From positions 3,815,880 to 3,879,879 of the forward strand of contig CAWCPN010000002.1 of assembly GCA_963797495.1 (NCBI GenBank): a DNA stretch of 64,000 nucleotides, given 5' to 3'. This DNA is from an uncultured Acidobacteriota bacterium (GTDB taxonomy: Bacteria > Acidobacteriota > Thermoanaerobaculia > UBA5066 > Gp7-AA6). The notes under the pieces were generated by a model. That model was not told where the DNA came from and searched no databases. It saw nothing but the letters and a program-made list of their open reading frames with translations. A program made the translations under genes and the position numbers. Positions 1 to 64,000 of the stretch are shown in pieces (position 1 is the first letter of the stretch; the number at the start of each line of letters is the position of its first letter).

Positions 1-2
1 TC

Positions 3-542
3 TTCATCGAAGGCCACCGGCTGGGCCTTTTCGCCTCGCGAAGCCTCGACGTGGACGTGGTTCTCGACCTCATGATCCACGACCTGCAGATCGTTTCGGA
101 CCTCGTTCGCCGGCCGGTCCGCGAGATCCGAGCCGCCGGCATGCCGGTCGTGACCTCGCGCATCGACATCGCCAACGCGCGGATCGAGTTCGAAGGCGGA
201 TGCGTCGCGACCCTGACGGCGTCCCGGGTGTCCTCGGAGCGATTGCGCCGGCTGCGCGTCTTCGCCCCGCCGATCTACTGCTCGGTCGACATGCACGCGC
301 GGACCCTGCGGGCCCTGGGCCTCGAGCGCGGGTCGGGGCAGCCGGAAATCGTCTCCGTCGAGGTTCCCGTGGGCTCCGGCGATCCTCTTGCCCGCGAGCT
401 CTCGGACTTCGTCGGAGCCGTGCGGGAGCGAAGGGACGCAATCGTGTCGGGCGAGGTCGGTCGCGACGCCCTGGTGCTGGCCCACCGCGTTCTCGACGCC
501 ATCGCAGCGCACCGCGCCGAATTTCCGGAGATCTCGGTTTGA
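3..542 (+). CDS. Gfo/Idh/MocA family oxidoreductase, C-terminal part (5' truncated by window)
   Basis: Open frame from base 3: FIEGHRL...DVVLDLMIHDL...ANARIEFEGGCVATLTASRVS, typical GFO_IDH_MocA C-terminal motifs. Confidence 0.85.
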   Translation, partial: FIEGHRLGLFASRSLDVDVVLDLMIHDLQIVSDLVRRPVREIRAAGMPVVTSRIDIANARIEFEGGCVATLTASRVSSERLRRLRVFAPPIYCSVDMHARTLRALGLERGSGQPEIVSVEVPVGSGDPLARELSDFVGAVRERRDAIVSGEVGRDALVLAHRVLDAIAAHRAEFPEISV

Positions 543-1402
543 CGGTTCCCGCACGCATCGGCCTGATCGGCGGCAGCGGGGTCTACGACCTGTCCGCGAT
601 CGAGGGCCTGCGCGAGGAGGCGGTGGAGACGCCCTTCGGATCGCCGTCCGATGCGTTCATGACGGGCACTCTGGGAGGCGTCCCCGTGGCGTTCCTGGCC
701 CGCCACGGCCGGGGGCATCGGGTGTCGCCGACGGAGGTCAACTACCGGGCCAACGTCTGCGGCTTCAAACTTCTCGGTTGTGACGCGCTGCTGTCGGCCT
801 CGGCCTGCGGCAGCCTGAAGGAAGAGCTCGCCCCGAGGCAGGCGGTCATTCCGGACCAGTTCATCGACCGCACGCGCCACCGGAGGGACACGTTCTTCGG
901 CGAGGGCGTCGTGGCCCACGCGACGCTCGCCGATCCGACCTGCCCGTCGCTTTCGGCGGCCCTCGCGGAGGGGGCACGACAGGGGGGGCTGCAGGTTCAG
1001 CGCGGCGGGACCTATGTCTGCATGGAGGGGCCGCAGTTCTCGACGCGCGCGGAGTCGCGGCTCTACCGCTCGTGGGGAGCCGACGTGATCGGGATGACCA
1101 ACCTCACCGAGGCCCGGCTGGCGCGCGAGGCCGAGCTCTGCTACGCGAGCCTGGCTCTGGTGACCGACTATGACTGCTGGCACGAAACGCACGAGGACGT
1201 GACGGTCGAGACGATTCTCGCCGTCCTCGCGGAGAATGCCGCGGCGGCCCGGCGGGCTCTGGCCGAGGCCGTGGCCCGCGTCGACGCGAGCCGCGGCTGC
1301 GGCTGCCGGGACGCCATGCGCTTCGGGATTCTCACGGACCGCGAGGCGATCGCGGAAGAGGCGAAGAGCCGGCTCCGGCCGATCGTGGGGAGATACCTGT
1401 GA
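539..1402 (+). CDS. mtnP: S-methyl-5'-thioadenosine phosphorylase
   Basis: IGLIGGSG, ARHGRGH, EGPQFSTRAES, VIGMT and LVTDYDCW motifs; TTG start overlaps the upstream TGA. Confidence 0.92.
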   Translation: MTVPARIGLIGGSGVYDLSAIEGLREEAVETPFGSPSDAFMTGTLGGVPVAFLARHGRGHRVSPTEVNYRANVCGFKLLGCDALLSASACGSLKEELAPRQAVIPDQFIDRTRHRRDTFFGEGVVAHATLADPTCPSLSAALAEGARQGGLQVQRGGTYVCMEGPQFSTRAESRLYRSWGADVIGMTNLTEARLAREAELCYASLALVTDYDCWHETHEDVTVETILAVLAENAAAARRALAEAVARVDASRGCGCRDAMRFGILTDREAIAEEAKSRLRPIVGRYL

Positions 1403-2376
1403 GGCGCGAGGGACGAATCGTCGTGACGGGGTCCGTGGCGTTCGACTACCTGATGACCTTCCCGGGGCGATTCACCGAACACCTGATTCCCGACCGCATG
1501 TCGCGGCTGTCGGTGTCGTTCCTGGTGGACGAGATGCGGCGAGTCCCGGGGGGCTGCGGGCCGAACATCGCGTATGGACTGTCGCTGCTGGGGGAACGCG
1601 CCACGCTCCTGGCGACGGCCGGCACCGACGCCGAGGACTACCGGGATCGCCTGGCCCGCGAGGGCGTGGACGTTTCGGGGCTGCGACTCGAGTCGGACCT
1701 CTTCACGGCCTCGTTCTTCGTTTCGACCGATCAGGACCAGAACCAGCTGGCCTCGTTCTATACGGGCGCGATGGCACGGGCCCGCGACCTGCCCCTCGAT
1801 TCCCTCGATCCGGCCTCGATCGCATTCGTCGTGATATCGCCCAACGACCCCCCGGCGATGGCGGCTCATGCCGCGGCCTGCCGGCGCCACGGGATCCCGT
1901 TTCTCTACGACCCGAGCCAGCAGGTGACCCGCCTTTCGGGTGAGGAGATGACGGAGGGATTTCGGGGCGCTTCGATCCTGATCGTGAACGAGTACGAATT
2001 CGGGATCCTCACCCACAAGACCGGCCTGAGCCGCGAGGAGATCCTGGAGCGCGTTCCCACCCTCATCGTCACGAGCGGGGCCGACGGATCGACCGTCCAT
2101 GTCGCGGAGGGCGCCGCGCACGCCATCCCGCCCGCCCGGGTCGAGGGGGAGGCCGTGGACCCGACGGGCGTGGGCGACATGTACCGGGCCGGGCTCCTCC
2201 GGGGGCTCCGGATCGGGGCCGCCTGGCCGGTCGCCGGCCGAATCGGGAGCGTCAGCGCGGTCTTCGGGCTGGAGGCTCTGGGCCCGCAACCGCCCCGGTA
2301 CACGCCGGCGGAGTTCGTCGAGCGTTACCGGCGCAACTTCGGCGATGCCCCCGAGCTCGCCGGCCTCTTCGCCTGA
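1399..2376 (+). CDS. PfkB-family nucleoside/carbohydrate kinase (adenosine kinase-like)
   Basis: GSVAFD, PGGCGPNIAYG, NEYE and DPTGVGD PfkB signatures; GTGA-coupled to mtnP. Confidence 0.85.
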   Translation: MRREGRIVVTGSVAFDYLMTFPGRFTEHLIPDRMSRLSVSFLVDEMRRVPGGCGPNIAYGLSLLGERATLLATAGTDAEDYRDRLAREGVDVSGLRLESDLFTASFFVSTDQDQNQLASFYTGAMARARDLPLDSLDPASIAFVVISPNDPPAMAAHAAACRRHGIPFLYDPSQQVTRLSGEEMTEGFRGASILIVNEYEFGILTHKTGLSREEILERVPTLIVTSGADGSTVHVAEGAAHAIPPARVEGEAVDPTGVGDMYRAGLLRGLRIGAAWPVAGRIGSVSAVFGLEALGPQPPRYTPAEFVERYRRNFGDAPELAGLFA

Positions 2377-2393
2377 GCGGAGCCGAGCCGGGT

Positions 2394-2399
2394 TACAAT
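2394..2399 (+). promoter_or_regulatory. Putative sigma70 -10 box (TACAAT) upstream of ribH
   Basis: AT-rich hexamer in the only intergenic gap, about 33 nt before the ATG. Confidence 0.45.
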
Positions 2400-2431
2400 T
2401 CCCTTCTTTCAACGAGGGCAGTCCTTTGAGC

Positions 2432-2923
2432 ATGCGCGTGCCGCGCCGCGTGGCGGCGTCTTTTTCGCCGAAGCAGTACGAGGGGAGCCTCGACGCCTCG
2501 GGGCTGCGGCTGGCCGTCGTATGCGCGCGATGGAACCCGACGGTGACCGACGCGATGCTCGGCGCCGCGCTCGACACGCTGCGCCGGCGGGGAGCGCGGG
2601 CCGCGGACGTCGCGGTCGCCCGCGTCCCCGGGGCGTTCGAGCTGGCGGCCGGCGCGCGGGCCTTCCTGGATTTCGGCCGGACGCACGCCGTCGTGGCTCT
2701 GGCGGCCATCGTTCGCGGGGAAACGACGCACCACGAGGTGCTCGGGCACGCCGTGGCGACGGCGCTCGCGTCGCTTTCGAGCGAGACCGGCGTGCCCATC
2801 GGATTCGGAATCCTGACCTGCGACACCATGGAACAGGCCCGCAGCCGCGCCGACAAGGGTGTCGAGGCCGCCGAGGCCGCCATCGAGATGGCGAACCTGC
2901 GCCGGCAGCTGAAGGCGAAGTAG
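2432..2923 (+). CDS. ribH: 6,7-dimethyl-8-ribityllumazine synthase
   Basis: ARWN, VPGAFEL, IVRGETTHH and PIGFGILT motifs; sits before nusB as usual. Confidence 0.95.
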   Translation: MRVPRRVAASFSPKQYEGSLDASGLRLAVVCARWNPTVTDAMLGAALDTLRRRGARAADVAVARVPGAFELAAGARAFLDFGRTHAVVALAAIVRGETTHHEVLGHAVATALASLSSETGVPIGFGILTCDTMEQARSRADKGVEAAEAAIEMANLRRQLKAK

Positions 2924-3346
2924 ATGGGCGCGAGGCGCAAGGCGAGGGAGCTCGCCCTCCAGATGCTCTACGAGCACGACGTCGCCGGGACGGAGCCCCA
3001 GGAGATGTTCCGGCGTTCGGACGACCTGAAGAAGGCCTCCGAGGGACTCCAGGACTTCACGCGGCGCCTGGTCTCCGGTACGTTGCTTCATCGGGAGGAT
3101 CTCGATGCGCTGATTTCGCGGCAGGCGGACCACTGGCGGTTGACGCGGATGCCCGTCGTCGACCGGAACATCCTGCGGCTGGCGCTGTTCGAACTGCTCC
3201 ACGAGCCCGAGACGCCCCGGCCGGTGGTGATCGACGAGGCCCTGGAGATCGCCAAGCGCTTCTCGACCCCGAAGTCCTCCCAGTTCATCAACGGAATCCT
3301 CGACGGCGTCCTGAAGGGACGCCGCGGCGAGGTCCCGTCCACGTGA
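2924..3346 (+). CDS. nusB: Transcription antitermination factor NusB
   Basis: RRKARELALQMLY, VDRNILRLA, VVIDEALEIAKRF, FINGILD. Confidence 0.97.
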   Translation: MGARRKARELALQMLYEHDVAGTEPQEMFRRSDDLKKASEGLQDFTRRLVSGTLLHREDLDALISRQADHWRLTRMPVVDRNILRLALFELLHEPETPRPVVIDEALEIAKRFSTPKSSQFINGILDGVLKGRRGEVPST

Positions 3347-4110
3347 GGCGAGCGGCGGGCGCGCTTCTGCTGTGCGCGGTGCTCGGGCCGGTGGCCGGCG
3401 CCGATGAGCTCGCCGTGTACCGGGCGGGCGGCCCGGACGCCAAGCTGTTCGACCAGTATGACAACGACGGCTACTCGCTCGCGGTCGCGCCGCGCGCCGA
3501 CGGCGGCCTGGAGCTGACCGTCCGGGTCGCCGACGGACCCCTCGCGAGCCGGGCGCCGTTTCCGTCGGCCGGACCGCGCGCGGCGGACATCACGCCGTCG
3601 GCCGAGCGCGATGCGTTCTCCCGGACGCTCGCGGGGGACGCGGTCCTGCAGGCCGAGGCGGTCGAGCGGATCCTGTCAGGAATGGCGTCGTTCGTGCGCT
3701 ACGACCCGGACCGGAGCCGACGGCAGGATCCGGCTTCGGTCTTCGCTTCGCGCCGGGCCCATTGCGTGGGTTTCTCGGAGCTCGCCGTCGACCTGCTCCG
3801 GAGGGTCGGCATTTCCGCCCGAACGGTCCAGGGAATCCTGCGCTCGAAACCGGGCAGCGACGGCTATGACCCGCGAATCGGCGGCGTCTACCACCGCTGG
3901 ATCGAAATCTACTACCCGGACCGCGGGTACGTCTTCTCGGATCCGTTCTCTTCGATCAATGCCGTCGACGCGCGGTACGTGCCCTTCGGGCGCCGGGCAT
4001 TCGAGCGTCCGAGGGACCTGACGCTCACGGCGGTCGAGTCCTCGGGGCAGCTCCATTTCCCGGTCCGACGCCTGCCCGAGGCGACGCTGCGCGTCCGGCC
4101 GTTCCGCTGA
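3343..4110 (+). CDS. Secreted transglutaminase-like (papain-fold) protein
   Basis: Hydrophobic N-terminal signal; AHCVGFSEL (Cys), YHRWIEIY (His) and VFSDP (Asp) triad pattern; GTG overlaps the nusB stop. Confidence 0.75.
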
Positions 4111-4153
4111 GCCGGACCCCTCCCGGTTCGCCGTGGCGTGGGAAGGGTTCGGG

Positions 4154-4159
4154 TATATT
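4154..4159 (+). promoter_or_regulatory. Putative -10 box (TATATT) 10 nt before the leuS ATG; no SD
   Basis: AT-rich hexamer in a GC-rich gap. Confidence 0.45.
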
Positions 4160-4169
4160 GCCGGCTCCC

Positions 4170-6647
4170 ATGGCGGAGAAGTACGCCCCGGCGCAGATCG
4201 AGGGCAAGTGGCAGAAGCGCTGGGCCGACGCGCGGGTGGCCTACGTCGACACGGCGGTGCCGGGCGACGAGTACTACCTGTTGAACATGTACCCGTATCC
4301 GTCCGGCAGCCGCCTGCACGTGGGGCATGGCCGCAACTACATCCTGGGGGACGCCCTCTACCGGCGGGAGCGGATGGCCGGTCGCAAGGCCCTGAACCCG
4401 ATGGGCTGGGATGCGTTCGGCCTGCCGGCGGAAAACGCCGCGATTCAAAGCGGGGTGCATCCGCGGGAACACACGCTCGCGAACATCGGCCGGATGAAGG
4501 AACAGCTCTTCAGTCTCGGCTGCCTCTACGACTGGTCCAAGGAGCTCGCCTCCTGCGATCCCGCGTACTATCGCTGGAACCAGTGGCTCTTCCTGCGCAT
4601 GTGGGAACGGGGCCTCGCCTACCGGAAGACGGCGCCGGTCAACTGGTGTCCGGGTTGCCGGACGGTGCTCGCGAACGAACAGGTCGTCGACGGGCGGTGT
4701 GAGCGGTCGGGGGATCTCGTGGAGATCCGGGACCTGACCCAGTGGTTTCTGCGCGTCACCGACTATGCCGAGCGGCTCCTGGACGGTCTCGACCGGCTGC
4801 CCTACTGGTCCGAGCGCGTCAAGACGATGCAGCGAAACTGGATCGGGCGCTCGGAGGGCGCGGAAATCATGTTTCGCGTCGACGGCCTGACGGAACCGCT
4901 CCGCGTCTTCACGACCCGGCCGGACACCCTGTACGGCGCGACGTTTCTGGCGCTCGCGCCGGAGCACCCGGCCGTCGAGCGGATGGCGCTGCGTTCCCCG
5001 CGGAAGGCGGAGATCGACGCCTTCGTGGAGCGCGTTCGCCGGGAGTCGCGGCTGGAACGGGAGGCCGAAGGGGCGGAGAAGCAGGGACTCGAGAGCGGGG
5101 TGCTCGCGACCAATCCCGCGACCGGCGAGACGATTCCGGTCTGGCTCGCCAACTTCGTCCTGCCGGACTACGGGACCGGCGCCATCATGGGCGTGCCGGC
5201 CCACGACCAGCGGGACTTCGAGTTCGCTCGTCGCTATGGACTGCCGATCCGGCCGGTCTACGGCACCGCGGAGGGCGTCGTCGATCCGGCCGCGATGACC
5301 GACGCCGTGCCCCATGACGGCGTCCTCGTCGGCTCCGGCAGCTGGGACGGGACCCCGAACGGCCCGCAGGCCGTCCGCGTGGCGATCGCGTGGCTCGAGG
5401 AGTCGGGATTCGGCAAGGGGACGGTCGGCTACCGGCTCCGCGACTGGCTGATCTCCCGGCAGCGCTACTGGGGCACGCCGATCCCGGCCATCCATTGTCC
5501 CGCCTGCGGCGTCGTCCCGGTGCCGGATGCGGACCTCCCGGTCCTGCTGCCGGAGGACGTCGAATTTCGCGGCGCGGAGGGCAATCCGCTCGAGAAGTCG
5601 GAAGCCTTCGTTCGGACCCGCTGTCCGAAATGCGGAGGAGCGGCCCGGAGAGAGACCGACACCATGGACACCTTCGTCGATTCCTCCTGGTACTACCTGC
5701 GCTTCCTGAACCCCGACGACACGGCCCGCATGGTCGATACGGAACGGGTGGATCGCTGGTTGCCGGTGGACCAGTACATCGGAGGCATCGAGCACGCGAT
5801 CCTGCACCTGCTCTACGCCCGATTCGTCTGCCGGGTGCTGCACGACATGGGACTGGTCCACCTCGAGGAGCCCTTCGAACGCCTGTTCAACCAGGGAATG
5901 ATCACGCGGCTGAATCCCTCGACGAACAAGATCGAGAAGATGTCCAAGTCGCGGGGGAACACGGTCTCACCCGACGAGCTCATCGAACGGTTCGGAGCAG
6001 ACACGCTGCGTCTCTACACGCTCTTCATCGGCCCACCGGAGAAGGAGTCGGAGTGGTCCGAGGAAGGGGTTGCGGGAGCGTTCCGGTTCCTGAATCGCGT
6101 TCACGAGATCTGCAGCCGGATCCACGAGATCCCCGCCGATGGACCGGTCGGGCCCCGGGACACCCCGCTCGCGCGCCTGACGCACCGGACCATCGACCGG
6201 GTCACGCGCGACGCCGCGGCCTTCCACTTCCATACCGCCGTCGCGGCCCTCATGGAATTCCAGCGCGGGATCACGGAGGCCCAGGAGGCGGGGTCCGAGA
6301 CGCCACGGGCCCTGCGGGAGGCGGCACGGACGCTCATCCGGCTTCTGCACCCGATCGCCCCGCACCTGACCGAGGAGTTGTGGCAGCGTTTCGGAGAGAC
6401 GGGCTTCCTCGTCGAGGCGCGATGGCCCGAGGCGGACCCGGAACTGGCCGTCACCCTCGATGTGACCCTCGTCGTTCAGGTCAACGGCAAGGTCCGGGGG
6501 AGGCTCGATGTCGCCCGCGGCGCCACGGAGGCCGAGGCCATGGAGCGTGTGCGCCAGGATCCGCGGATCCGGCCCTGGGTCGAAGGCAAAGAGGTCGCGA
6601 GGATCGTGTTCGTGCCGGACCGGCTTCTGAATCTGGTGGTGCGTTGA
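4170..6647 (+). CDS. leuS: Leucine--tRNA ligase
   Basis: MYPYPSG..LHVGH (HIGH), [41 protein letters not shown]. Confidence 0.98.
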
Positions 6648-7183
6648 TTCCTGCGGGAGCCGCTCGGCGGGCGGTCGGATTGCTGGCGGCGTCGGCGAGC
6701 CTGCTCGCCACCGCCGGGTGCGGCTACGCTCTGGTGGGGAAGGGATCGTCGCTGCCCGCGAGCGTGCGGGTCGTCGAGTTCACGACGCTCGAGAATCGAA
6801 CGCAGCGGGTCGGGCTGGAACAACGGCTTTCGGGCGAGATCGCCCGGGAACTCGCCTCGCGGGGGCGCTTCCACGTCCAGGCGACCGCCGACGGGGCCGA
6901 CGCCGTCCTGTCGGGCGCCGTGGTGGGTTTCAACCTCTTTCCCGTGGCGTTCGACTCCCAGGGCCGGGCGACCGACTACCAGGTCCAGATCACCGCCCGG
7001 GCCTCGCTCAAGACCCTTCCCGACGAGAAAGTCCTCTGGGAGAACCCCGCCTTCACTTTTCGCGACAATTACCAGTTCAACGCGAGCGCGGCGACCTACG
7101 TCGATCGGGAGAACGACGCGATCGATCGCGTCGCCGACCGGTTCGCGCAGAGCCTCGTGACGAGCATGCTCGAGGGCTTCTAG
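6644..7183 (+). CDS. lptE: LPS assembly lipoprotein LptE family
   Basis: Lipobox TAGC-GY; LptE-like pattern; canonical position after leuS; TTG/TGA overlap. Confidence 0.85.
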
Positions 7184-7211
7184 TCCCTCGAGGAGGCGGG
7201 GATGCCGCGGC

Positions 7212-7457
7212 TCAGCGCGCGGCCTTCTTGGCGAGGCGGCTCTTGGTGCGGGCGGCGGCGTTGCGGTGGATCACGCCTTTCGCCAGCGCGCGGTCGATCG
7301 CCGAGTGCGTGGCGGGCAGGGCCTCGGCCTTCTTTTTCGAGTCGGCCGTCGCGTACTTCTTGACGACTCCGCGCAGCCGCGAGATGCGCGCCTTGTTGCG
7401 GGCACGCTTCTTGGCGGCGGTGCGAATGCGTTTCTCTGCGGATTTGATGTTGGCCAT
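7212..7457 (-). CDS. rpsT: 30S ribosomal protein S20
   Basis: MANIKSAEKRIR...IHRNAAARTKSRLA. Confidence 0.98.
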   Translation of the reverse strand: MANIKSAEKRIRTAAKKRARNKARISRLRGVVKKYATADSKKKAEALPATHSAIDRALAKGVIHRNAAARTKSRLAKKAAR

Positions 7458-7572
7458 GGTGACTGTTCTTCGCTCCTCAGCTATGGGATTCCGGCCCGGT
7501 TCGAGTCTCCGGTCGTACCGGGTGGGGGAGAATATCGCGTTTCGGGCCGGTACGCTCGGGAGGGCCCGAGCC

Positions 7573-8395
7573 CTACCCGGCGTCGACTCCGACGGACTTG
7601 AGCTTGGCCTTGGCCAGCCGAGCCTCCTCGGACGTCGGGAACTCGTGGATCACGTACTGCAGCTGCACCACCGCTTCGGCCTTCTGGCCGAGCTCGAGCA
7701 GGGCGTAGCCCTTCTTCAGCAGCGCCGCCGCGGCCTTGTCGCTCGAGGGCCACTGCTTGAGGAGATCCCCGAAATCGGCGATCGCCTCCGGAAACTTCCG
7801 CTGGGCGAAATGCGATTCTCCGATCCAGTACTGCGCGTTGTCGGACAGATCGGTCGAGGGGTAGCTCGCCAGGTAGTCCTGGAAACCCTGGATGGCCAGG
7901 GCGTACCGGCCCTTCGAGTAGTCGGCAAAGGCGGTGTCGTAGAGCTCCGAGGGGGAGGGGCCGGCCGGCACAGCGGCGCCGCCCGCTTCGGCGGCTCGGC
8001 GCGCCCGGAGCGGGGAATCCCGCGGCGCCCCCGTTGCGCAGCCGAAGCAGCTCGCTCTGCGTCTCGGCGATCTGCTGCGACAGCTGTGCGAGCCGACGAT
8101 TCGTGTCTTCCAGCTTGGCTTCGAGCTGTTCCATCTTCGTGGTGAGCTCGCCCAGGCGGACCGCCGTGTCGGCGTTGGACTTGAGAAGCTGGGTCGTCTG
8201 CGCGGCCACGTTCTGGTTGAGCTTCTCGACCTCCTCCTTGCTGGACGACTTCTTCTCGAGGGTCTGGATCTGCTTCTGGATGTCGCCCATCTGGCGGTGC
8301 AGGCCCTCGATGTCGTCGGAGGAAACGCAGGCGGCGCCGGCCAGAGCCGACGCCGCGAGCAGGCCGCAGAGGCCGAAACGCCGAGGCCGGGTCAA
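7573..8395 (-). CDS. cpoB: Tol-Pal protein CpoB/YbgF (coiled coil + TPR), apparent frameshift near 8000
   Basis: N-terminal lipobox-like AAC plus coiled coil (frame of ORF 7481..8563) joins TPR part SELYDTAFADYSKGRY..NAQYWIGES..ALLKKG (ORF 7573..7971); follows pal. Confidence 0.88.
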
Positions 8396-8396
8396 G

Positions 8397-8966
8397 CTAC
8401 TTGGCCGTGATGACGAGGTGCGCCCGGCGGTTCTGCTGCCAGCAGCTCTCGTTCGAGTCCGAGCAGAACGGGCGCTCTTCGCCGTAGGACACCGTCTTGA
8501 TCCGGGATCCGTCGATGCCGAGCGAAACCAGGTATTCCTTGGCAGCGTTGGCGCGGCGGTCACCGAGGGCCAGGTTGTAGGCGTTGGTTCCCCGCTCGTC
8601 GCAGTAACCCTCGATCAGGATCTGGACGGACGGGTACTTCTTGAGCCACTCGGCATCGGCGGCGAGGGCCGAGCGGGCGTCCTCGCGCAGATCCGCCTGG
8701 TCGTAGTCGAAATAGGCGTCGGTCAGATAGCCCTTCTTGTTGAGCTCCTCGAGGGGCATCTTGATCACGTCCGAGGTCACGTCGTGGCCGGTCGTGGATG
8801 CCGGCGGCGGAGGGACCTGGGTGTCCGTGGACGGAGCCTTGGCGGTCACAGGAGGCCGCGCGTCCGGCGCCGTGGTCGGCGCCTTCTTCTTGCATGCCGT
8901 GGAAAACGCGAACGCCACCGTGGCGAGCAGAGCGAGAGTGGTCAGGGTCGTGAGGTTTTTACGCAT
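8397..8966 (-). CDS. pal: Peptidoglycan-associated lipoprotein Pal
   Basis: Lipobox STAC; YFDYD, IEGYCDERG..YNLALGDRRA, SYGEERP, NRRAH; SD aaggag. Confidence 0.96.
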   Translation of the reverse strand: MRKNLTTLTTLALLATVAFAFSTACKKKAPTTAPDARPPVTAKAPSTDTQVPPPPASTTGHDVTSDVIKMPLEELNKKGYLTDAYFDYDQADLREDARSALAADAEWLKKYPSVQILIEGYCDERGTNAYNLALGDRRANAAKEYLVSLGIDGSRIKTVSYGEERPFCSDSNESCWQQNRRAHLVITAK

Positions 8967-9025
8967 CCAGTACTCCTTCGTCGATGGAGCGGGGCTCGAA
9001 AAGCGTTGGCACCGCCCGGAAACCC

Positions 9026-9034
9026 AGTGTAGCA
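9026..9034 (-). promoter_or_regulatory. Extended -10 element TGcTACACT for an internal pal promoter
   Basis: TGn-TAnnnT in the tolB-pal gap, about 60 nt upstream of the pal ATG. Confidence 0.5.
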
Positions 9035-9074
9035 AAGAGTTAAGGGAAACCCCAGTCCGAAACGCCAGCGCCGA

Positions 9075-10401
9075 TCAGGGAATCCACCAGGGCTGCGAGT
9101 GGTTCTCGCCGCGCGTCAGCTGGCGCTTGTTCTGACCGTTGGCGTCCATCGTGTAGATCTGCGTTGAGGGGCCGCGTCGCGAGGCGTAAACGATCTTCTC
9201 GCCGTCGGGTGACCACGACGGATGTCCGTTGGAGCCGTCGGTCGTGAGCTGGATCGTCTGGCCGGTGGCGAAATCCATGACGCAGATGTTGAAGTCGCCC
9301 TCGTTGCGGCACGCGAACGCGATTCGCGAGCCGTCGGGAGACCACGACGCCTCGTCGTTCCAGTTCCCGGCGAACGTCACCCGCCGAGAGCCCGTGCCTT
9401 CGGGATCCATGACGTAGATCTGGGGCGTGCCCGTGAGGTCGGACGTGTACAGGATCTGGCGTCCGTTCGGCGACCAGGCCGGGGAGGCCTCGAGGGCGCG
9501 GCTCGTCGTCAGCCGGTGGGCGGCGCCTCCCGCGACGGAAATCGTGTAGATGTCGGTGTTGCCCCGGGCCGAGCCGGCGAAGGCGATCTGGGAGGCGTCG
9601 GGGGAGAGGGAAGGCGAGGCGTTCAGCTCCAGACCCGTCTGGATCTCGCGCTTGTCCGACCCGTCGGGCGACATCGTCCAGATCTGGGGAAAGAGGCGCA
9701 CGTAGGACGTATACGCGATTCGGCCGTTGGCGCCGTTCGGGCGAGATGGCGATCGACTTGTGGGAGGTCAGCTGGCGGACGCCCCGGCCGTCGAAGTCCA
9801 TCGCGGAGATTTCCTTCGAGGTGCCCTGCTGGTTCACGAAGAGGATCGTCGACAGAAACAGGCCGGGTTTGCCGGTGAAGTACTTCACGATGTCGTTGGC
9901 GATCGTGTGGGCGATGCGTTCGACGTAGGTCGCCCCGCCCGTGTAACGCCGGCCCATGATCAGCTTTCGCGACTTGAGGTCCCAGACGCGGGCCTCGATC
10001 GAGACCTTGTCGCCGGAGACCTCCCCGCGGGTGTCGACGAGGGCCTCGGCGCCGGTGCCGAGCCACCGGTCGGCGGCGTCGGGGGTCGACGGGTCGCGGT
10101 AGCCGGACGGGTAGAGGGCGGGCTCGGCCACGGCAAAGGCCCCGGCGTATTCGAGGTCCGACCGCAGCGTCGCCGTGAAGGGCTCCACGACCCGGTCCTG
10201 CAGGGCGGCGGTCCCCGGGGCGAAGAGGGCGGGAACGGCGACCGACAGCCGGCGGCCCTCGCCTCCGCGGATCGTGATCTGGATGTCGTCGGCCGGCGCC
10301 GGCGTCGGCCGTGCGGGAGCCTGGGCGCAGAGCGGCGCGGCGGCCAGGGCGAGAGCCAGCGAAGCCGCGAGGCGTCGGAGCATGGGTTTCTCCTGGGTCA
10401 T
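9075..10401 (-). CDS. tolB: TolB beta-propeller protein, apparent frameshift near 9740
   Basis: TolB N-domain (signal peptide, IAHTIANDIV..TG) then PD40 repeats (SPSLSPD, SPAWSPNG, SWSPDG) in a second frame. Confidence 0.9.
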
Positions 10402-11156
10402 TCGAAGACGACCTGAATTCCGAGATGCGGGCCCGGGTACTCGGACGGCAGCGGCGGAAGCGGCGAAGACGCCAGCACCGCGCGCAGTGCCGCGCGGTCC
10501 ACGAAGGGCAGGCCGCTCGAGATCACGAGGCGGGGGTCCGTGATGGTTCCGTCCCGCTCGATCTGAAAATGCACGACGGGATTGGTCTGCACGATCTGCG
10601 CCGGCTTGAACCAGTTCAGGCTCATGATCGCCACCATCCGCTCGATGTAGACGGGATACTTGAAGTCGGCCTGGTCGATCTTGAACCCCCCGATTCCCGC
10701 AGAGCCGCCGGCACCCGCAGCGGCACCGGCGGAGGTTCCGGCGGCATCGGCATCGGCGGTCGGCAGGCTGACGACCGGCGTCGCCGCGGGGCCCGGCCGG
10801 CTGACCGGAACGGGTGTCGGCTTCTTCTTGTCCTCCTTGGCCGGGAGGAGCAGAGCCTTCTTCGAAGGCTTCGGGGCCTCCTCGACGGGCTTTTCGATCC
10901 TGGGCTTCTCGGCCGCGGGGGGCGCCGGGACCGATTGGGCCGGCGCAGCCTGGACCCGGGGCGTCTGGAGGGAGCCCGAGCGCAGCAGCCGGATCGCGAC
11001 CGCCCGCGGCGGCGTCACGCGCATCGGCCGGGCGACGAACGAGGCGAGCAACCCGAGAAGGACCGCGCCGTGCAGAACGAACGCGAGGACCGCGGCCGGG
11101 CCCCAGGGCATGCGCTCTTCCTGCCGCGCGGCGAGGATGCTTCCGACCGCGTCCAT
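10398..11156 (-). CDS. tolA: TolA/TonB-family energy transducer
   Basis: Single TM (FVLHGAVLLG), Pro/Lys/Ala-rich linker, TonB_C domain (FQIERDGTI..SSG..DRAALRAV..P); located between tolR and tolB. Confidence 0.8.
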   Translation of the reverse strand: MDAVGSILAARQEERMPWGPAAVLAFVLHGAVLLGLLASFVARPMRVTPPRAVAIRLLRSGSLQTPRVQAAPAQSVPAPPAAEKPRIEKPVEEAPKPSKKALLLPAKEDKKKPTPVPVSRPGPAATPVVSLPTADADAAGTSAGAAAGAGGSAGIGGFKIDQADFKYPVYIERMVAIMSLNWFKPAQIVQTNPVVHFQIERDGTITDPRLVISSGLPFVDRAALRAVLASSPLPPLPSEYPGPHLGIQVVFE

Positions 11157-11184
11157 CAGCGTCGCGCGGCGGCGTCCGGCGCGG

Positions 11185-11613
11185 TCACTTCTTGGACGCT
11201 CCCGACGTGTCGGTGACGAGGCCGAGGCTCTCGATGCCCATGCGGTTGAGCAGATCGAGAGTTTCGATGACCGTGCCGTACGAGAGCCCACGGTCGGCCT
11301 TGAGGAGCACGGCCTTCTCCCGCCGGCCGCGCAGGATGGCCCGCAGGCGGTCGCGCAACAGGCCGCGGGCCACGGGGGTCTCGTTGATGTAGAACAATCC
11401 GTCGCGCGAGATCGAGAGGACGATCGGGTCCTCGGGGTTCGACTGAAGATTGGTCGTGGCCGTTTTCGGCAGCGCGACGGAGATGCCCTGATGGAGCATC
11501 GGGGCGGTGACCATGAAAATGATCAGGAGCACCAGCATGACGTCGACCAACGGCGTGACGTTGATGTCCGCGAGGTGGTCGAATTCGTCGGCGGATTGGC
11601 GATGGAAGGCCAT
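11185..11613 (-). CDS. tolR: TolR/ExbD biopolymer transport protein
   Basis: DINVTPLVDVMLVLLIIFMVTAP; LKADRGLSYG. Confidence 0.92.
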   Translation of the reverse strand: MAFHRQSADEFDHLADINVTPLVDVMLVLLIIFMVTAPMLHQGISVALPKTATTNLQSNPEDPIVLSISRDGLFYINETPVARGLLRDRLRAILRGRREKAVLLKADRGLSYGTVIETLDLLNRMGIESLGLVTDTSGASKK

Positions 11614-11634
11614 GATCTGGAGAGACACCGAAGC

Positions 11635-12375
11635 CTACGTGAAGTTCCTTTCGGCCAGATTGATGAACTCGAGGGAGAAATCCTCCATCCCGGCGCGCTG
11701 CTCGCGGACCTTCCCCATGAAGTAGTTGTAGAAGATCATCGCGGGGATGGCGGCGGCCAGGCCGGCCGCCGTGTTCACGAGCGCCTCGGAGATTCCCGGT
11801 GCGACCGCAGCGATCGACGTGGATCCCGTCATGCCGATCGCTCGGAAGGACTGCATGATTCCCCACACCGTTCCGAAGAGACCGATGAAGGGGCATGCCG
11901 AGGCCGTCGTCGCGAGGAACGTCATCCAGCGGGTCAGCCGGGAGAGTTCCACGCCGATCGCACGCTCGAGCGCGCGCTCGATGCCCGAGATGTTCTTGAT
12001 CACGAGCTTCCCCTGCGCCCCTCCGCCGGTCGCGGGGGAGTCGTCGGCGCGATTGGCCTTCACCTGGGCGTCGAGCTCGGCGTAGCCCGCCTTGAAGAGG
12101 GTCGTCAGGGGCGTGTCCGCAAGGTCGCCGGCGAAGGTGTTGACCTCCGAAAAGCGCTTCGACTTGCGGAAGAAGGTCACGAACTTCTCCGATTGCCGGG
12201 AGACCCGGCGCAGCCGGAGAAACTTCGCGAAAATGATCACCCACGATACGAACGAAAAGAGGAGCAGGATGCCCAGGACGACCTTGGCCGTGGTCCCGGT
12301 TTCCCAGAAGAAAGAGAGGATCGAAGTCTGTCCGGGGAGGTTTTCGGTGGTGACGGGCTGAAAGACGGTCGCCAT
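11635..12375 (-). CDS. tolQ: TolQ/ExbB proton-channel protein
   Basis: PFIGLFGTVWGIM, VAPGISEALVNTAAGLAAAIPA. Confidence 0.93.
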   Translation of the reverse strand: MATVFQPVTTENLPGQTSILSFFWETGTTAKVVLGILLLFSFVSWVIIFAKFLRLRRVSRQSEKFVTFFRKSKRFSEVNTFAGDLADTPLTTLFKAGYAELDAQVKANRADDSPATGGGAQGKLVIKNISGIERALERAIGVELSRLTRWMTFLATTASACPFIGLFGTVWGIMQSFRAIGMTGSTSIAAVAPGISEALVNTAAGLAAAIPAMIFYNYFMGKVREQRAGMEDFSLEFINLAERNFT

Positions 12376-12420
12376 CTACGCTTTCGACCGTAACATAGGG
12401 GCTGGAAAGGGTCAAAGGGA

Positions 12421-14277
12421 ATGGAGCGCCGGAGTCGGGACGTTGTGCCGATCGTGAGATCGTTCTCGAGCCGACTGGTGGCTTTCGTGCTCGGGACGTT
12501 CGCGATCGTTTCGTCGACGCTCGCCACGGACATCATCCCGGTCAAGGACCTCGCGCCCGGGATGAGGGGGTACACGCTCTCGGATCTCGGCGACGGGAAG
12601 GGCGTTCAACGCTTCGAGATCGAGATCGCCGGCGTCCTTCAGAGCTTCGCGCCCAAACAGGACCTGATCCTCGCCCGTGTGCTCTCCGACGCCATCGAGA
12701 AGACCGGCATCATCGCGGGCATGAGCGGCAGCCCGGTGTACGTGGGCGACCGGCTGGTCGGGGCGTTGGCCTACGGCTGGCCGTTCTCGCGCGAGCCGAT
12801 CTGCGGGATCACGCCCATCCAGAGCATGCTCGACATCCGCAAGGCACCGGCCGCGGCTCCCGTGCCCATCGGCGGGGCCGCCACGCGCGCGTCGGCCCTG
12901 CTGGCGAACTTCGGCGCCCGGGACTTCGGGAATGCGTTGTCGGCGCTGCTGGCCCCGCTCCGGAGCGAGAGTTCGGGCTCGGGCCCGGTCGCGTTGCCGC
13001 TTCCCGTCAGCGCATCGGGCATCGCCCCGGGCAGCGGGCTCCTCGGCCGGGTCGCCGAAGCCGCGGGCTGGCTCGTGGCCCCGTCGGGCGCCTCGATGAC
13101 CGGGGCCTCGCGCCCGGGAGCGGGAGCCGCCGGATCGGAGGCGGACGGCCGCCTCGAGCCGGGCTCGGCCGTGGCCGCGGTGTTGCTTTCCGGTGACATG
13201 GTTCTGTCCGCCACCGGCACGGTGACGTGGGTGGACGGCAACTCGATCCTGGCCTTCGGCCACCCGTTTCTTTCGATGGGCCCGGTCGACATGCCGATGG
13301 CGCGCGCCGAGGTCCTGACCGTTCTTCCGTCGCTGTTTCGCTCGTTCAAGTTCTCCTCCACGGGACAGGTCCTGGGTTCGATTTCGCAGGACCGCTCGAC
13401 GGGGATCCTCGGCAGTTTCGGGAAGCCGCCCACGATGGTTCCCGTGACCATCCGGATGACGTCGGAGGACGTGCCGACCCAGACGTTTCACTTCGAGGTC
13501 GTCCACAATGCCATGCTGACCCCCATCCTCGTGGCGCTCGCGACGGACAACGTGCTGACGACTCTCGAAAAGCGCGCCGGTGAGCGCACGATCGTCTGGA
13601 AATCGGCCATCGAGACCGACGAACGTACGGTTCGCTGGGACTCGGTCTTTTCGGGACTCGCGGCGAAGGAAGAAGCGGTGGGATCTCTGGCGCTGTTGAC
13701 GAATTACCTCATGGCCAACGAATTTCACGACCTGTCGATCCGGGGTGTCGAGATCGACATCGTCCACTCGGACCGCCTCCAGAGCGCCCGGATCGTCCAC
13801 GTGGAGGCGCAGAAGGAGCGGGTGCATCCCGGTGACACGGTGCCCGTCTGGGTCGACCTCGAGGACTTCCGCGGCGGGCCCCGCCGCGTCGTGATGACGG
13901 CGCGGGTTCCCGACAACGCGCCCCCCGGCCCGCTGACCGTCTTCGTGGGAGACGGGAACGCGGCCACGGCCTACGACCTGGCGCTGTATCCCCCGGATCC
14001 CCACTCGCTCGACCAGGTCCTGGATTTCATCTCGAGGATGCGGCCAGCCAACACGCTGAACCTGCTCGCCTATCGCGCGGCACCCGGTGCCGTCGTCAAC
14101 GGCGAGCCGCTCGCCGCGCTGCCGCCGACCCGAGCCGCGCTCCTGAAGGACCGCGGGCCGGGCGACGGCACGCCGCAGCTCGGCTACCTGCGACTCCAGG
14201 CCGAGTCGATCGAGCAACCGGTCCCGGTCACGGGTTCGGCGCGGCTCAACCTCGAAGTGCAGCCGAGGGTGTGGTGA
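12421..14277 (+). CDS. Secreted SpoIVB peptidase S55 domain protein
   Basis: Signal-like N-terminus; GIIAGMSGSPVY..LVGALAY (S55 Ser motif), ITPIQSML, AFGHPFL, QDRSTGI. Confidence 0.85.
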   Translation: MERRSRDVVPIVRSFSSRLVAFVLGTFAIVSSTLATDIIPVKDLAPGMRGYTLSDLGDGKGVQRFEIEIAGVLQSFAPKQDLILARVLSDAIEKTGIIAGMSGSPVYVGDRLVGALAYGWPFSREPICGITPIQSMLDIRKAPAAAPVPIGGAATRASALLANFGARDFGNALSALLAPLRSESSGSGPVALPLPVSASGIAPGSGLLGRVAEAAGWLVAPSGASMTGASRPGAGAAGSEADGRLEPGSAVAAVLLSGDMVLSATGTVTWVDGNSILAFGHPFLSMGPVDMPMARAEVLTVLPSLFRSFKFSSTGQVLGSISQDRSTGILGSFGKPPTMVPVTIRMTSEDVPTQTFHFEVVHNAMLTPILVALATDNVLTTLEKRAGERTIVWKSAIETDERTVRWDSVFSGLAAKEEAVGSLALLTNYLMANEFHDLSIRGVEIDIVHSDRLQSARIVHVEAQKERVHPGDTVPVWVDLEDFRGGPRRVVMTARVPDNAPPGPLTVFVGDGNAATAYDLALYPPDPHSLDQVLDFISRMRPANTLNLLAYRAAPGAVVNGEPLAALPPTRAALLKDRGPGDGTPQLGYLRLQAESIEQPVPVTGSARLNLEVQPRVW

Positions 14278-16449
14278 GCCGGCGCTTTGCCCGGCGGCTC
14301 GGACCGCTGCTGGTCCTCGGGCTGGCCACGCCGCTTGCGGCGGCCACCGTCAAGATCTGGGTCTCCGACACGTCCGCGGAGTTCTCCAAGGGCGAGGCTC
14401 GGGGCATTTCCGTGACCACCGACGGCGAGCTCGTCGCCGGACGCTCGCTCTCGAAGGTCGAGGGTGTCACGGAGGCCGTTCTCTTCGGGGCGGCGGCCGG
14501 CCGCAACGGAGAGCTCTACGTCGGCACGGGGGACACGGGGAAGATCCTCCGCGTCTCCTCGGCGGGGTCCGTGGAATCCTGGGCGAGCCTTCCCGAGCAG
14601 GAAGTGACCGCGCTCGCCGTCGGCCCGGACGGGGCCGTCTACGCCGGCGGTTCGCCCGGCGGCAAGGTCTACCGCATCCAGGACGGCCGGCCGACGCTCT
14701 ACTACGAGACGAAGGCGCAGTACGTCTGGGCGCTCGCGTTTTCCGGCCAGACCCTGTACGTGGCGACCGGACTCCCGGGCGAGATCCACCGCGTGCGCGG
14801 GCCCGGCCAGGGCGAGCGGGCTCACGCGACGACGGACGCCCACGTCCGGTGCCTCTTCGTCGACCGCGAGGGGCGTCTCTGGGCCGGCACGTCCGGCTCG
14901 GGCCTCGTGCTCCGGATGGACAGGACCGGACGCGTGACGACCGTCTACGACTCCGGCAAGCCCGAGGTCACCGCCATCGTCGCGGACGCGGGCGGGCGCG
15001 TCTGGGCGGCGGCCGGGTCGGCAGACATGGCCGCTTCGTCGAGCGGCGAGCCGGTCGCGATGCCGGTCGTGGCCGCGACGACGAAGCCGACCAAGCCCGC
15101 GTCCCCGACGGACGAGGAGGACCGGTCCAAGCCCGAAGTCACAGTGACTGTCTCGACGGCCCGGCTGGCGCCGTCGCGGGGGTCTTCGCGCGGCGGCTAC
15201 TCCTCGGAGGTGATCCTCTTCGAAGATGGCGAACCCCCCCGGTCGGTCTGGAGCGATACGGACGAAGTCGTCTTCGACCTGGCGAAGGACGAGGCGGGAG
15301 GTGGCGTCGTCGCCGCAACCGGCCCGAAGGGCAAGCTCTATGCGCTCGCTCCGGGCGGATCCGCCCTGGTCCGGACGTTCGACGAGAAGCAGGTCACGTT
15401 CCTGGCGGGCGCCGGCGTCGGCCTGAACGCGTCGACCGCGCTCTATCGCAGCCGGCCGGGGGTCTCGGCCGGCGAGTACGTCTCGCCGGTCAAGGACACG
15501 GGTCGAACGAGCCGGTACGGCGCCTTTCGATGGGAAGGCGACGCGGCGGGCGGAAAGGTCGAATTCGCGTTTCGCTCGGGCGAGTCTTCGACGCCGGACG
15601 GGACCTGGAGCGACTGGTCCGCGTGGGACCAGGGAAGCCGGTCGGTCCCGGATCGCCGCTCCCGACGGGCGCTTCCTGCAGTGGAAGGTCCGGATGGAGT
15701 CCGACGGGACCCGGACCCCGCGCATCCGCCGCACGGAGGCGGCCTACCGCAACCGCAATGGCGCCCCGGTCGTCGACAGCGTCGTCGCTCTCGAGCCCGC
15801 GGAGGTTCTGGCCCGTTCGGGCTCGAGCGGGGCGAACGTCTTCGAGGCCTCCGCTCCCGACGAAAAGGGCATCTTCACGAGCCTCGAGGAACCGAAGTCC
15901 GAATCCTCGCCCCGCAAGCTGTTCCGCAAGGGATACCGGACGATCCAGTGGAAGGCGACCGATCCCGACGGCGATACGCTGACGTACGAACTCGACTTTC
16001 GCCCCGTCGCAGCCTCGAATTGGATGCTGCTGCGCAAGGACGTCCGCGATTCGTCGTACTCGTTCGACTCCACTTCGCTTCCCGACGGCGACTACGTGTT
16101 TCGACTCACGGCCTCGGACGCCGAAACGAACCCGGTCGACGGGAAGACGACCGAGCGCGAGTCCTCGCCGGTCCGCCTGGACAACTCGCCACCGGCCATC
16201 CGCGAGGCGTCGCGGGCGGCGGGCGTGCTCGTCGTCGAGGTCGTCGATGCCGGCTCGCCGCTGGCCGAGGCGGAGTACAGCGTCGACGCGCGCAAGTGGA
16301 CGCGCGTGGAGGCCGAGGACGGGCTGTCGGACTCGCCGCACGAGACCTACCGGATCCGGATTGCCCCGGACGCGCGCGGCGGCTACCTGCTCGTGCGCGT
16401 CACCGACGCGTCGCGCAACGTGGCGACCCAGTCGTTCACGGCGCCCTAG
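14271..16449 (+). CDS. Large secreted beta-propeller + beta-sandwich (Fn3/Ig-like) protein, apparent frameshift near 15650
   Basis: Signal peptide; repeated propeller blades (LYVGTGDTG, VYAGGSPGG, LYVATG, LWAGTS); C-terminal part continues in ORF 15694..16449. Confidence 0.75.
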
Positions 16450-16475
16450 GCCCCGGGTCCCGTTCCCGGGTCCGT

Positions 16476-16481
16476 CATAAT
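16476..16481 (+). promoter_or_regulatory. Putative -10 box (CATAAT) 8 nt before the SBP ATG
   Basis: Hexamer directly upstream of the start, no SD; preceded by a cccgggtcc direct repeat. Confidence 0.4.
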
Positions 16482-16489
16482 CTGAGCCG

Positions 16490-18159
16490 ATGAGGCGGGC
16501 CTGGGGGTTGGCGGCGCTGGTGGTCCTGGCGGGATGCCGCGGCGCAGCCGGAGCGCGCGCCGGGTGCTCCGACGCCCGGCCCGGCGGCGGTGAGCTCCGA
16601 CGAAACGGGCGACGCCGGCACCCGCGAAGGGGCAACGCTGTTCCGCCGGCTCGTGGGGGAGCCGACCACGTTGAACGCCGTCCTCCAGTCGAGCCTGCCC
16701 GAGGCGCTCGTCCTGCAGTATGTCCAGCGCAACCTCTTCGACTTCGACGCCCGGCTCGAGATTCGGCCGAGCCTGGCCGAGAGGCTGGAGATCTCGCCCG
16801 ATGGTCGCGAGTACACGATCACGATTCGGCCGGAAGCCGTGTGGGAGGATGGAGCTCCCGTCACCGCGCGGGACGCCGTCTTCACGATCCGGAAGATCGT
16901 CGACCCCGGACGTTCCGGCGGCCTTCTTCAAGTCCCTCTTCGACGATCTCGAATCCGTCGAGGAGCTCGATTCGCGCCGTTTCCGGGCGCGGTTTCGCGA
17001 GCCCTACGCCTTCCGCGAGATGGCCTTCGTCTTTCCGCCCCTGCCCGAGCACCGATTCCGGGGGAAGAACTTTCTCGACGCTCCGGACAACCGCGCCCCG
17101 CTGTCGGACGGGCCCTACCGGTTCGTTTCCTGGAAGCCCGGCGAGTCGGTCGAGCTCGAAGCCAACCCGAGAGCCTGGGGCCCGCGCGGGCACTTCGACC
17201 GGATCGTCTTCCGGACCCTGCCCGACAACACGACGGCCTACCGTGCGTTGACGGCGGGAAGCCTCGACGAGGATCAGCTCGACGCCACCCTCAAGGCGCG
17301 CTCGGCCGGCGACCCGGAGTTCGAATCCTGCTGCCGGCTGATCGAGTTCTACAACCTGGACTGGAGCTACGTGGCGCTGAACACGCGCTCACCCCTCTTC
17401 TCCGATGCCCGCGTCCGCCGCGCGCTCACCATGCTCTCCGACCGGGCCTCGATCGCGAAGAGCCTCTACCGTGGCTCGGCCCGCGTCATTTCGGGTCCCT
17501 GGTCGCCCGACTCGCCGGCCTACGACCCGGCGCTGGCGCCGCTCCCGTTCGACCCGGATGCCGCAAAGGCTCTCCTCGCCGACGCCGGATGGCGGGACTC
17601 CAACGGAAACGGAACCCTCGACCGGAACGGCCGCGAGTTCGAGTTCGAGCTTCGCGTATCCGCGGGCTCGGAGATCGGCCGGCAGGTCGACGAAATGCTC
17701 GCTGCGGAGCTCGCCCGCGCCGGGATCACGGCCCGGGTCCGCGCCATGGAGTGGGCGGCTTTCGTCGAGCGGGTGGACGCCGGCGATTTCGAGGCGGCGT
17801 CGCTGGCCTGGTCTGCGGTCGACCCCAACCCGGATCCGTATCCCTACTGGCATTCTTCCCAGTGCCCGCCCAACGGGCTCAATAGCGGCTGCTACCGCAA
17901 TGCCGAGGCGGACCGGCTCATGATGGAGGCCCGGCGCGAGCTCGATCCGGGCCGCCGGAACGCGCTGTTCCACCGGCTGCACGCAATATTCCGGGACGAC
18001 GCCCCGGCGATCTTCCTCGTCAACTCGACCCAGAAGTTCGGCTTCGACCGGAACATCCGCGGGGTGACGACGTCGCCGCTGGGACTCTTCGGGATCTGGC
18101 CGGGCCCCGTGGGTTGGTGGACGGCGGACACGCCGGCGCCGGGGAGGCCTCCGGCGTGA
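16490..18159 (+). CDS. Peptide/nickel ABC transporter substrate-binding lipoprotein (SBP family 5), two apparent frameshifts (near 16580 and 16910)
   Basis: Lipobox LAGC; EPTTLN, PSLAE..ISPDGREYTITIR..WEDG.PVTARD; GPYRFVSW; DARVRRALT. Confidence 0.88.
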
Positions 18160-19126
18160 TCCGGTATGTCGTGAGGCGCCTGCTGCTGGCCGTTCCCACC
18201 CTCTTCGGGATCACGGTGATCGTGTTTCTTCTCGTGCACCTGGCCCCCGGGAGTCCCGTGTCGGGAGGGGACGGATCGCTGCGCCGCAGCACGGGACGTG
18301 CCGCCCAGGAGATGCGTCGCCTCTACGGCCTCGACCGGCCCCTGCCGGAGCGTTTCGGCGCCTGGCTTTCGCGCGCGGCGCGCTTCGACATGGGGGAGAG
18401 CCTCGTGGATCACCGGCCGGTCGCGACCCGGATTCGAGAAGCTCTGCCGAACACGCTTTTCCTCAACGGCCTCGCCCTGGTCCTCGCGCTCGCGATCGCC
18501 ATCCCCCTCGGGGTCGCGGCGGGAGCCCATCCGGACGGCGCCTTCGACCGGCTGTCCGGGGCCGCGCTCTTCGCGCTCTACTCCACGCCGACCTTCTGGG
18601 CGGCGCTTCTGCTGCAGACGCTCTTCGCGGTCCGCCTCCGCTGGCTGCCGCTGTACGGCGTGGCGTCGGATGCGGCGCCGGGAGGTCTGGCCGGGATCCC
18701 GGACCGTCTCGCGCACGTCGCGCTGCCCGCCTCCTGCCTGGCCTACGGGACGCTCGCCTTCGTTGCCCGTCTGGTTCGGTCGGGAGTCGCCGAGGCCCGG
18801 GAGAGCGACTTCGTGCTGGCGTCGCGGGCGCGGGGAGCCTCGCCGCGGCGCGCGATCTGGGCGCATGCCTTCCGCAATGCGGTCCTGCCGCTGATCACGC
18901 TCTTCGGCCTCCTGCTGCCGGCCCTGCTTTCGGGCAGCGTCATCGTCGAGCGCATTTTCGCCTGGCCGGGTCTCGGAAGGCTCTACTTCGACTCGATCCT
19001 GTCCCGGGACTATCCCGTCATCCTCGCCCTGTCGCTGTTGTCCGCGGTGGTGACGCTCGCGGCGACCCTCGCCTCCGACGTGGCGAGCGCGGCGGCAGAC
19101 CCGCGCGTGCGCGACGGTGCGGCGTC

Positions 19127-19130
<4 letters not shown>
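18156..19130 (+). CDS. Peptide ABC transporter permease (OppB/DppB)
   Basis: YVVRRLL; EAA-like loop ARESDFVLASRARGAS; VIVERIFAWPGLG; RDYPVI. Confidence 0.92.
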
Positions 19131-20451
<1,321 letters not shown>

Positions 20452-20495
20452 GCGGTCCCGGATCCGCTTCGCGCACGGTCGAGACGCCCCTGCGC

Positions 20496-20882
20496 GTGAG
20501 GTATTCGGAGACGGACCAGATGGGCATCGTGTACCACGCCCACTACCTCGTCTGGTTCGAGATCGGGCGGACGGAGTGGTGCCGCGCCGCGGGCCTGCCT
20601 TACGCCGAGATGGAGCGGGCCGGCCTCTTCATACCGGTCACGCGCGTGGAGGCATCGTTCCGCCGCCGTTCGAGCTACGACGACGCGGTCACGGTGGAGA
20701 CCCGGATGACCTCGCTCTCGGCCCGGGGCTGCGCATTCGCGTACGCCGTCCGGGGCGAAGGGGGTGAGCTGCTCGCGGACGGCGCGACACGGCACATCTT
20801 CACGGATTCCTCGGGCAGGCCGTCCCGCTCCCCGGAGGCGATCCTCGCCCCGCTCGAACGCTTTCGCGGGGCTGGCGGGTAG
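20496..20882 (+). CDS. YbgC/FadM-family acyl-CoA thioesterase
   Basis: VRYSETDQMGIVYHAHYLVWFEIGR; frame is open back to 20448, so the true start may be upstream. Confidence 0.88.
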   Translation: MRYSETDQMGIVYHAHYLVWFEIGRTEWCRAAGLPYAEMERAGLFIPVTRVEASFRRRSSYDDAVTVETRMTSLSARGCAFAYAVRGEGGELLADGATRHIFTDSSGRPSRSPEAILAPLERFRGAGG

Positions 20883-20909
20883 CGGCGCGCGTCACCGCCC
20901 GTCCCCGCC

Positions 20910-21821
20910 TCACGGCAATGGGCGGGCGATGAGCCTCCCGCGCGAGACGGTGATCGTGAGACCCGCGAAGATCAGGGCGGCGGCGATCGCGGTCTTCCCT
21001 GAGAAGGATTCGCCGAGAACCGCGATCGCGAGCGCGGTCGTGATCACCGGCTGCAGGAACACGTAGAACGCGACCTGGGAGGCGTGGGTCCGGGCGAGGG
21101 CCCAGGAGTTCAGCAGGTACGGGATCGCAGTGCAGAAGACGATCACGGCGGCCAGACAGGCCCAGGCCAGGGCCGGCACCTTCGAGGGGGAGAAACGGGC
21201 GAGCTGCGGCAATGCCGCGATCGCGATGAGGATCGCGCCGTATCGGAAGACGGCCGCGGTGAACGTCGCCACGTGGTAGTGCTCCAGGATGGGCCGCGAC
21301 AGCACCAGGTAAAGCGAGTACGACGTGCAGTTGAGCAGCAGCAGAAGGACACCGCGGAAGGAGTCGCTCGAGAGGTCGAAGCGCTGGGCATTGAGGAGCG
21401 CGAGTGCGCCCGCACCGGCGAGTGCGATCCCGAGCGCCGCGCGCAGGCTCATCGCTTCCCGGTGGAGCGCGACCGCGGCGGCCAGGGTAAATACCGGAAT
21501 GGTCGCAATCAGGATCGAGGTGTTGATCGCGGAGGTCATGGAGAGGCCGAGGATGAAGAGGATCTGGTTGAAGGATACGCCGAGCAGGCTGTAGAGCAGG
21601 ATGCGCTTGCGGTCGGTCCGCCGGATCGGCTCGCGCGTCCGGGAAACGCGGACCACGTCGAGAATGACGACCGCGCCGGCCACGCGGAGCGCGGCGAACA
21701 CGAACGGCGGGATCGAAACCAGGGCCAGCTTTCCGAAGATCGGGAACAGGGCGAACCCCACCTGAGCTCCGGCCAGGGCGGCATGAACGCGCCAGGGCGG
21801 CGTGGCGGCCCGCGGACTCAC
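20910..21821 (-). CDS. EamA/DMT family transporter
   Basis: About 10 hydrophobic segments in two EamA repeats. Confidence 0.88.
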   Translation of the reverse strand: MSPRAATPPWRVHAALAGAQVGFALFPIFGKLALVSIPPFVFAALRVAGAVVILDVVRVSRTREPIRRTDRKRILLYSLLGVSFNQILFILGLSMTSAINTSILIATIPVFTLAAAVALHREAMSLRAALGIALAGAGALALLNAQRFDLSSDSFRGVLLLLLNCTSYSLYLVLSRPILEHYHVATFTAAVFRYGAILIAIAALPQLARFSPSKVPALAWACLAAVIVFCTAIPYLLNSWALARTHASQVAFYVFLQPVITTALAIAVLGESFSGKTAIAAALIFAGLTITVSRGRLIARPLP

Positions 21822-22738
21822 GCGAAAGGAAGCTCGACGACCAGCGCGGTCGGCCCGGCGGACGGCAGGGCGGCCCCGGCGAGGACGTCACGGAACGCAT
21901 ACCCCAGGCCGATGGGGCCGAGGCGGGGCGAAGCGACGCTGCTCGTGACGCGTGCGAGCTCCAGCTGGGGGTGGCCCGGGTCGGGAAACACCGTGCCCTC
22001 GGCCACCGGTCCCTCGGGAAAACGGAAACCGACGAGGCGCCGGTTCACCCGGCCGTAGGTCCGCGTGCGCGCGACGATCTCCTGGCCGACGTAGCATCCC
22101 TTCGTCGTCGAGATCGCGGCGCGCAGGCCGACCTCGTCGGCGAGGTGGGTCGCGTCGGCGTCCTTGCCCAGTTGCGGGCGCCCGGCCTCCACGCGAAGGG
22201 CCTCGGCGCTTTCGCGGCCGACGGCCGTCGAGCCGGCGTTCTCCAGAGCCCGCAGGATCTCGGATTCGAGCGCGGCGGGACCGAGCAGCTCTCCCGCCAG
22301 TTCCCATTCCGGCGGAAGCCGCGTTGCGCCCGCCGGCCGCGGCGCGTCGACCGCCCCGGGCCCGTACAGGGCGATGCGGACGTACGCGGCGCTGGCGTCG
22401 CGGACCGTCACCTTCTGAAAGACCGCGTACTTCCCCAGGTGCGCGACGGCTCCGGCCACGGCGTCCGCGGGCAGAAGCAGGAGCAGGCGGTCCGGCTCCG
22501 CGGCGAGTGTTCCGAAGTAGAGGAGCTTGCCCTTGGGCGTCAGCCCGGCGGCGGGGCGCGACTGTCCCGGCGCCAGCCCCCGCACGTCCTGCGTCAGCTG
22601 GCCCTGGAGGAACGTTTCGCGGTCGGCGCCCTCGACGGCGACGACCCCGGCGCGCGGACGATGGCCGAGGCGCTGACGCGCCGCGAGGTAGTCCTCGGGC
22701 AGAGCGGCCGGAGGGCTACTTGGGGACGATCTGGGCAC
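21818..22738 (-). CDS. ygfZ: YgfZ/GcvT-like folate-binding protein
   Basis: FLQGQLTQD, LTPKGK, and KGCYVGQE signature. Confidence 0.93.
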   Translation of the reverse strand: MPRSSPSSPPAALPEDYLAARQRLGHRPRAGVVAVEGADRETFLQGQLTQDVRGLAPGQSRPAAGLTPKGKLLYFGTLAAEPDRLLLLLPADAVAGAVAHLGKYAVFQKVTVRDASAAYVRIALYGPGAVDAPRPAGATRLPPEWELAGELLGPAALESEILRALENAGSTAVGRESAEALRVEAGRPQLGKDADATHLADEVGLRAAISTTKGCYVGQEIVARTRTYGRVNRRLVGFRFPEGPVAEGTVFPDPGHPQLELARVTSSVASPRLGPIGLGYAFRDVLAGAALPSAGPTALVVELPFA

Positions 22739-23162
22739 GGATGCGAACCTTCGGCGAGTCGGCGGCGTCCAGGGTCCGCATCCGTGTGGAGACCCGATAC
22801 TCGTCGCTCTCGAAGCCGTCGATGGTCGCGCTGCGGTCGCCCGATTTCACGGTTTGACCGCTCTTGTCGAGGATCTCGACGAACAGCTTGAGCTTGAGCT
22901 TTTCCGGTCCCCGGTTGTCGACGTCGAACTCCCACCAGAGCCACGAGCTGTCCTTCGGATCCGAGGCCCGTGCCTTCTCGATGTCCTCTTCGTCCGGGTA
23001 GTTGCGGACCTGGACGCCGCGGATCGTGCATTTGTGAAACGTGAAGTCGAGTTTGGCCTCGCGGTGGCGGGGAAAGGGAATGGTCTTCTCGAACTGCCCG
23101 TCCTCGGCGGCGAGGGAGGCGGCTCCGAGCAGGGCGGCGGTGGCGATGAGCCGACGCAGCAT
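22716..23162 (-). CDS. Hypothetical secreted beta-rich protein (148 aa)
   Basis: Strong SD aggaggt; signal peptide MLRRLIATAALLGAASLAA; alternating beta pattern. Confidence 0.75.
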   Translation of the reverse strand: MLRRLIATAALLGAASLAAEDGQFEKTIPFPRHREAKLDFTFHKCTIRGVQVRNYPDEEDIEKARASDPKDSSWLWWEFDVDNRGPEKLKLKLFVEILDKSGQTVKSGDRSATIDGFESDEYRVSTRMRTLDAADSPKVRIRAQIVPK

Positions 23163-23203
23163 GCGAACCTCCTTCCGGCTTGCAGAGCGTATCATTGCCC
23201 GCC

Positions 23204-23473
23204 ATGACCGACGCGAGTCCCGACCGGCACGTGATCGACATCTTCATGATGTCGGTCAAGTGCGGAAACTGCGACAGCTACCAGACGATCGTCAAGTTCC
23301 GCAAGCTGCCGGAGAAGAACGTCTATACCTACGAGTGCGACAACGAGACCTGCGACCCCAACGTCACCCGGACGATCGTCGAAGTGCCGAAGCACCTCGA
23401 CAACTCGACGCGCCGGGCGGAAGAGCTGCCCTACTACGAAAAAGAGCCGCCCCCGGACGAGCCCGCGGACTGA
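23204..23473 (+). CDS. Small Cys-rich (zinc-ribbon-like) hypothetical protein (89 aa)
   Basis: CGNC...CDNETC; G/C at third positions typical of real genes; TATCAT 8 nt upstream. Confidence 0.75.
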   Translation: MTDASPDRHVIDIFMMSVKCGNCDSYQTIVKFRKLPEKNVYTYECDNETCDPNVTRTIVEVPKHLDNSTRRAEELPYYEKEPPPDEPAD

Positions 23474-23513
23474 TCGGGCGCCCGGCCCGGAAATCGAATA
23501 GAATGAAGCCTTC

Positions 23514-23993
23514 GTGAGCCTGCAACCGGCCACGCGGGAGGCGGGGATGGCCCCGGACCTCCTGCAGCGCCTGCGGAAACGCCTCGCCGACTCGCCCGCC
23601 CTGGGTTGGCTGTCCCCGAGCCTCGATGAGCTCGGTCCGGACACCTGCGTGCTTTCCCTGCCGCTGCGCGAGTCGGTGACCAACGGGTCGGGGACGGTTC
23701 ACGGAGGCGTGCTCGCCATGCTGGCGGACACGGCGGTGGCGTTCGCCCTCGCCACGAATTTTGACGGCAAGATGGGGTTCGCGACCGCAGACATGACGAT
23801 TCACTTTCTGCGACGGGCACGGGGCGACGTCCGGGCCCGGGCGCGGATCATCAAGAAAGGACAGCGCGTCAACGTAGGAGAAGTGGAAATCGTGGACGGT
23901 TCCGGGCGTGAAGTCGCTCGGGCCCTCGCGACGTTTCTGCTGACCACCTCCTCCTTCGAGTACGCGCCGGAAAGGAAACAGGACAAATCATGA
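23514..23993 (+). CDS. PaaI-family hotdog thioesterase
   Basis: NGSGTVHGGVLAMLADTA; TIHFLR. Confidence 0.9.
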   Translation: MSLQPATREAGMAPDLLQRLRKRLADSPALGWLSPSLDELGPDTCVLSLPLRESVTNGSGTVHGGVLAMLADTAVAFALATNFDGKMGFATADMTIHFLRRARGDVRARARIIKKGQRVNVGEVEIVDGSGREVARALATFLLTTSSFEYAPERKQDKS

Positions 23994-24931
23994 TGGACGA
24001 ATCCGCTCCGTTCCCGGCGGCCGAAGCCGCCGAGACGGACAGAAAACCTTCGCGCCGGAGGCGCGGCGGGGCGCGGCGGCACAAGCCGACCTTTCCCGTG
24101 CCCGCGGAGGAGCCCGCGCCCGCGGCGGCGGCCCCGGTTTCGCCCGCCGCGCCGTCGACGATGAGCGTCAGCTCCGGACCGCCAGCCCGCACGAGCGTCG
24201 ACCAGCGCCTTTCTCTCTTCATCGACTTCGAGAACATCGCCCTGGGCGTCCGCGATGCCCAATACAAGAAATTCGACATCCATCTCGTGCTCCAGCGGCT
24301 CATCGAGAAGGGCCGAATCGTCTTCAAGAAGGCCTATGCCGACTGGACCCGGTACTCGGAGTACAAGCGCGAATTTCACGAGGCGGCCATCGAGCTGATC
24401 GACATTCCCCAGCGAAACTACTCGGCCAAGAACTCGGCCGACATCCGGATGGTGGTCGACGCGATGGACCTCGTCGCCTCCAAGGGCCACATCACGACCT
24501 TCGTCATCTGCTCGGGGGACTCGGACTTCTCCCCGCTGGTGTCCAAGCTCAAGGAGAACGACAAGAGCGTCATCGGGGTCGGCGTCAAGAACTCCACGTC
24601 GAATCTGCTGATCTCCAACTGCGACGAGTTCATCTTCTACGAGGACCTCGTCCGGGAGACGCGGGCCCTGCCGTCGATCGACAACCTGCCCAAGAAGAAA
24701 CAGGAAGCCTTCCGCCTCGTCCTGGACTCGATCCAGGCCCTGCGCCGCGAAAACTACGACGTGATCTGGGGCTCGATGGTGAAGCAGACGATGCAGCGCA
24801 AGCAGCCGTACTTCAACGAGTCCTATTACGGCTACAAGTCGTTCTCGGAGCTGCTCGAGGATGCCGAGCGGCACGGCATCCTCGCGATGAAGAAGGACGC
24901 CAAGAGCGGAGGGTACGCGGTTTCGGCCTAG
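23990..24931 (+). CDS. NYN (LabA/DUF88) PIN-fold nuclease with C-terminal OST-HTH/LOTUS domain
   Basis: FIDFENI, KNSADIRMVVDAM, SGDSDFSPL, CDEFIFYE; FNESYYGYKSFSELL. Confidence 0.9.
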   Translation: MMDESAPFPAAEAAETDRKPSRRRRGGARRHKPTFPVPAEEPAPAAAAPVSPAAPSTMSVSSGPPARTSVDQRLSLFIDFENIALGVRDAQYKKFDIHLVLQRLIEKGRIVFKKAYADWTRYSEYKREFHEAAIELIDIPQRNYSAKNSADIRMVVDAMDLVASKGHITTFVICSGDSDFSPLVSKLKENDKSVIGVGVKNSTSNLLISNCDEFIFYEDLVRETRALPSIDNLPKKKQEAFRLVLDSIQALRRENYDVIWGSMVKQTMQRKQPYFNESYYGYKSFSELLEDAERHGILAMKKDAKSGGYAVSA

Positions 24932-25881
24932 GGACGGCCGGCCGCGCCGGCGGGGCGCGGCCCTTCCCTGCGGCGGAGGACGATGCGGTCGTTCGATCCG
25001 GCCGGGCCCGAGAGCGACGCCGCGACGCTGAAGTCCACGAAATCCGCGGCTCCCGAGAGGTCCCAGATCAGGTTGCGAAACCCGCGGAGCGAGGCATCCG
25101 GTCCCGGGTGAATGATCCGGGAAAGGGCGTCGGTCCCGCGTCCGGCCGCGTATTCCGGCGAGAGGTAGACGTAGGAAAGGAAGCCGCTCGTGTTGATCCC
25201 GGCCTGGACGAGATAGTCCCGCTCCTGGGATTCGAGCAACAGGTACGTCGTGTCCTTGGGGTTGCGGTGCTGGCCCTCGACGGCCTTCCAGGAGCGCTCG
25301 CGCTGGGGAACCCACGGCGCGTACGGAATGAAGTCGAGGGCGAGGGCGGCCCCGGCGGGCGCGGCCGCCAGCGCATCGGCGACCTGCCTGACGCGCCGAC
25401 CGCCGTCCGGGACCGTCAGATAGCCGGCGCCGGCTCCGCCCCGGCCCGGGTCGGTCAGGGTGACGCCTGCGGCCACGATGTTTCCCGAGCGGTCGGTCTC
25501 CAGGAAGACTTCGCGGAGGGCCGGCCGGGGAGGCGTGCCGGCGATCGTCGTGGTGAGCTTACCTTCCCACCGCCCCGTGAGGTCGAGGGCCCAAGGCTCG
25601 GGAGTGGCGGCGGTCGGCGGCGCGGCGACGGCGGCCTTTCGTGCCGTCCCCGAGCCCCAGACAAGCACTCCGGTGATGACCGCCAGCGCGAGGCCGGCCA
25701 GGATCAGCAGGTACTGCCGGGGGATCGCGGCGAACAGCGAGGCCGGTGTGTTCTGGGGCGGGGAGGGGGGTCTCGGGGCGGCCTGCGCTTCGTGCGGACG
25801 GTCGAGGGACTTCTTGCACTTGAGGCACTTCGCGGCGGGGATCTGGGTGAACCCGCAGTGGGGACAGGTAGCCCAAGCCAT
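24928..25881 (-). CDS. Hypothetical membrane protein: N-terminal zinc ribbon, one TM, extracytoplasmic domain
   Basis: CPHC...CLKC, Pro-rich linker, TM YLLILAGLALAVITGVLVWG; TGcTACCAT just upstream. Confidence 0.7.
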   Translation of the reverse strand: MAWATCPHCGFTQIPAAKCLKCKKSLDRPHEAQAAPRPPSPPQNTPASLFAAIPRQYLLILAGLALAVITGVLVWGSGTARKAAVAAPPTAATPEPWALDLTGRWEGKLTTTIAGTPPRPALREVFLETDRSGNIVAAGVTLTDPGRGGAGAGYLTVPDGGRRVRQVADALAAAPAGAALALDFIPYAPWVPQRERSWKAVEGQHRNPKDTTYLLLESQERDYLVQAGINTSGFLSYVYLSPEYAAGRGTDALSRIIHPGPDASLRGFRNLIWDLSGAADFVDFSVAASLSGPAGSNDRIVLRRREGPRPAGAAGRP

Positions 25882-26076
25882 GGTCCATGGTAGCAGGGCG
25901 GTGCGCGGCCGAGTAGCGCAACGGAGGATCGCGGCGCGGTCCGGCAGCCAGTGTCCGGTCCCGGAAGCCTCCTCGTCAGCCCGCTGCCACGAAGGCTTCC
26001 CCAGGGGTAGCGGCATCCACGGCCCGCGGGCGACTCTCCGCGGTACTCATGGAATCGGAAGTGCCGTGACGCGACA

Positions 26077-27138
26077 CTAGATCTCCCGGAAAAAGAACCG
26101 GTCGAGCACCGACATGCGCTCCCGGAGCTGCTTGGGCTCCGGGTCCATCAGCCAGAGGGCGGCATGGATCGAGGACGCGAGCGAGTTGCCGTCCTGCGGC
26201 GTGAAACAGAATCCGACGACCTCCTTGTCTCCATGGACCGCGATGGTCGGCGACGCCACCACGGCCTGCGACAGGATGCGGCCGTAGTATCCGTGGTCGC
26301 GGCCGAAGGAGAAGATCTGGTTGGAGGAACGGCGCTCCGTCAGGGCGATCCGCCGGTTCGCCTTCAACCGGGCGAGGACCTGATCCTTCGAGGTCGGCTC
26401 CGACAGATCCATGTCGAACCAGAGGGCGTGCATGTACTGGGTGTTCATCTTCATCGCGGAGGAGAAGATGGGCGGCTTCCAGCCGATCGTCGAAAGAAGC
26501 GCCGAGGCGTCGCGGGCATGGTGGGTTCCGAACTCGGCATCGTCGTGCTTCCCGACCGACGGCGCCGGCGCGAAGCCCGAATCCTGAGACACGTCGTTGG
26601 CCCGGCGCATGCACACGAAACGGCCGCGGGTGAGTATGTGCGCGCCCGAATCACTGGTCCCGAGGGTCTTGATGAGACACGAGATGTTGTGCGTGTTGCA
26701 GGAGACGATCTGGAGGAAGCGGTCCTTGCCGGGATCCAGGGCCTCGTCGTTGATTCCCATCGCATACATCTTGCCGAACCCGAACTCGCTGCCCTGCGCG
26801 AGGAAGCCCTTCGGCCCCGAGACCTTCTCGTAGATCTTCTTGTTCTCGTTCCCGGCCGGCGTGCAGTCGATCACGACGGTGGCGCGCTCCAGGGCCGCGC
26901 CGGCCTCGTGGGACACCTTGTGGCCAAGAGCCTCGAAGTCGGCGACCTTGTCCGTGTCGACGGCGAGCCGGGCTCCGCGCGCCATCAGGTGGTTGACCTT
27001 TGCCCGCTCGGTCGTCATCGGGGTGCGCTTGTGAAAGGTGACTTCGTCGACGCCGAGGTGCTTCCCGAAGTCGGTGAAGAGACCGATCAGTGGCTCTCCG
27101 ATCGTGCCCGTACCGACGATGTGGACGATCCTCTTCAT
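26077..27138 (-). CDS. Archaeal-type (class II) glyceraldehyde-3-phosphate dehydrogenase homolog
   Basis: GTGTIG, VIDCTP, QGSE, IVSCNT, RRAND, THH and YMH motifs in the order seen in class II GAPDH; SD caggag. Confidence 0.75.
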   Translation of the reverse strand: MKRIVHIVGTGTIGEPLIGLFTDFGKHLGVDEVTFHKRTPMTTERAKVNHLMARGARLAVDTDKVADFEALGHKVSHEAGAALERATVVIDCTPAGNENKKIYEKVSGPKGFLAQGSEFGFGKMYAMGINDEALDPGKDRFLQIVSCNTHNISCLIKTLGTSDSGAHILTRGRFVCMRRANDVSQDSGFAPAPSVGKHDDAEFGTHHARDASALLSTIGWKPPIFSSAMKMNTQYMHALWFDMDLSEPTSKDQVLARLKANRRIALTERRSSNQIFSFGRDHGYYGRILSQAVVASPTIAVHGDKEVVGFCFTPQDGNSLASSIHAALWLMDPEPKQLRERMSVLDRFFFREI

Positions 27139-27230
27139 CGCGTTCTCCTGTAGGCCGGCGGCGTTAGGGATCAGCTCGGAACGGCGGGAAGGATACGATG
27201 AGACGGTCGATTCGCCAACCGGAGGGCAAC

Positions 27231-27881
27231 GTGACGGGCAGGCTGCGATCGGTGACCTTTGGCGGCCCGGCGGGGGCCCTCGAGGGCCTCTGGAAGGAGG
27301 CGGCGCCGCCGCGCCGCGGCTCCGCGGTGTTCGCCCACCCGCATCCCCTCCACGGCGGCACGCTCCACAACAAGGTCGTCTATCGCGCCGTCCAGGCCCT
27401 GGCGCGATCGGGCTACGAGACCCTGCGGTTCAACTTCCGCGGCGTCGGAGTCTCTCAGGGCCGGCACGACGGCGGAAGCGGCGAGACCGACGACTTCCGC
27501 GCCGCGATGGACGAGGCCGAGCGGACCGTGGGATTACCCATGGCGGCCGGCGGATTCTCTTTCGGTTCGGCGGTCGGGCTCAAGGCCTCGGCGCACGATC
27601 CGCGCGTGGCGACCTTCATCGGCCTGGGCCTGCCGCTGGCGACCGAATCCGGACGCACGATTCCGCTGCCCGACGCGCCGTCGCTGTTTGTCGTCGGCGA
27701 GAACGACCGCTTCGGCCCGCCGGAGCTCCTCGAACGGTTCCTGGAGGGGCGTCACCGAATGGTCGTGATCCCCGGTGCGGACCACTTCTTCGAGGGGCGG
27801 CTCGAGCTGCTGGCCGAGACGATCGTCGGGTTCCTCGCCGGGCTCCCGACGCCGCGGCCGAAGGCGGAGGCGCCGGCGTGA
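27231..27881 (+). CDS. Alpha/beta-fold hydrolase (COG2945-like)
   Basis: HPHPLHGGTLHNKVV, LRFNFRGVG, GFSFG nucleophile elbow, GEND, ADHFF; SD ggagg before the GTG. Confidence 0.9.
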   Translation: MTGRLRSVTFGGPAGALEGLWKEAAPPRRGSAVFAHPHPLHGGTLHNKVVYRAVQALARSGYETLRFNFRGVGVSQGRHDGGSGETDDFRAAMDEAERTVGLPMAAGGFSFGSAVGLKASAHDPRVATFIGLGLPLATESGRTIPLPDAPSLFVVGENDRFGPPELLERFLEGRHRMVVIPGADHFFEGRLELLAETIVGFLAGLPTPRPKAEAPA

Positions 27882-28438
27882 GCGCAGATGCACGGCCCCT
27901 TTCGGAGGCGGGCCGGCAAGAGCTGCTGGGGCTCGCGCGCGGGGCACTCGAAGCCCACTTCCGCGGCGAGCCGCCGCCGCGCCTGGCGTCGGACCGGGCC
28001 GAGGCGTTCGGGCAGGCGCGCGGCCTGTTCGTGACGCTCCGGAAGGCCGGCGAGCTGCGCGGCTGCATCGGAACGCTCGCCGGAGACGGCGACCTGACCC
28101 GCGTGGTTGCGGAGTTCGCTCTGAAGGCGGCGCTCGAGGACCCGCGGTTCGAGCCCCTGGCCGAGGCCGAGCTCGAGAGCGTCCGGCTGGAGATCTCCGT
28201 CCTGACCGCGCCGCAGCCGATCGCCGGTCTCCACGACATCACGATCGGGCGCGACGGGCTGATCCTGGAGAGCCGGGGCCGGCGCGGGCTGCTGCTGCCC
28301 CAGGTCGCCACCGAATGGGGCTTCGATCGGGAACGCTTTGTCGCCGAGCTCTGCCGGAAGGCGGGCCTGCCGCCCGACGGCTGGCGCGATCCGGCGGCGC
28401 GCATCTGGGCCTTCCAGGCCGAGGTCTTTTCCGAATGA
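27878..28438 (+). CDS. amrA: AMMECR1-domain protein (AmmeMemoRadiSam protein A)
   Basis: GLFVTL..LRGCIG, DPRF, LEISVL, GLLLPQVATEW. Confidence 0.92.
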   Translation: MSADARPLSEAGRQELLGLARGALEAHFRGEPPPRLASDRAEAFGQARGLFVTLRKAGELRGCIGTLAGDGDLTRVVAEFALKAALEDPRFEPLAEAELESVRLEISVLTAPQPIAGLHDITIGRDGLILESRGRRGLLLPQVATEWGFDRERFVAELCRKAGLPPDGWRDPAARIWAFQAEVFSE

Positions 28439-28507
28439 AGGGAATCGGTAACCGGCAGAAGAAGGTGGTCGCTCCACGCACGGCTCGCGGCGCAGTGAGG
28501 TCCCCGC

Positions 28508-29266
28508 CTAAGGGCGCCGCAGCCCCGGCGAATAGAGGAGCAGGGCCGTGGCGACCGCGGCGTTCAAAGAGTCGACCGGCTCCCGCATCGGGATCGTGAG
28601 CCGGCGATCGAGGTGGCGGTAGGCGCCTGCCGGAAGGCCGGTCCCTTCGGCGCCGACGACGAGGATCGACTGCGGGTCGAGCGGCGCCTCGAACGGGTTG
28701 TCGCCTCCCGTCGCCGTGGCGCCGCAGATCGGCCGTCCGGCCGCCCGCGCGTCGGCGGCGAAGAGTTCGAAAGCGACGCGACCGGAAACGGGCAGGCGAA
28801 GCACGCTTCCGGCGCTGCCGCGCACGGCGCGCGGGTGGAAAAAGTCGGCCGAGCCGGGTGCGGCGACGACGCCGGCGGCGCCTGCCGCTTCGGCCACGCG
28901 CACGATGGCGCCGAGGTTTCCGGGATCCTGGACCGCGAAAGCGAAGACGACCGGGCCCGGGCGGCCGAGGATCTCCGCGACCGGGACGTCCCGCCGCCGG
29001 GCGACGGCCAGCAGGTGTTGCGGCGTGCGAGCGTCGGCCAGGCGCTCGAGCACCGCGCGCGACACGAGCCGCGGATGCGCGGAGGTCAACGCGGCCAGGC
29101 GGCCGGGCCGCACGCTCTCGTCGTGGAGCAGGTGCTCGAGCGAGATCCCGGCCGCGACGGCGTCGAGGATGGCCTTCTCGCCCTCGAGCAACAGATGCGT
29201 CCGCTCCTCGAGGCGGCGGGCGATTTCGCGGATCAGCGGGTTTGCGGGTGACTCGATCGCCGGCAC
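28508..29266 (-). CDS. TrmH/SpoU family RNA 2'-O-methyltransferase
   Basis: QDPGNLGAIVR, GAEGTGL, IPM...SLNAAVA SPOUT motifs. Confidence 0.92.
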   Translation of the reverse strand: MPAIESPANPLIREIARRLEERTHLLLEGEKAILDAVAAGISLEHLLHDESVRPGRLAALTSAHPRLVSRAVLERLADARTPQHLLAVARRRDVPVAEILGRPGPVVFAFAVQDPGNLGAIVRVAEAAGAAGVVAAPGSADFFHPRAVRGSAGSVLRLPVSGRVAFELFAADARAAGRPICGATATGGDNPFEAPLDPQSILVVGAEGTGLPAGAYRHLDRRLTIPMREPVDSLNAAVATALLLYSPGLRRP

Positions 29267-29293
29267 GGAGGCCCCATGCTATAACCGCGCGCC

Positions 29294-30491
29294 ATGAAGT
29301 GGCTCGGCGCCAAGAGGCTGCTCGTGTCGGTCTCGGAAGCGTCGCCGCCCGCTTCGGCCTGGTCGGCGCTGTGGACCTTCCCGGCGATGATCGGGGCGGC
29401 GTTCGTGGTGGCGTGGGGCGCCGAGGCGGCGGAGTTCCTGATCTCCCAGGGGCTCGCCCTCGCCATTCTCGCGCTCATCCAGACGATGCCGGAGTTCGCC
29501 GTCGAGGCGGTGATCGCCTGGAAGGCCGGAAAGAACCCCGACATGGTTCACCTGGCCATCGCCAACTTCACCGGGAGCCTGCGGCTGCTGACCGGCTTCG
29601 GCTGGCCGATGATCTACGCGGTGGCCGCCTACTTCTCGCGCAAGCGCCGGGGGAAGGCGCTCGGGTCACTCCGTCTCCACGACGAGCATGCCGTCGAGGT
29701 CCTCGGCCTCCTGCCGCCGCTCGCCTACTTCGTGCTGGTCTGGGCGAAGGGGAGCCTGTCGCTTGTGGACGCGGCGGTGCTGACCGCGACCTACGTCGTC
29801 TACCTGTACGTTCTCCTGCGCATGCCTCCGCGCGAAGACACGCGAGGAGGAGAACGAGGAGATCCCGCGGGTCTCGCGCTGGGCGCTGTCCTTTTCCGGC
29901 GGGAAGCGCTGGGCCGCGGTCCTCGGGCTCTTCGCGGCCGGCGGCGTCATCATCTTTCTGGTGGCCGAGCCGTTCCTGAACTCGATGCTCGCGGTCGCGC
30001 TCAGCCTCGGAATCTCCCAGTTCACCTTCATCCAGTGGGTGGCGCCGTTCATCTCCGAATTCCCGGAGAAAACTTCGGCCTTCGTGTGGGCCCGGCGGAT
30101 CACCCGGGCACCAGTCGCTCTCATGAACATGGTGTCGTCGAACATCAATCAGTGGGGAGTCCTCTCGGGCCTGCTCGCGGTCGTCTATTGCTGGAGCCAC
30201 GGCGATACGTCGCCCCTTCCGTTCGACGAGTTCCAGCGCCTGGAAATCCTGCTGACCATTCTGCAGGCGTTCCTCGGCTGGATCTTCCTGGCGTCGATGA
30301 CCCTCGAGGCCTACGAGGCGGCGGGTCTCTTCGTGCTGTGGCTCGTGCAGTTCGTGTTTCCGGCGTCGCGGCATACGATGATCTGGGTGTACGGCGGTTG
30401 GATCGGCCTGGAGCTCTTGCTGGTGGCGGCCGGAAAGAAGAAGATCCGCGCCTTCGAGGCGTTCTCCCGGTCCTGGAAGGGGAAAGGGTGA
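29294..30491 (+). CDS. Na+/Ca2+ exchanger (CaCA) family antiporter, apparent frameshift near 29840
   Basis: Alpha-1 repeat TMPEFAVE..ANFTGS and alpha-2 repeat SEFPEK..SSNINQ lie in different frames; highly hydrophobic. Confidence 0.82.
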
Positions 30492-31679
30492 TGAAACTGC
30501 GTTTCTCACGCCGGATCGCCGCGCTGACTCCCTCCTCCACGACCGCTGCCGGGCGCAAGGCCAAGGCGCTCGGCCGCGACGGGCGTGGACGTCGTCGACC
30601 TCTCGATCGGCGAGCCCGACTTCCCGACGCCGGCATACGTCGGGCGAGCCGGCGTCCGGGCCATCGAGGGCGGTCGGACCAAGTACACCGACGTGGCCGG
30701 CGAGGCAGCTCTGCGGGACGCGATCGCGGCCAAGTACGCACGCGAGCAGGGCGCCACGGTCGCCCGGGAGAACATCATCGTGACCGCCGGCGCGAAGCAG
30801 GCGGTCTTCAACGTGTGCGTGGCCCTGTTCGACGAGGGGGACGAGGTCGCCCTGTTCTCGCCCTACTGGGTGTCGTTTCCCGAGATGGTGCGCCTGGCGG
30901 GGGCGTCGCCGATCTTCGTGCCCACGTCGCTCGACGACGGCTGGCGCGTCACGGCCGCCGGGCTCGACGGCGCCGGGGCGAGCCGCGCGCGGGGAGTCAT
31001 CCTGAATTCGCCGAACAATCCGACCGGAGCCGTGGCCTCCGCCGCGGAGCTCTCGCGAATCGTCGACTGGTGCGCAGCGCGGGACGCGTGGCTCGTCTAC
31101 GACGAAACGTACGACCGGTTTCTCTACGACGGCCGGCCCCACGCGTCGGCGGCGGCGCTCCGGAGCGGCTACGAACGAATCGTCGTCACCGGCGCCGCCT
31201 CCAAGACCTACGCGATGACGGGATGGCGTCTGGGATGGGCCATCGGACCGCGGGAGCTGATCTCGGCCATGACGTCGTACCAGAGCCACACGACATCGAA
31301 CGCCTCGTCGATTTCGCAGGCGGCCGCGCTCGAGGCGTTGACCGACCTGGAGAGCGCGTCGGCGTCCGTGGCGGACATGCTGGAGCACTATTCCTCCCGC
31401 CGGAAGACGATGGTCGAAGGTCTGGCGGCGATCGGCGGGATCCGCTGTCCGATGCCCGAAGGCGCTTTCTACGCATTCGCGGACGTTTCGGCGCTCTACG
31501 AGCGGAAGGGCGTGTCCGGGTCGGCCGGCTTCTGCGACCGGCTCCTCGCCGAGGCGCACGTGGCCGCGGTGCCGGGCGACGCGTTCGGCGACGACCGCTG
31601 CGTGCGTTTTTCCTTCGCGACGAAGTCGGACCGGATCCGGGAAGGCGTGAGCCGGATCGCCGACTGGTCGCGTCGCTGA
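30491..31679 (+). CDS. PLP-dependent aminotransferase class I/II (aspartate aminotransferase-like), apparent frameshift near 30582
   Basis: GEPDF, GAKQA, NSPNNPTG, DETY, SKTYAMTGWRLG; N-terminus MKLRFSRRI in another frame. Confidence 0.9.
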
Positions 31680-31687
31680 CCATTCAG

Positions 31688-32614
31688 TCAGAAGGACCGG
31701 GAAGCGGCGGCGCCGATCGCGACGGGGGACCCGTCCCGCGGTGCCAGGGCCTGCGCGGCCCGGTGGTCGAGAAACTCGAGATAGGAGCCCCAGGTGGCGA
31801 CCCGGACGGCGGCGCGGACACCGAGGACGAGGCACTGGAGCCCCAGCAGAAGGCCGATCGCCGGCCGGGACGCCGCGGGCATCGTCCAAGCCAGGGCGAA
31901 GGCGCCGAGCCAAGCGGCCGCGCCGAGCGCGAGCCAGAAGAGAAAGAGCGCCAGGGCCCGCAGCCACGAGCCCCGGAGGGCACGACCAGCGAAACCGAAG
32001 GCGCGCCAGGCGCCGATGTCCGGGGAGTAGCGGCGCGCGGCGCGGGCGAAGTCGTAGAGTAGCGACAGGACGCCCCAGACCCCGAGTGCGAGAATGGCGA
32101 CGCCCCAGTCCCAGGCCCGGCAGGCCGCCGATCCCGGGACGGCGTCTTCGAAGATCCGCGCCGCCGCTTCGTTCGCGCCCCCGATCAGGGCCGTCAGGAC
32201 GGAGGCGAGCAGAATTGCGAAGACCAGGAAGCATTTGACGTTGTGCCAGAAATTGCGGCGCGCCGGCTCGAAGAACTGGCCGAACGTGAACTGCCCGCGA
32301 CCGAGCACGACCACGATTCCGCCGGCAAGGAACATCTGGAGAACGACCGAGACGGCGGCGCCTCCGTGAGCGCCCTGGACCACGCCGGTGATCGTCCCCC
32401 AGTTCACACGGGCGAAGTCGAAAAAGTCGGTCGGCGCCGCGGTGGGGGCGTTGGCCAGGAAGTGGTCCCCGGCGAGCGTCCGGCCGACGTACTTGTCGAG
32501 GACCGCGTGCAGGGGAGCGACCCCGGCGAGGGCGATCAGCACGGTGGTCCCCGTCAGCAGCAGGATCAGCTTGCCGTGCCGGAGCGCGCCAAAGCCCGCG
32601 GCAAGGCTCCTCAC
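31688..32614 (-). CDS. Hypothetical polytopic membrane protein
   Basis: About 6 hydrophobic segments; GTGA-coupled to the M1 peptidase. Confidence 0.75.
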   Translation of the reverse strand: MRSLAAGFGALRHGKLILLLTGTTVLIALAGVAPLHAVLDKYVGRTLAGDHFLANAPTAAPTDFFDFARVNWGTITGVVQGAHGGAAVSVVLQMFLAGGIVVVLGRGQFTFGQFFEPARRNFWHNVKCFLVFAILLASVLTALIGGANEAAARIFEDAVPGSAACRAWDWGVAILALGVWGVLSLLYDFARAARRYSPDIGAWRAFGFAGRALRGSWLRALALFLFWLALGAAAWLGAFALAWTMPAASRPAIGLLLGLQCLVLGVRAAVRVATWGSYLEFLDHRAAQALAPRDGSPVAIGAAASRSF

Positions 32615-34758
32615 GCGAGGGCCCACGCGATCTGCTGCCACAGACCGAGAAGGCAGGCGGCCCAGCCGATGTACTTGACGGGTGCCCGTGCGGAGAGGAC
32701 GCGGGTCGCGGCCTTCCCGCGTCCGAGCACCTTCGAGTCGTTCAGGCGGTTCCAGTCCCAGGCGTTTTGGCGGTCGGGGTCCACGACCGCCCAGGCGAGC
32801 TTCGAGCCGTAGCGGATCCGGTATCGGACCCAGCGCGCGGCCGCGGGCAGGTCGCGCTCGAGGATCGTTCCGTCCTCGAAGGCGATCCGGGCGTGGGCGC
32901 CGTGCTCCCAGTCGCCCGTGTTGCCGAAGAGGACGAGCGAGTCATAGATTCGGGGTTCCGTCTGCGCGGTCGGTGCCGGCGCCGATCCGGCCTTCTCCGG
33001 TTGGACGAGCCGCCCCTCTTCGAGCGTGACGCGCCCGGAGGTCCGGTCGAAGACGCCCTCGTCCGGCTGGGCTCTTCGGCTCGATGCCGTCACGACTTCC
33101 CAGTCCAGGCGCGCCGCGCCCTCGATGAGGCTGCGTCGGTACGTCGAGAGGTCCCGGCCCGAGACGCGTTCGAAGGTCCGGAAGAAATCGGAGGTCGACG
33201 GGTGCCGGAACGACCACTCCTGGAAGTAGGCGCGCTGCGCCCGGGAAAAGACCTGCGAACCGAGGTCGTTCTTGAGCTGCGCCATGAAGAGCCCGACCTT
33301 GGGATAGGAGTTCACCTTGTAGGACGTGCTCGAGGCGTAGCACCAGGCGCATCGCCGGATCGGGTCGAGATTGGGAAGCAGCGTGTACTCGAGGTGCGCG
33401 AGCGACAGGGAGTCGGTCCCGATCCCGCCGGGCAGCCGGGCCATGTCGCGCGGCCCGTAGGCGAGAGCCATGGCGCGGTGTTCCGAGTCGTCGTTGAGGC
33501 CCTCGTCGAGCCAGGACTCCTCGAACTCGTTGGATCCGACCATGCCGTACCAGTACTGGTGCCCGAACTCGTGGATCGTCGTGACCTCGAGGATCCGGAC
33601 GCGCTCGAACGGCCAGCGGAGGAGAAACGACTTGAAGACACCGCCGGTGATGAAGGTCGGGTACTCCATCCCGCCCGAGCCCATGCCGTCGTCGGGCGGG
33701 TCCACGACCGTGAGGGTCTCGTAGGGGTAGGCGCCGTACCACAGGCCGTAGAACGCGATCGCCTCCTTGATGCACCGGAGGTATCGGTCCCGGGCCCGCG
33801 ATGCGTGGTCGGGCTGGAGAAGGAGGCGGACCCGGACGGGCTTCAAGGCGATCTCGGCCTCGGTCATGCCGAGCTCGTCGGCGGCCTTCGCGGCCCACCC
33901 GGCGGGAACGTCGCGAGCCGGATCGAACGTGAACTCGGTCACGAGGAATCGCGGGTCGGCCGTCCAGGCGAAGTCGTGAACCCCGTCCTGGACGTACCGG
34001 TACGTCGTCCGGTCGCCGGTCGTCGTCTCGGAAACCCGTTTCCCGGTGGCCCCGACGATGAACCGCGACGGCACGGTCATCGAGACGTCGAAGTTGCCGA
34101 AGTCGGCGTAGAACTCGGAGTTTCCGTGGAACGCGTGGCAGTTCCAGCCTCCCGATCTGCGCTCGCGCATGCCCGCCGGCTCGTAGACGCCGATCTTCGG
34201 ATACCACTGACCGACGAGGAAGTAGTCCCGGACGAAGCCGGTCCTCGCGAAGATCTTCGGAAGCTTCGCCGTGAAGTCGATATCGAGGGTGATCTCTCCC
34301 CGGGGCGGCACGGGGGAGGGCAGGGGCACCGCCAGGACGGTTTCATCGGCCAGGTCGTTGCCGTCGGGCTGGACGAATCGGGCGCCGGGCCTGAGCTCTT
34401 CTCCCCCGGCGGTCTTGATCGAGGCCACATCGATCCAGCCCCAGTCCCGGGCCTTGGGACCGTGCCGATCCCCCCGGAGCTGTCCCCCGGATTCGCGCAT
34501 GAACGTCGACTCGTCGTTCTTGAAGGCGTTCAGGTACAGGTGAAAGCGCAACTCGGCGACCGTGTCGTCCGACGGGTTGCGCCAGATCAGCCGCTCGTGG
34601 CCCTCGAGGATCTTCGTCGACGGATCGAGGGCCACCTCGATCCGGTATTCCACGACGGGTGGCGAGGGGAGTTCCGCGGCTCCGACGGTTCTCGCGGCCG
34701 GCAGGGTCGCGGCCGCGAGCGCCAGCGCCGCTCCGAAGAGCCCCCGAGGATTTTCCAT
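32611..34758 (-). CDS. M1 family zinc aminopeptidase (secreted; C-terminal membrane anchor likely)
   Basis: GGMEYP, HEFGH-x18-E (WLDEGL), YPK; signal peptide; hydrophobic C-terminus. Confidence 0.92.
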   Translation of the reverse strand: MENPRGLFGAALALAAATLPAARTVGAAELPSPPVVEYRIEVALDPSTKILEGHERLIWRNPSDDTVAELRFHLYLNAFKNDESTFMRESGGQLRGDRHGPKARDWGWIDVASIKTAGGEELRPGARFVQPDGNDLADETVLAVPLPSPVPPRGEITLDIDFTAKLPKIFARTGFVRDYFLVGQWYPKIGVYEPAGMRERRSGGWNCHAFHGNSEFYADFGNFDVSMTVPSRFIVGATGKRVSETTTGDRTTYRYVQDGVHDFAWTADPRFLVTEFTFDPARDVPAGWAAKAADELGMTEAEIALKPVRVRLLLQPDHASRARDRYLRCIKEAIAFYGLWYGAYPYETLTVVDPPDDGMGSGGMEYPTFITGGVFKSFLLRWPFERVRILEVTTIHEFGHQYWYGMVGSNEFEESWLDEGLNDDSEHRAMALAYGPRDMARLPGGIGTDSLSLAHLEYTLLPNLDPIRRCAWCYASSTSYKVNSYPKVGLFMAQLKNDLGSQVFSRAQRAYFQEWSFRHPSTSDFFRTFERVSGRDLSTYRRSLIEGAARLDWEVVTASSRRAQPDEGVFDRTSGRVTLEEGRLVQPEKAGSAPAPTAQTEPRIYDSLVLFGNTGDWEHGAHARIAFEDGTILERDLPAAARWVRYRIRYGSKLAWAVVDPDRQNAWDWNRLNDSKVLGRGKAATRVLSARAPVKYIGWAACLLGLWQQIAWALA

Positions 34759-34798
34759 GAACGCCGCGAATGCTGCCCCCACGGCATGGCCGAGTCAA

Positions 34799-34804
34799 TA
34801 CAAT
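34799..34804 (+). promoter_or_regulatory. Putative -10 box (TACAAT) 7 nt before the ATG; leaderless promoter candidate
   Basis: Hexamer in the divergent gap; no SD. Confidence 0.5.
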
Positions 34805-34811
34805 TCCGTGG

Positions 34812-35795
34812 ATGCGAGGCGCGCTGCTGACCGGAGGAACGGGCTTCGTCGGCTCACACGTCGCTCGGGCGCTCGCGAAGGAAGGGTGGTCCGTCCGGCT
34901 GCTCGCACGAGACCCGCGAAGAGTGGACGGCGGAGGACTTTCCGGTCTTCCCGTGGAGGTGATCCCCGGGGGCCTCGACGACGAGGCGGCGCTCGCGCAG
35001 GCCGCCGCCGGGACCGCCGCCGTCGTGCACGTGGCCGGCCTGACCAAGGCCCGCACGCTCGAGGAGTACCGCGAGGTCAACCTGCGGGGCACGGAGCGGT
35101 TGCTCCGCGCGGCCGGCAGAGTCTCCCCGGACGCCCACTTCGTGCTGGTCTCGAGCCAGGCCGCCGCCGGACCGTCGATCGGCGGCCGCCCGGTCGGCCA
35201 TGATGATCCGGCGCGGCCGGTTTCCTGGTACGGCCAGTCCAAGCGCGAGGCCGAGGTCGCCGTCGAACGCGCATGGAGAGGGCCGTGGACGGTCCTGCGG
35301 CCCGGGGTCATCTTCGGCCCGGGAGATCGCAGCCTGTTCGTCTATTTCAAGATGGCGTCGACCGGCTGGATCCCCGTGCCGGCGGCCAGGACACGGGTCC
35401 AGCTGATCGGGGCCGAGCGGACGGCCCTGGCCGTGGCCCGCGCTGCCGGCCGGCGGGACCTCGGCGGTCGTGTCCGGTTCCTTTGCGATCCGCAGCCGGT
35501 TTCCGTCGGCGAGCTCGCCGCCGGGATCGTCAGCGCTTCGGGGAGGGCAGGCCGCCTCATTCCCGTGCCCGATCTCTTCGTCCGAATGCTCGGAGGCGCC
35601 GAAACGGTCGTGGAAAGATTGACCGGACGATCGCGTCCGTTCAATGCGGACAAGGCCCGGGAGCTGCTGGCCGGGGACTGGCTTTGCGATCCCGAGCCCC
35701 TGGCCCGGGAGCTCTCCCTGCCGGCCCCGCCGCCCCTGTCCGAGGGTCTTTCGGCCGCCTGGGCCTGGTACCGGCAGGCCGGGTGGCTTTCTTGA
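34812..35795 (+). CDS. Extended SDR / NAD-dependent epimerase-dehydratase family; CerR-like ceramide reductase candidate
   Basis: [24 protein letters not shown] (YxxxK); directly upstream of the Spt-like gene. Confidence 0.8.
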
Positions 35796-35822
35796 GGGGC
35801 CCGGGCGAAACTTTGTAAAATT

Positions 35823-35831
35823 TGCTAAGAT
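35823..35831 (+). promoter_or_regulatory. Extended -10 TGcTAAGAT upstream of the spt-like gene
   Basis: AT-rich patch ctttgtaaaatttgctaagat; SD ggag follows. Confidence 0.5.
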
Positions 35832-35868
35832 CCGCCCGCCAACTCGGCAACAAAGGCAGGGGGGAGCC

Positions 35869-37111
35869 ATGAGCAAAGTCGCTCGGGCGACGAGGCCGGA
35901 AGCGGTGGGGACTGCTCCGGTCTTCGAAAAATGCTATCGGTACGAGGATGCGAGTCGCGTCCGGCAAACCGGCTTCTATTCCTTTTTCCGGGTGATCGAA
36001 TCGGCCCAGGATCCCGAGGTCGTTCTCGACGGCCGGCGCCTCGTGATGATGGGGTCGAACAACTATCTCGGTCTGACCAACGATCCGCGCGTCAAGGAAG
36101 CGGCGATCGAAGCGATTCGAAAATACGGATCGGGTTGCGCCGGCAGCCGGTTCCTGAACGGAACGCTGGATCTTCACGTTCGGCTGGAAGAGCGACTCGC
36201 CCAGTTCATGCGGCAGGAAGCAGCCGTGACGTTTTCGACGGGCTTCCAGGTCAACCTGGGCGCGATCGCCTGCCTCGTGGGCAAGGGCGACACGGTCTAT
36301 CTCGACAAGCAGGATCACGCCTGCATCATCGATGGCGCGCGCCTGTCGTTCGGCGACGTCAAGAAGTTCAAGCACAGCGATCCGGCCGACCTGCGCCGGC
36401 AGATGCGCAACGACGGGGAGGCCAAGGGGCGACTCGTCGTGGTCGACGGTGTCTTCTCCATGGAGGGGGACGTCGCGCCCCTGCCCGAGATCGTCGGCGT
36501 GGCGCGCGAGTTCGGGGCGGGAGTGATGGTCGACGACGCCCACGGCATCGGCGTGCTCGGCCGGACGGGCCGGGGCACCGCCGAGCACTTCGGCCTCGAA
36601 CAAGAGGTCGACCTGATCATGGGGACGTTCTCGAAGTCGATGGCCTCCGTTGGCGGATTCATCGCCGGCAACGCCACCGTGATCGATTACGTGAAGCACC
36701 GCGCCCGCACGCTCGATCTTTTCGGCGGCGCCGCCTCCGGCCTCCGCGGCAGCCGCGCTGGCAACCGTCGAGATCATGGACCGGGAGCCGGAGCGCCGGG
36801 ATCGGCTGTGGGAGAACACCCGCTTCTTCGCGGAGGGCCTGAGATCGCTCGGCCTCGATACCGGCGAGTCGCGCACGCCCGTCGTCCCGGTCGTCGTGGG
36901 CGAGGACCTGGTCGCGCTGCGCATGGTCCACCGCCTCCAGGAGGAGGGCGTCTTCGTGAACTGCGTGCTTTCGCCCGCGACCCCTCCGGGCCGCGCGCTG
37001 ATCCGGACGTCGCTGATGGCGACGCACTCCCGCGCGCAGCTCGAGAGGGTCCTCGACGCGTTCGAGAAGGTCGGCCGCGAGGTCGGGATCGTGCGCGCCA
37101 GCGCAGTCTGA
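35869..37111 (+). CDS. spt: Alpha-oxoamine synthase, serine palmitoyltransferase-like; one extra base near 36715
   Basis: [44 protein letters not shown] (PLP Lys), SPATP loop; removing one base restores [10 protein letters not shown] into ORF 36776..37111. Confidence 0.75.
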
Positions 37112-37139
37112 ACCGGTCGCGCCGCCGTCGAGCATTCGC

Positions 37140-38279
37140 ATGCCTTCGGATGTCGTGATTCAGCGCATCGGCCGGGGAAAGGCCGATCTGGAGCGTTTCT
37201 TCGACGTCGCCGACCGGATCTACGCCGGGGACCCGCACTGGGTGGCGCCACTGCGATCGGACCTCGCCAAGGTCTTCCAGGACGACAACCCGCTTTTTCG
37301 GCACGGCGAGATTCAGCTCTTCGTCGCGCGGCGCGGCGGAGAGGACGTCGGCCGCGTCGCTGCGATCCTCGATCGCAATCACAACGAGTTTCACGGAGAG
37401 AAGGCGGCATTCTTCGGCTTCTTCGAAGCCGTCGACGACGCGGTCGTCGCCGCCCGTCTCCTCGACGCGGCCGCGCTCTGGGGGCGCGAGCGGAAGATGA
37501 CGGTGCTCCGGGGGCCGACGAACCCGACCCTCAACGACGAGGCCGGACTCCTGGTCGAGGGCTTCGATTCACCGCCGGTCGTGATGATGACGTACAACCC
37601 CCGATCCTACGCGGACCTGATCGAAGGACAGGGCTTTCGGAAGGCCAAGGATCTCCTGGCCTACTGGTTCCCCCTCGAGGAGCGACCGCTCGAACGCCTG
37701 TCCCGGGTGGCCGATCGGTTCCGGAGGCGCTCGCCGGAGATCCGCGTCCGCAATGTCACGCGGTCGGGCCTCGCCCGCGATCTCGCGAAGATCCGGGAGG
37801 TCTACAACGAAGCCTGGGAGAAGAACTGGGGCTTCGTTCCGATGACCCCGGAAGAGATGGACTTCATGGCGGAGCGGCTCAAGCCCCTCCTCGTCGCCGA
37901 GCTGCTCTGGATTGCCGAGGCGCCGAAGGCCGACGGCTCTCTCGAGCCGATCGCCTTCATGCTGATGTTGCCCGACTACAACGTGGCTCTCGCCCCGACG
38001 CGGGGGCGGCTGCTGCCCTTCGGGTGGTTGAAGTTCCTGCTCGCCCGGCGCCGCATCCGCACCGTGCGGGTCGTGACTCTCGGGGTCAAGGGGCCCTGGC
38101 GGATGTCGGGTGTCCAGTCGATCATGATGGCGGATTCGCTGCGGTTCCTCCTGGGCAAGGGCTACACCGGCGCCGAGGTGTCCTGGCTGCTCGAGGACAA
38201 CGAGCTCGTGATCGCCGCCGTGCGGCTCTGGGGCGGCAAGCTCTACAAGACCTACCGGATCTACGAGAAACCGCTGTAG
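37140..38279 (+). CDS. GNAT-fold acyltransferase; bacterial ceramide synthase (bCerS)-like
   Basis: 379 aa: [35 protein letters not shown]+[13 protein letters not shown]; directly downstream of spt. Confidence 0.75.
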
Positions 38280-38297
38280 CCGGCGTGCCGCGCCGGC
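38279..38297. terminator. 7-bp GC hairpin between convergent genes (possible bidirectional terminator)
   Basis: gccggcg-tgccg-cgccggc; no U-tract. Confidence 0.3.
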
Positions 38298-38312
38298 CCG
38301 TCCGCCGAACGG

Positions 38313-39179
38313 CTACGCCGCCGCTCTTCGCCCGGCCATCGCCCGGTCGTAGATCCAGTCCCCCAGGGGCACGCTCGCGAAGGCCAGCGCCGTCCCCGCG
38401 ATCAGGTCGACGACGTAGTGGAAACGGCAGAAGACGGTCGAGATGATCAGACCGGTAGCGATCGGCAACAGGATCCAGAAGACGTCGCGGGCCCGCTTCC
38501 AGGCCACCAGCAGGACGGCGACCGAGATCATGGTGTGGCCGGAAGGGAAGACGTCGAGCTTGGTCTTCTCGAGGTGATTGATCGTGTCATCGATGAAGCG
38601 CGCGACCGGAGTCTGCGTGAGCGACTCGGTGTAGAGGGACAACTGGGCGAAGCGGGGCCCGAGGGCCGGGATGGTGAAGTACCCGGCATAGGAGACGTAG
38701 TAGACGACCATCAAGGTGAAAACGTAGCGCCGCGCCGTCGCCCGGTCGCGGGCCCAGAGCACCAGGCCGAGCGACAGGGCGATGAAGTAGTAGGTCGAAT
38801 AGAAGATGTAGAAGATGTCGTTGACTCCGGGGCGGGCGAAGCGCTCCAGCCAGACGGTCACGTCCACGCCGAAGATCGCGCGGTCGGCGGCGATCAGCAG
38901 CTCGTCGCGCGGCCCCCCGCGGGTCGCCATGATCAGCGGAGACAGCGTGTTGAACAGGATCGGCAGAAAAATGGCGGGGTAGAAGTCCAGGAAGAGCGTC
39001 ACGGGTGCCGGGAGCCGATCCTCCCTCTTGGCCAGCGGAACGATCACCGCAATCACCCCCGCGAGCGCGCCGTAGGCCATCAGGTTCCCGCCCGGGTTGG
39101 CCAGGCGGTCATGGAAGACCACCGTCAGAATCGCGAGCACCGCGATCGCCCCCAGGTGGATGGCCTCGGTCGGTCGCAT
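38313..39179 (-). CDS. PAP2-superfamily membrane phosphatase/phosphotransferase, Aur1/IPC-synthase-like
   Basis: Multi-TM; FYSTYYF, IPALGP, FPSGH and RFHYVVD motifs. Confidence 0.8.
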   Translation of the reverse strand: MRPTEAIHLGAIAVLAILTVVFHDRLANPGGNLMAYGALAGVIAVIVPLAKREDRLPAPVTLFLDFYPAIFLPILFNTLSPLIMATRGGPRDELLIAADRAIFGVDVTVWLERFARPGVNDIFYIFYSTYYFIALSLGLVLWARDRATARRYVFTLMVVYYVSYAGYFTIPALGPRFAQLSLYTESLTQTPVARFIDDTINHLEKTKLDVFPSGHTMISVAVLLVAWKRARDVFWILLPIATGLIISTVFCRFHYVVDLIAGTALAFASVPLGDWIYDRAMAGRRAAA

Positions 39180-39234
39180 GCGCACGCGCCTTTATAACCG
39201 AGGCCGGCCGCGTGCGATAGACTCGCAACCGTCC

Positions 39235-40539
39235 ATGAAAGTCCGTGTGTGGCTCGCCGCCGCGTTGCTCGCGGTCGCGGGTGCCGCTCCGGCGGCCGAG
39301 CCGGCCCCGCTCGTGCTGTCGGGTCGGATCGACACCCCGATCCAGCCGGCGTCGGCCGACTACCTGAAACGGCTCCTGGTCGGCGCCGAGGCGGACGGAG
39401 CGGCGCTCGTCGTCGTGACGCTCTCGACCCCGGGAGGACTGCTGGCCTCGACCCGCGAAATGAGCTCCGCGATACTCGCCTCCCGCGTGCCGGTCGCCAC
39501 CTACGTTGCACCCTCGGGAGCGCAGGCTGCCTCCGCCGGCTTCTTTCTGCTGCTCTCCGGAGACGTTGCGGCAATGGCCCCCGGCACCAACACCGGTGCC
39601 GCCCACCCGGTCGGGGGCGAAGGGCAGGATCTGCCGAAGACGTTGAACGAGAAAGCCGAGCAGGATGCGCGCGCATTCGTGCGGACCCTGGCCCGCGAGC
39701 GGGGGCGCAACGTCGGGAAGGCGGAGGCCGCCGTCGAGAAGAGCGTTTCGTACACCGAGACGGAAGCGCGGGAGGCCGGCCTGGTCGAGATCATCGCCCG
39801 GGACGTCCCCGATCTCGTCGCCCAGCTCGACGGACGGTCCCTGCGCCGCGTCGGCGGGGGCGAGACCCGGCTCGCGCTGTCGGGGGCGCGCATCGAGACC
39901 CGCGACATGGGACGGATGGAGAAGATCCTCGGGATCGTGTCGCACCCCAACGTCGCGTACGTGCTCTTCCTCCTCGGCCTGGTCGGCCTGTACTTCGAGC
40001 TCTCGACGCCGGGAGCGATCCTGCCCGGGGTCGTCGGGGGGATCTCGCTCTTGCTCGCGTTGTACGCGTTCTCTGTTCTTCCCGTGAACGTTGCCGGCCT
40101 CGGCCTGATCCTCTTCGCGATCGTCCTCTTCGTGGCCGAGATCAAGGTCGTCAGCCACGGTCTCCTCTCGCTCGGCGGGGCGATCGCTTTGATCGCGGGC
40201 TCGATGCTGCTCTTTACCGGGAAGGGCGACGCGGCAGGCTATCGGGTCGACCTCGGCATCATCGTGCCGGGACTGCTCCTGACGCTCGGCGTCGTGGGAC
40301 TTCTCGCCTGGCGAACCCTCCAGCTTCGGCGGATGCCGCCGCGGACGGGCCTCGATGCCCTGATCGGGGCGGAGGCGCGCGTCGCGGACGGCTTCGGAGC
40401 GGTGTCCGCACGCGGGCGGGTGCAGGTGGTCGGCGAGTACTGGGAGGCGGTCGGCCCGGACGGCCTTTCGGTCGGAGATCCGGTCCGCGTCGTGCGGATC
40501 GACGGAGACACGCTGCGGGTGGAACGGAGGGACGGATGA
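39235..40539 (+). CDS. nfeD: NfeD long form (membrane-bound ClpP-class serine protease)
   Basis: [25 protein letters not shown] bundle (ELSTPG), C-terminal OB domain GEYWEA. Confidence 0.93.
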
Positions 40540-41294
40540 CGGTTTTCTCACTGCCCGGGTTGGCGATCGCCGGGTTCATCGCGCTGGTCTTTCTCTCGAA
40601 ATGGATCAACGTCCTGAACGAGTACGAGCGCGCGGTCACGTTCTGGCTCGGGCGCCTCGGCAAGACGCCCAAGGGGCCGGGGCTCGTGTTGATTTTCTGG
40701 CCCTTCGAGCGGATGGTCCGCATGTCGCTGCGGACCGTCGTCCACGACGTTCCGTCGCAGGACATCATCACCAAGGACAACGTTTCGGTGAAGGTCAACG
40801 CGGTCGTCTACTTTCGGGTGGTGGCACCCGACAAGGCCGTGGTTCAGGTGGAGAATTATCTCTACGCGACCTCGCAGCTGGCACAGACCACCCTGCGCAG
40901 CGTCCTGGGCCAGGCCCTCCTCGACGAGCTGCTCTCCGAGCGGGAGAAGCTCAACCTCGACCTGCAGAAGGTCATCGACGAGCATACCCAGCCCTGGGGC
41001 ATCAAGGTGTCGCTGGTGGAACTCAAGCAGGTGGACCTCCCGCCCGAGATGCAGCGCGCCATGGCCCGGCAGGCGGAAGCCGAGCGGGAAAAGCGTGCGA
41101 AGATCATCCACGCTCAGGGCGAGCTCCAGGCCGCGACCGCTCTCTCGGAAGCCGCCGAGATCATCGATCGCCAGCCGGCGACGCTCCAGCTCCGATACCT
41201 TCAGACCCTGACGGAGATCGCCAACGAGAAGAACTCGACGATCGTGTTCCCGCTGCCGATCGATCTGATCAAGATGTTCTTCAAGCGCGACTAG
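40536..41294 (+). CDS. Stomatin/SPFH (band 7, slipin) family protein
   Basis: [51 protein letters not shown]. Confidence 0.96.
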
Positions 41295-41390
41295 AGGTTC
41301 GCCGGAAAGGCCCGGGTTCCTCCCGAGGCGTTCCCGGGCGTCCTGCCGCGTACCCTTTCCCGGCTCCCTCGGGCAGGCTAAACTCCCGGG

Positions 41391-42068
41391 GTGCCCGAGC
41401 CGCGGACGCACTATCAGATTTCGCTGACCGCACGTCAGGCGGTCGGAGCGTTCCTGGCGCTGCTCGTGGCGCTCGGGGTCGCCTTCTTCTTCGGCCTGAT
41501 GGCGGGCGCGTCCGGGCGGAGCGGCTCCGCTCCGGCCGCGTCGAACGCGACCCGACCGGACGCGGAGATGGCCGAATGGGTTCCGCCCGTCGAGACGGCA
41601 GTGCCGACCGCGGTGGCCCCGTCGGGCCCCCTCGGCTCACGGACCGAGCTCGGCCCCGGAGCGTTCCAGACAACCCCGGGGCCGGGGGAGGCGCCGGTGC
41701 CGACCACACTGCATCCCTTCGAGGACGCTTCCGCGGAAGAGGCCTCGCCCATCGCGTCCGCGTCGGAGGGCCGGGGACCTGCCCCCGGCAGGCCCGTTCC
41801 GGCGCCCGCCGGTGGGCCCGGCGAACGCTTCTGGGTCCAGGTCGCCTCGCTCTCGTCCAGGGACGAGGCGGGTGCGCTCTCGACGCGCCTCGCCCGCCGG
41901 GGGTTCCGGTCCCAGGTGCTCACGGCCGCCGGCCCGAAAGGGAAGGGGCGGGTCTTTCGCGTCCGCGTGGGGCCCTACGGCTCCGAGGACGATGCCAATC
42001 GTGCGGCCGCCAAGCTGACGAAGCAGGAAAACCTGAAATCGCCCTGGGTCGTTCCGGACGGCCAGTGA
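41391..42068 (+). CDS. SPOR-domain cell-division/peptidoglycan-binding protein
   Basis: N-terminal TM, Pro-rich linker, WVQVASL...FRVRVGPY SPOR domain; TAAACT 6 nt before the GTG. Confidence 0.88.
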   Translation: MPEPRTHYQISLTARQAVGAFLALLVALGVAFFFGLMAGASGRSGSAPAASNATRPDAEMAEWVPPVETAVPTAVAPSGPLGSRTELGPGAFQTTPGPGEAPVPTTLHPFEDASAEEASPIASASEGRGPAPGRPVPAPAGGPGERFWVQVASLSSRDEAGALSTRLARRGFRSQVLTAAGPKGKGRVFRVRVGPYGSEDDANRAAAKLTKQENLKSPWVVPDGQ

Positions 42069-42968
42069 GCTCGCCGCTTCCTGTCCGGGCGCCCGAGTGG
42101 ATCCGCGAGCGCAAGCTGCGGCTCTCCGACCTCCACGCGGTCCGCTCCGTGATGCGGGAGAACGGGTTGCACACCGTGTGCGAGGAGGCCCGCTGTCCCA
42201 ATCGCGGCGAGTGCTTTTCCCGCGCGACCGCCACGTTTCTGCTCCTCGGAGACGTGTGCACGCGGGCCTGCGGCTTCTGTCACATCGCGAACGGTCGGCC
42301 CGCTCCCGTCGACCCGATGGAACCGTGGACGGGTTCGCGCGGCCGTCGAGCGGATGGGCCTGCGCTTCGTCGTGCTGACGTCGGTCGACCGGGACGACCT
42401 TCCCGATGGCGGCGCGTTTCAGTTCGCCGAGACGATTCGCGCGGTGCGGACGCTCGAACCGGTGCCGGGTGTCGAGGTGCTGACTCCCGACTTCCGCGGC
42501 CGGCGGGAATCCCTCGCCGCGGTCCTCGAGGCTCGACCCGAAGTCTTCAACCACAACGTGGAGACCGTCGAACGGTTGTACCGTGAGGTCCGGCGCGGGG
42601 CGAAGCTCGAACGCTCGCTCGGCCTGCTGGCTGCCGCCCGGGAAATGGACCCGGGCGTGACCACCAAATCCGGGTTCATGCTGGGTCTCGGGGAGCGCCC
42701 GGACGAGGTTGCCGAGCTTCTGGGCCGCATGCGGGAGGCGGAGGTCGACATCGTCACGATCGGGCAGTACCTGCAGCCATCGCGTGAAAACCTTCCGGTC
42801 GTCGAGTATGTCCGTCCGGAGGTCTTCGAGCTCTATCGCGAGTGGGGGGAGGCGCTGGGGTTCCGCCACGTCTTTTCCGGCCCGTTCGTCCGATCCTCGT
42901 ATCGGGCCGAGGAAGCGCTCGAGGCCGCCGCCGGAGCCGCCCCGCCAGACGCGGGCCGCGTCCGCTAG
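42065..42968 (+). CDS. lipA: Lipoyl synthase, apparent frameshift near 42326
   Basis: CEEARCPNRGEC and CTRACGFC, then VLTSVDRDDL, HNVETV, TKSG.MLGLGE, GPFVRSSY in a second frame. Confidence 0.94.
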
Positions 42969-42970
42969 CC

Positions 42971-44498
42971 TTGGGCGCGAGGGTCGGCGTCTGGCGCACC
43001 GCGGCGGCGGGTGCCGTTTCCGGGCTCCTTTTCGCGCTGGCCTTCCCGCCGTTCGGTTGGGTCCTCCTGCTCCCGCTGGCGCTGACGCCCTGGATCGTGG
43101 CGCTCGCGTACGAGCCGAGCCGCGCCCGCGCCCTGCTCTCGGGCGTGACTTTCGCGTTCGCCTTCTGGTGCGTGTCGATCCGCTGGATCGAGTACGTCGT
43201 GACCGTCTACGGCGGGCAGAGCGGGGCGATGGGTTTCGTGAGCCTCTTGCTGACGGCGGCGATCCTCTCTCCGCCGTTCGCGCTCGTCGGCTGGGGAACG
43301 ACCGCCGTCGCCGGCGCGGGCCGCAGCGCGCGGTTGGTCGCCTTCCCGCTGTTGTGGATGGCCGGCGAGCATCTGCGCACGGTCTTCCTCGCCGGCTTTC
43401 CCTGGAACCTGACCGCGCACGCCCTCTATCGCCACCCGATCTGGTTGCAGTCGGCCTCGGTCTGGGGAGCCTACGGCGTGGGTGCGTCGGTCGCGGTCAT
43501 CGGCGTGCTGGTGGCGCGGGCGGTGATCGCGCGCCGGATCGGTCCGCTGGCGGCGGCGGCCGGCCTCGTCCTGGTGCTCGGTCTCTGGGGAGCGGTGCGG
43601 CTCGGCCGGCCGGAGGAGGCCGGTCCGACGCTGTCGGTCGCGCTCCTCCAGCCCAACCTCACCGAGGAGGACCGTTCGACGCCGGAGCGGCGGGGCGAAA
43701 GCTACCGGGAGGTCCTCGCGCAGATGGATCGAGCCGCCGAGGCGTCTCCGGACCTGCTGGTGATCCCCGAGTCGACCCTTCCCATCCACTGGCAGGGCAG
43801 CGATCGCGCTGCGCCGCGACTTCGGGGCGATCGCCGCGCGGGGGCCGATGATCCTCTTCAACGATTTCGAGGAGGAGAGCGAGGACCGATACTTCAACGT
43901 GGCCCGGCTTCTCACGATGGATGGTCTGGCCGGGCCGCCGTACCGGAAGGTCCACCTCGTCCCGTTCGGGGAGTACGTCCCGTGGCCCCGGCTCTTCTTC
44001 TTCGTTCGCCGGATCTCGACCGCGATCGGCGCCTTCACGCCGGCCCCGGGCCCGGTGCTCCTACGGTCGGGACCCGTCGCGATCGGCGTCGGCGTGTGCT
44101 ACGAGATCATCTACCCGTCGCTGGCGCGCCGGGAGGTCGCCGAGGGCGCGAATTTGCTGGCGACGATTTCCAACGACTCCTGGTACGGCCGCGGGGGAGC
44201 GCAGCAGCAGCATTTTGCAGGGGCGCTCATGCGCTCGGTCGAGACGGAACGCTACCTGGTGCGGGCGGCGATCACGGGCATCTCCGGAATCGCGGATTCG
44301 CGCGGCCGTATCGTCGCCGAGTCGCGGCCCGACGAACGGGCGACGCTGACGGGGACCGTGCGGCTGCAGACGGGCAGGACGGCGTGGGTGCGGTGGGGGC
44401 ACCGGCTCCCGGTGTTCGCCGACGTGATGGCGCTCGCCGTGCTACTCTTCGCAACGGCGCGCCTCCTGCGCGTCCGCAGACGAGCCGTGAACCCATGA
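42971..44498 (+). CDS. lnt: Apolipoprotein N-acyltransferase, apparent frameshift near 43806
   Basis: TM N-terminal half, GFPWN, QPN, PES; then YRKVHLVPFGEY, VCYEII, ISNDSWY in a second frame. Confidence 0.92.
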
Positions 44499-44520
44499 GC
44501 CACGACCCGGGAACCACCCG

Positions 44521-45643
44521 ATGACCGAACGCGACGATCTCGTCGCCGCCCTCTCCGCCGCCTCGGAGCGCCTGCTGGCGCTTCGGGGCTATCTTTGATC
44601 AGGACGCCGCGCGGAGCGCGCTCGACGCCCTGAGGGACAAGGCCGCCGCCCCCGACTTCTGGACGAAGCCGGAAGAAGCCCAGGACGTCCTGCGCCAGAC
44701 CCGCGCATTCGAGCGAAAGATCGACAGCGTGAAGCGGCTCGACGAGCTCCGAGGCGAGATGGCGGCATTCTCGGAACTGCTGCGCGAAGGCGAGCCGGCC
44801 GAGGGCGAGGCCCGGGACTCGCTTGCCACCGCGACCGTTTTTGCGGACGAGCTCGAGCTCGCGGTGAAGATGAGCGCTCCCGAGGACGCGAAGAACGCCT
44901 GGATGTCGATCCACGCGGGGGCCGGCGGGACCGAGTCCCAGGACTGGGCCGAGATGCTCCTGCGCATGTACATGCGTTTCGCGGAATCGCGCGGCTGGAA
45001 GGCGGAGTTGATCGACCGGCAGGACGGCGAGGAGGCGGGTATCAAGAGCGCGACGCTGCACGTCGTCGGCGACCACGCCTACGGCTACCTGAAGAGCGAG
45101 ATGGGCGTGCACCGGCTCGTCAGGATCTCGCCCTTCGACGCCGCCCAGCGCCGGCACACGTCGTTCGCGTCGGTCTACATGGCGCCGGAGGTCGACGAGG
45201 ACATCGCAATCGAGGTCGCGGACAAGGACATCCGCGTCGACACGTACCGCTCGAGCGGCGCCGGAGGCCAGCACGTCAACGTCACGGATTCGGCCGTCCG
45301 CATCACCCACCTGCCGAGCGGAATCGTCGTGACCTGCCAGAACGAGCGCAGCCAGGGGCGAAACCGGGAAACGGCCATGCGCGTTCTCAAGGCCCGCCTC
45401 TATCAGAGGGCTCTCGACGAGCGACGCGCCGAGGAGGAGAAGCGCGTCGGCGAGAAGAAGTCGATCGAATGGGGCAGCCAGATCCGGTCCTACGTCCTGC
45501 ACCCCTACCGGATGGTCAAGGACCACCGCACGGGCTTCGAAACGGGCGACACGGATCGGGTGCTCGACGGCGGACTCACCCCCTTCGTCGAGGCGTTTCT
45601 CCGATCGGCGGCGGACAGCGGGCGCGCCCGTGTTTCCTCCTGA
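44521..45643 (+). CDS. prfB: Peptide chain release factor 2 with programmed +1 frameshift
   Basis: 25 codons ending CTT-TGA, then the +1 frame; GAGGTESQDW, SPF motif, GAGGQH, WGSQIRSY. Confidence 0.96.
44584..44599 (+). promoter_or_regulatory. prfB frameshift cassette (SD-like GGGG + TAT CTT TGA T)
   Basis: cggggc tat ctt tga t; the +1 frame from 44597 is in frame with ORF 44729..45643. Confidence 0.9.
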
Positions 45644-46226
45644 CGCCGGTTCGCCCGATGGCTCGGTCGGATCTCCCTGGATGGCGGAGGTCCGCGCGCG
45701 GCTGGCGGCGTGCGAGCGGGGGGCCGCCGTCGCGGCCGAGGGCCAGCGCCGCGCGGGAGTTCTGGTTCCCCTCTACGTCCGGGATGGGGCGCTCTGGGTC
45801 CTGCTGACCCGCCGGACCGAGAGCGTCGAGCGTCACCGCGGACAGATCGCGTTTCCCGGGGGCGGGGAGGAGGAGGAGGATGAGACTCTCTACCGCACGG
45901 CGCTGCGCGAGACCGAGGAAGAGGTCGGGGTCGCGCCCGAGGACGTACGCTATCTGGGGGCGCTGTCGGCGCTGACGACCGTCACCGACTACTACATCGA
46001 ACCCTACGTCGGGGCGATTCCCCACCCGTACCCGTTCCGCATCCAGGAGTCCGAGATCGCCGGGCTCGTCGAGGTCCCGCTGCCCGCGCTGCTCGACCCG
46101 AAGGCCCTGGAGACGCGGCCTTTCCCCGGTCGCGAGGAACCGGTCCTCTTCTACCACTACGGAGAGCAGGTGATCTGGGGCGCGACGGCGCGGATGCTGA
46201 AGGAGCTTCTGGACGCGATGCGCTAG
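45630..46226 (+). CDS. Nudix hydrolase, CoA pyrophosphatase (NudL-like)
   Basis: LLTRR, HRGQIAFPGG, Nudix box TALRETEEEVG, IWGATA; alternative start at 45681. Confidence 0.9.
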   Translation: MFPPDAGSPDGSVGSPWMAEVRARLAACERGAAVAAEGQRRAGVLVPLYVRDGALWVLLTRRTESVERHRGQIAFPGGGEEEEDETLYRTALRETEEEVGVAPEDVRYLGALSALTTVTDYYIEPYVGAIPHPYPFRIQESEIAGLVEVPLPALLDPKALETRPFPGREEPVLFYHYGEQVIWGATARMLKELLDAMR

Positions 46227-46243
46227 ACCGCCGAGGCGTGATA

Positions 46244-47121
46244 TCAGTGTGCGCGTACTCCCGCTCGCCCGCCTCGATCCGGATCGGGAGCTTGTTCTGG
46301 GGAGGGGGCAGCGGGCAGGTGGCGTATTCGGTGAAGACGCAGGGCGGGTTGTAGGCGCGGTTGAAGTCGATCACGGTCTTGCCGCCGACGGGCGGCTCCA
46401 CGTAGAGGAAGCGTCCGGCTCCGTACGTGTCGACGCCGTTGGTGCGATCCCCGAAGATCACGAAATAGTCCGTTTCGCCGCTCTCGAGAACCGGGTCCAG
46501 ACGGTAGGTCCTGCCGCCGTGCTCGAAGACGAGGGCGCCCGGGGACGTCTCCGCGTTGTCCTGACCGAGCACGTTCGGGACCGAGATCCGTTTCGGGGGA
46601 GCGTAGGGCTCGAACCGGGCCTCGATCCGCCAGCTCGGTGCGATCGGAAAATAGTCCAGACCGTGGAAGCTCCGGCGGGCGGGGCTCGCGCTGTCCTTGA
46701 CGCGAACGCCGAGCCGATCGCCGCGGCGGATCAGGTAGAAGAGGAGGCTTCCGAGGCGCAGCCGCGTCGGCTCTCCGTCCGCGTCCGATGCGAGCACCAG
46801 CGGCCCGTCGATGGGGTTCCCGTCGGCCGTCAGTGCGGTTCCCGCCAGCGGACGCAGCGTCGCCCGGTTCCCGACGAGAACGATCGAGCCGAGGCTCGGG
46901 GGCGCGGGGTGCGGCAGGACGACGCGGTTTCCGGACTGGCTGCCGAGGGAATTGTCGCCCTCGTCGAGCCAGTAGAGCCCGACGACCGACAACCATCCGT
47001 CTTCGGTGCGGAGCCGGGCGACCCTCTGCGCGCGCCAGGCCTCGATCTCGGCGCGATATGCGGCGCTCGGGGCCTCGGCCGGCGGCGCGAGCATCAGCAG
47101 GAGGACGGGGAGGATCCCCAC
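46244..47121 (-). CDS. DUF1684 domain protein (secreted); stop restored only by a small indel near 46248
   Basis: GWLSVVGLYWL, YFP..W, FGDRTNG.DTYGAGRFL, DFNRAYNPPC..ATCPLPP. Confidence 0.88.
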
Positions 47122-47122
47122 C

Positions 47123-48750
47123 CTAGGACGCGGCCTTCTCCAGCGCGGCGAGTTCGTTGGATCGCGCGAGGTTGGCCCTCGCGGCGTCGAGGCTGCCGTC
47201 GAGGGACAGGGCCTTTTCGAACGCCTCGGCGGCGCCGTGCATAGTTGCCGCGCTGGGCGCGGGTGACGCCGAGGTTGTTCCAGAGGGCTGGAGACTTGGT
47301 GTTGCTCTCGATGGCCTTGGTCAGGGCCGCCTCCGCCGCGTCGAGCTTGCCGGCCGAAGCCAGGACGGCGCCGAGGGACGCCGCCGCCTCTTCGTTGACC
47401 GGCTGCAGTTCGAGCGCCGTTGCGTACGCGGCCGCGGCCTCGTCGAGCTCGCCCTGGGCGGCGCGGACCTGGCCGAGAGCCGTCCAGACGGTGGCGTCCT
47501 CGGGGGCGAGGCGCGAGGCCTCCGCGAGCTCGCGCTCCGATTCCTTCCACATGCCCTTCTTGCGGTAGGCCCGTCCCAGGTTCTCGTGATACGCGGAGCG
47601 GGCGCCGTCGAGGCGGACGGCCTCGATCAACTCCTCGATCGCGCGGTCCGAATCGTCCGACCGGAAGAGGAAAACGCCGAAATCGTTGCGGGCGGCCGCC
47701 GAGGCCGGATCGATCTCGATCGCCCGCCCGAACGCGATCCGGGCCGTGGTGGCGTCGCCGACCTCGCTCATGGCCCGGCCGAGCCCGCGGGCCGCCGCGA
47801 CGTTGCGCGGGTTGAGATCGAGGGCGCGGCGATAGAGGCCCGCCGCCGTGTTCCACTTCTTCTGCTGCTCCGCGAGCGCGGCGAGACCGAAAACGGCCTT
47901 TGCGTTGCCGGGCTCGAGAACGATGGCGGCGGTGAACTCGCGCTCGGCCTCCGCCGGCTGGCCTCCCTCGAGCGCTGCGTCGCCGATGAGGCGGTGCGCC
48001 TCGGCGTTCTTGGGGTCGGCATCCGAGGCGAGGCGGGCAAAGGATGCGGCCGCCCCGTAATCGCCGGCGGCGAGGGCCTTCTCGGCGCTTTCGAGCATCG
48101 GGGCAACCGCGGGCACGAGCACGGCCCCGGACGGGACGGCGCCCGTATCGAGTGGAGTTCCTATCGGCGCCGAGCTCACGAGGCCCTTTTCGAGGTCGGC
48201 CGCGCGCTGCCGCGCCGCGTCCGCCTCGGTCGTCCGGCCGAGGCGGTCGTTGGCCTCCGCCTGGATCCGGGCGACCTCCGGGTCGTTGGAGCCGGCCGCG
48301 CGTTTGAGGTCGAAGAGCGCCTCCTCGGCCTTTCCGTCGGCGAGCTTGGCCCGTGCCGAGCGTTTCAGCTCTTCCACGTCGATCGGGGGCAGGTTGGCCC
48401 CGGCGACTTCGGCGCGGACCGCCGCCGCGAGGTTCGCGAAGTCCGGGCTGTAGAAGTCGGCGATGACCTGGAGGTCCGGGCGGGCCTCCATGGCGGTCTT
48501 GAGCTGTTCTCGCGCGCTCCGGGAGTTGCCCGCGATGTAGTAGGACCACGCGCTCTGGAGCGATAGATCCGCCTTGTGATCGGTGGAAACGCCGGGAGCC
48601 TCGGCGGCTTTCGCGTACTTGTCCGCCGCCTCCTTGAACCGGCCGGCGTCGAAGGCCTTCTTGGCCTCCGCCTGGAGTTTCGCGTCCTGCGCGAACACGA
48701 CGGCACCGGACAGGGCGATGACGAGGACGAGCCCGAGCGAATCGGCGCAT
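47123..48750 (-). CDS. Secreted multi-TPR protein, apparent frameshifts near 48735 and 47240
   Basis: Signal peptide LGLVLVIALSGAVVFAQ; many TPR repeats (e.g. YRRALDLNPRN, AIEIDP); C-terminus AFEKALSLD..KAAS* after the shift. Confidence 0.82.
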
Positions 48751-48753
48751 CAG

Positions 48754-50587
48754 TTACCTCCGGCAGCCGCCGCGGTCGGCGGCGGCGGCGCTCCAGGTCT
48801 TGGGGGCTCCCTCCGGGACATCGATCGTCTCGGTGAGGGGATTGGCGCCCTCGCGCGACAGGGTGACGCTGTACGTGCCGGGGGCGAGCTTCAGGCGGGC
48901 GGCATCGGGGAGGGTACCCCGGAACTTGCCGTCGACGAGCACGCGCGCCCCGCCCAGCCCGGGCCTCGATCACGAGCATCGAGATCGGGAACTGGTAGTG
49001 GATGCGGTGGTCCGAGTTGGGTCCGACGCGAAACTTCCTCTCGTAGGGCGGAAAGTCGCTCGCCTCGAGTCGAACCGTGTGCTCGCCCTCTTCGAGCGTG
49101 AGCGTCCGTGCCGGGATCGAAGGCCCGATCGTCTTGCCGTCCACCGATAGCGTTGCGACCGGGACCGAGGAAAACTGGACCTTGAACTTCTGGGGCGGGG
49201 CCGCTGTGGGTTTCGGCGCTTCGGTCGGAGCGGGGGTCGGAACGTCCGCGGCCTCGGCCGGGGGAGGAGCCGGGACGGCGGGGGCCTCGCCTTCGCCGAG
49301 CTTGGGCTCGGGGAATTCGAGCGCCGGAGTGGGGGCGGTCACGGCGGGCGCCGGTGTCGGGACGGCGGGAGCCGGCGGAGCGCCGCGTCGCGTGGCGAAG
49401 TAGGCAGCGGCGGCGATCGCCAGCACCGCCGCGACGGCGCCGGAGATGACCATGCGGGTCTTTCCGGCCGCCGGTTCGGTCGCCGTTGCGGTCTCGCTGG
49501 TGCGCCGCACCGTTTCGTCGCCTGGCGGCTCCGCGGAGGGATCTCGGAAGTTGACGAGCTCGAGGTTGGGTCGCGCCCCGGAGATCCTCGCGGACGTCGG
49601 CGTCCGGTCGGAGGGGGCGGGCGCTCGCGCGAGAGCGCCGGATGGAGGCGTGATCTGTCCGCGATTCGCGATCACGCCGCTCGAGGGTGTCGCCAGCGTG
49701 GCGTCCATGTCGTCGGAGTCCGACCGGGCCGTCCGGACGGTGTCGCCCTGCAGGGTGGGATACATCCCGGAGGCTCCGACGATCTCGCGGTAGATGGCGA
49801 GGAGCTCCTTCCGAAAGGCCTCCATGGTCGGGTGACGGTCGTCGGGCACTTTGGCCATGGCGCAGCTCACCGCGGCGATGAGGGCGGGCGGCACGTCCTG
49901 AACGAGCGTGTCGATCGGCTCCGGCGTCTCGTTGAGGATCTTGTAGAGGACCGTCGACAGGTGCTCGCCGCGGAAGGGCTTTCGATACGTCAGGAGCTCG
50001 TAGGCCAGCACGCCGAGCGCGAAGATGTCTGTCCGCCGATCGATGGGCTCGCCCCGGATCTGCTCGGGCGCGAGATAGGCGGAGGTCCCCAGGGTGATGC
50101 CGGTCTGCGTCAGGTTGGACTCGGTCTGAAGCGATTTCGCGATTCCGAAGTCCATCACCTTGACCGTTCCGTCGTCGAGGATGCGGACGTTGGCGGGCTT
50201 GACGTCGCGATGCACGATCGAGGCGTTGTGCGCGTAGCCGAGCCCGTCGGCGATGGCCATGAGGATCTCGATCTTTCGGGCGATCGGAAGCGGTTCGCCG
50301 CGCTTGATCTTCTTGTCGAGATCCTCTCCGGTCAGGAATTCCTGGACGATGTAGGGGATCCCGTTCTCGACACCGAAGTCGTAGATGGTGGTGATGTGGC
50401 GGTGGTGGAGATTGCCGGCCAGCTCGGCTTCCCGAAAGAATCGGTGCTTGATCTCCTCGTCGTTGACCTGGCAGGTCTTGATGGCGACGGAGCGCTTGAT
50501 GAACGGGTCACGGCCCCGGTAGACGGCCCCGAAGCCGCCCACGCCGATCTGCTCGGAGACCTCGTATTTCCCGATTTTTTCGAACAT
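48754..50587 (-). CDS. Hanks-type Ser/Thr protein kinase with TM and PEGA-like C-terminal domains, apparent frameshift near 48955
   Basis: IGVGGFGAVY, VAIK, HRDVKPAN, DFG, YLAPE, DIFALG; TM helix; two beta-rich repeats. Confidence 0.93.
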
Positions 50588-50678
50588 CCGTCTGCCCTGG
50601 AACTCCGCTAGTGTAAACGAAGGGGGGATGGCCGGAAACCATTCACGCAAAGCAGCTTGCGATGGGTAGACTGGTTGC

Positions 50679-51221
50679 GTGCGGAGCGGTCCTGCCCTTC
50701 TGTTCCTGAGCGCCGTCGTGGCGTCGGTCGTTGCCGCCGGATGCAAGGGCAGGGAGGCCGGAAAGCTCGACCCGATCCGCGCGATCCGGGCCCGAGTCGA
50801 GCCCCGGTTCCGGCCTCCCGCCGACGGGCGGATGACCGGGGCGCAGGTGGATGCCTATGTGAAGGTTCGCAGGGCCGTCGGAAGCACCCGGTCGGACACG
50901 CGGGCCGCCCGGGAGCTCGGCATCGACCCGGCCGAGTTCGACTGGATCCGGGCCCGGATGATCGAAGCGTTCGGCCTGCTCGATTCCCGAGCGGTGCACG
51001 AAGCGGCGCTCGAAAGCGCGGCGCGGGCGGTTGCGGCGCTCCGGGCGGCACGCCGGTCGGCTCTCGACGCGCGGACGGCCGCACGGCTCGACGCGGAGAT
51101 CACCGCGGCAGAGCGGGAGCGCGCGGCCATGCGGCGGTTCGACGCCGCGACTCCGGCCGTCGTTGCCAACGCCGCCCTCCTCGCCCCGCGCCGCGCGGAG
51201 CTGGAAGCCCTGGGCCCGTGA
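50679..51221 (+). CDS. Hypothetical lipoprotein
   Basis: Lipobox VAAG-C; helical; TAGACT 6 nt upstream; GTGA-coupled to the next gene. Confidence 0.65.
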   Translation: MRSGPALLFLSAVVASVVAAGCKGREAGKLDPIRAIRARVEPRFRPPADGRMTGAQVDAYVKVRRAVGSTRSDTRAARELGIDPAEFDWIRARMIEAFGLLDSRAVHEAALESAARAVAALRAARRSALDARTAARLDAEITAAERERAAMRRFDAATPAVVANAALLAPRRAELEALGP

Positions 51222-52264
51222 GCGCTCTGACACGGTTTCTCGCGGACGAGATCGAGGCGGGCTCGTTTCCCGGCGCGACCGCGCTGGTGGGTTCGGCCGA
51301 CCGCGTCCTCGAGGAAGCCGTGGCAGGCCGGGCGTCGGTGGAGCCCGCCGCCATCGACGTCGCGTCCGAGACGCTGTTCGACCTGGCGAGCCTGACCAAG
51401 CCGCTGTGCGCCGGAGCGCTGGCGCGGGCCTGCGGGACCGGCCTGTCGCTCGACTCGCCGCCCGGCCGGTTTCTTCCGGAGTGGAAGACTCTGCGATTCG
51501 ACGGCATCACGATCGCACAGCTCTTGACGCATACGTCGGGCCTCCCGGCCTGGCATCCGCTATACGTCTTCGGGGAAGGAGCGGCCGCTTATCGTCGAAC
51601 CCTCTCCAGAATCGAACCGGAGGCGCCGCCGGCCGCCCGGGTGATCTACAGCGACGTGAACATCCTCGTCCTGTCGGAGGTCCTCGAGTCGATCCTGTCT
51701 TCGCCGCTCGACCGCGCGTTCGCGGAGCTCGTCGCCGGTCCGGCGGGTTCGGCCGCGCGTTTCCTGCCGCCGGACCCGTCGCGGACCGCCGCGACGGAGC
51801 GTGACGATGGTTTCGAGCGGGCGATGGTGGAGGCCCGGGGCCTCTCCTATGCGCACTTCCGGGTCGGCGTGGTTCGCGGCGAAGTGCACGACGGGAACGC
51901 CTTTCGCCGCGGTGGCGTCGCGGGCCATGCCGGCCTCTTCGCGACGGCCAGGGATGTCTGGGCCCTCGCGCGGACCTGGCTCGACCCGGATCTGCGCGCC
52001 TGGACGGCGGACAGAACCGAGGAGCTCGCTGAAGGACGCGGGCTCGCCTGGCAGGCGAGGCGCGGGGCGGGATCGGCAGTGTCCGGGATGTCCGAGGCGA
52101 GCTTCGGTCACACGGGGTTCACGGGGACGTCCGTGTGGATCGACCCGGCCCGCGATCGCATCGCGGTTCTGCTGACGAACCGGATCCACCCGACGGTGCG
52201 CGAGATTCCCTTCAACGAGGTTCGCCAGCGCTTCCACCACGTGGTCTGGGGCGCCGATACCTGA
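51218..52264 (+). CDS. Serine hydrolase (beta-lactamase class C/PBP-like family)
   Basis: FDLASLTK (SxxK), LLTHTSG, YSD, GHAGLF, GHTGFTG. Confidence 0.9.
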   Translation: MSALTRFLADEIEAGSFPGATALVGSADRVLEEAVAGRASVEPAAIDVASETLFDLASLTKPLCAGALARACGTGLSLDSPPGRFLPEWKTLRFDGITIAQLLTHTSGLPAWHPLYVFGEGAAAYRRTLSRIEPEAPPAARVIYSDVNILVLSEVLESILSSPLDRAFAELVAGPAGSAARFLPPDPSRTAATERDDGFERAMVEARGLSYAHFRVGVVRGEVHDGNAFRRGGVAGHAGLFATARDVWALARTWLDPDLRAWTADRTEELAEGRGLAWQARRGAGSAVSGMSEASFGHTGFTGTSVWIDPARDRIAVLLTNRIHPTVREIPFNEVRQRFHHVVWGADT

Positions 52265-52315
52265 AGGCGCAGGGAGCCGGCCGGACCGCGCGGCTGAGGT
52301 AAACTCCCCGCCTCT

Positions 52316-53500
52316 ATGGCGCAAACCACGGAAGTCCTCATTCTCGACGGCGCGCGGACCCCGATGGCCGAGTACAACGGGGCCTTCGCCGATGTTTCCG
52401 CGATCGATCTCGGGGTACACGCCGCGCGCGAAGCGCTTCGCCGCAGCTCCATCGACCCCGGCCAGGTGGATCACGCGATCTTTGGAAATGCCCTGCAGAC
52501 CTCGGGAGACGCGATCTACGGAGCCCGGCACGTCGCCCTCAAGGCGGGCGTTCCGAAGGAGGTGCCGGCACTCACGGTGAACCGCCTCTGCGGCTCGGGA
52601 TTCGAATCGATCATTCAGGGGGCCCATCGCATCCTTCTCGGCGAGGCGGGCGTCGTTCTCGCCGGAGGTATGGAGAACATGTCGCAGGCCCCGCACGTGA
52701 TCCGAGGTGCCCGAAAGGGCTTTCGGCTCGGCCAGGGACAGCTCGAAGACTCGCTGATGGTGGCCCTCCTGGATTCTTACTGCGGTCTCTACATGGCCCA
52801 GACTTCCGACCGCGTGGCCGCCAGGTACGGCATCTCGCGCGCCGAGCAGGACGCCTATGCGCTGTCGTCGCAGACGCGGGCGGCGGCGGCCTGGGCCGCA
52901 TGCCGGCTCTCCGAGGAGGTCGTGGCGGTCGAGGTCAAGGCGGGGCGCAGGACGATTCGGGTCGAGAAGGATGACCACCTCCGTCCCGATTCCACGCTCG
53001 AGGGGCTGGCGGGGCTGCCGCCCTCCTTCGGCAAGGACGGTTCGGTCACCGCCGGGAACGCCTCGGGCATCGTGGACGGGGCGGCGGCCGTCGTCGTCGC
53101 GTCGGCGCAAGCCGCCGCGGGCCGCAAGCCGCTCGGCCGGCTGGTTTCCTGGGCCGTCGTCGGTGTCGAGCCGGAGCTGATGGGCCTCGGCCCGGCGCCG
53201 GCGGCGCGTGCGGCGATCGCCAGGGCGGGGCTCGCCCAGAAGGACATCGGCCTCTGGGAGATCAACGAGGCCTTCGCGGGCCAGATTCTCGGAGTCGTGA
53301 AGGAGCTCGATCTCGACGTCGCCCAACTCAACGTCAACGGAGGCGCGATCGCCCTGGGCCATCCGCTGGCCGCGACCGGTACGCGGTGCACGCTCACGCT
53401 CCTGAAGGAGATGCGCCGCCGCGGCGTCCGCTACGGACTGGCCGGTGCGTGTATCGGCGGCGGGCAGGGGATCGCCGTCGTGGTGGAGTCGGTCGACTGA
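52316..53500 (+). CDS. Acetyl-CoA C-acyltransferase (thiolase)
   Basis: NRLCGSG, NEAF, GHPLAATG, CIGGGQG. Confidence 0.96.
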   Translation: MAQTTEVLILDGARTPMAEYNGAFADVSAIDLGVHAAREALRRSSIDPGQVDHAIFGNALQTSGDAIYGARHVALKAGVPKEVPALTVNRLCGSGFESIIQGAHRILLGEAGVVLAGGMENMSQAPHVIRGARKGFRLGQGQLEDSLMVALLDSYCGLYMAQTSDRVAARYGISRAEQDAYALSSQTRAAAAWAACRLSEEVVAVEVKAGRRTIRVEKDDHLRPDSTLEGLAGLPPSFGKDGSVTAGNASGIVDGAAAVVVASAQAAAGRKPLGRLVSWAVVGVEPELMGLGPAPAARAAIARAGLAQKDIGLWEINEAFAGQILGVVKELDLDVAQLNVNGGAIALGHPLAATGTRCTLTLLKEMRRRGVRYGLAGACIGGGQGIAVVVESVD

Positions 53501-53526
53501 CCGGGGCACGCGGGCGGACCCGGACG

Positions 53527-53865
53527 ATGGAGTGGACCGAACGCATCCTCGACTTCCCGGTCCGCGCGGCCGCCGTCGACGAATTTCTGCGCGATCTTCG
53601 CGCGCGCGGCACCGGGGATCTCCACGCCGTGCTGACGACGCTCAATGAGGGTGCCTTGTGTCGCGAGGTCGTGCAGCGCTGGACGGAGTACGGCTGGATC
53701 GTGCTGGCGCCCAACACGCCGCTCCTGGCGCTCGCGGGCCCGGCGTTCGAGGCGGAATTGACGCTGTCGGATTTCTGCAGCGAGATCGACATTCTGGAGG
53801 ACCGGGACGCGACGCCGTCGGAGGTCCCACCGGAGGAGGGTGCGGAGAACAATGACGATACGTAA
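53527..53865 (+). CDS. Small acidic hypothetical protein (112 aa)
   Basis: Fills the thiolase-hbd gap; ATG start; acidic tail; no recognisable motif. Confidence 0.55.
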   Translation: MEWTERILDFPVRAAAVDEFLRDLRARGTGDLHAVLTTLNEGALCREVVQRWTEYGWIVLAPNTPLLALAGPAFEAELTLSDFCSEIDILEDRDATPSEVPPEEGAENNDDT

Positions 53866-54712
53866 GGTGGGCGTGCTGGGCGCGGGTCTGATGGGGTCGG
53901 GCATCGCCGAAGTGTGCGCGAAGGCCGGGTACGAGACGACCGTCCGCGAAGTCAGCGACGAGCTCGTGAAGAAGGGCCTGGCGCGGATCGAGGGATCGCT
54001 CGCCAAAGCCGTCGAGAAGGGCAAGCTCCCGGCGGCCGACCGGGACGCGGCGTGGAAGCGGTTGCGCCCGACGACGCGGCTCGAGGACCTGGCGGATTGC
54101 GACCTTCTCGTCGAGGCGATCGTGGAGAACCTGGAGATCAAGAAGGAGACGTATCGCGCCCTCGACGCGGCCTGCAAACCGGAAACGATTTTCTGCTCCA
54201 ATACCTCCTCGCTCACGATCACGGAAATGTCGGCCGCGACCAGGCGTCCGGAACGGTTCGCCGGCCTGCATTTCTTCAACCCCGTTCCCGTCATGAAGCT
54301 CGTCGAGGTCGTTCGGACGATCGCGACCTCCGAGGAGACCGCGTCGGCGGTGTTCGCGTTCGCCCAATCGCTCGGCAAGGAGCCGATCCGGACGCACGAC
54401 AATTCGGGCTTCATCGTCAACCGCCTGCTGGTGCCCTACCTTCTGGACGCCGTGCGGGCGCTGGAGGAGGGGGTCGGCTCCCGCGAGGACATCGACAAGG
54501 GAATGGAGCTGGGCTGCGGCCATCCGATGGGGCCCCTCAAGCTCCTGGACTTCGTCGGCCTCGACACGACCTACGCGATCGCCGAGATCATGTTCGATGA
54601 GTATCGGGAGAAGCGTTTCGCTCCGCCGCCGCTGCTCAAGCGAATGGTGCTCGCCGGCCGCTACGGAAGAAAGTCCGGTCGCGGCTTCTACGAGTACGGG
54701 GGTGGGAAGTGA
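53852..54712 (+). CDS. hbd: 3-hydroxybutyryl-CoA dehydrogenase
   Basis: GAGLMGSGIA, VEAIVE, SNTSS, GLHFFNP, GFIVNR, GHPMGP, GRKSGRGFY. Confidence 0.93.
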   Translation: MTIRKVGVLGAGLMGSGIAEVCAKAGYETTVREVSDELVKKGLARIEGSLAKAVEKGKLPAADRDAAWKRLRPTTRLEDLADCDLLVEAIVENLEIKKETYRALDAACKPETIFCSNTSSLTITEMSAATRRPERFAGLHFFNPVPVMKLVEVVRTIATSEETASAVFAFAQSLGKEPIRTHDNSGFIVNRLLVPYLLDAVRALEEGVGSREDIDKGMELGCGHPMGPLKLLDFVGLDTTYAIAEIMFDEYREKRFAPPPLLKRMVLAGRYGRKSGRGFYEYGGGK

Positions 54713-55488
54713 GCGACGTGGTCCAGGTCGAGACCGGGGACGGGATCCGCACCCTGACGATCCATCGCCCCGAGAAGCTGAATGCCCTGAACGGCGAGGT
54801 GATGGCGGCTCTCGACCGCGCGCTCGACGGGGCACGCGACGACGCGGGCGTCGGAGCCGTGGTGATCACCGGGTCGGGAGAGAAGGCGTTCATCGCCGGC
54901 GCCGACATCGGCGAGCTCTCGAAGCTGTCCCCGGTGGAGGGACGCGAGCATGCCCTGCGAGGACAGGCGGTCCTGGCGAAGCTCGAGAGGCTCGGCAAGC
55001 CGGTGATCGCGGCGGTGAACGGGTACGCCCTGGGGGGCGGCTGCGAGCTCGCCCTGGCATGCACCATCCGGATCGCCTCGGAAAACGCGCGGTTCGGGCA
55101 GCCGGAGGTCAAGCTCGGGATCCTCCCCGGCTACGGCGGCTCGCAGCGCCTGGCGCGACTGGTGGGCGAGGGGCGGGCGATGCAGCTGTGCCTGACGGCC
55201 GAGCAGATCGACGCCGCGGAGGCGCACCGGATCGGGCTCGTGAACCGGGTCGTGCCCGCGGGACAGGCTCTCGCGGCCGCGCGCGAGACGGCGAAAGCCA
55301 TCCTCGCCAACGGCCCGGTCGCCTGCCGGTACGTTCTCGACGCGATCCACCGCGGTCTGGAGATGCCGCTCGCCGAAGGGCTCCTGCTGGAGGCCACGCT
55401 CTTCGGGCTGTGCGCCGCCACGTCCGACATGAAGGAGGGCATGACGGCGTTCCTCGAGAAGCGGCCGGCGCGCTTCACGGGGCGATAA
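54709..55488 (+). CDS. crt: Enoyl-CoA hydratase (crotonase)
   Basis: AFIAGADI, GYALGGGCE, FGQPE..LG. Confidence 0.92.
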   Translation: MSDVVQVETGDGIRTLTIHRPEKLNALNGEVMAALDRALDGARDDAGVGAVVITGSGEKAFIAGADIGELSKLSPVEGREHALRGQAVLAKLERLGKPVIAAVNGYALGGGCELALACTIRIASENARFGQPEVKLGILPGYGGSQRLARLVGEGRAMQLCLTAEQIDAAEAHRIGLVNRVVPAGQALAAARETAKAILANGPVACRYVLDAIHRGLEMPLAEGLLLEATLFGLCAATSDMKEGMTAFLEKRPARFTGR

Positions 55489-55501
55489 GAAGGAGGAAGT
55501 C

Positions 55502-56674
55502 GTGGGAATCGACCTCGTCAGCGCCTGCGTCTTCTGCGCGGGGATGCTTTTCGGCATGGACCTGCCTCCCCGTCCGGGTCTCGGGGCGGAGCTGGGGTTT
55601 TCTTACTCGACGCTGGCCCGCCGATACGACATCGGGAACACGGTCGATACCTCGGACGTCACCCCCAAGTTTGTTCTCGTCGGAATGGGGTTCGCGCGGT
55701 TTGCCCCGGACGGTCTTGGGGCGGGGACTCCGGAATTCGAGTGGCGGGGGAGGGTCGCCTTCGGGACGTCCCACGACGAGCAGGAGCGGCGGGCGCAGCC
55801 GGAGCTGGGCCTGCCGCGGGTGCTCTCCAACGGGACCGGTCGCGCGGAAAACTTCGCCCTTCTGCTCCGCCTGCCCGTGACGAAGGCGGACTCCATCGAA
55901 CTCGCCGGCGAGGGGCGCAACAACCGGTCGACCGACGTCATCAACATCGGCGGCGAGAATCAGGAGCTCGACGAGGCCCGGGATCTCTCGTCGCAGCGGA
56001 TCGACATCGCGGCGGGCTGGAGGCACCGCTGGCCCGGGCTGGAGGCGGCGGCGGCTTTCCGATGGACGAAGCCGTCGGGCTACAACGCGACCGCGCAGTC
56101 CTTCCAGGACGCCTCGGGACCGATTCTCGGCGGCGAAGGTGAGGTCCGCTGGAGACCGGGCCCGTGGACGTTCGTCCTCCACGGGGAGTACATGAGTGGC
56201 GACATCGACGTTCACCGAGAGAGCTTTCCGGACTTCCAGGACCGCGACGCGAAGCTCAGGGCGACGCTCCAGGCTTACAGGCTCTCGGCCGGCTACTCCT
56301 GGACGTGCTCCGACCTGATGCTTTCGGCGACCTACGATCGCCAGAAACTCCCGTACGTCTCGCTCGCCGTCCTGGGGACGGAGACGGTGGCGTTCGACGA
56401 GGGCTACGATCCGGCCTCCGACAACGAGGAGATCTTCTGGGACCTCGTCTTTCGCTACGCCTTCACGCCCGCCATTCGCGCCCGCCTGGGGGTCCGCCTG
56501 GCCTGGGGGGACGAGACCGTGACGCTGACCGATTTCAACGGCACCCGCCCGACGCAGACGCTGGACGTGCTGCGGCGCGGAATCTTCGGCGGGAGCCTTT
56601 CGGATCCCCTCGGGTCGCCCGAGTTCGCCTTCTTCATCGGCGCGGACTTTTCGATCGGCGCGCCGACGCCGTGA
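55502..56674 (+). CDS. Hypothetical protein, probable outer-membrane beta-barrel
   Basis: Strong SD aaggagg; amphipathic beta strands with aromatic residues; C-terminal FFIGADFS strand. Confidence 0.65.
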   Translation: MGIDLVSACVFCAGMLFGMDLPPRPGLGAELGFSYSTLARRYDIGNTVDTSDVTPKFVLVGMGFARFAPDGLGAGTPEFEWRGRVAFGTSHDEQERRAQPELGLPRVLSNGTGRAENFALLLRLPVTKADSIELAGEGRNNRSTDVINIGGENQELDEARDLSSQRIDIAAGWRHRWPGLEAAAAFRWTKPSGYNATAQSFQDASGPILGGEGEVRWRPGPWTFVLHGEYMSGDIDVHRESFPDFQDRDAKLRATLQAYRLSAGYSWTCSDLMLSATYDRQKLPYVSLAVLGTETVAFDEGYDPASDNEEIFWDLVFRYAFTPAIRARLGVRLAWGDETVTLTDFNGTRPTQTLDVLRRGIFGGSLSDPLGSPEFAFFIGADFSIGAPTP

Positions 56675-56714
56675 GCCCGCCTCGGGTGCTAAACTTGAAT
56701 CGGGAGAAGCTGTC

Positions 56715-57968
56715 TTGAAGCCGCCGGACTCCGACCTCATCTACGACTGGAACCGCGCCGGCGGCGCGGCGGTCCCCAAGCGCGGCCGGGTCGAGATCGA
56801 CGACGAGACCCTGCGGGACGGCCTCCAGTCGCCCTCGGTCAAGAGTCCGTCGATCGACCAGAAGATCCGGATTCTTCACCTCATGGAGTCGCTGGGGATC
56901 GACTCGGCCGACATCGGTCTGCCCGGGGCCGGCCCCCACGTCGTCGAGACCGTGACCCGCCTCGCGCAGGAGATCGTCCGCGGCAAGATGAAGATCCGCC
57001 CCAACTGCGCCGCGCGGACCGTCGCCGCGGACATCGTTCCGATCATCGAAATCTCGCAGAAGGTCGGGATCCCGATCGAGGTGTCCTGTTTCATCGGGTC
57101 CTCGCCGATCCGGCAGTACGCCGAAGACTGGGACTTCGAGCGCATGCTCCGCTTGTCGGAGGACGCGGTGTCGCTGGCCGTCCGTGAGGGGCTGCCCGTC
57201 ATGTACGTCACGGAGGACACGACCCGCGCGCAGCCCGAGCACGTCCGCCGAATGTACACGACGGCGATCCGGGCGGGAGCCGGCCGCGTGTGCGTCTGCG
57301 ACACGGTCGGCCACGCGACTCCCAACGGCGTGCGCAACGTGGTGGGCTTCGTGTGCGGCGTGGTGGAAGAGGTCAACCCGGGTGTCCAGGTGGACTGGCA
57401 TGGCCACCAGGACCGCGGGCTCGGCGTGACCAACGCCCTGTGGGCGCTGGAAGCGGGGGCGCATCGCGTGCACGCCTGCGCGCTCGGCATCGGCGAACGG
57501 GTCGGCAACACGCCGATGGATCAGCTCCTGGTCAACCTCCAGCTGCTCGGGTGGATCGACCGCGACCTGACTCGCCTCCACGACTACTGCTCCGCCGTTT
57601 CGGAAGCGACCGGGGTGCGAATTCCCGACAACTACCCCGTCGTCGGCCGCGACGCGTTCCGGACCGGAACGGGAGTGCACGCGGCGGCGATCATCAAGGC
57701 GCGCCGCAAGGGCGACGAATGGCTTTCGGACCGCATCTATTCCGGCGTCCCGGCATCGATGGTCGGCCGGCACCAGGTGATCGAGGTGGGGCCCATGAGC
57801 GGACTCTCGAACGTTCAGTGCTGGCTGGAGAGTCGCGGCTTCGAGGCGCGCGCCGACCTGGTGGACGCGATCTTCCGGCGAGCCAAGGAGAGCGACCACG
57901 TGCTGGAGGACGACGAGATCCTCGACGTCGTGCAGCGGATGACCCCGGAGACCGCACCGCTGCGGTAG
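56715..57968 (+). CDS. DRE-TIM metallolyase, LeuA/homocitrate synthase family (no regulatory domain)
   Basis: DETLRDGLQ, TEDTTR, DTVG, HGHQDRG, GIGERVGN; only 417 aa. Confidence 0.85.
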   Translation: MKPPDSDLIYDWNRAGGAAVPKRGRVEIDDETLRDGLQSPSVKSPSIDQKIRILHLMESLGIDSADIGLPGAGPHVVETVTRLAQEIVRGKMKIRPNCAARTVAADIVPIIEISQKVGIPIEVSCFIGSSPIRQYAEDWDFERMLRLSEDAVSLAVREGLPVMYVTEDTTRAQPEHVRRMYTTAIRAGAGRVCVCDTVGHATPNGVRNVVGFVCGVVEEVNPGVQVDWHGHQDRGLGVTNALWALEAGAHRVHACALGIGERVGNTPMDQLLVNLQLLGWIDRDLTRLHDYCSAVSEATGVRIPDNYPVVGRDAFRTGTGVHAAAIIKARRKGDEWLSDRIYSGVPASMVGRHQVIEVGPMSGLSNVQCWLESRGFEARADLVDAIFRRAKESDHVLEDDEILDVVQRMTPETAPLR

Positions 57969-58955
57969 GTGCCGAGCCTGCGCCGCCGGAGCCGGAAGAG
58001 CGGGGCGGGAGGGGCGCCGCTTGCGCCCCGTTCGTCGCGGTTTCTCGAACGCGATCTGCCGACATATGTCGACCATCTCGCGGTCGAGCGCGGGTTGTCG
58101 CGCGCCAGCGTCGCCGCCTACCGGAGCGATCTCGCGGCGTTCGGCGCGTTTCTGGCCTCCCGGCGCCTGGAAGCGCAGGACGCGGGACGCGGCGATCTCG
58201 TACGCTACATGAGCCAGCTGCGAGCCCGCGGATTGTCGTCACGCTCGGCTTCGCGGGCCCTCTCTGCGATTCGTGGTTTTTTCGGGTTCGCCGCGGCGCA
58301 TCTCGGGTTTCCCGAAGATCCGACGGCCGACCTCGCGAATCCGCGGGTCGGCGTGAGCCTTCCGAAGAGCCTCGGCGAAGAGGAGGTCGAGGCGCTCCTT
58401 GCGGCCCCGGACGTGCGTGACCCGCTCGGGTTGCGCGACCGGGCGATGATCGAGCTGCTCTACGCATCGGGCCTGCGCGTATCCGAGATCGTGCGGCTGC
58501 CTCGCGATGCCGTGGATCTGGAGGCATCGATCCTGCGCGTGACCGGGAAGGGTGGGAAGGAGCGGCTCGTCCCTTTCGGACGTTCGGCGGCCCGTTGGGT
58601 CGCGCGGTATCTCGAAGCGTCCCGCCCGCCGCTGGACCGTCGCCGGTCTCCCCACCTGTTCCTGTCCGCGCGCGGAAGCGCGATGACGCGGCAACGCTTC
58701 TGGCAGCTGATCGAGGGCTACGGGCGCAAGGCCGGGATCCGATCGCGGCTGACGCCGCACGTGCTCCGACACGCCTTCGCGACCCACCTTCTCGAGCACG
58801 GCGCGGACCTGCGGGCCCTCCAGATGATGCTCGGGCATGCCGACATCGCGACCACCCAGATCTACACGAGCGTGTCGCGGGGCCGGCTCCGACGCGTCTA
58901 CGACGAGTTCCATCCCCGTGCCCGTGGCCGCCCGCGTGCGAAAATGGGCCGATGA
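57969..58955 (+). CDS. xerD: Site-specific tyrosine recombinase XerD
   Basis: VERGLS N-terminus; LYASGLRVSE (R), GKGGKER (K), HVLRH, LGH, TQIY. Confidence 0.9.
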   Translation: MPSLRRRSRKSGAGGAPLAPRSSRFLERDLPTYVDHLAVERGLSRASVAAYRSDLAAFGAFLASRRLEAQDAGRGDLVRYMSQLRARGLSSRSASRALSAIRGFFGFAAAHLGFPEDPTADLANPRVGVSLPKSLGEEEVEALLAAPDVRDPLGLRDRAMIELLYASGLRVSEIVRLPRDAVDLEASILRVTGKGGKERLVPFGRSAARWVARYLEASRPPLDRRRSPHLFLSARGSAMTRQRFWQLIEGYGRKAGIRSRLTPHVLRHAFATHLLEHGADLRALQMMLGHADIATTQIYTSVSRGRLRRVYDEFHPRARGRPRAKMGR

Positions 58956-59011
58956 GGACCTTTCGGGCCGAGCCGGAATGTCGGGCCGGCCGGGAGCGTT
59001 GTGCGCTCGGC

Positions 59012-59776
59012 ATGCGACCCCGCCAGCGCCTCGTCCCGGCCATCGTGGCGGTCGTCGCGGCCCTCGCCGGGGCGGGCACCGTCCGGGCGGAGCTGATCGT
59101 GTTCGAAGACGGCCGGGTGGTCAAGGCGGCCGGCTACCGGCTTCTGGCCGAGGAAGTGGAGATCTCCCTTCCGGGGGGAGGGAGCTATCGGGTGGACCTC
59201 GCGCGCGTCGACCGCATCGTCGACGACGAGATCGTCATCGACTCGATCGTGGTCGAGCCGGAGCTCGCGCCGCCCGGAGGGCCGTTCGACCTTTCTTATC
59301 GGTCGGATCGGAAGGCTCTGTTCGGCTCGCCGTACGATGCGATCATCGAGCGCGAGGCGAAGACTTTCGACATCGACGCCTCCCTCGTTTCGGCCTTGAT
59401 CCGGGCCGAGTCCAACTACGAGCCGCGGGCGATCTCGCGCAAGGGCGCGCGAGGCCTCATGCAACTCATGCCGGCGACGGCGCGAAGGCTCGCGGTCCGG
59501 CGTCCCTTCGATCCGGAGTCCAACGTTCGTGGAGGCGTGAAGTACCTGCGGCAGCTCGTGGACCGGTTCGGCCACCGGCCCGACCTGGTGCTGGCGGCCT
59601 ACAACGCCGGCGAGGGCGCCGTCGAAGCCTACGGTGGTGTGCCGCCGTATCGGGAAACAGTCGCCTACGTCGGCCGGATTCTGGCCTGGTGCCGCCCGGC
59701 CGAAGCGCGGACTGCGGCGCCCGGGCCCGCCCCCGCGGCATCCGTTTCCCACCGGGACCTGGAGTCCCGGAACTAG
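59012..59776 (+). CDS. Lytic transglycosylase (SLT domain)
   Basis: Signal peptide; IRAES, GARGLMQLMP, LAAYNAG, ETVAYV. Confidence 0.92.
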   Translation: MRPRQRLVPAIVAVVAALAGAGTVRAELIVFEDGRVVKAAGYRLLAEEVEISLPGGGSYRVDLARVDRIVDDEIVIDSIVVEPELAPPGGPFDLSYRSDRKALFGSPYDAIIEREAKTFDIDASLVSALIRAESNYEPRAISRKGARGLMQLMPATARRLAVRRPFDPESNVRGGVKYLRQLVDRFGHRPDLVLAAYNAGEGAVEAYGGVPPYRETVAYVGRILAWCRPAEARTAAPGPAPAASVSHRDLESRN

Positions 59777-59904
59777 TACTCTGTAACAGGAGCTTCGAAA
59801 GCGCCGTCTGGCCCGAGACAAGACGTGTGGCTCTGGCACTGCAGGACTTGCTGCGCCATTCTCGCCCCGAGGTTGATATCGAACCGGCTGTTACAGGTCA
59901 CTAG
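59773..59904. ncRNA. Candidate structured RNA element between convergent genes
   Basis: Terminal pairings ctagt/actag, ctgtaacag/ctgttacag and ttcga/tcgaa enclose two internal hairpins; lower GC than the flanks. Confidence 0.4.
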
Positions 59905-59920
59905 CCGCGATCGGCTTTCC

Positions 59921-62065
59921 TCAGCGGGTCCGTGCGGTCGGTCGCGCGACGGGGACGGCCTCCGCCCCGGCCTTCTTCGCGGCGGCGATCGCGGCCTCGA
60001 GCTTGCGGGCGAGACGCCGGATCTGTGGCTCGGCAGCCGCCGTTCGGCCCTCCACGATCGCCTCCCGGATGGCGGGGAGGGTTTCGGCTTCGTAGGAGGG
60101 AAGGGGCGCGAAGACCAGGTGCCGGAACCAGGGGCGACCCGGTATCCCCGGCGCATCGAGCATGGATCGCTCGAGCGACAGGAGCCACGCGTTGGCCGCA
60201 CGCATGGCCGTCAGGTCGGTGCGCCCGTTGGCGATGCGGGCCGCGATCCGCTTCTGTGCGGCACCGGCGCTCTGGCTCCACGCCGTCCCGAGGTTCGCCA
60301 GCTTTGCCAGCGGCGCGGCGAGGGTGCGAGCCCCCTCGAGCCGCGTGAGCTCGGCGGCGTACCTTGCGATCTCCCGGCCGTAGGCGGCGGCGTCGAAGGG
60401 GAAGGCATCGGCGTTGGCGAACCGCAGCGCGACCATTCCGGCGAAGCCGGCCATGGCCGCGTGATACACGAAGCCCGGATCGCCCTGGGTCTCCATCCAG
60501 CGATGGGTGTCGTAGACCGAGTGATACACGCCGTACGGACCGTCGAACACGAGGTCGGCCGAAGCGATTCCGAGATGATTGAAGAAGACCGTGTAGTCCG
60601 AGCCGCTCCCCAGAATGCCGACCGGGAGATCGTCGGAACCGGAGCCGCGATCGCCGCTCCCGCGCCAGGCATCGGCGAGCGTTTGCCCCGGGTGTGCGGG
60701 GTCCGGAAAGTCGGCCGCGGCCTCGCGCAACGTCGTGAAGAGGAGCGGCGAGGCGGCCGCCGCGAAATTCTTTCCGGCGACCGATGCGTCGACGTTGATG
60801 CAGACGACGGCGTTGTCCTTGAGGCTGCGTTCGTACTGCTCGCCCCACTCGGTCGAACCCGTCAGCGTGTACTCCTCGGCGTCCCAGGCGGCGATCACGA
60901 TCGAGCGGCGCGGCCGCCAGCCGTCGGCGGCGAGGCGACCGAGCGCCCTCCCCAGCGCGAGCATCGATGCCGTTCCCGAAGACGGGTCGACGCCGCCGTA
61001 AATCCAGGCGTCGTAGTGGTTGGACAGGAGGATCGAGCGCTCGCCCTCGTCGGTACCCCGGAGCGTGGCGACGACGTTGCGGATGGTGCGCGTCTCGCGG
61101 GTGTTCTCGATCTTCAGGTGGAGACGGACGGGACCGGGCCCGATCCGGTAGGTATCCGGGATCGCCACGCCCTGCCAGGACGCCGAGGGGACGCTCGGCC
61201 CCTGGAGGCGCGCGAGGATCTCCGCGGCATCGCGCGCGGAGAGGGGCATCATCGGGATGCGCGGCAGGATCTCGGACTCGGCGGCCGGGATGCGCCGCGC
61301 GTCCGGCGTGGAGGCCCACCCGGGCGTCAGGGGGTCGCCGGGCACGATGAAGTCGTAGACGTTGGATCCGCGCTGAAAGTGGGAGGCCGGTCCCCAGGGG
61401 CCGTCGGGGTAGACGGGGCCCTGGAACCAGCCGTCGTCGATCGGATCGGAGTAGACGAGAATTGCGGCGACGCCGCGCTTCTCGGCTTCCAGCGCCTTTC
61501 CGCCGCGATACCCGCCGAAGTAGCGAGCGAGAGCGATCTTCCCGCGGACGTCGACCCCCATCCGGGCGAGCCCCTCGTAGTCTTCGGCACTGCCCCGGTT
61601 GACGTAGACGACGGGAGCCACGACCTCGGCCGACGGGGAGTAGGCGTTCCAGGGGAGGCGAGCCTCCGGGACGTCCGTGTCGGGGTCGCCGGGTATCGGC
61701 AACTCGCCCCGCGCCAGCCGGACGTCCGGTTCCCCGACGATCTCGAGCGTCGCGCTCCGGGGGTACGAGAGCAGGACGTCGTAAGCCGGCATCTCGACGG
61801 ACCATCCGGCGCGGCGATACTCGGCGGCGAGGTATTCCGCGACCCTCGCGTTGCCTTCGGTGCCGGCAGAGTGGGGCGAGCGGGTGATCTCGCGATGGAT
61901 CTCGGCGCATTCCTCGGGGCGGGGGAGCGCGACGAGCCGCCGCTCGTACTCGCGTTGCCACCGTGCCCGCGCCGGCGTGAAGCCCGTGAGGGTCGGCTCC
62001 CGGGACGGCCCGGGAGGAACCGCGAGCGCGGCGAGCAGGATCGCCGGACCCGCGGCGGCCTTCAT
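59921..62065 (-). CDS. M28 peptidase, glutamate carboxypeptidase II/transferrin-receptor-like (PA + TFR dimer domains)
   Basis: Signal peptide; PHSAGT, YVNRG, NHYDAW, VDPSSG, WDAEEY, INVD, GSGSDY, YHS. Confidence 0.92.
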   Translation of the reverse strand: MKAAAGPAILLAALAVPPGPSREPTLTGFTPARARWQREYERRLVALPRPEECAEIHREITRSPHSAGTEGNARVAEYLAAEYRRAGWSVEMPAYDVLLSYPRSATLEIVGEPDVRLARGELPIPGDPDTDVPEARLPWNAYSPSAEVVAPVVYVNRGSAEDYEGLARMGVDVRGKIALARYFGGYRGGKALEAEKRGVAAILVYSDPIDDGWFQGPVYPDGPWGPASHFQRGSNVYDFIVPGDPLTPGWASTPDARRIPAAESEILPRIPMMPLSARDAAEILARLQGPSVPSASWQGVAIPDTYRIGPGPVRLHLKIENTRETRTIRNVVATLRGTDEGERSILLSNHYDAWIYGGVDPSSGTASMLALGRALGRLAADGWRPRRSIVIAAWDAEEYTLTGSTEWGEQYERSLKDNAVVCINVDASVAGKNFAAAASPLLFTTLREAAADFPDPAHPGQTLADAWRGSGDRGSGSDDLPVGILGSGSDYTVFFNHLGIASADLVFDGPYGVYHSVYDTHRWMETQGDPGFVYHAAMAGFAGMVALRFANADAFPFDAAAYGREIARYAAELTRLEGARTLAAPLAKLANLGTAWSQSAGAAQKRIAARIANGRTDLTAMRAANAWLLSLERSMLDAPGIPGRPWFRHLVFAPLPSYEAETLPAIREAIVEGRTAAAEPQIRRLARKLEAAIAAAKKAGAEAVPVARPTARTR

Positions 62066-63438
62066 CGGGAAATCCGGCGCACGGTGCGGCGCATCCGGAA
62101 AAACACGGGCAGGCCGAGCAGCAGGATCCCGAGGCCCGCCAGCGTCTCCGCGGGCTGTTCGCGGACGGTGTTGGCGGCGAGCAGTACGGTGGACCCGACG
62201 AACGCCGCGGGCACCAGGGGGTAGCCCCAGCAGCGGTAGGGACGGACCAGGTCGGGTTGCGTTCGGCGCAGCACGAACAGGGCAATTCCCGTGGCGGCGT
62301 AGGCGAGGATTACGAAAAACGTGGCGTAAGTATAGAGCTGCTCGTATCGCCCGGAGAGGCACAGGAGGCACATCCAGAGCGCCTGCACGACGATTCCGAA
62401 GGAGGGCGTGCGGAACCGGGGGTGGACGCGCGCGAACGGCGAGGGGAAGAGGCCGTCTTGGGCGAGGGCGTAGACGATGCGCGGGGCCGGAGCGAGGCCG
62501 GCCGAGGTACAGCCCGCGGCGGCGGCGGTGACCGTGAGCGCGATGAGGAATGCGGCTCGACCCCCGAACAGGCGCGTCGCGGCGACCGCCGCCGGCTCAC
62601 CCACGCCCCCCATCTCGGCCGCCGGGATGGCCTTGAGGAAGACCGCGTTGACGGCGACGTAGAGCAGAGTCACGATGCCCGTCCCGAGAAGGAGCGCCAG
62701 CGGAAGATTGCGGCGGGGGTCGGAGACTTCGCCGGCCACGGCCACGATCTCGTTCCACCCGTAGTATGTCCAGAAGATCGCCACGAGCGCGGTGCCGAGG
62801 CCCGCCAGTGTCAGGGCCGTCACGGGTGCGGCGGCAGACGCGACACTGGCCGGTGCGTCGGCGAAGGCACCGCCGACGGCGATCCAGAGCAGGGCGAGGA
62901 GGATCATCGAGGTCAGGACGCCCTGGACGCGGGCGCCCTCGCGGATGCCGACGTAGTGCGTGGCCGACAGGACGAGGGTCAGCGCCACCGCCACGAGCTG
63001 GGCGGCGCTGATCGCGAAGGGGCCGGCCGCCAGGACGACGTTGGCGCTCGAGAGCGCGGGGAAGAAGACCGACAGGTACTGCGCGAAGCCGATCGCGACC
63101 GCCGCGTCGGCTCCGATCAGGATCACCCAGAAAGCGACCCAGGCGTACAGGAACGCCGGGAGGTCGCCGAACGCCTCCCGGAAGTAGACGTACATGCCAC
63201 CCGCGCGGGGCATCATCGCCCCCAGTTCGGCGTAGACGAAGCCCCCCGCGATCGCGAGCAGGCCCCCGACGACCCAGAGTCCCAGGATCCAGGAAGCGTT
63301 CGGGACGGCCCGGGCGATTCCGCTCGGCGTCAGGAAGATCCCGCCGCCGATGACCAGACCGAGGACCAGGAGGCTCGTGTCCCAGAGGCCGAGGCCCCGG
63401 GCGAGTACGCTCGTGGCGCCGTCCGGCGAGTCGTTCAC
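62062..63438 (-). CDS. APC-family amino acid permease
   Basis: LVIGGGIF, YAELG.MMPRAGG.YVY, YYGW..EV..P.RNLP, PYRCWGYP; about 12 TM. Confidence 0.93.
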   Translation of the reverse strand: MNDSPDGATSVLARGLGLWDTSLLVLGLVIGGGIFLTPSGIARAVPNASWILGLWVVGGLLAIAGGFVYAELGAMMPRAGGMYVYFREAFGDLPAFLYAWVAFWVILIGADAAVAIGFAQYLSVFFPALSSANVVLAAGPFAISAAQLVAVALTLVLSATHYVGIREGARVQGVLTSMILLALLWIAVGGAFADAPASVASAAAPVTALTLAGLGTALVAIFWTYYGWNEIVAVAGEVSDPRRNLPLALLLGTGIVTLLYVAVNAVFLKAIPAAEMGGVGEPAAVAATRLFGGRAAFLIALTVTAAAAGCTSAGLAPAPRIVYALAQDGLFPSPFARVHPRFRTPSFGIVVQALWMCLLCLSGRYEQLYTYATFFVILAYAATGIALFVLRRTQPDLVRPYRCWGYPLVPAAFVGSTVLLAANTVREQPAETLAGLGILLLGLPVFFRMRRTVRRISR

Positions 63439-64000
63439 GCGGCGGCCGGAATGCGGAGAATCTCCCGCGCCTGGTCGATCGAAGCCGGCTCGCGGCCCAC
63501 CTCGCGGGCGATCCGGACGACACGCTCGACGAAGCGGGCGTTGGAGTCGGACAGCTCGCCCTTGCGGTAGTAGATGTTGTCCTCGAACCCCACGCGCACG
63601 TGGCCACCCATCGCGATCGCCAGGGTGGCCATCGACGTCTGCCGCCGTCCGATTCCGGCGACCGTCCAGGTGCAGCCGGCCGGGATCGACCGGGCGAAAT
63701 GCGTCAGGTTCTCGGGCGTGGCGGCGGCCGCGCCGGGGACCCCCAGCACGAAGTCGAAGTGCGCCGGCAACTGCAGGAGGCCCTTCGCAAAGAGGACGTC
63801 GGCGGTGGCGAGCATCCCGACGTCGAAGATCTCGAGTTCCGGCGTGATCCCGAACCGGCGGATCCGTTCGAGGATGGTCCGGATCGTCGGCAGAGGGTTC
63901 TCGAAGACGTCCTCCCCGAAGTTGCACGTGCCCAGCGTCAGGGTCGCCATTTCGGGCTTGAGCTCGAGCGCGGCGATGCGCTCTTCGACGCCCATGCCGA
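63435..64000 (-). CDS. kce: 3-keto-5-aminohexanoate cleavage enzyme (BKACE/DUF849) family, 5' truncated by window
   Basis: LGTCNFG, PELEIFDVG, FVLGVPG, GGHVRVGFEDN. Confidence 0.88.
   Translation of the reverse strand, partial: GMGVEERIAALELKPEMATLTLGTCNFGEDVFENPLPTIRTILERIRRFGITPELEIFDVGMLATADVLFAKGLLQLPAHFDFVLGVPGAAAATPENLTHFARSIPAGCTWTVAGIGRRQTSMATLAIAMGGHVRVGFEDNIYYRKGELSDSNARFVERVVRIAREVGREPASIDQAREILRIPAAA

Follow-up and report, generated by a model that had tools for sequence, protein, structure and literature searches.

The locus described here, from an uncultured soil bacterium of the Thermoanaerobaculia (Acidobacteriota), places predicted genes for ceramide synthesis directly beside an nfeD-stomatin pair, and the question it raises is whether a lipid supply and a membrane scaffold have been brought together in order to work together, or have simply remained neighbours. 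The initial annotation had proposed that the two may be co-located and co-regulated, possibly as part of a raft-like microdomain, and had allowed that the adjacency could be chance. The co-location is borne out, and our analysis shows that it is co-location by descent; functional or regulatory coupling gains no support. We consider it likely that the locus consists of two known modules, standing back-to-back and each with its own promoters, which were joined once and have been inherited within a stable backbone.

Organisation of the locus

The window (the whole 64-kb stretch of DNA that was analysed) contains the following features around the junction.

34812-35795, plus strand: cerR-like SDR (Pfam Epimerase 6e-23, 3Beta_HSD)
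35869-37111, plus strand: spt, serine palmitoyltransferase-like alpha-oxoamine synthase (NCBIfam NF047600)
37140-38279, plus strand: bCerS-like acyltransferase, 379 aa; without a Pfam or NCBIfam model
38313-39185, minus strand: PAP2_3 membrane enzyme (Pfam PAP2_3 1e-21)
39186-39234, no strand: spacer between the divergent genes, carrying a back-to-back pair of -10-like boxes (minus-strand TATAAA, plus-strand TAGACT)
39235-40539, plus strand: long NfeD/STOPP membrane protease (Pfam NfeD1b_N, NfeD_membrane, NfeD)
40536-41294, plus strand: stomatin-type SPFH protein (Pfam Band_7 2e-32)
41391-42068, plus strand: SPOR-domain protein (Pfam SPOR 3e-17)

The gene positions confirm the divergent arrangement first described, with PAP2 on the minus strand and the nfeD-stomatin bicistron on the plus strand, and the coordinates place both directly beside the ceramide trio cerR-spt-bCerS. 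The 55-bp gap reported between them is obtained only if PAP2 starts at the ATG at 39179; the GTG at 39185, which is conserved in relatives, reduces it to 49 bp. The SPOR gene belongs to the conserved backbone but lies outside the claimed sphingolipid-SPFH unit. Scanning 34000-43000 against Rfam gave no structured RNA, and PADLOC found no link to a defence system.

The sphingolipid cassette

The best NCBIfam model for spt, which is split between two frames, is Spt NF047600; the N-terminal part scores 405 bits (model positions 7-268) and the C-terminal part 126 bits (model positions 267-394), and the sum of approximately 531 bits for this frame-split gene falls short of the equivalog cut-off of 640. 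The split, on which the initial annotation is silent, results from a one-base insertion at 36714/36715 in the assembly. Read literally, it would make spt a pseudogene in a lipid cassette that is decaying in this strain, leaving no sphingolipid for any raft, but we regard this as very improbable. The extra base falls at the wobble position of a CTC/CTG codon, which then reads CTCG; it is missing in 22/22 aligned relatives and in a short-read contig (run X1) from a co-occurring strain that is ~95% identical, and both halves of the gene retain a coding-type third-position G+C content. Moreover, lipA (at ~42326) and lnt (at ~43810-43850), 5-7 kb away, have the same kind of +1 break, which argues that all of these breaks are assembly insertions. 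The spt frame break is almost certainly an assembly artefact, and single-base insertions in the assembly falsely break spt, lipA, and lnt.

Our comparison covered ~90 related loci, and 58 ceramide clusters were from outside the clade (other clades and phyla). The bCerS-like protein matches no Pfam or NCBIfam model; it has more than 7,000 homologues, and where a source names them the name is N-acetyltransferase or GNAT. Its gene is located 3' of spt in all 26 clade loci, and spt with an adjoining bCerS-like acyltransferase is found in 44/58 out-clade loci, in other phyla and including Myxococcus and Corallococcus. The cerR-like gene encodes an NAD-dependent SDR/epimerase that is a candidate ceramide reductase, and it adjoins spt-bCerS in 23/26 in-clade and 39/58 out-clade loci. 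The clustering of spt, an SDR, and an acyltransferase of ~380 residues thus recurs across phyla. An aminotransferase (30585-31679) was considered as a further member of the cluster and rejected; it is 31-34% identical to proteins of Myxococcota ceramide loci, but the family is too generic.

PAP2_3 homologues occur near ceramide genes in 14/58 out-clade loci, from several phyla.

The motifs FPSGHT (SGH) and RFHYVVD (HYVVD) of the protein encoded here align with C2 and C3 of PgpB, while C1 is degenerate, with RDRATARRY opposite the KDKVQEPRP of PgpB (consensus KxxxxxxRP). This fits the Aur1/SMS-like pattern, in which C2 (SGH) and C3 (HxxxD) are present and C1 is missing or degenerate. The protein shares with the Aur1/sphingomyelin-synthase type (Pfam PAP2_3, PAP2_C) the PAP2_3 match, SGH, H-Y-x-x-D, the degenerate C1, and the linkage to ceramide genes. 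It scores far under the cut-off for the phosphoinositol dihydroceramide synthase of Bacteroides (20.8 bits for NF052609, cut-off 480) and is not an equivalog of that enzyme; its best match by sequence among solved structures is a phosphatase, PgpB. We suggest that PAP2_3 is probably a ceramide phospho-head-group transferase. The sphingolipid cassette ends at this gene.

In the pathway that we propose, Spt would carry out the condensation of serine and an acyl thioester; the product would be N-acylated by the bCerS-like enzyme and reduced by the CerR-like SDR, and PAP2_3 would probably add a phospho head group, giving a phosphosphingolipid. The same three predicted enzyme types, an alpha-oxoamine synthase with Spt as its best model, the ~380-residue acyltransferase, and the NDUFA9/epimerase-like SDR, make up the Spt/bCerS/CerR system of Caulobacter crescentus, and the gene order found here is the one reported as common for the bacterial ceramide pathway (PMC11087976, PMC11334938). 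Our locus differs from that model in the spt score below the equivalog cut-off and in having PAP2_3 as a fourth, convergent member of the predicted cluster.

The NfeD-stomatin bicistron

NfeD has a signal peptide, a ClpP-like domain, a membrane domain (NfeD_membrane, 9e-24), and a C-terminal OB-fold domain (NfeD, 3e-12). It matches the protease domain of PH1510 (PH1510-N) with E = 3e-27, and its S100 and K140 (Ser100/Lys140) align with the catalytic dyad Ser97/Lys138 (chain positions 83 and 124; dyad according to PMC4208085). The SPFH protein matches human stomatin (E = 4e-68) and PH1511 (E = 4e-67) and, on these comparisons, would be a true stomatin orthologue. The stop codon of nfeD and the start codon of the SPFH gene overlap as ATGA (40536-40539), by which the two genes are translationally coupled, and their junction is intact in 25/25 loci.

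In Pyrococcus horikoshii, PH1510 is a membrane serine protease whose OB-fold domain acts as a scaffold; it acts on the oligomeric stomatin PH1511 and assembles with it (PMC4208085). The pair in the window shares with PH1510/PH1511 the ClpP-like domain, the Ser-Lys dyad, the membrane and OB-fold domains, and an adjacent stomatin-type SPFH gene whose start codon overlaps the preceding stop codon. It differs in being bacterial, in its N-terminal signal peptide, and in standing back-to-back with PAP2_3, and its activity is predicted. STOPP-stomatin pairs of this type occur in more than 350 genomes, and the second module is an ordinary, canonical long-NfeD (STOPP) and stomatin bicistron.

Conservation and origin of the arrangement

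For the initial annotation, an adjacency unique to this genome would have spoken against its reading. It is not unique: PAP2 and nfeD are adjacent in 25/28 informative related loci drawn from two deep clades, the proteins of which are 40-48% identical; the second clade was sampled via homologues of the nfeD of L072 and seven gene-context look-ups. Housekeeping junctions of the same region served as controls: SPOR|lipA is kept in 22/22 loci, lnt|prfB in 21/21, and, with a gap cut-off wide enough to take in the N-terminal part of lnt, lipA|lnt in 21/21. Against these values, the PAP2|nfeD junction is not conserved beyond the regional background synteny. All close relatives are collinear with the window from 28508 to beyond 47094, and the same backbone, of at least 19 kb and also holding SPOR, lipA, lnt, and prfB, is collinear in the second clade.

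On the tree, the nfeD-adjacent arrangement forms one clade (support 100/100), with L072 as its sister by a modestly supported join (90/74). L003, which is without nfeD-SPFH, is nested inside the clade (100/99); it has lost nfeD-stomatin, and SPOR follows directly after the PAP2 promoter. L081 has lost PAP2, and L084 has nfeD-stomatin in a different neighbourhood. Together with L018, these loci show that each module can be lost, or end up elsewhere, without the other.

Outside the clade, no SPFH gene lies within 10 kb of the ceramide cluster in any of the 58 loci (spt 44, cerR 39, PAP2_3 14, nfeD 1, SPFH 0). The single nfeD is a 5'-truncated gene beside cerR in L058 (Nitrospirota, Thermodesulfovibrionales). 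We rejected it as a recurrence, as it has no catalytic serine region and no SPFH partner, and one in 58 is about what chance would give. The 58 out-clade loci therefore hold no independent recurrence of the sphingolipid-SPFH association, and on the tree the arrangement has a single origin. The arrangement arose once, and its occurrences in related genomes are copies of one ancestral layout that do not count as separate observations. We suggest that the modules were joined in an ancestor of a large Thermoanaerobaculia group and since inherited within an unusually stable backbone.

The divergent spacer

The two boxes noted at the outset are present (minus-strand TATAAA, 39191-39196; plus-strand TAGACT, 39218-39223), but they do not overlap; they are 21 bp apart, and only the predicted polymerase footprints would do so. 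The DNA is 69% G+C and both hexamers are rare in it, the window having TATAAA once and TAGACT twice. Equivalent boxes are found in 18/18 orthologous spacers examined (19 including the window) and are therefore more than chance. The divergent, tightly apposed layout is also seen in the second deep clade, and in some species with short spacers the nfeD box is closely preceded by a short TGCGA stretch. Beyond the two boxes and TGCGA, inspection of the spacers by eye revealed no shared operator-like motif.

The -10-like boxes are located 5-14 nt before the start codons, and the same geometry is found at cerR, where a separate TACAAT box stands ~8 nt ahead of the ATG, and at SPOR, which has a TAAACT box of its own. 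Promoters in this group are predicted to be leaderless or to have a short leader, the -10 box adjoining the start codon, and each gene would be transcribed from its own putative promoter. In L003 the PAP2 box persists although nfeD is gone, and in L081 nfeD retains a TATAAT box although PAP2 is gone; the two putative promoters appear to be autonomous.

Such closely apposed boxes could in principle interfere, a polymerase at one promoter excluding the other, such that expression of PAP2 and of nfeD-stomatin would be anticorrelated. The 21-bp separation in the window is compatible with this, as are the short spacers of L001, L005, L008, L013, L014, and the second clade. The spacer length, however, varies from 49 to ~190 bp among orthologous loci. 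In L007, L012, L015, and L019-L021 it is 146-196 bp (with starts placed by tblastn), or ~100 bp in several of these long-spacer loci if PAP2 is N-terminally extended, and the geometry is unconserved either way. Given also that promoter function is itself a prediction, as are the transcription start sites, we consider interference highly unlikely.

Coupling or inheritance

A further alternative is a coupling specific to this lineage, in which NfeD-stomatin would organise, sense, or quality-control an inner-membrane zone where phosphosphingolipid is synthesised or flipped. One form of this would be a scaffold for PAP2_3 or for a putative flippase, creating a microdomain of sphingolipid and SPFH protein comparable to eukaryotic rafts, with the neighbourhood under selection. 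We judge this to be unlikely, and it is likewise doubtful that stomatin cages delimit an inner-membrane site of ceramide handling by PAP2_3 and the flippase, with selection for the adjacency. In favour of coupling, the PAP2|nfeD junction and its divergent orientation persist in 25/28 loci across the two deep clades, and the scaffold resembles human stomatin closely enough to be classed as its orthologue. In eukaryotes, stomatin concentrates in cholesterol/sphingolipid domains (PMC13724742), and sphingolipid microdomains have been proposed in bacteria, albeit without genetic evidence (PMC12724326). The functional membrane microdomains of Bacillus and Staphylococcus offer a partial parallel, in that an SPFH scaffold is partnered by NfeD and a specialised lipid is proposed to go with the scaffold; there, the scaffold is flotillin rather than stomatin, the lipids are polyisoprenoid, and the lipid genes are unlinked to the scaffold genes (PMC11222466), whereas the case here is known from gene adjacency.

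Some observations do count against mere inheritance. The junction is kept although nfeD is only ~46% and prfB ~55% identical between the clades. Ordinary unlinked neighbours usually separate over such divergence. The divergent orientation with apposed boxes is kept in both clades, and the truncated nfeD beside cerR in L058 points the same way. The coupling inference gains nothing from the adjacency, because the arrangement has a single origin, the same block carries lipA, lnt, and prfB with junctions at least as well conserved, the arrangement is missing from 58/58 out-clade ceramide clusters, each module can disappear or relocate without the other, and the putative promoters are autonomous with variable spacing. 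The adjacency is also unremarkable post hoc, because many types of membrane gene beside the cluster would have drawn attention.

The likely locations of the components argue in the same direction. By analogy with PgpB, the active site of PAP2 would be periplasmic and stomatin would sit at the cytoplasmic leaflet, placing the two at opposite leaflets. Sphingolipids reach the outer membrane in those bacteria that have been studied (PMC11087976), whereas stomatin and NfeD belong to the inner membrane, and this difference favours mere co-location. The only public runs that cover this stretch are low-depth soil DNA metagenomes, and a search for RNA runs containing it gave no match. The sequence evidence neither supports nor refutes co-regulation or a raft function; from it, we infer that functional coupling is probably absent and prefer two modules joined once and inherited together.

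If the coupling were nevertheless true, the locus would provide the first bacterial membrane domain of sphingolipid and true stomatin, as in eukaryotes, and a functional link would give a genetic handle on whether microdomains of sphingolipid and SPFH proteins predate eukaryotes. As the evidence stands, the value of the locus is mostly cautionary.

Gene content and protein identities

The window has a G+C content of 69%, and its reading frames were set from third-position G+C content and family searches. Named sources among its homologues assign the organism to the Thermoanaerobaculia (Acidobacteriota); the contig is 4.1 Mb long. The initial annotation had read the sequence features correctly overall: PAP2 is divergent from nfeD-SPFH, and the ceramide genes adjoin. 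Downstream of the SPOR gene lie lipA, lnt and prfB.

Features of the locus
32611-34782, minus: M1 peptidase (Pfam Peptidase_M1)
34812-35795, plus: cerR-like SDR/epimerase (Pfam Epimerase)
35869-37111, plus: spt (best NCBIfam model serine palmitoyltransferase, NF047600)
37140-38279, plus: bCerS-like acyltransferase, 379 aa, without family model
38313-39185, minus: PAP2_3 membrane enzyme (Pfam PAP2_3)
39235-40539, plus: long NfeD (NfeD1b_N, NfeD_membrane and NfeD domains)
40536-41294, plus: SPFH protein (ATGA overlap with the nfeD stop)
41391-42068, plus: SPOR-domain protein (Pfam SPOR)
34759-34811, 39186-39234, 41370-41390: promoter-like TAnnnT boxes, 5-14 nt before starts (cerR TACAAT, PAP2 TATAAA, nfeD TAGACT, SPOR TAAACT)

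The 379-aa protein is a candidate bCerS from its gene context. Compared with solved structures, the SPFH protein matches human stomatin (E = 4e-68) and Pyrococcus PH1511 (E = 4e-67) and is, as judged from sequence, a true stomatin; the NfeD N-domain matches the PH1510 protease (E = 3e-27), with Ser100/Lys140 aligned to the Ser97/Lys138 catalytic dyad of PH1510 (PMC4208085). The SGH and HYVVD motifs are intact in the PAP2 protein and its C1 motif is degenerate, a pattern that would fit a phosphotransferase better than a phosphatase.

The spt frame changes at 36714/36715 (region 36700-36725), where one extra base at a CTC/CTG leucine wobble position reads 'CTCG': the window has ACG CTC G ATC, against ACG CT(C/G) ATC in 22/22 aligned relatives. 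The base is also absent from a short-read soil-metagenome contig (run X1) of a co-occurring strain, about 95% identical. Against intact relatives, lipA (42065-42905) and lnt (apolipoprotein N-acyltransferase, 43013-44360) show +1 frame switches near 42326 and near 43810-43850. We rejected a pseudogene reading, since 8 kb contain three +1 breaks, of which two interrupt housekeeping genes; they point to assembly insertion errors, with single-base insertions frequent in this assembly. The extra spt base is probably a consensus artefact of mixed-strain long-read assembly.

The PAP2/nfeD spacer

The proposed 55-bp gap holds if PAP2 starts at ATG 39179, but relatives conserve GTG 39185 as the start codon, and measured from there it is 49 bp. 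Both boxes described there are present, TATAAA on the minus strand (39191-39196, its one occurrence in the 64-kb window) and TAGACT on the plus strand (39218-39223, one of two), but instead of overlapping they are separated by 21 bp. The second TAGACT (50667-50672) sits at the 5' margin of a plus-strand ORF of coding type (50670-51221). Every one of the 18 orthologous spacers inspected, and the window's own as a 19th, has TAG[AGT][AC]T 8-14 nt before the nfeD start and a TATAAA, TATAAC or GATAAT-type box 5-8 nt before that of PAP2, over spacer lengths of 49 to about 190 bp; more distant Thermoanaerobaculia (the second clade) have TATAAT before nfeD and TACAAC before PAP2 at these positions. 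The same geometry recurs at cerR and SPOR. We infer that promoters in these genomes are ordinarily laid out in this way, with leaders short or absent; boxes so close to four starts suggest that short-leader or leaderless transcripts may be common in this group.

Gene order in relatives

Relatives of the bCerS-like protein were scanned at one genome per species (80 loci, up to 10 kb each side). Across the close clade (bCerS 61-90% identical) the genes almost always stand in the order M1 peptidase, cerR, spt, bCerS, PAP2 (minus), nfeD, SPFH, SPOR, and collinearity runs over the entire stretch from 28508 to beyond 47094. Locus L072, far more distant (prfB 55%, nfeD 46% identical), matches this order from spt as far as a TPR gene. 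A search with its NfeD sampled the second clade, whose proteins share only 40-48% identity with those of the window, SPFH being the exception at 71-78%. Among seven homologues viewed in their contigs, five (L082, L083, L085, L086, L087) keep PAP2 (minus), nfeD, SPFH, SPOR, lipA, lnt, prfB. L081 lacks PAP2 and cerR, so that bCerS directly abuts nfeD; in L084 a PKD-domain protein and a radical-SAM peptide cluster precede nfeD-SPFH, and lipid genes are absent within 9 kb. That cluster (L084:3140-6709) is of peptide-modification type: radical SAM/SPASM, PqqD, ScmC-like and NTP_transf_5, followed by a Peptidase_C25 protein. Some members of the second clade (L072, L081, L087) have spt and bCerS but no cerR at the position ahead of spt where it normally stands; their reductase may lie at another site in the genome or have been replaced.

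About 15 genes (window 28508-48749) form a backbone whose order is common to L002-L021, L072 and L081-L087, with proteins of the two clades only 40-55% identical: SpoU methylase, Na/Ca exchanger, aminotransferase, 6-TM protein, M1 peptidase, ceramide genes, PAP2, nfeD, stomatin, SPOR, lipA, lnt, prfB, TPR protein and Ser/Thr kinase.

Junctions intact/informative, from 29 loci
spt/bCerS: 26/26
nfeD/SPFH: 25/25
SPOR/lipA: 22/22
lipA/lnt: 21/21 (gap cut-off widened for the lnt N-terminal part)
lnt/prfB: 21/21
PAP2/nfeD: 25/28
cerR/spt: 23/26
M1 peptidase/cerR: 18/25

On the bCerS tree the arrangement falls in one clade (support 100/100), with L072 as sister (90/74). L003, in which SPOR directly follows PAP2 without nfeD-SPFH, is nested inside (100/99), and its lack of the pair is therefore a secondary loss.

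Ceramide clusters outside the clade

The 58 outside loci come from other Thermoanaerobaculales, Holophagales, Bryobacterales, Myxococcota, Verrucomicrobiota, Elusimicrobiota, Nitrospirota and others. Beside bCerS they hold spt (44/58), cerR (39/58) and a PAP2_3 homologue (14/58); SPFH occurs in none of the 58 and nfeD in one. With 20-kb windows and one to two operons of this kind in a genome, a single hit is about the number expected by chance. This nfeD (L058:3046-4736, Thermodesulfovibrionales) is 5'-truncated, without catalytic serine region or SPFH, directly upstream of cerR-spt-bCerS. Two ORFs sharing a repeated 'HAVWYNCG' string precede it and may be a repeat element or insertion scar.

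Inherited neighbourhood or functional link

Stomatin and NfeD reside in the inner membrane. The bacteria investigated to date have Spt and bCerS active on the cytoplasmic side and CerR in the periplasm, and they export the lipids to the outer membrane (PMC11087976). With lipids and scaffold thus assigned to different membranes, a shared domain would not be the obvious expectation. Our literature search found no paper that connects sphingolipid genes genetically with nfeD-stomatin; for Sphingobacterium, microdomains rich in sphingolipid have been raised as a speculation (PMC12724326), and human stomatin has been associated with cholesterol/sphingolipid domains (PMC13724742).

Synteny of spt, PAP2, nfeD and SPFH in related genomes confirms that the lineage widely shares the adjacency, and a lineage-specific functional link between lipid cassette and nfeD-stomatin could be read into it. 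We consider such a link improbable. Junctions of genes without plausible functional link (SPOR/lipA, lipA/lnt, lnt/prfB) are better kept than PAP2/nfeD, and the signal is therefore that of a very stable backbone, with nothing specific to lipid or scaffold. Given in addition the single origin, the lack of recurrence elsewhere and modules separable in L003, L081, L084 and L018, conservation of PAP2/nfeD is no argument for coupling; the variable spacer, and predicted promoters that each outlast loss of the partner gene, also speak against it. An inherited neighbourhood without functional coupling is, we suggest, probably the correct reading: two known modules would have been joined once and then passed on inside a Thermoanaerobaculia backbone whose gene order is unusually stable.
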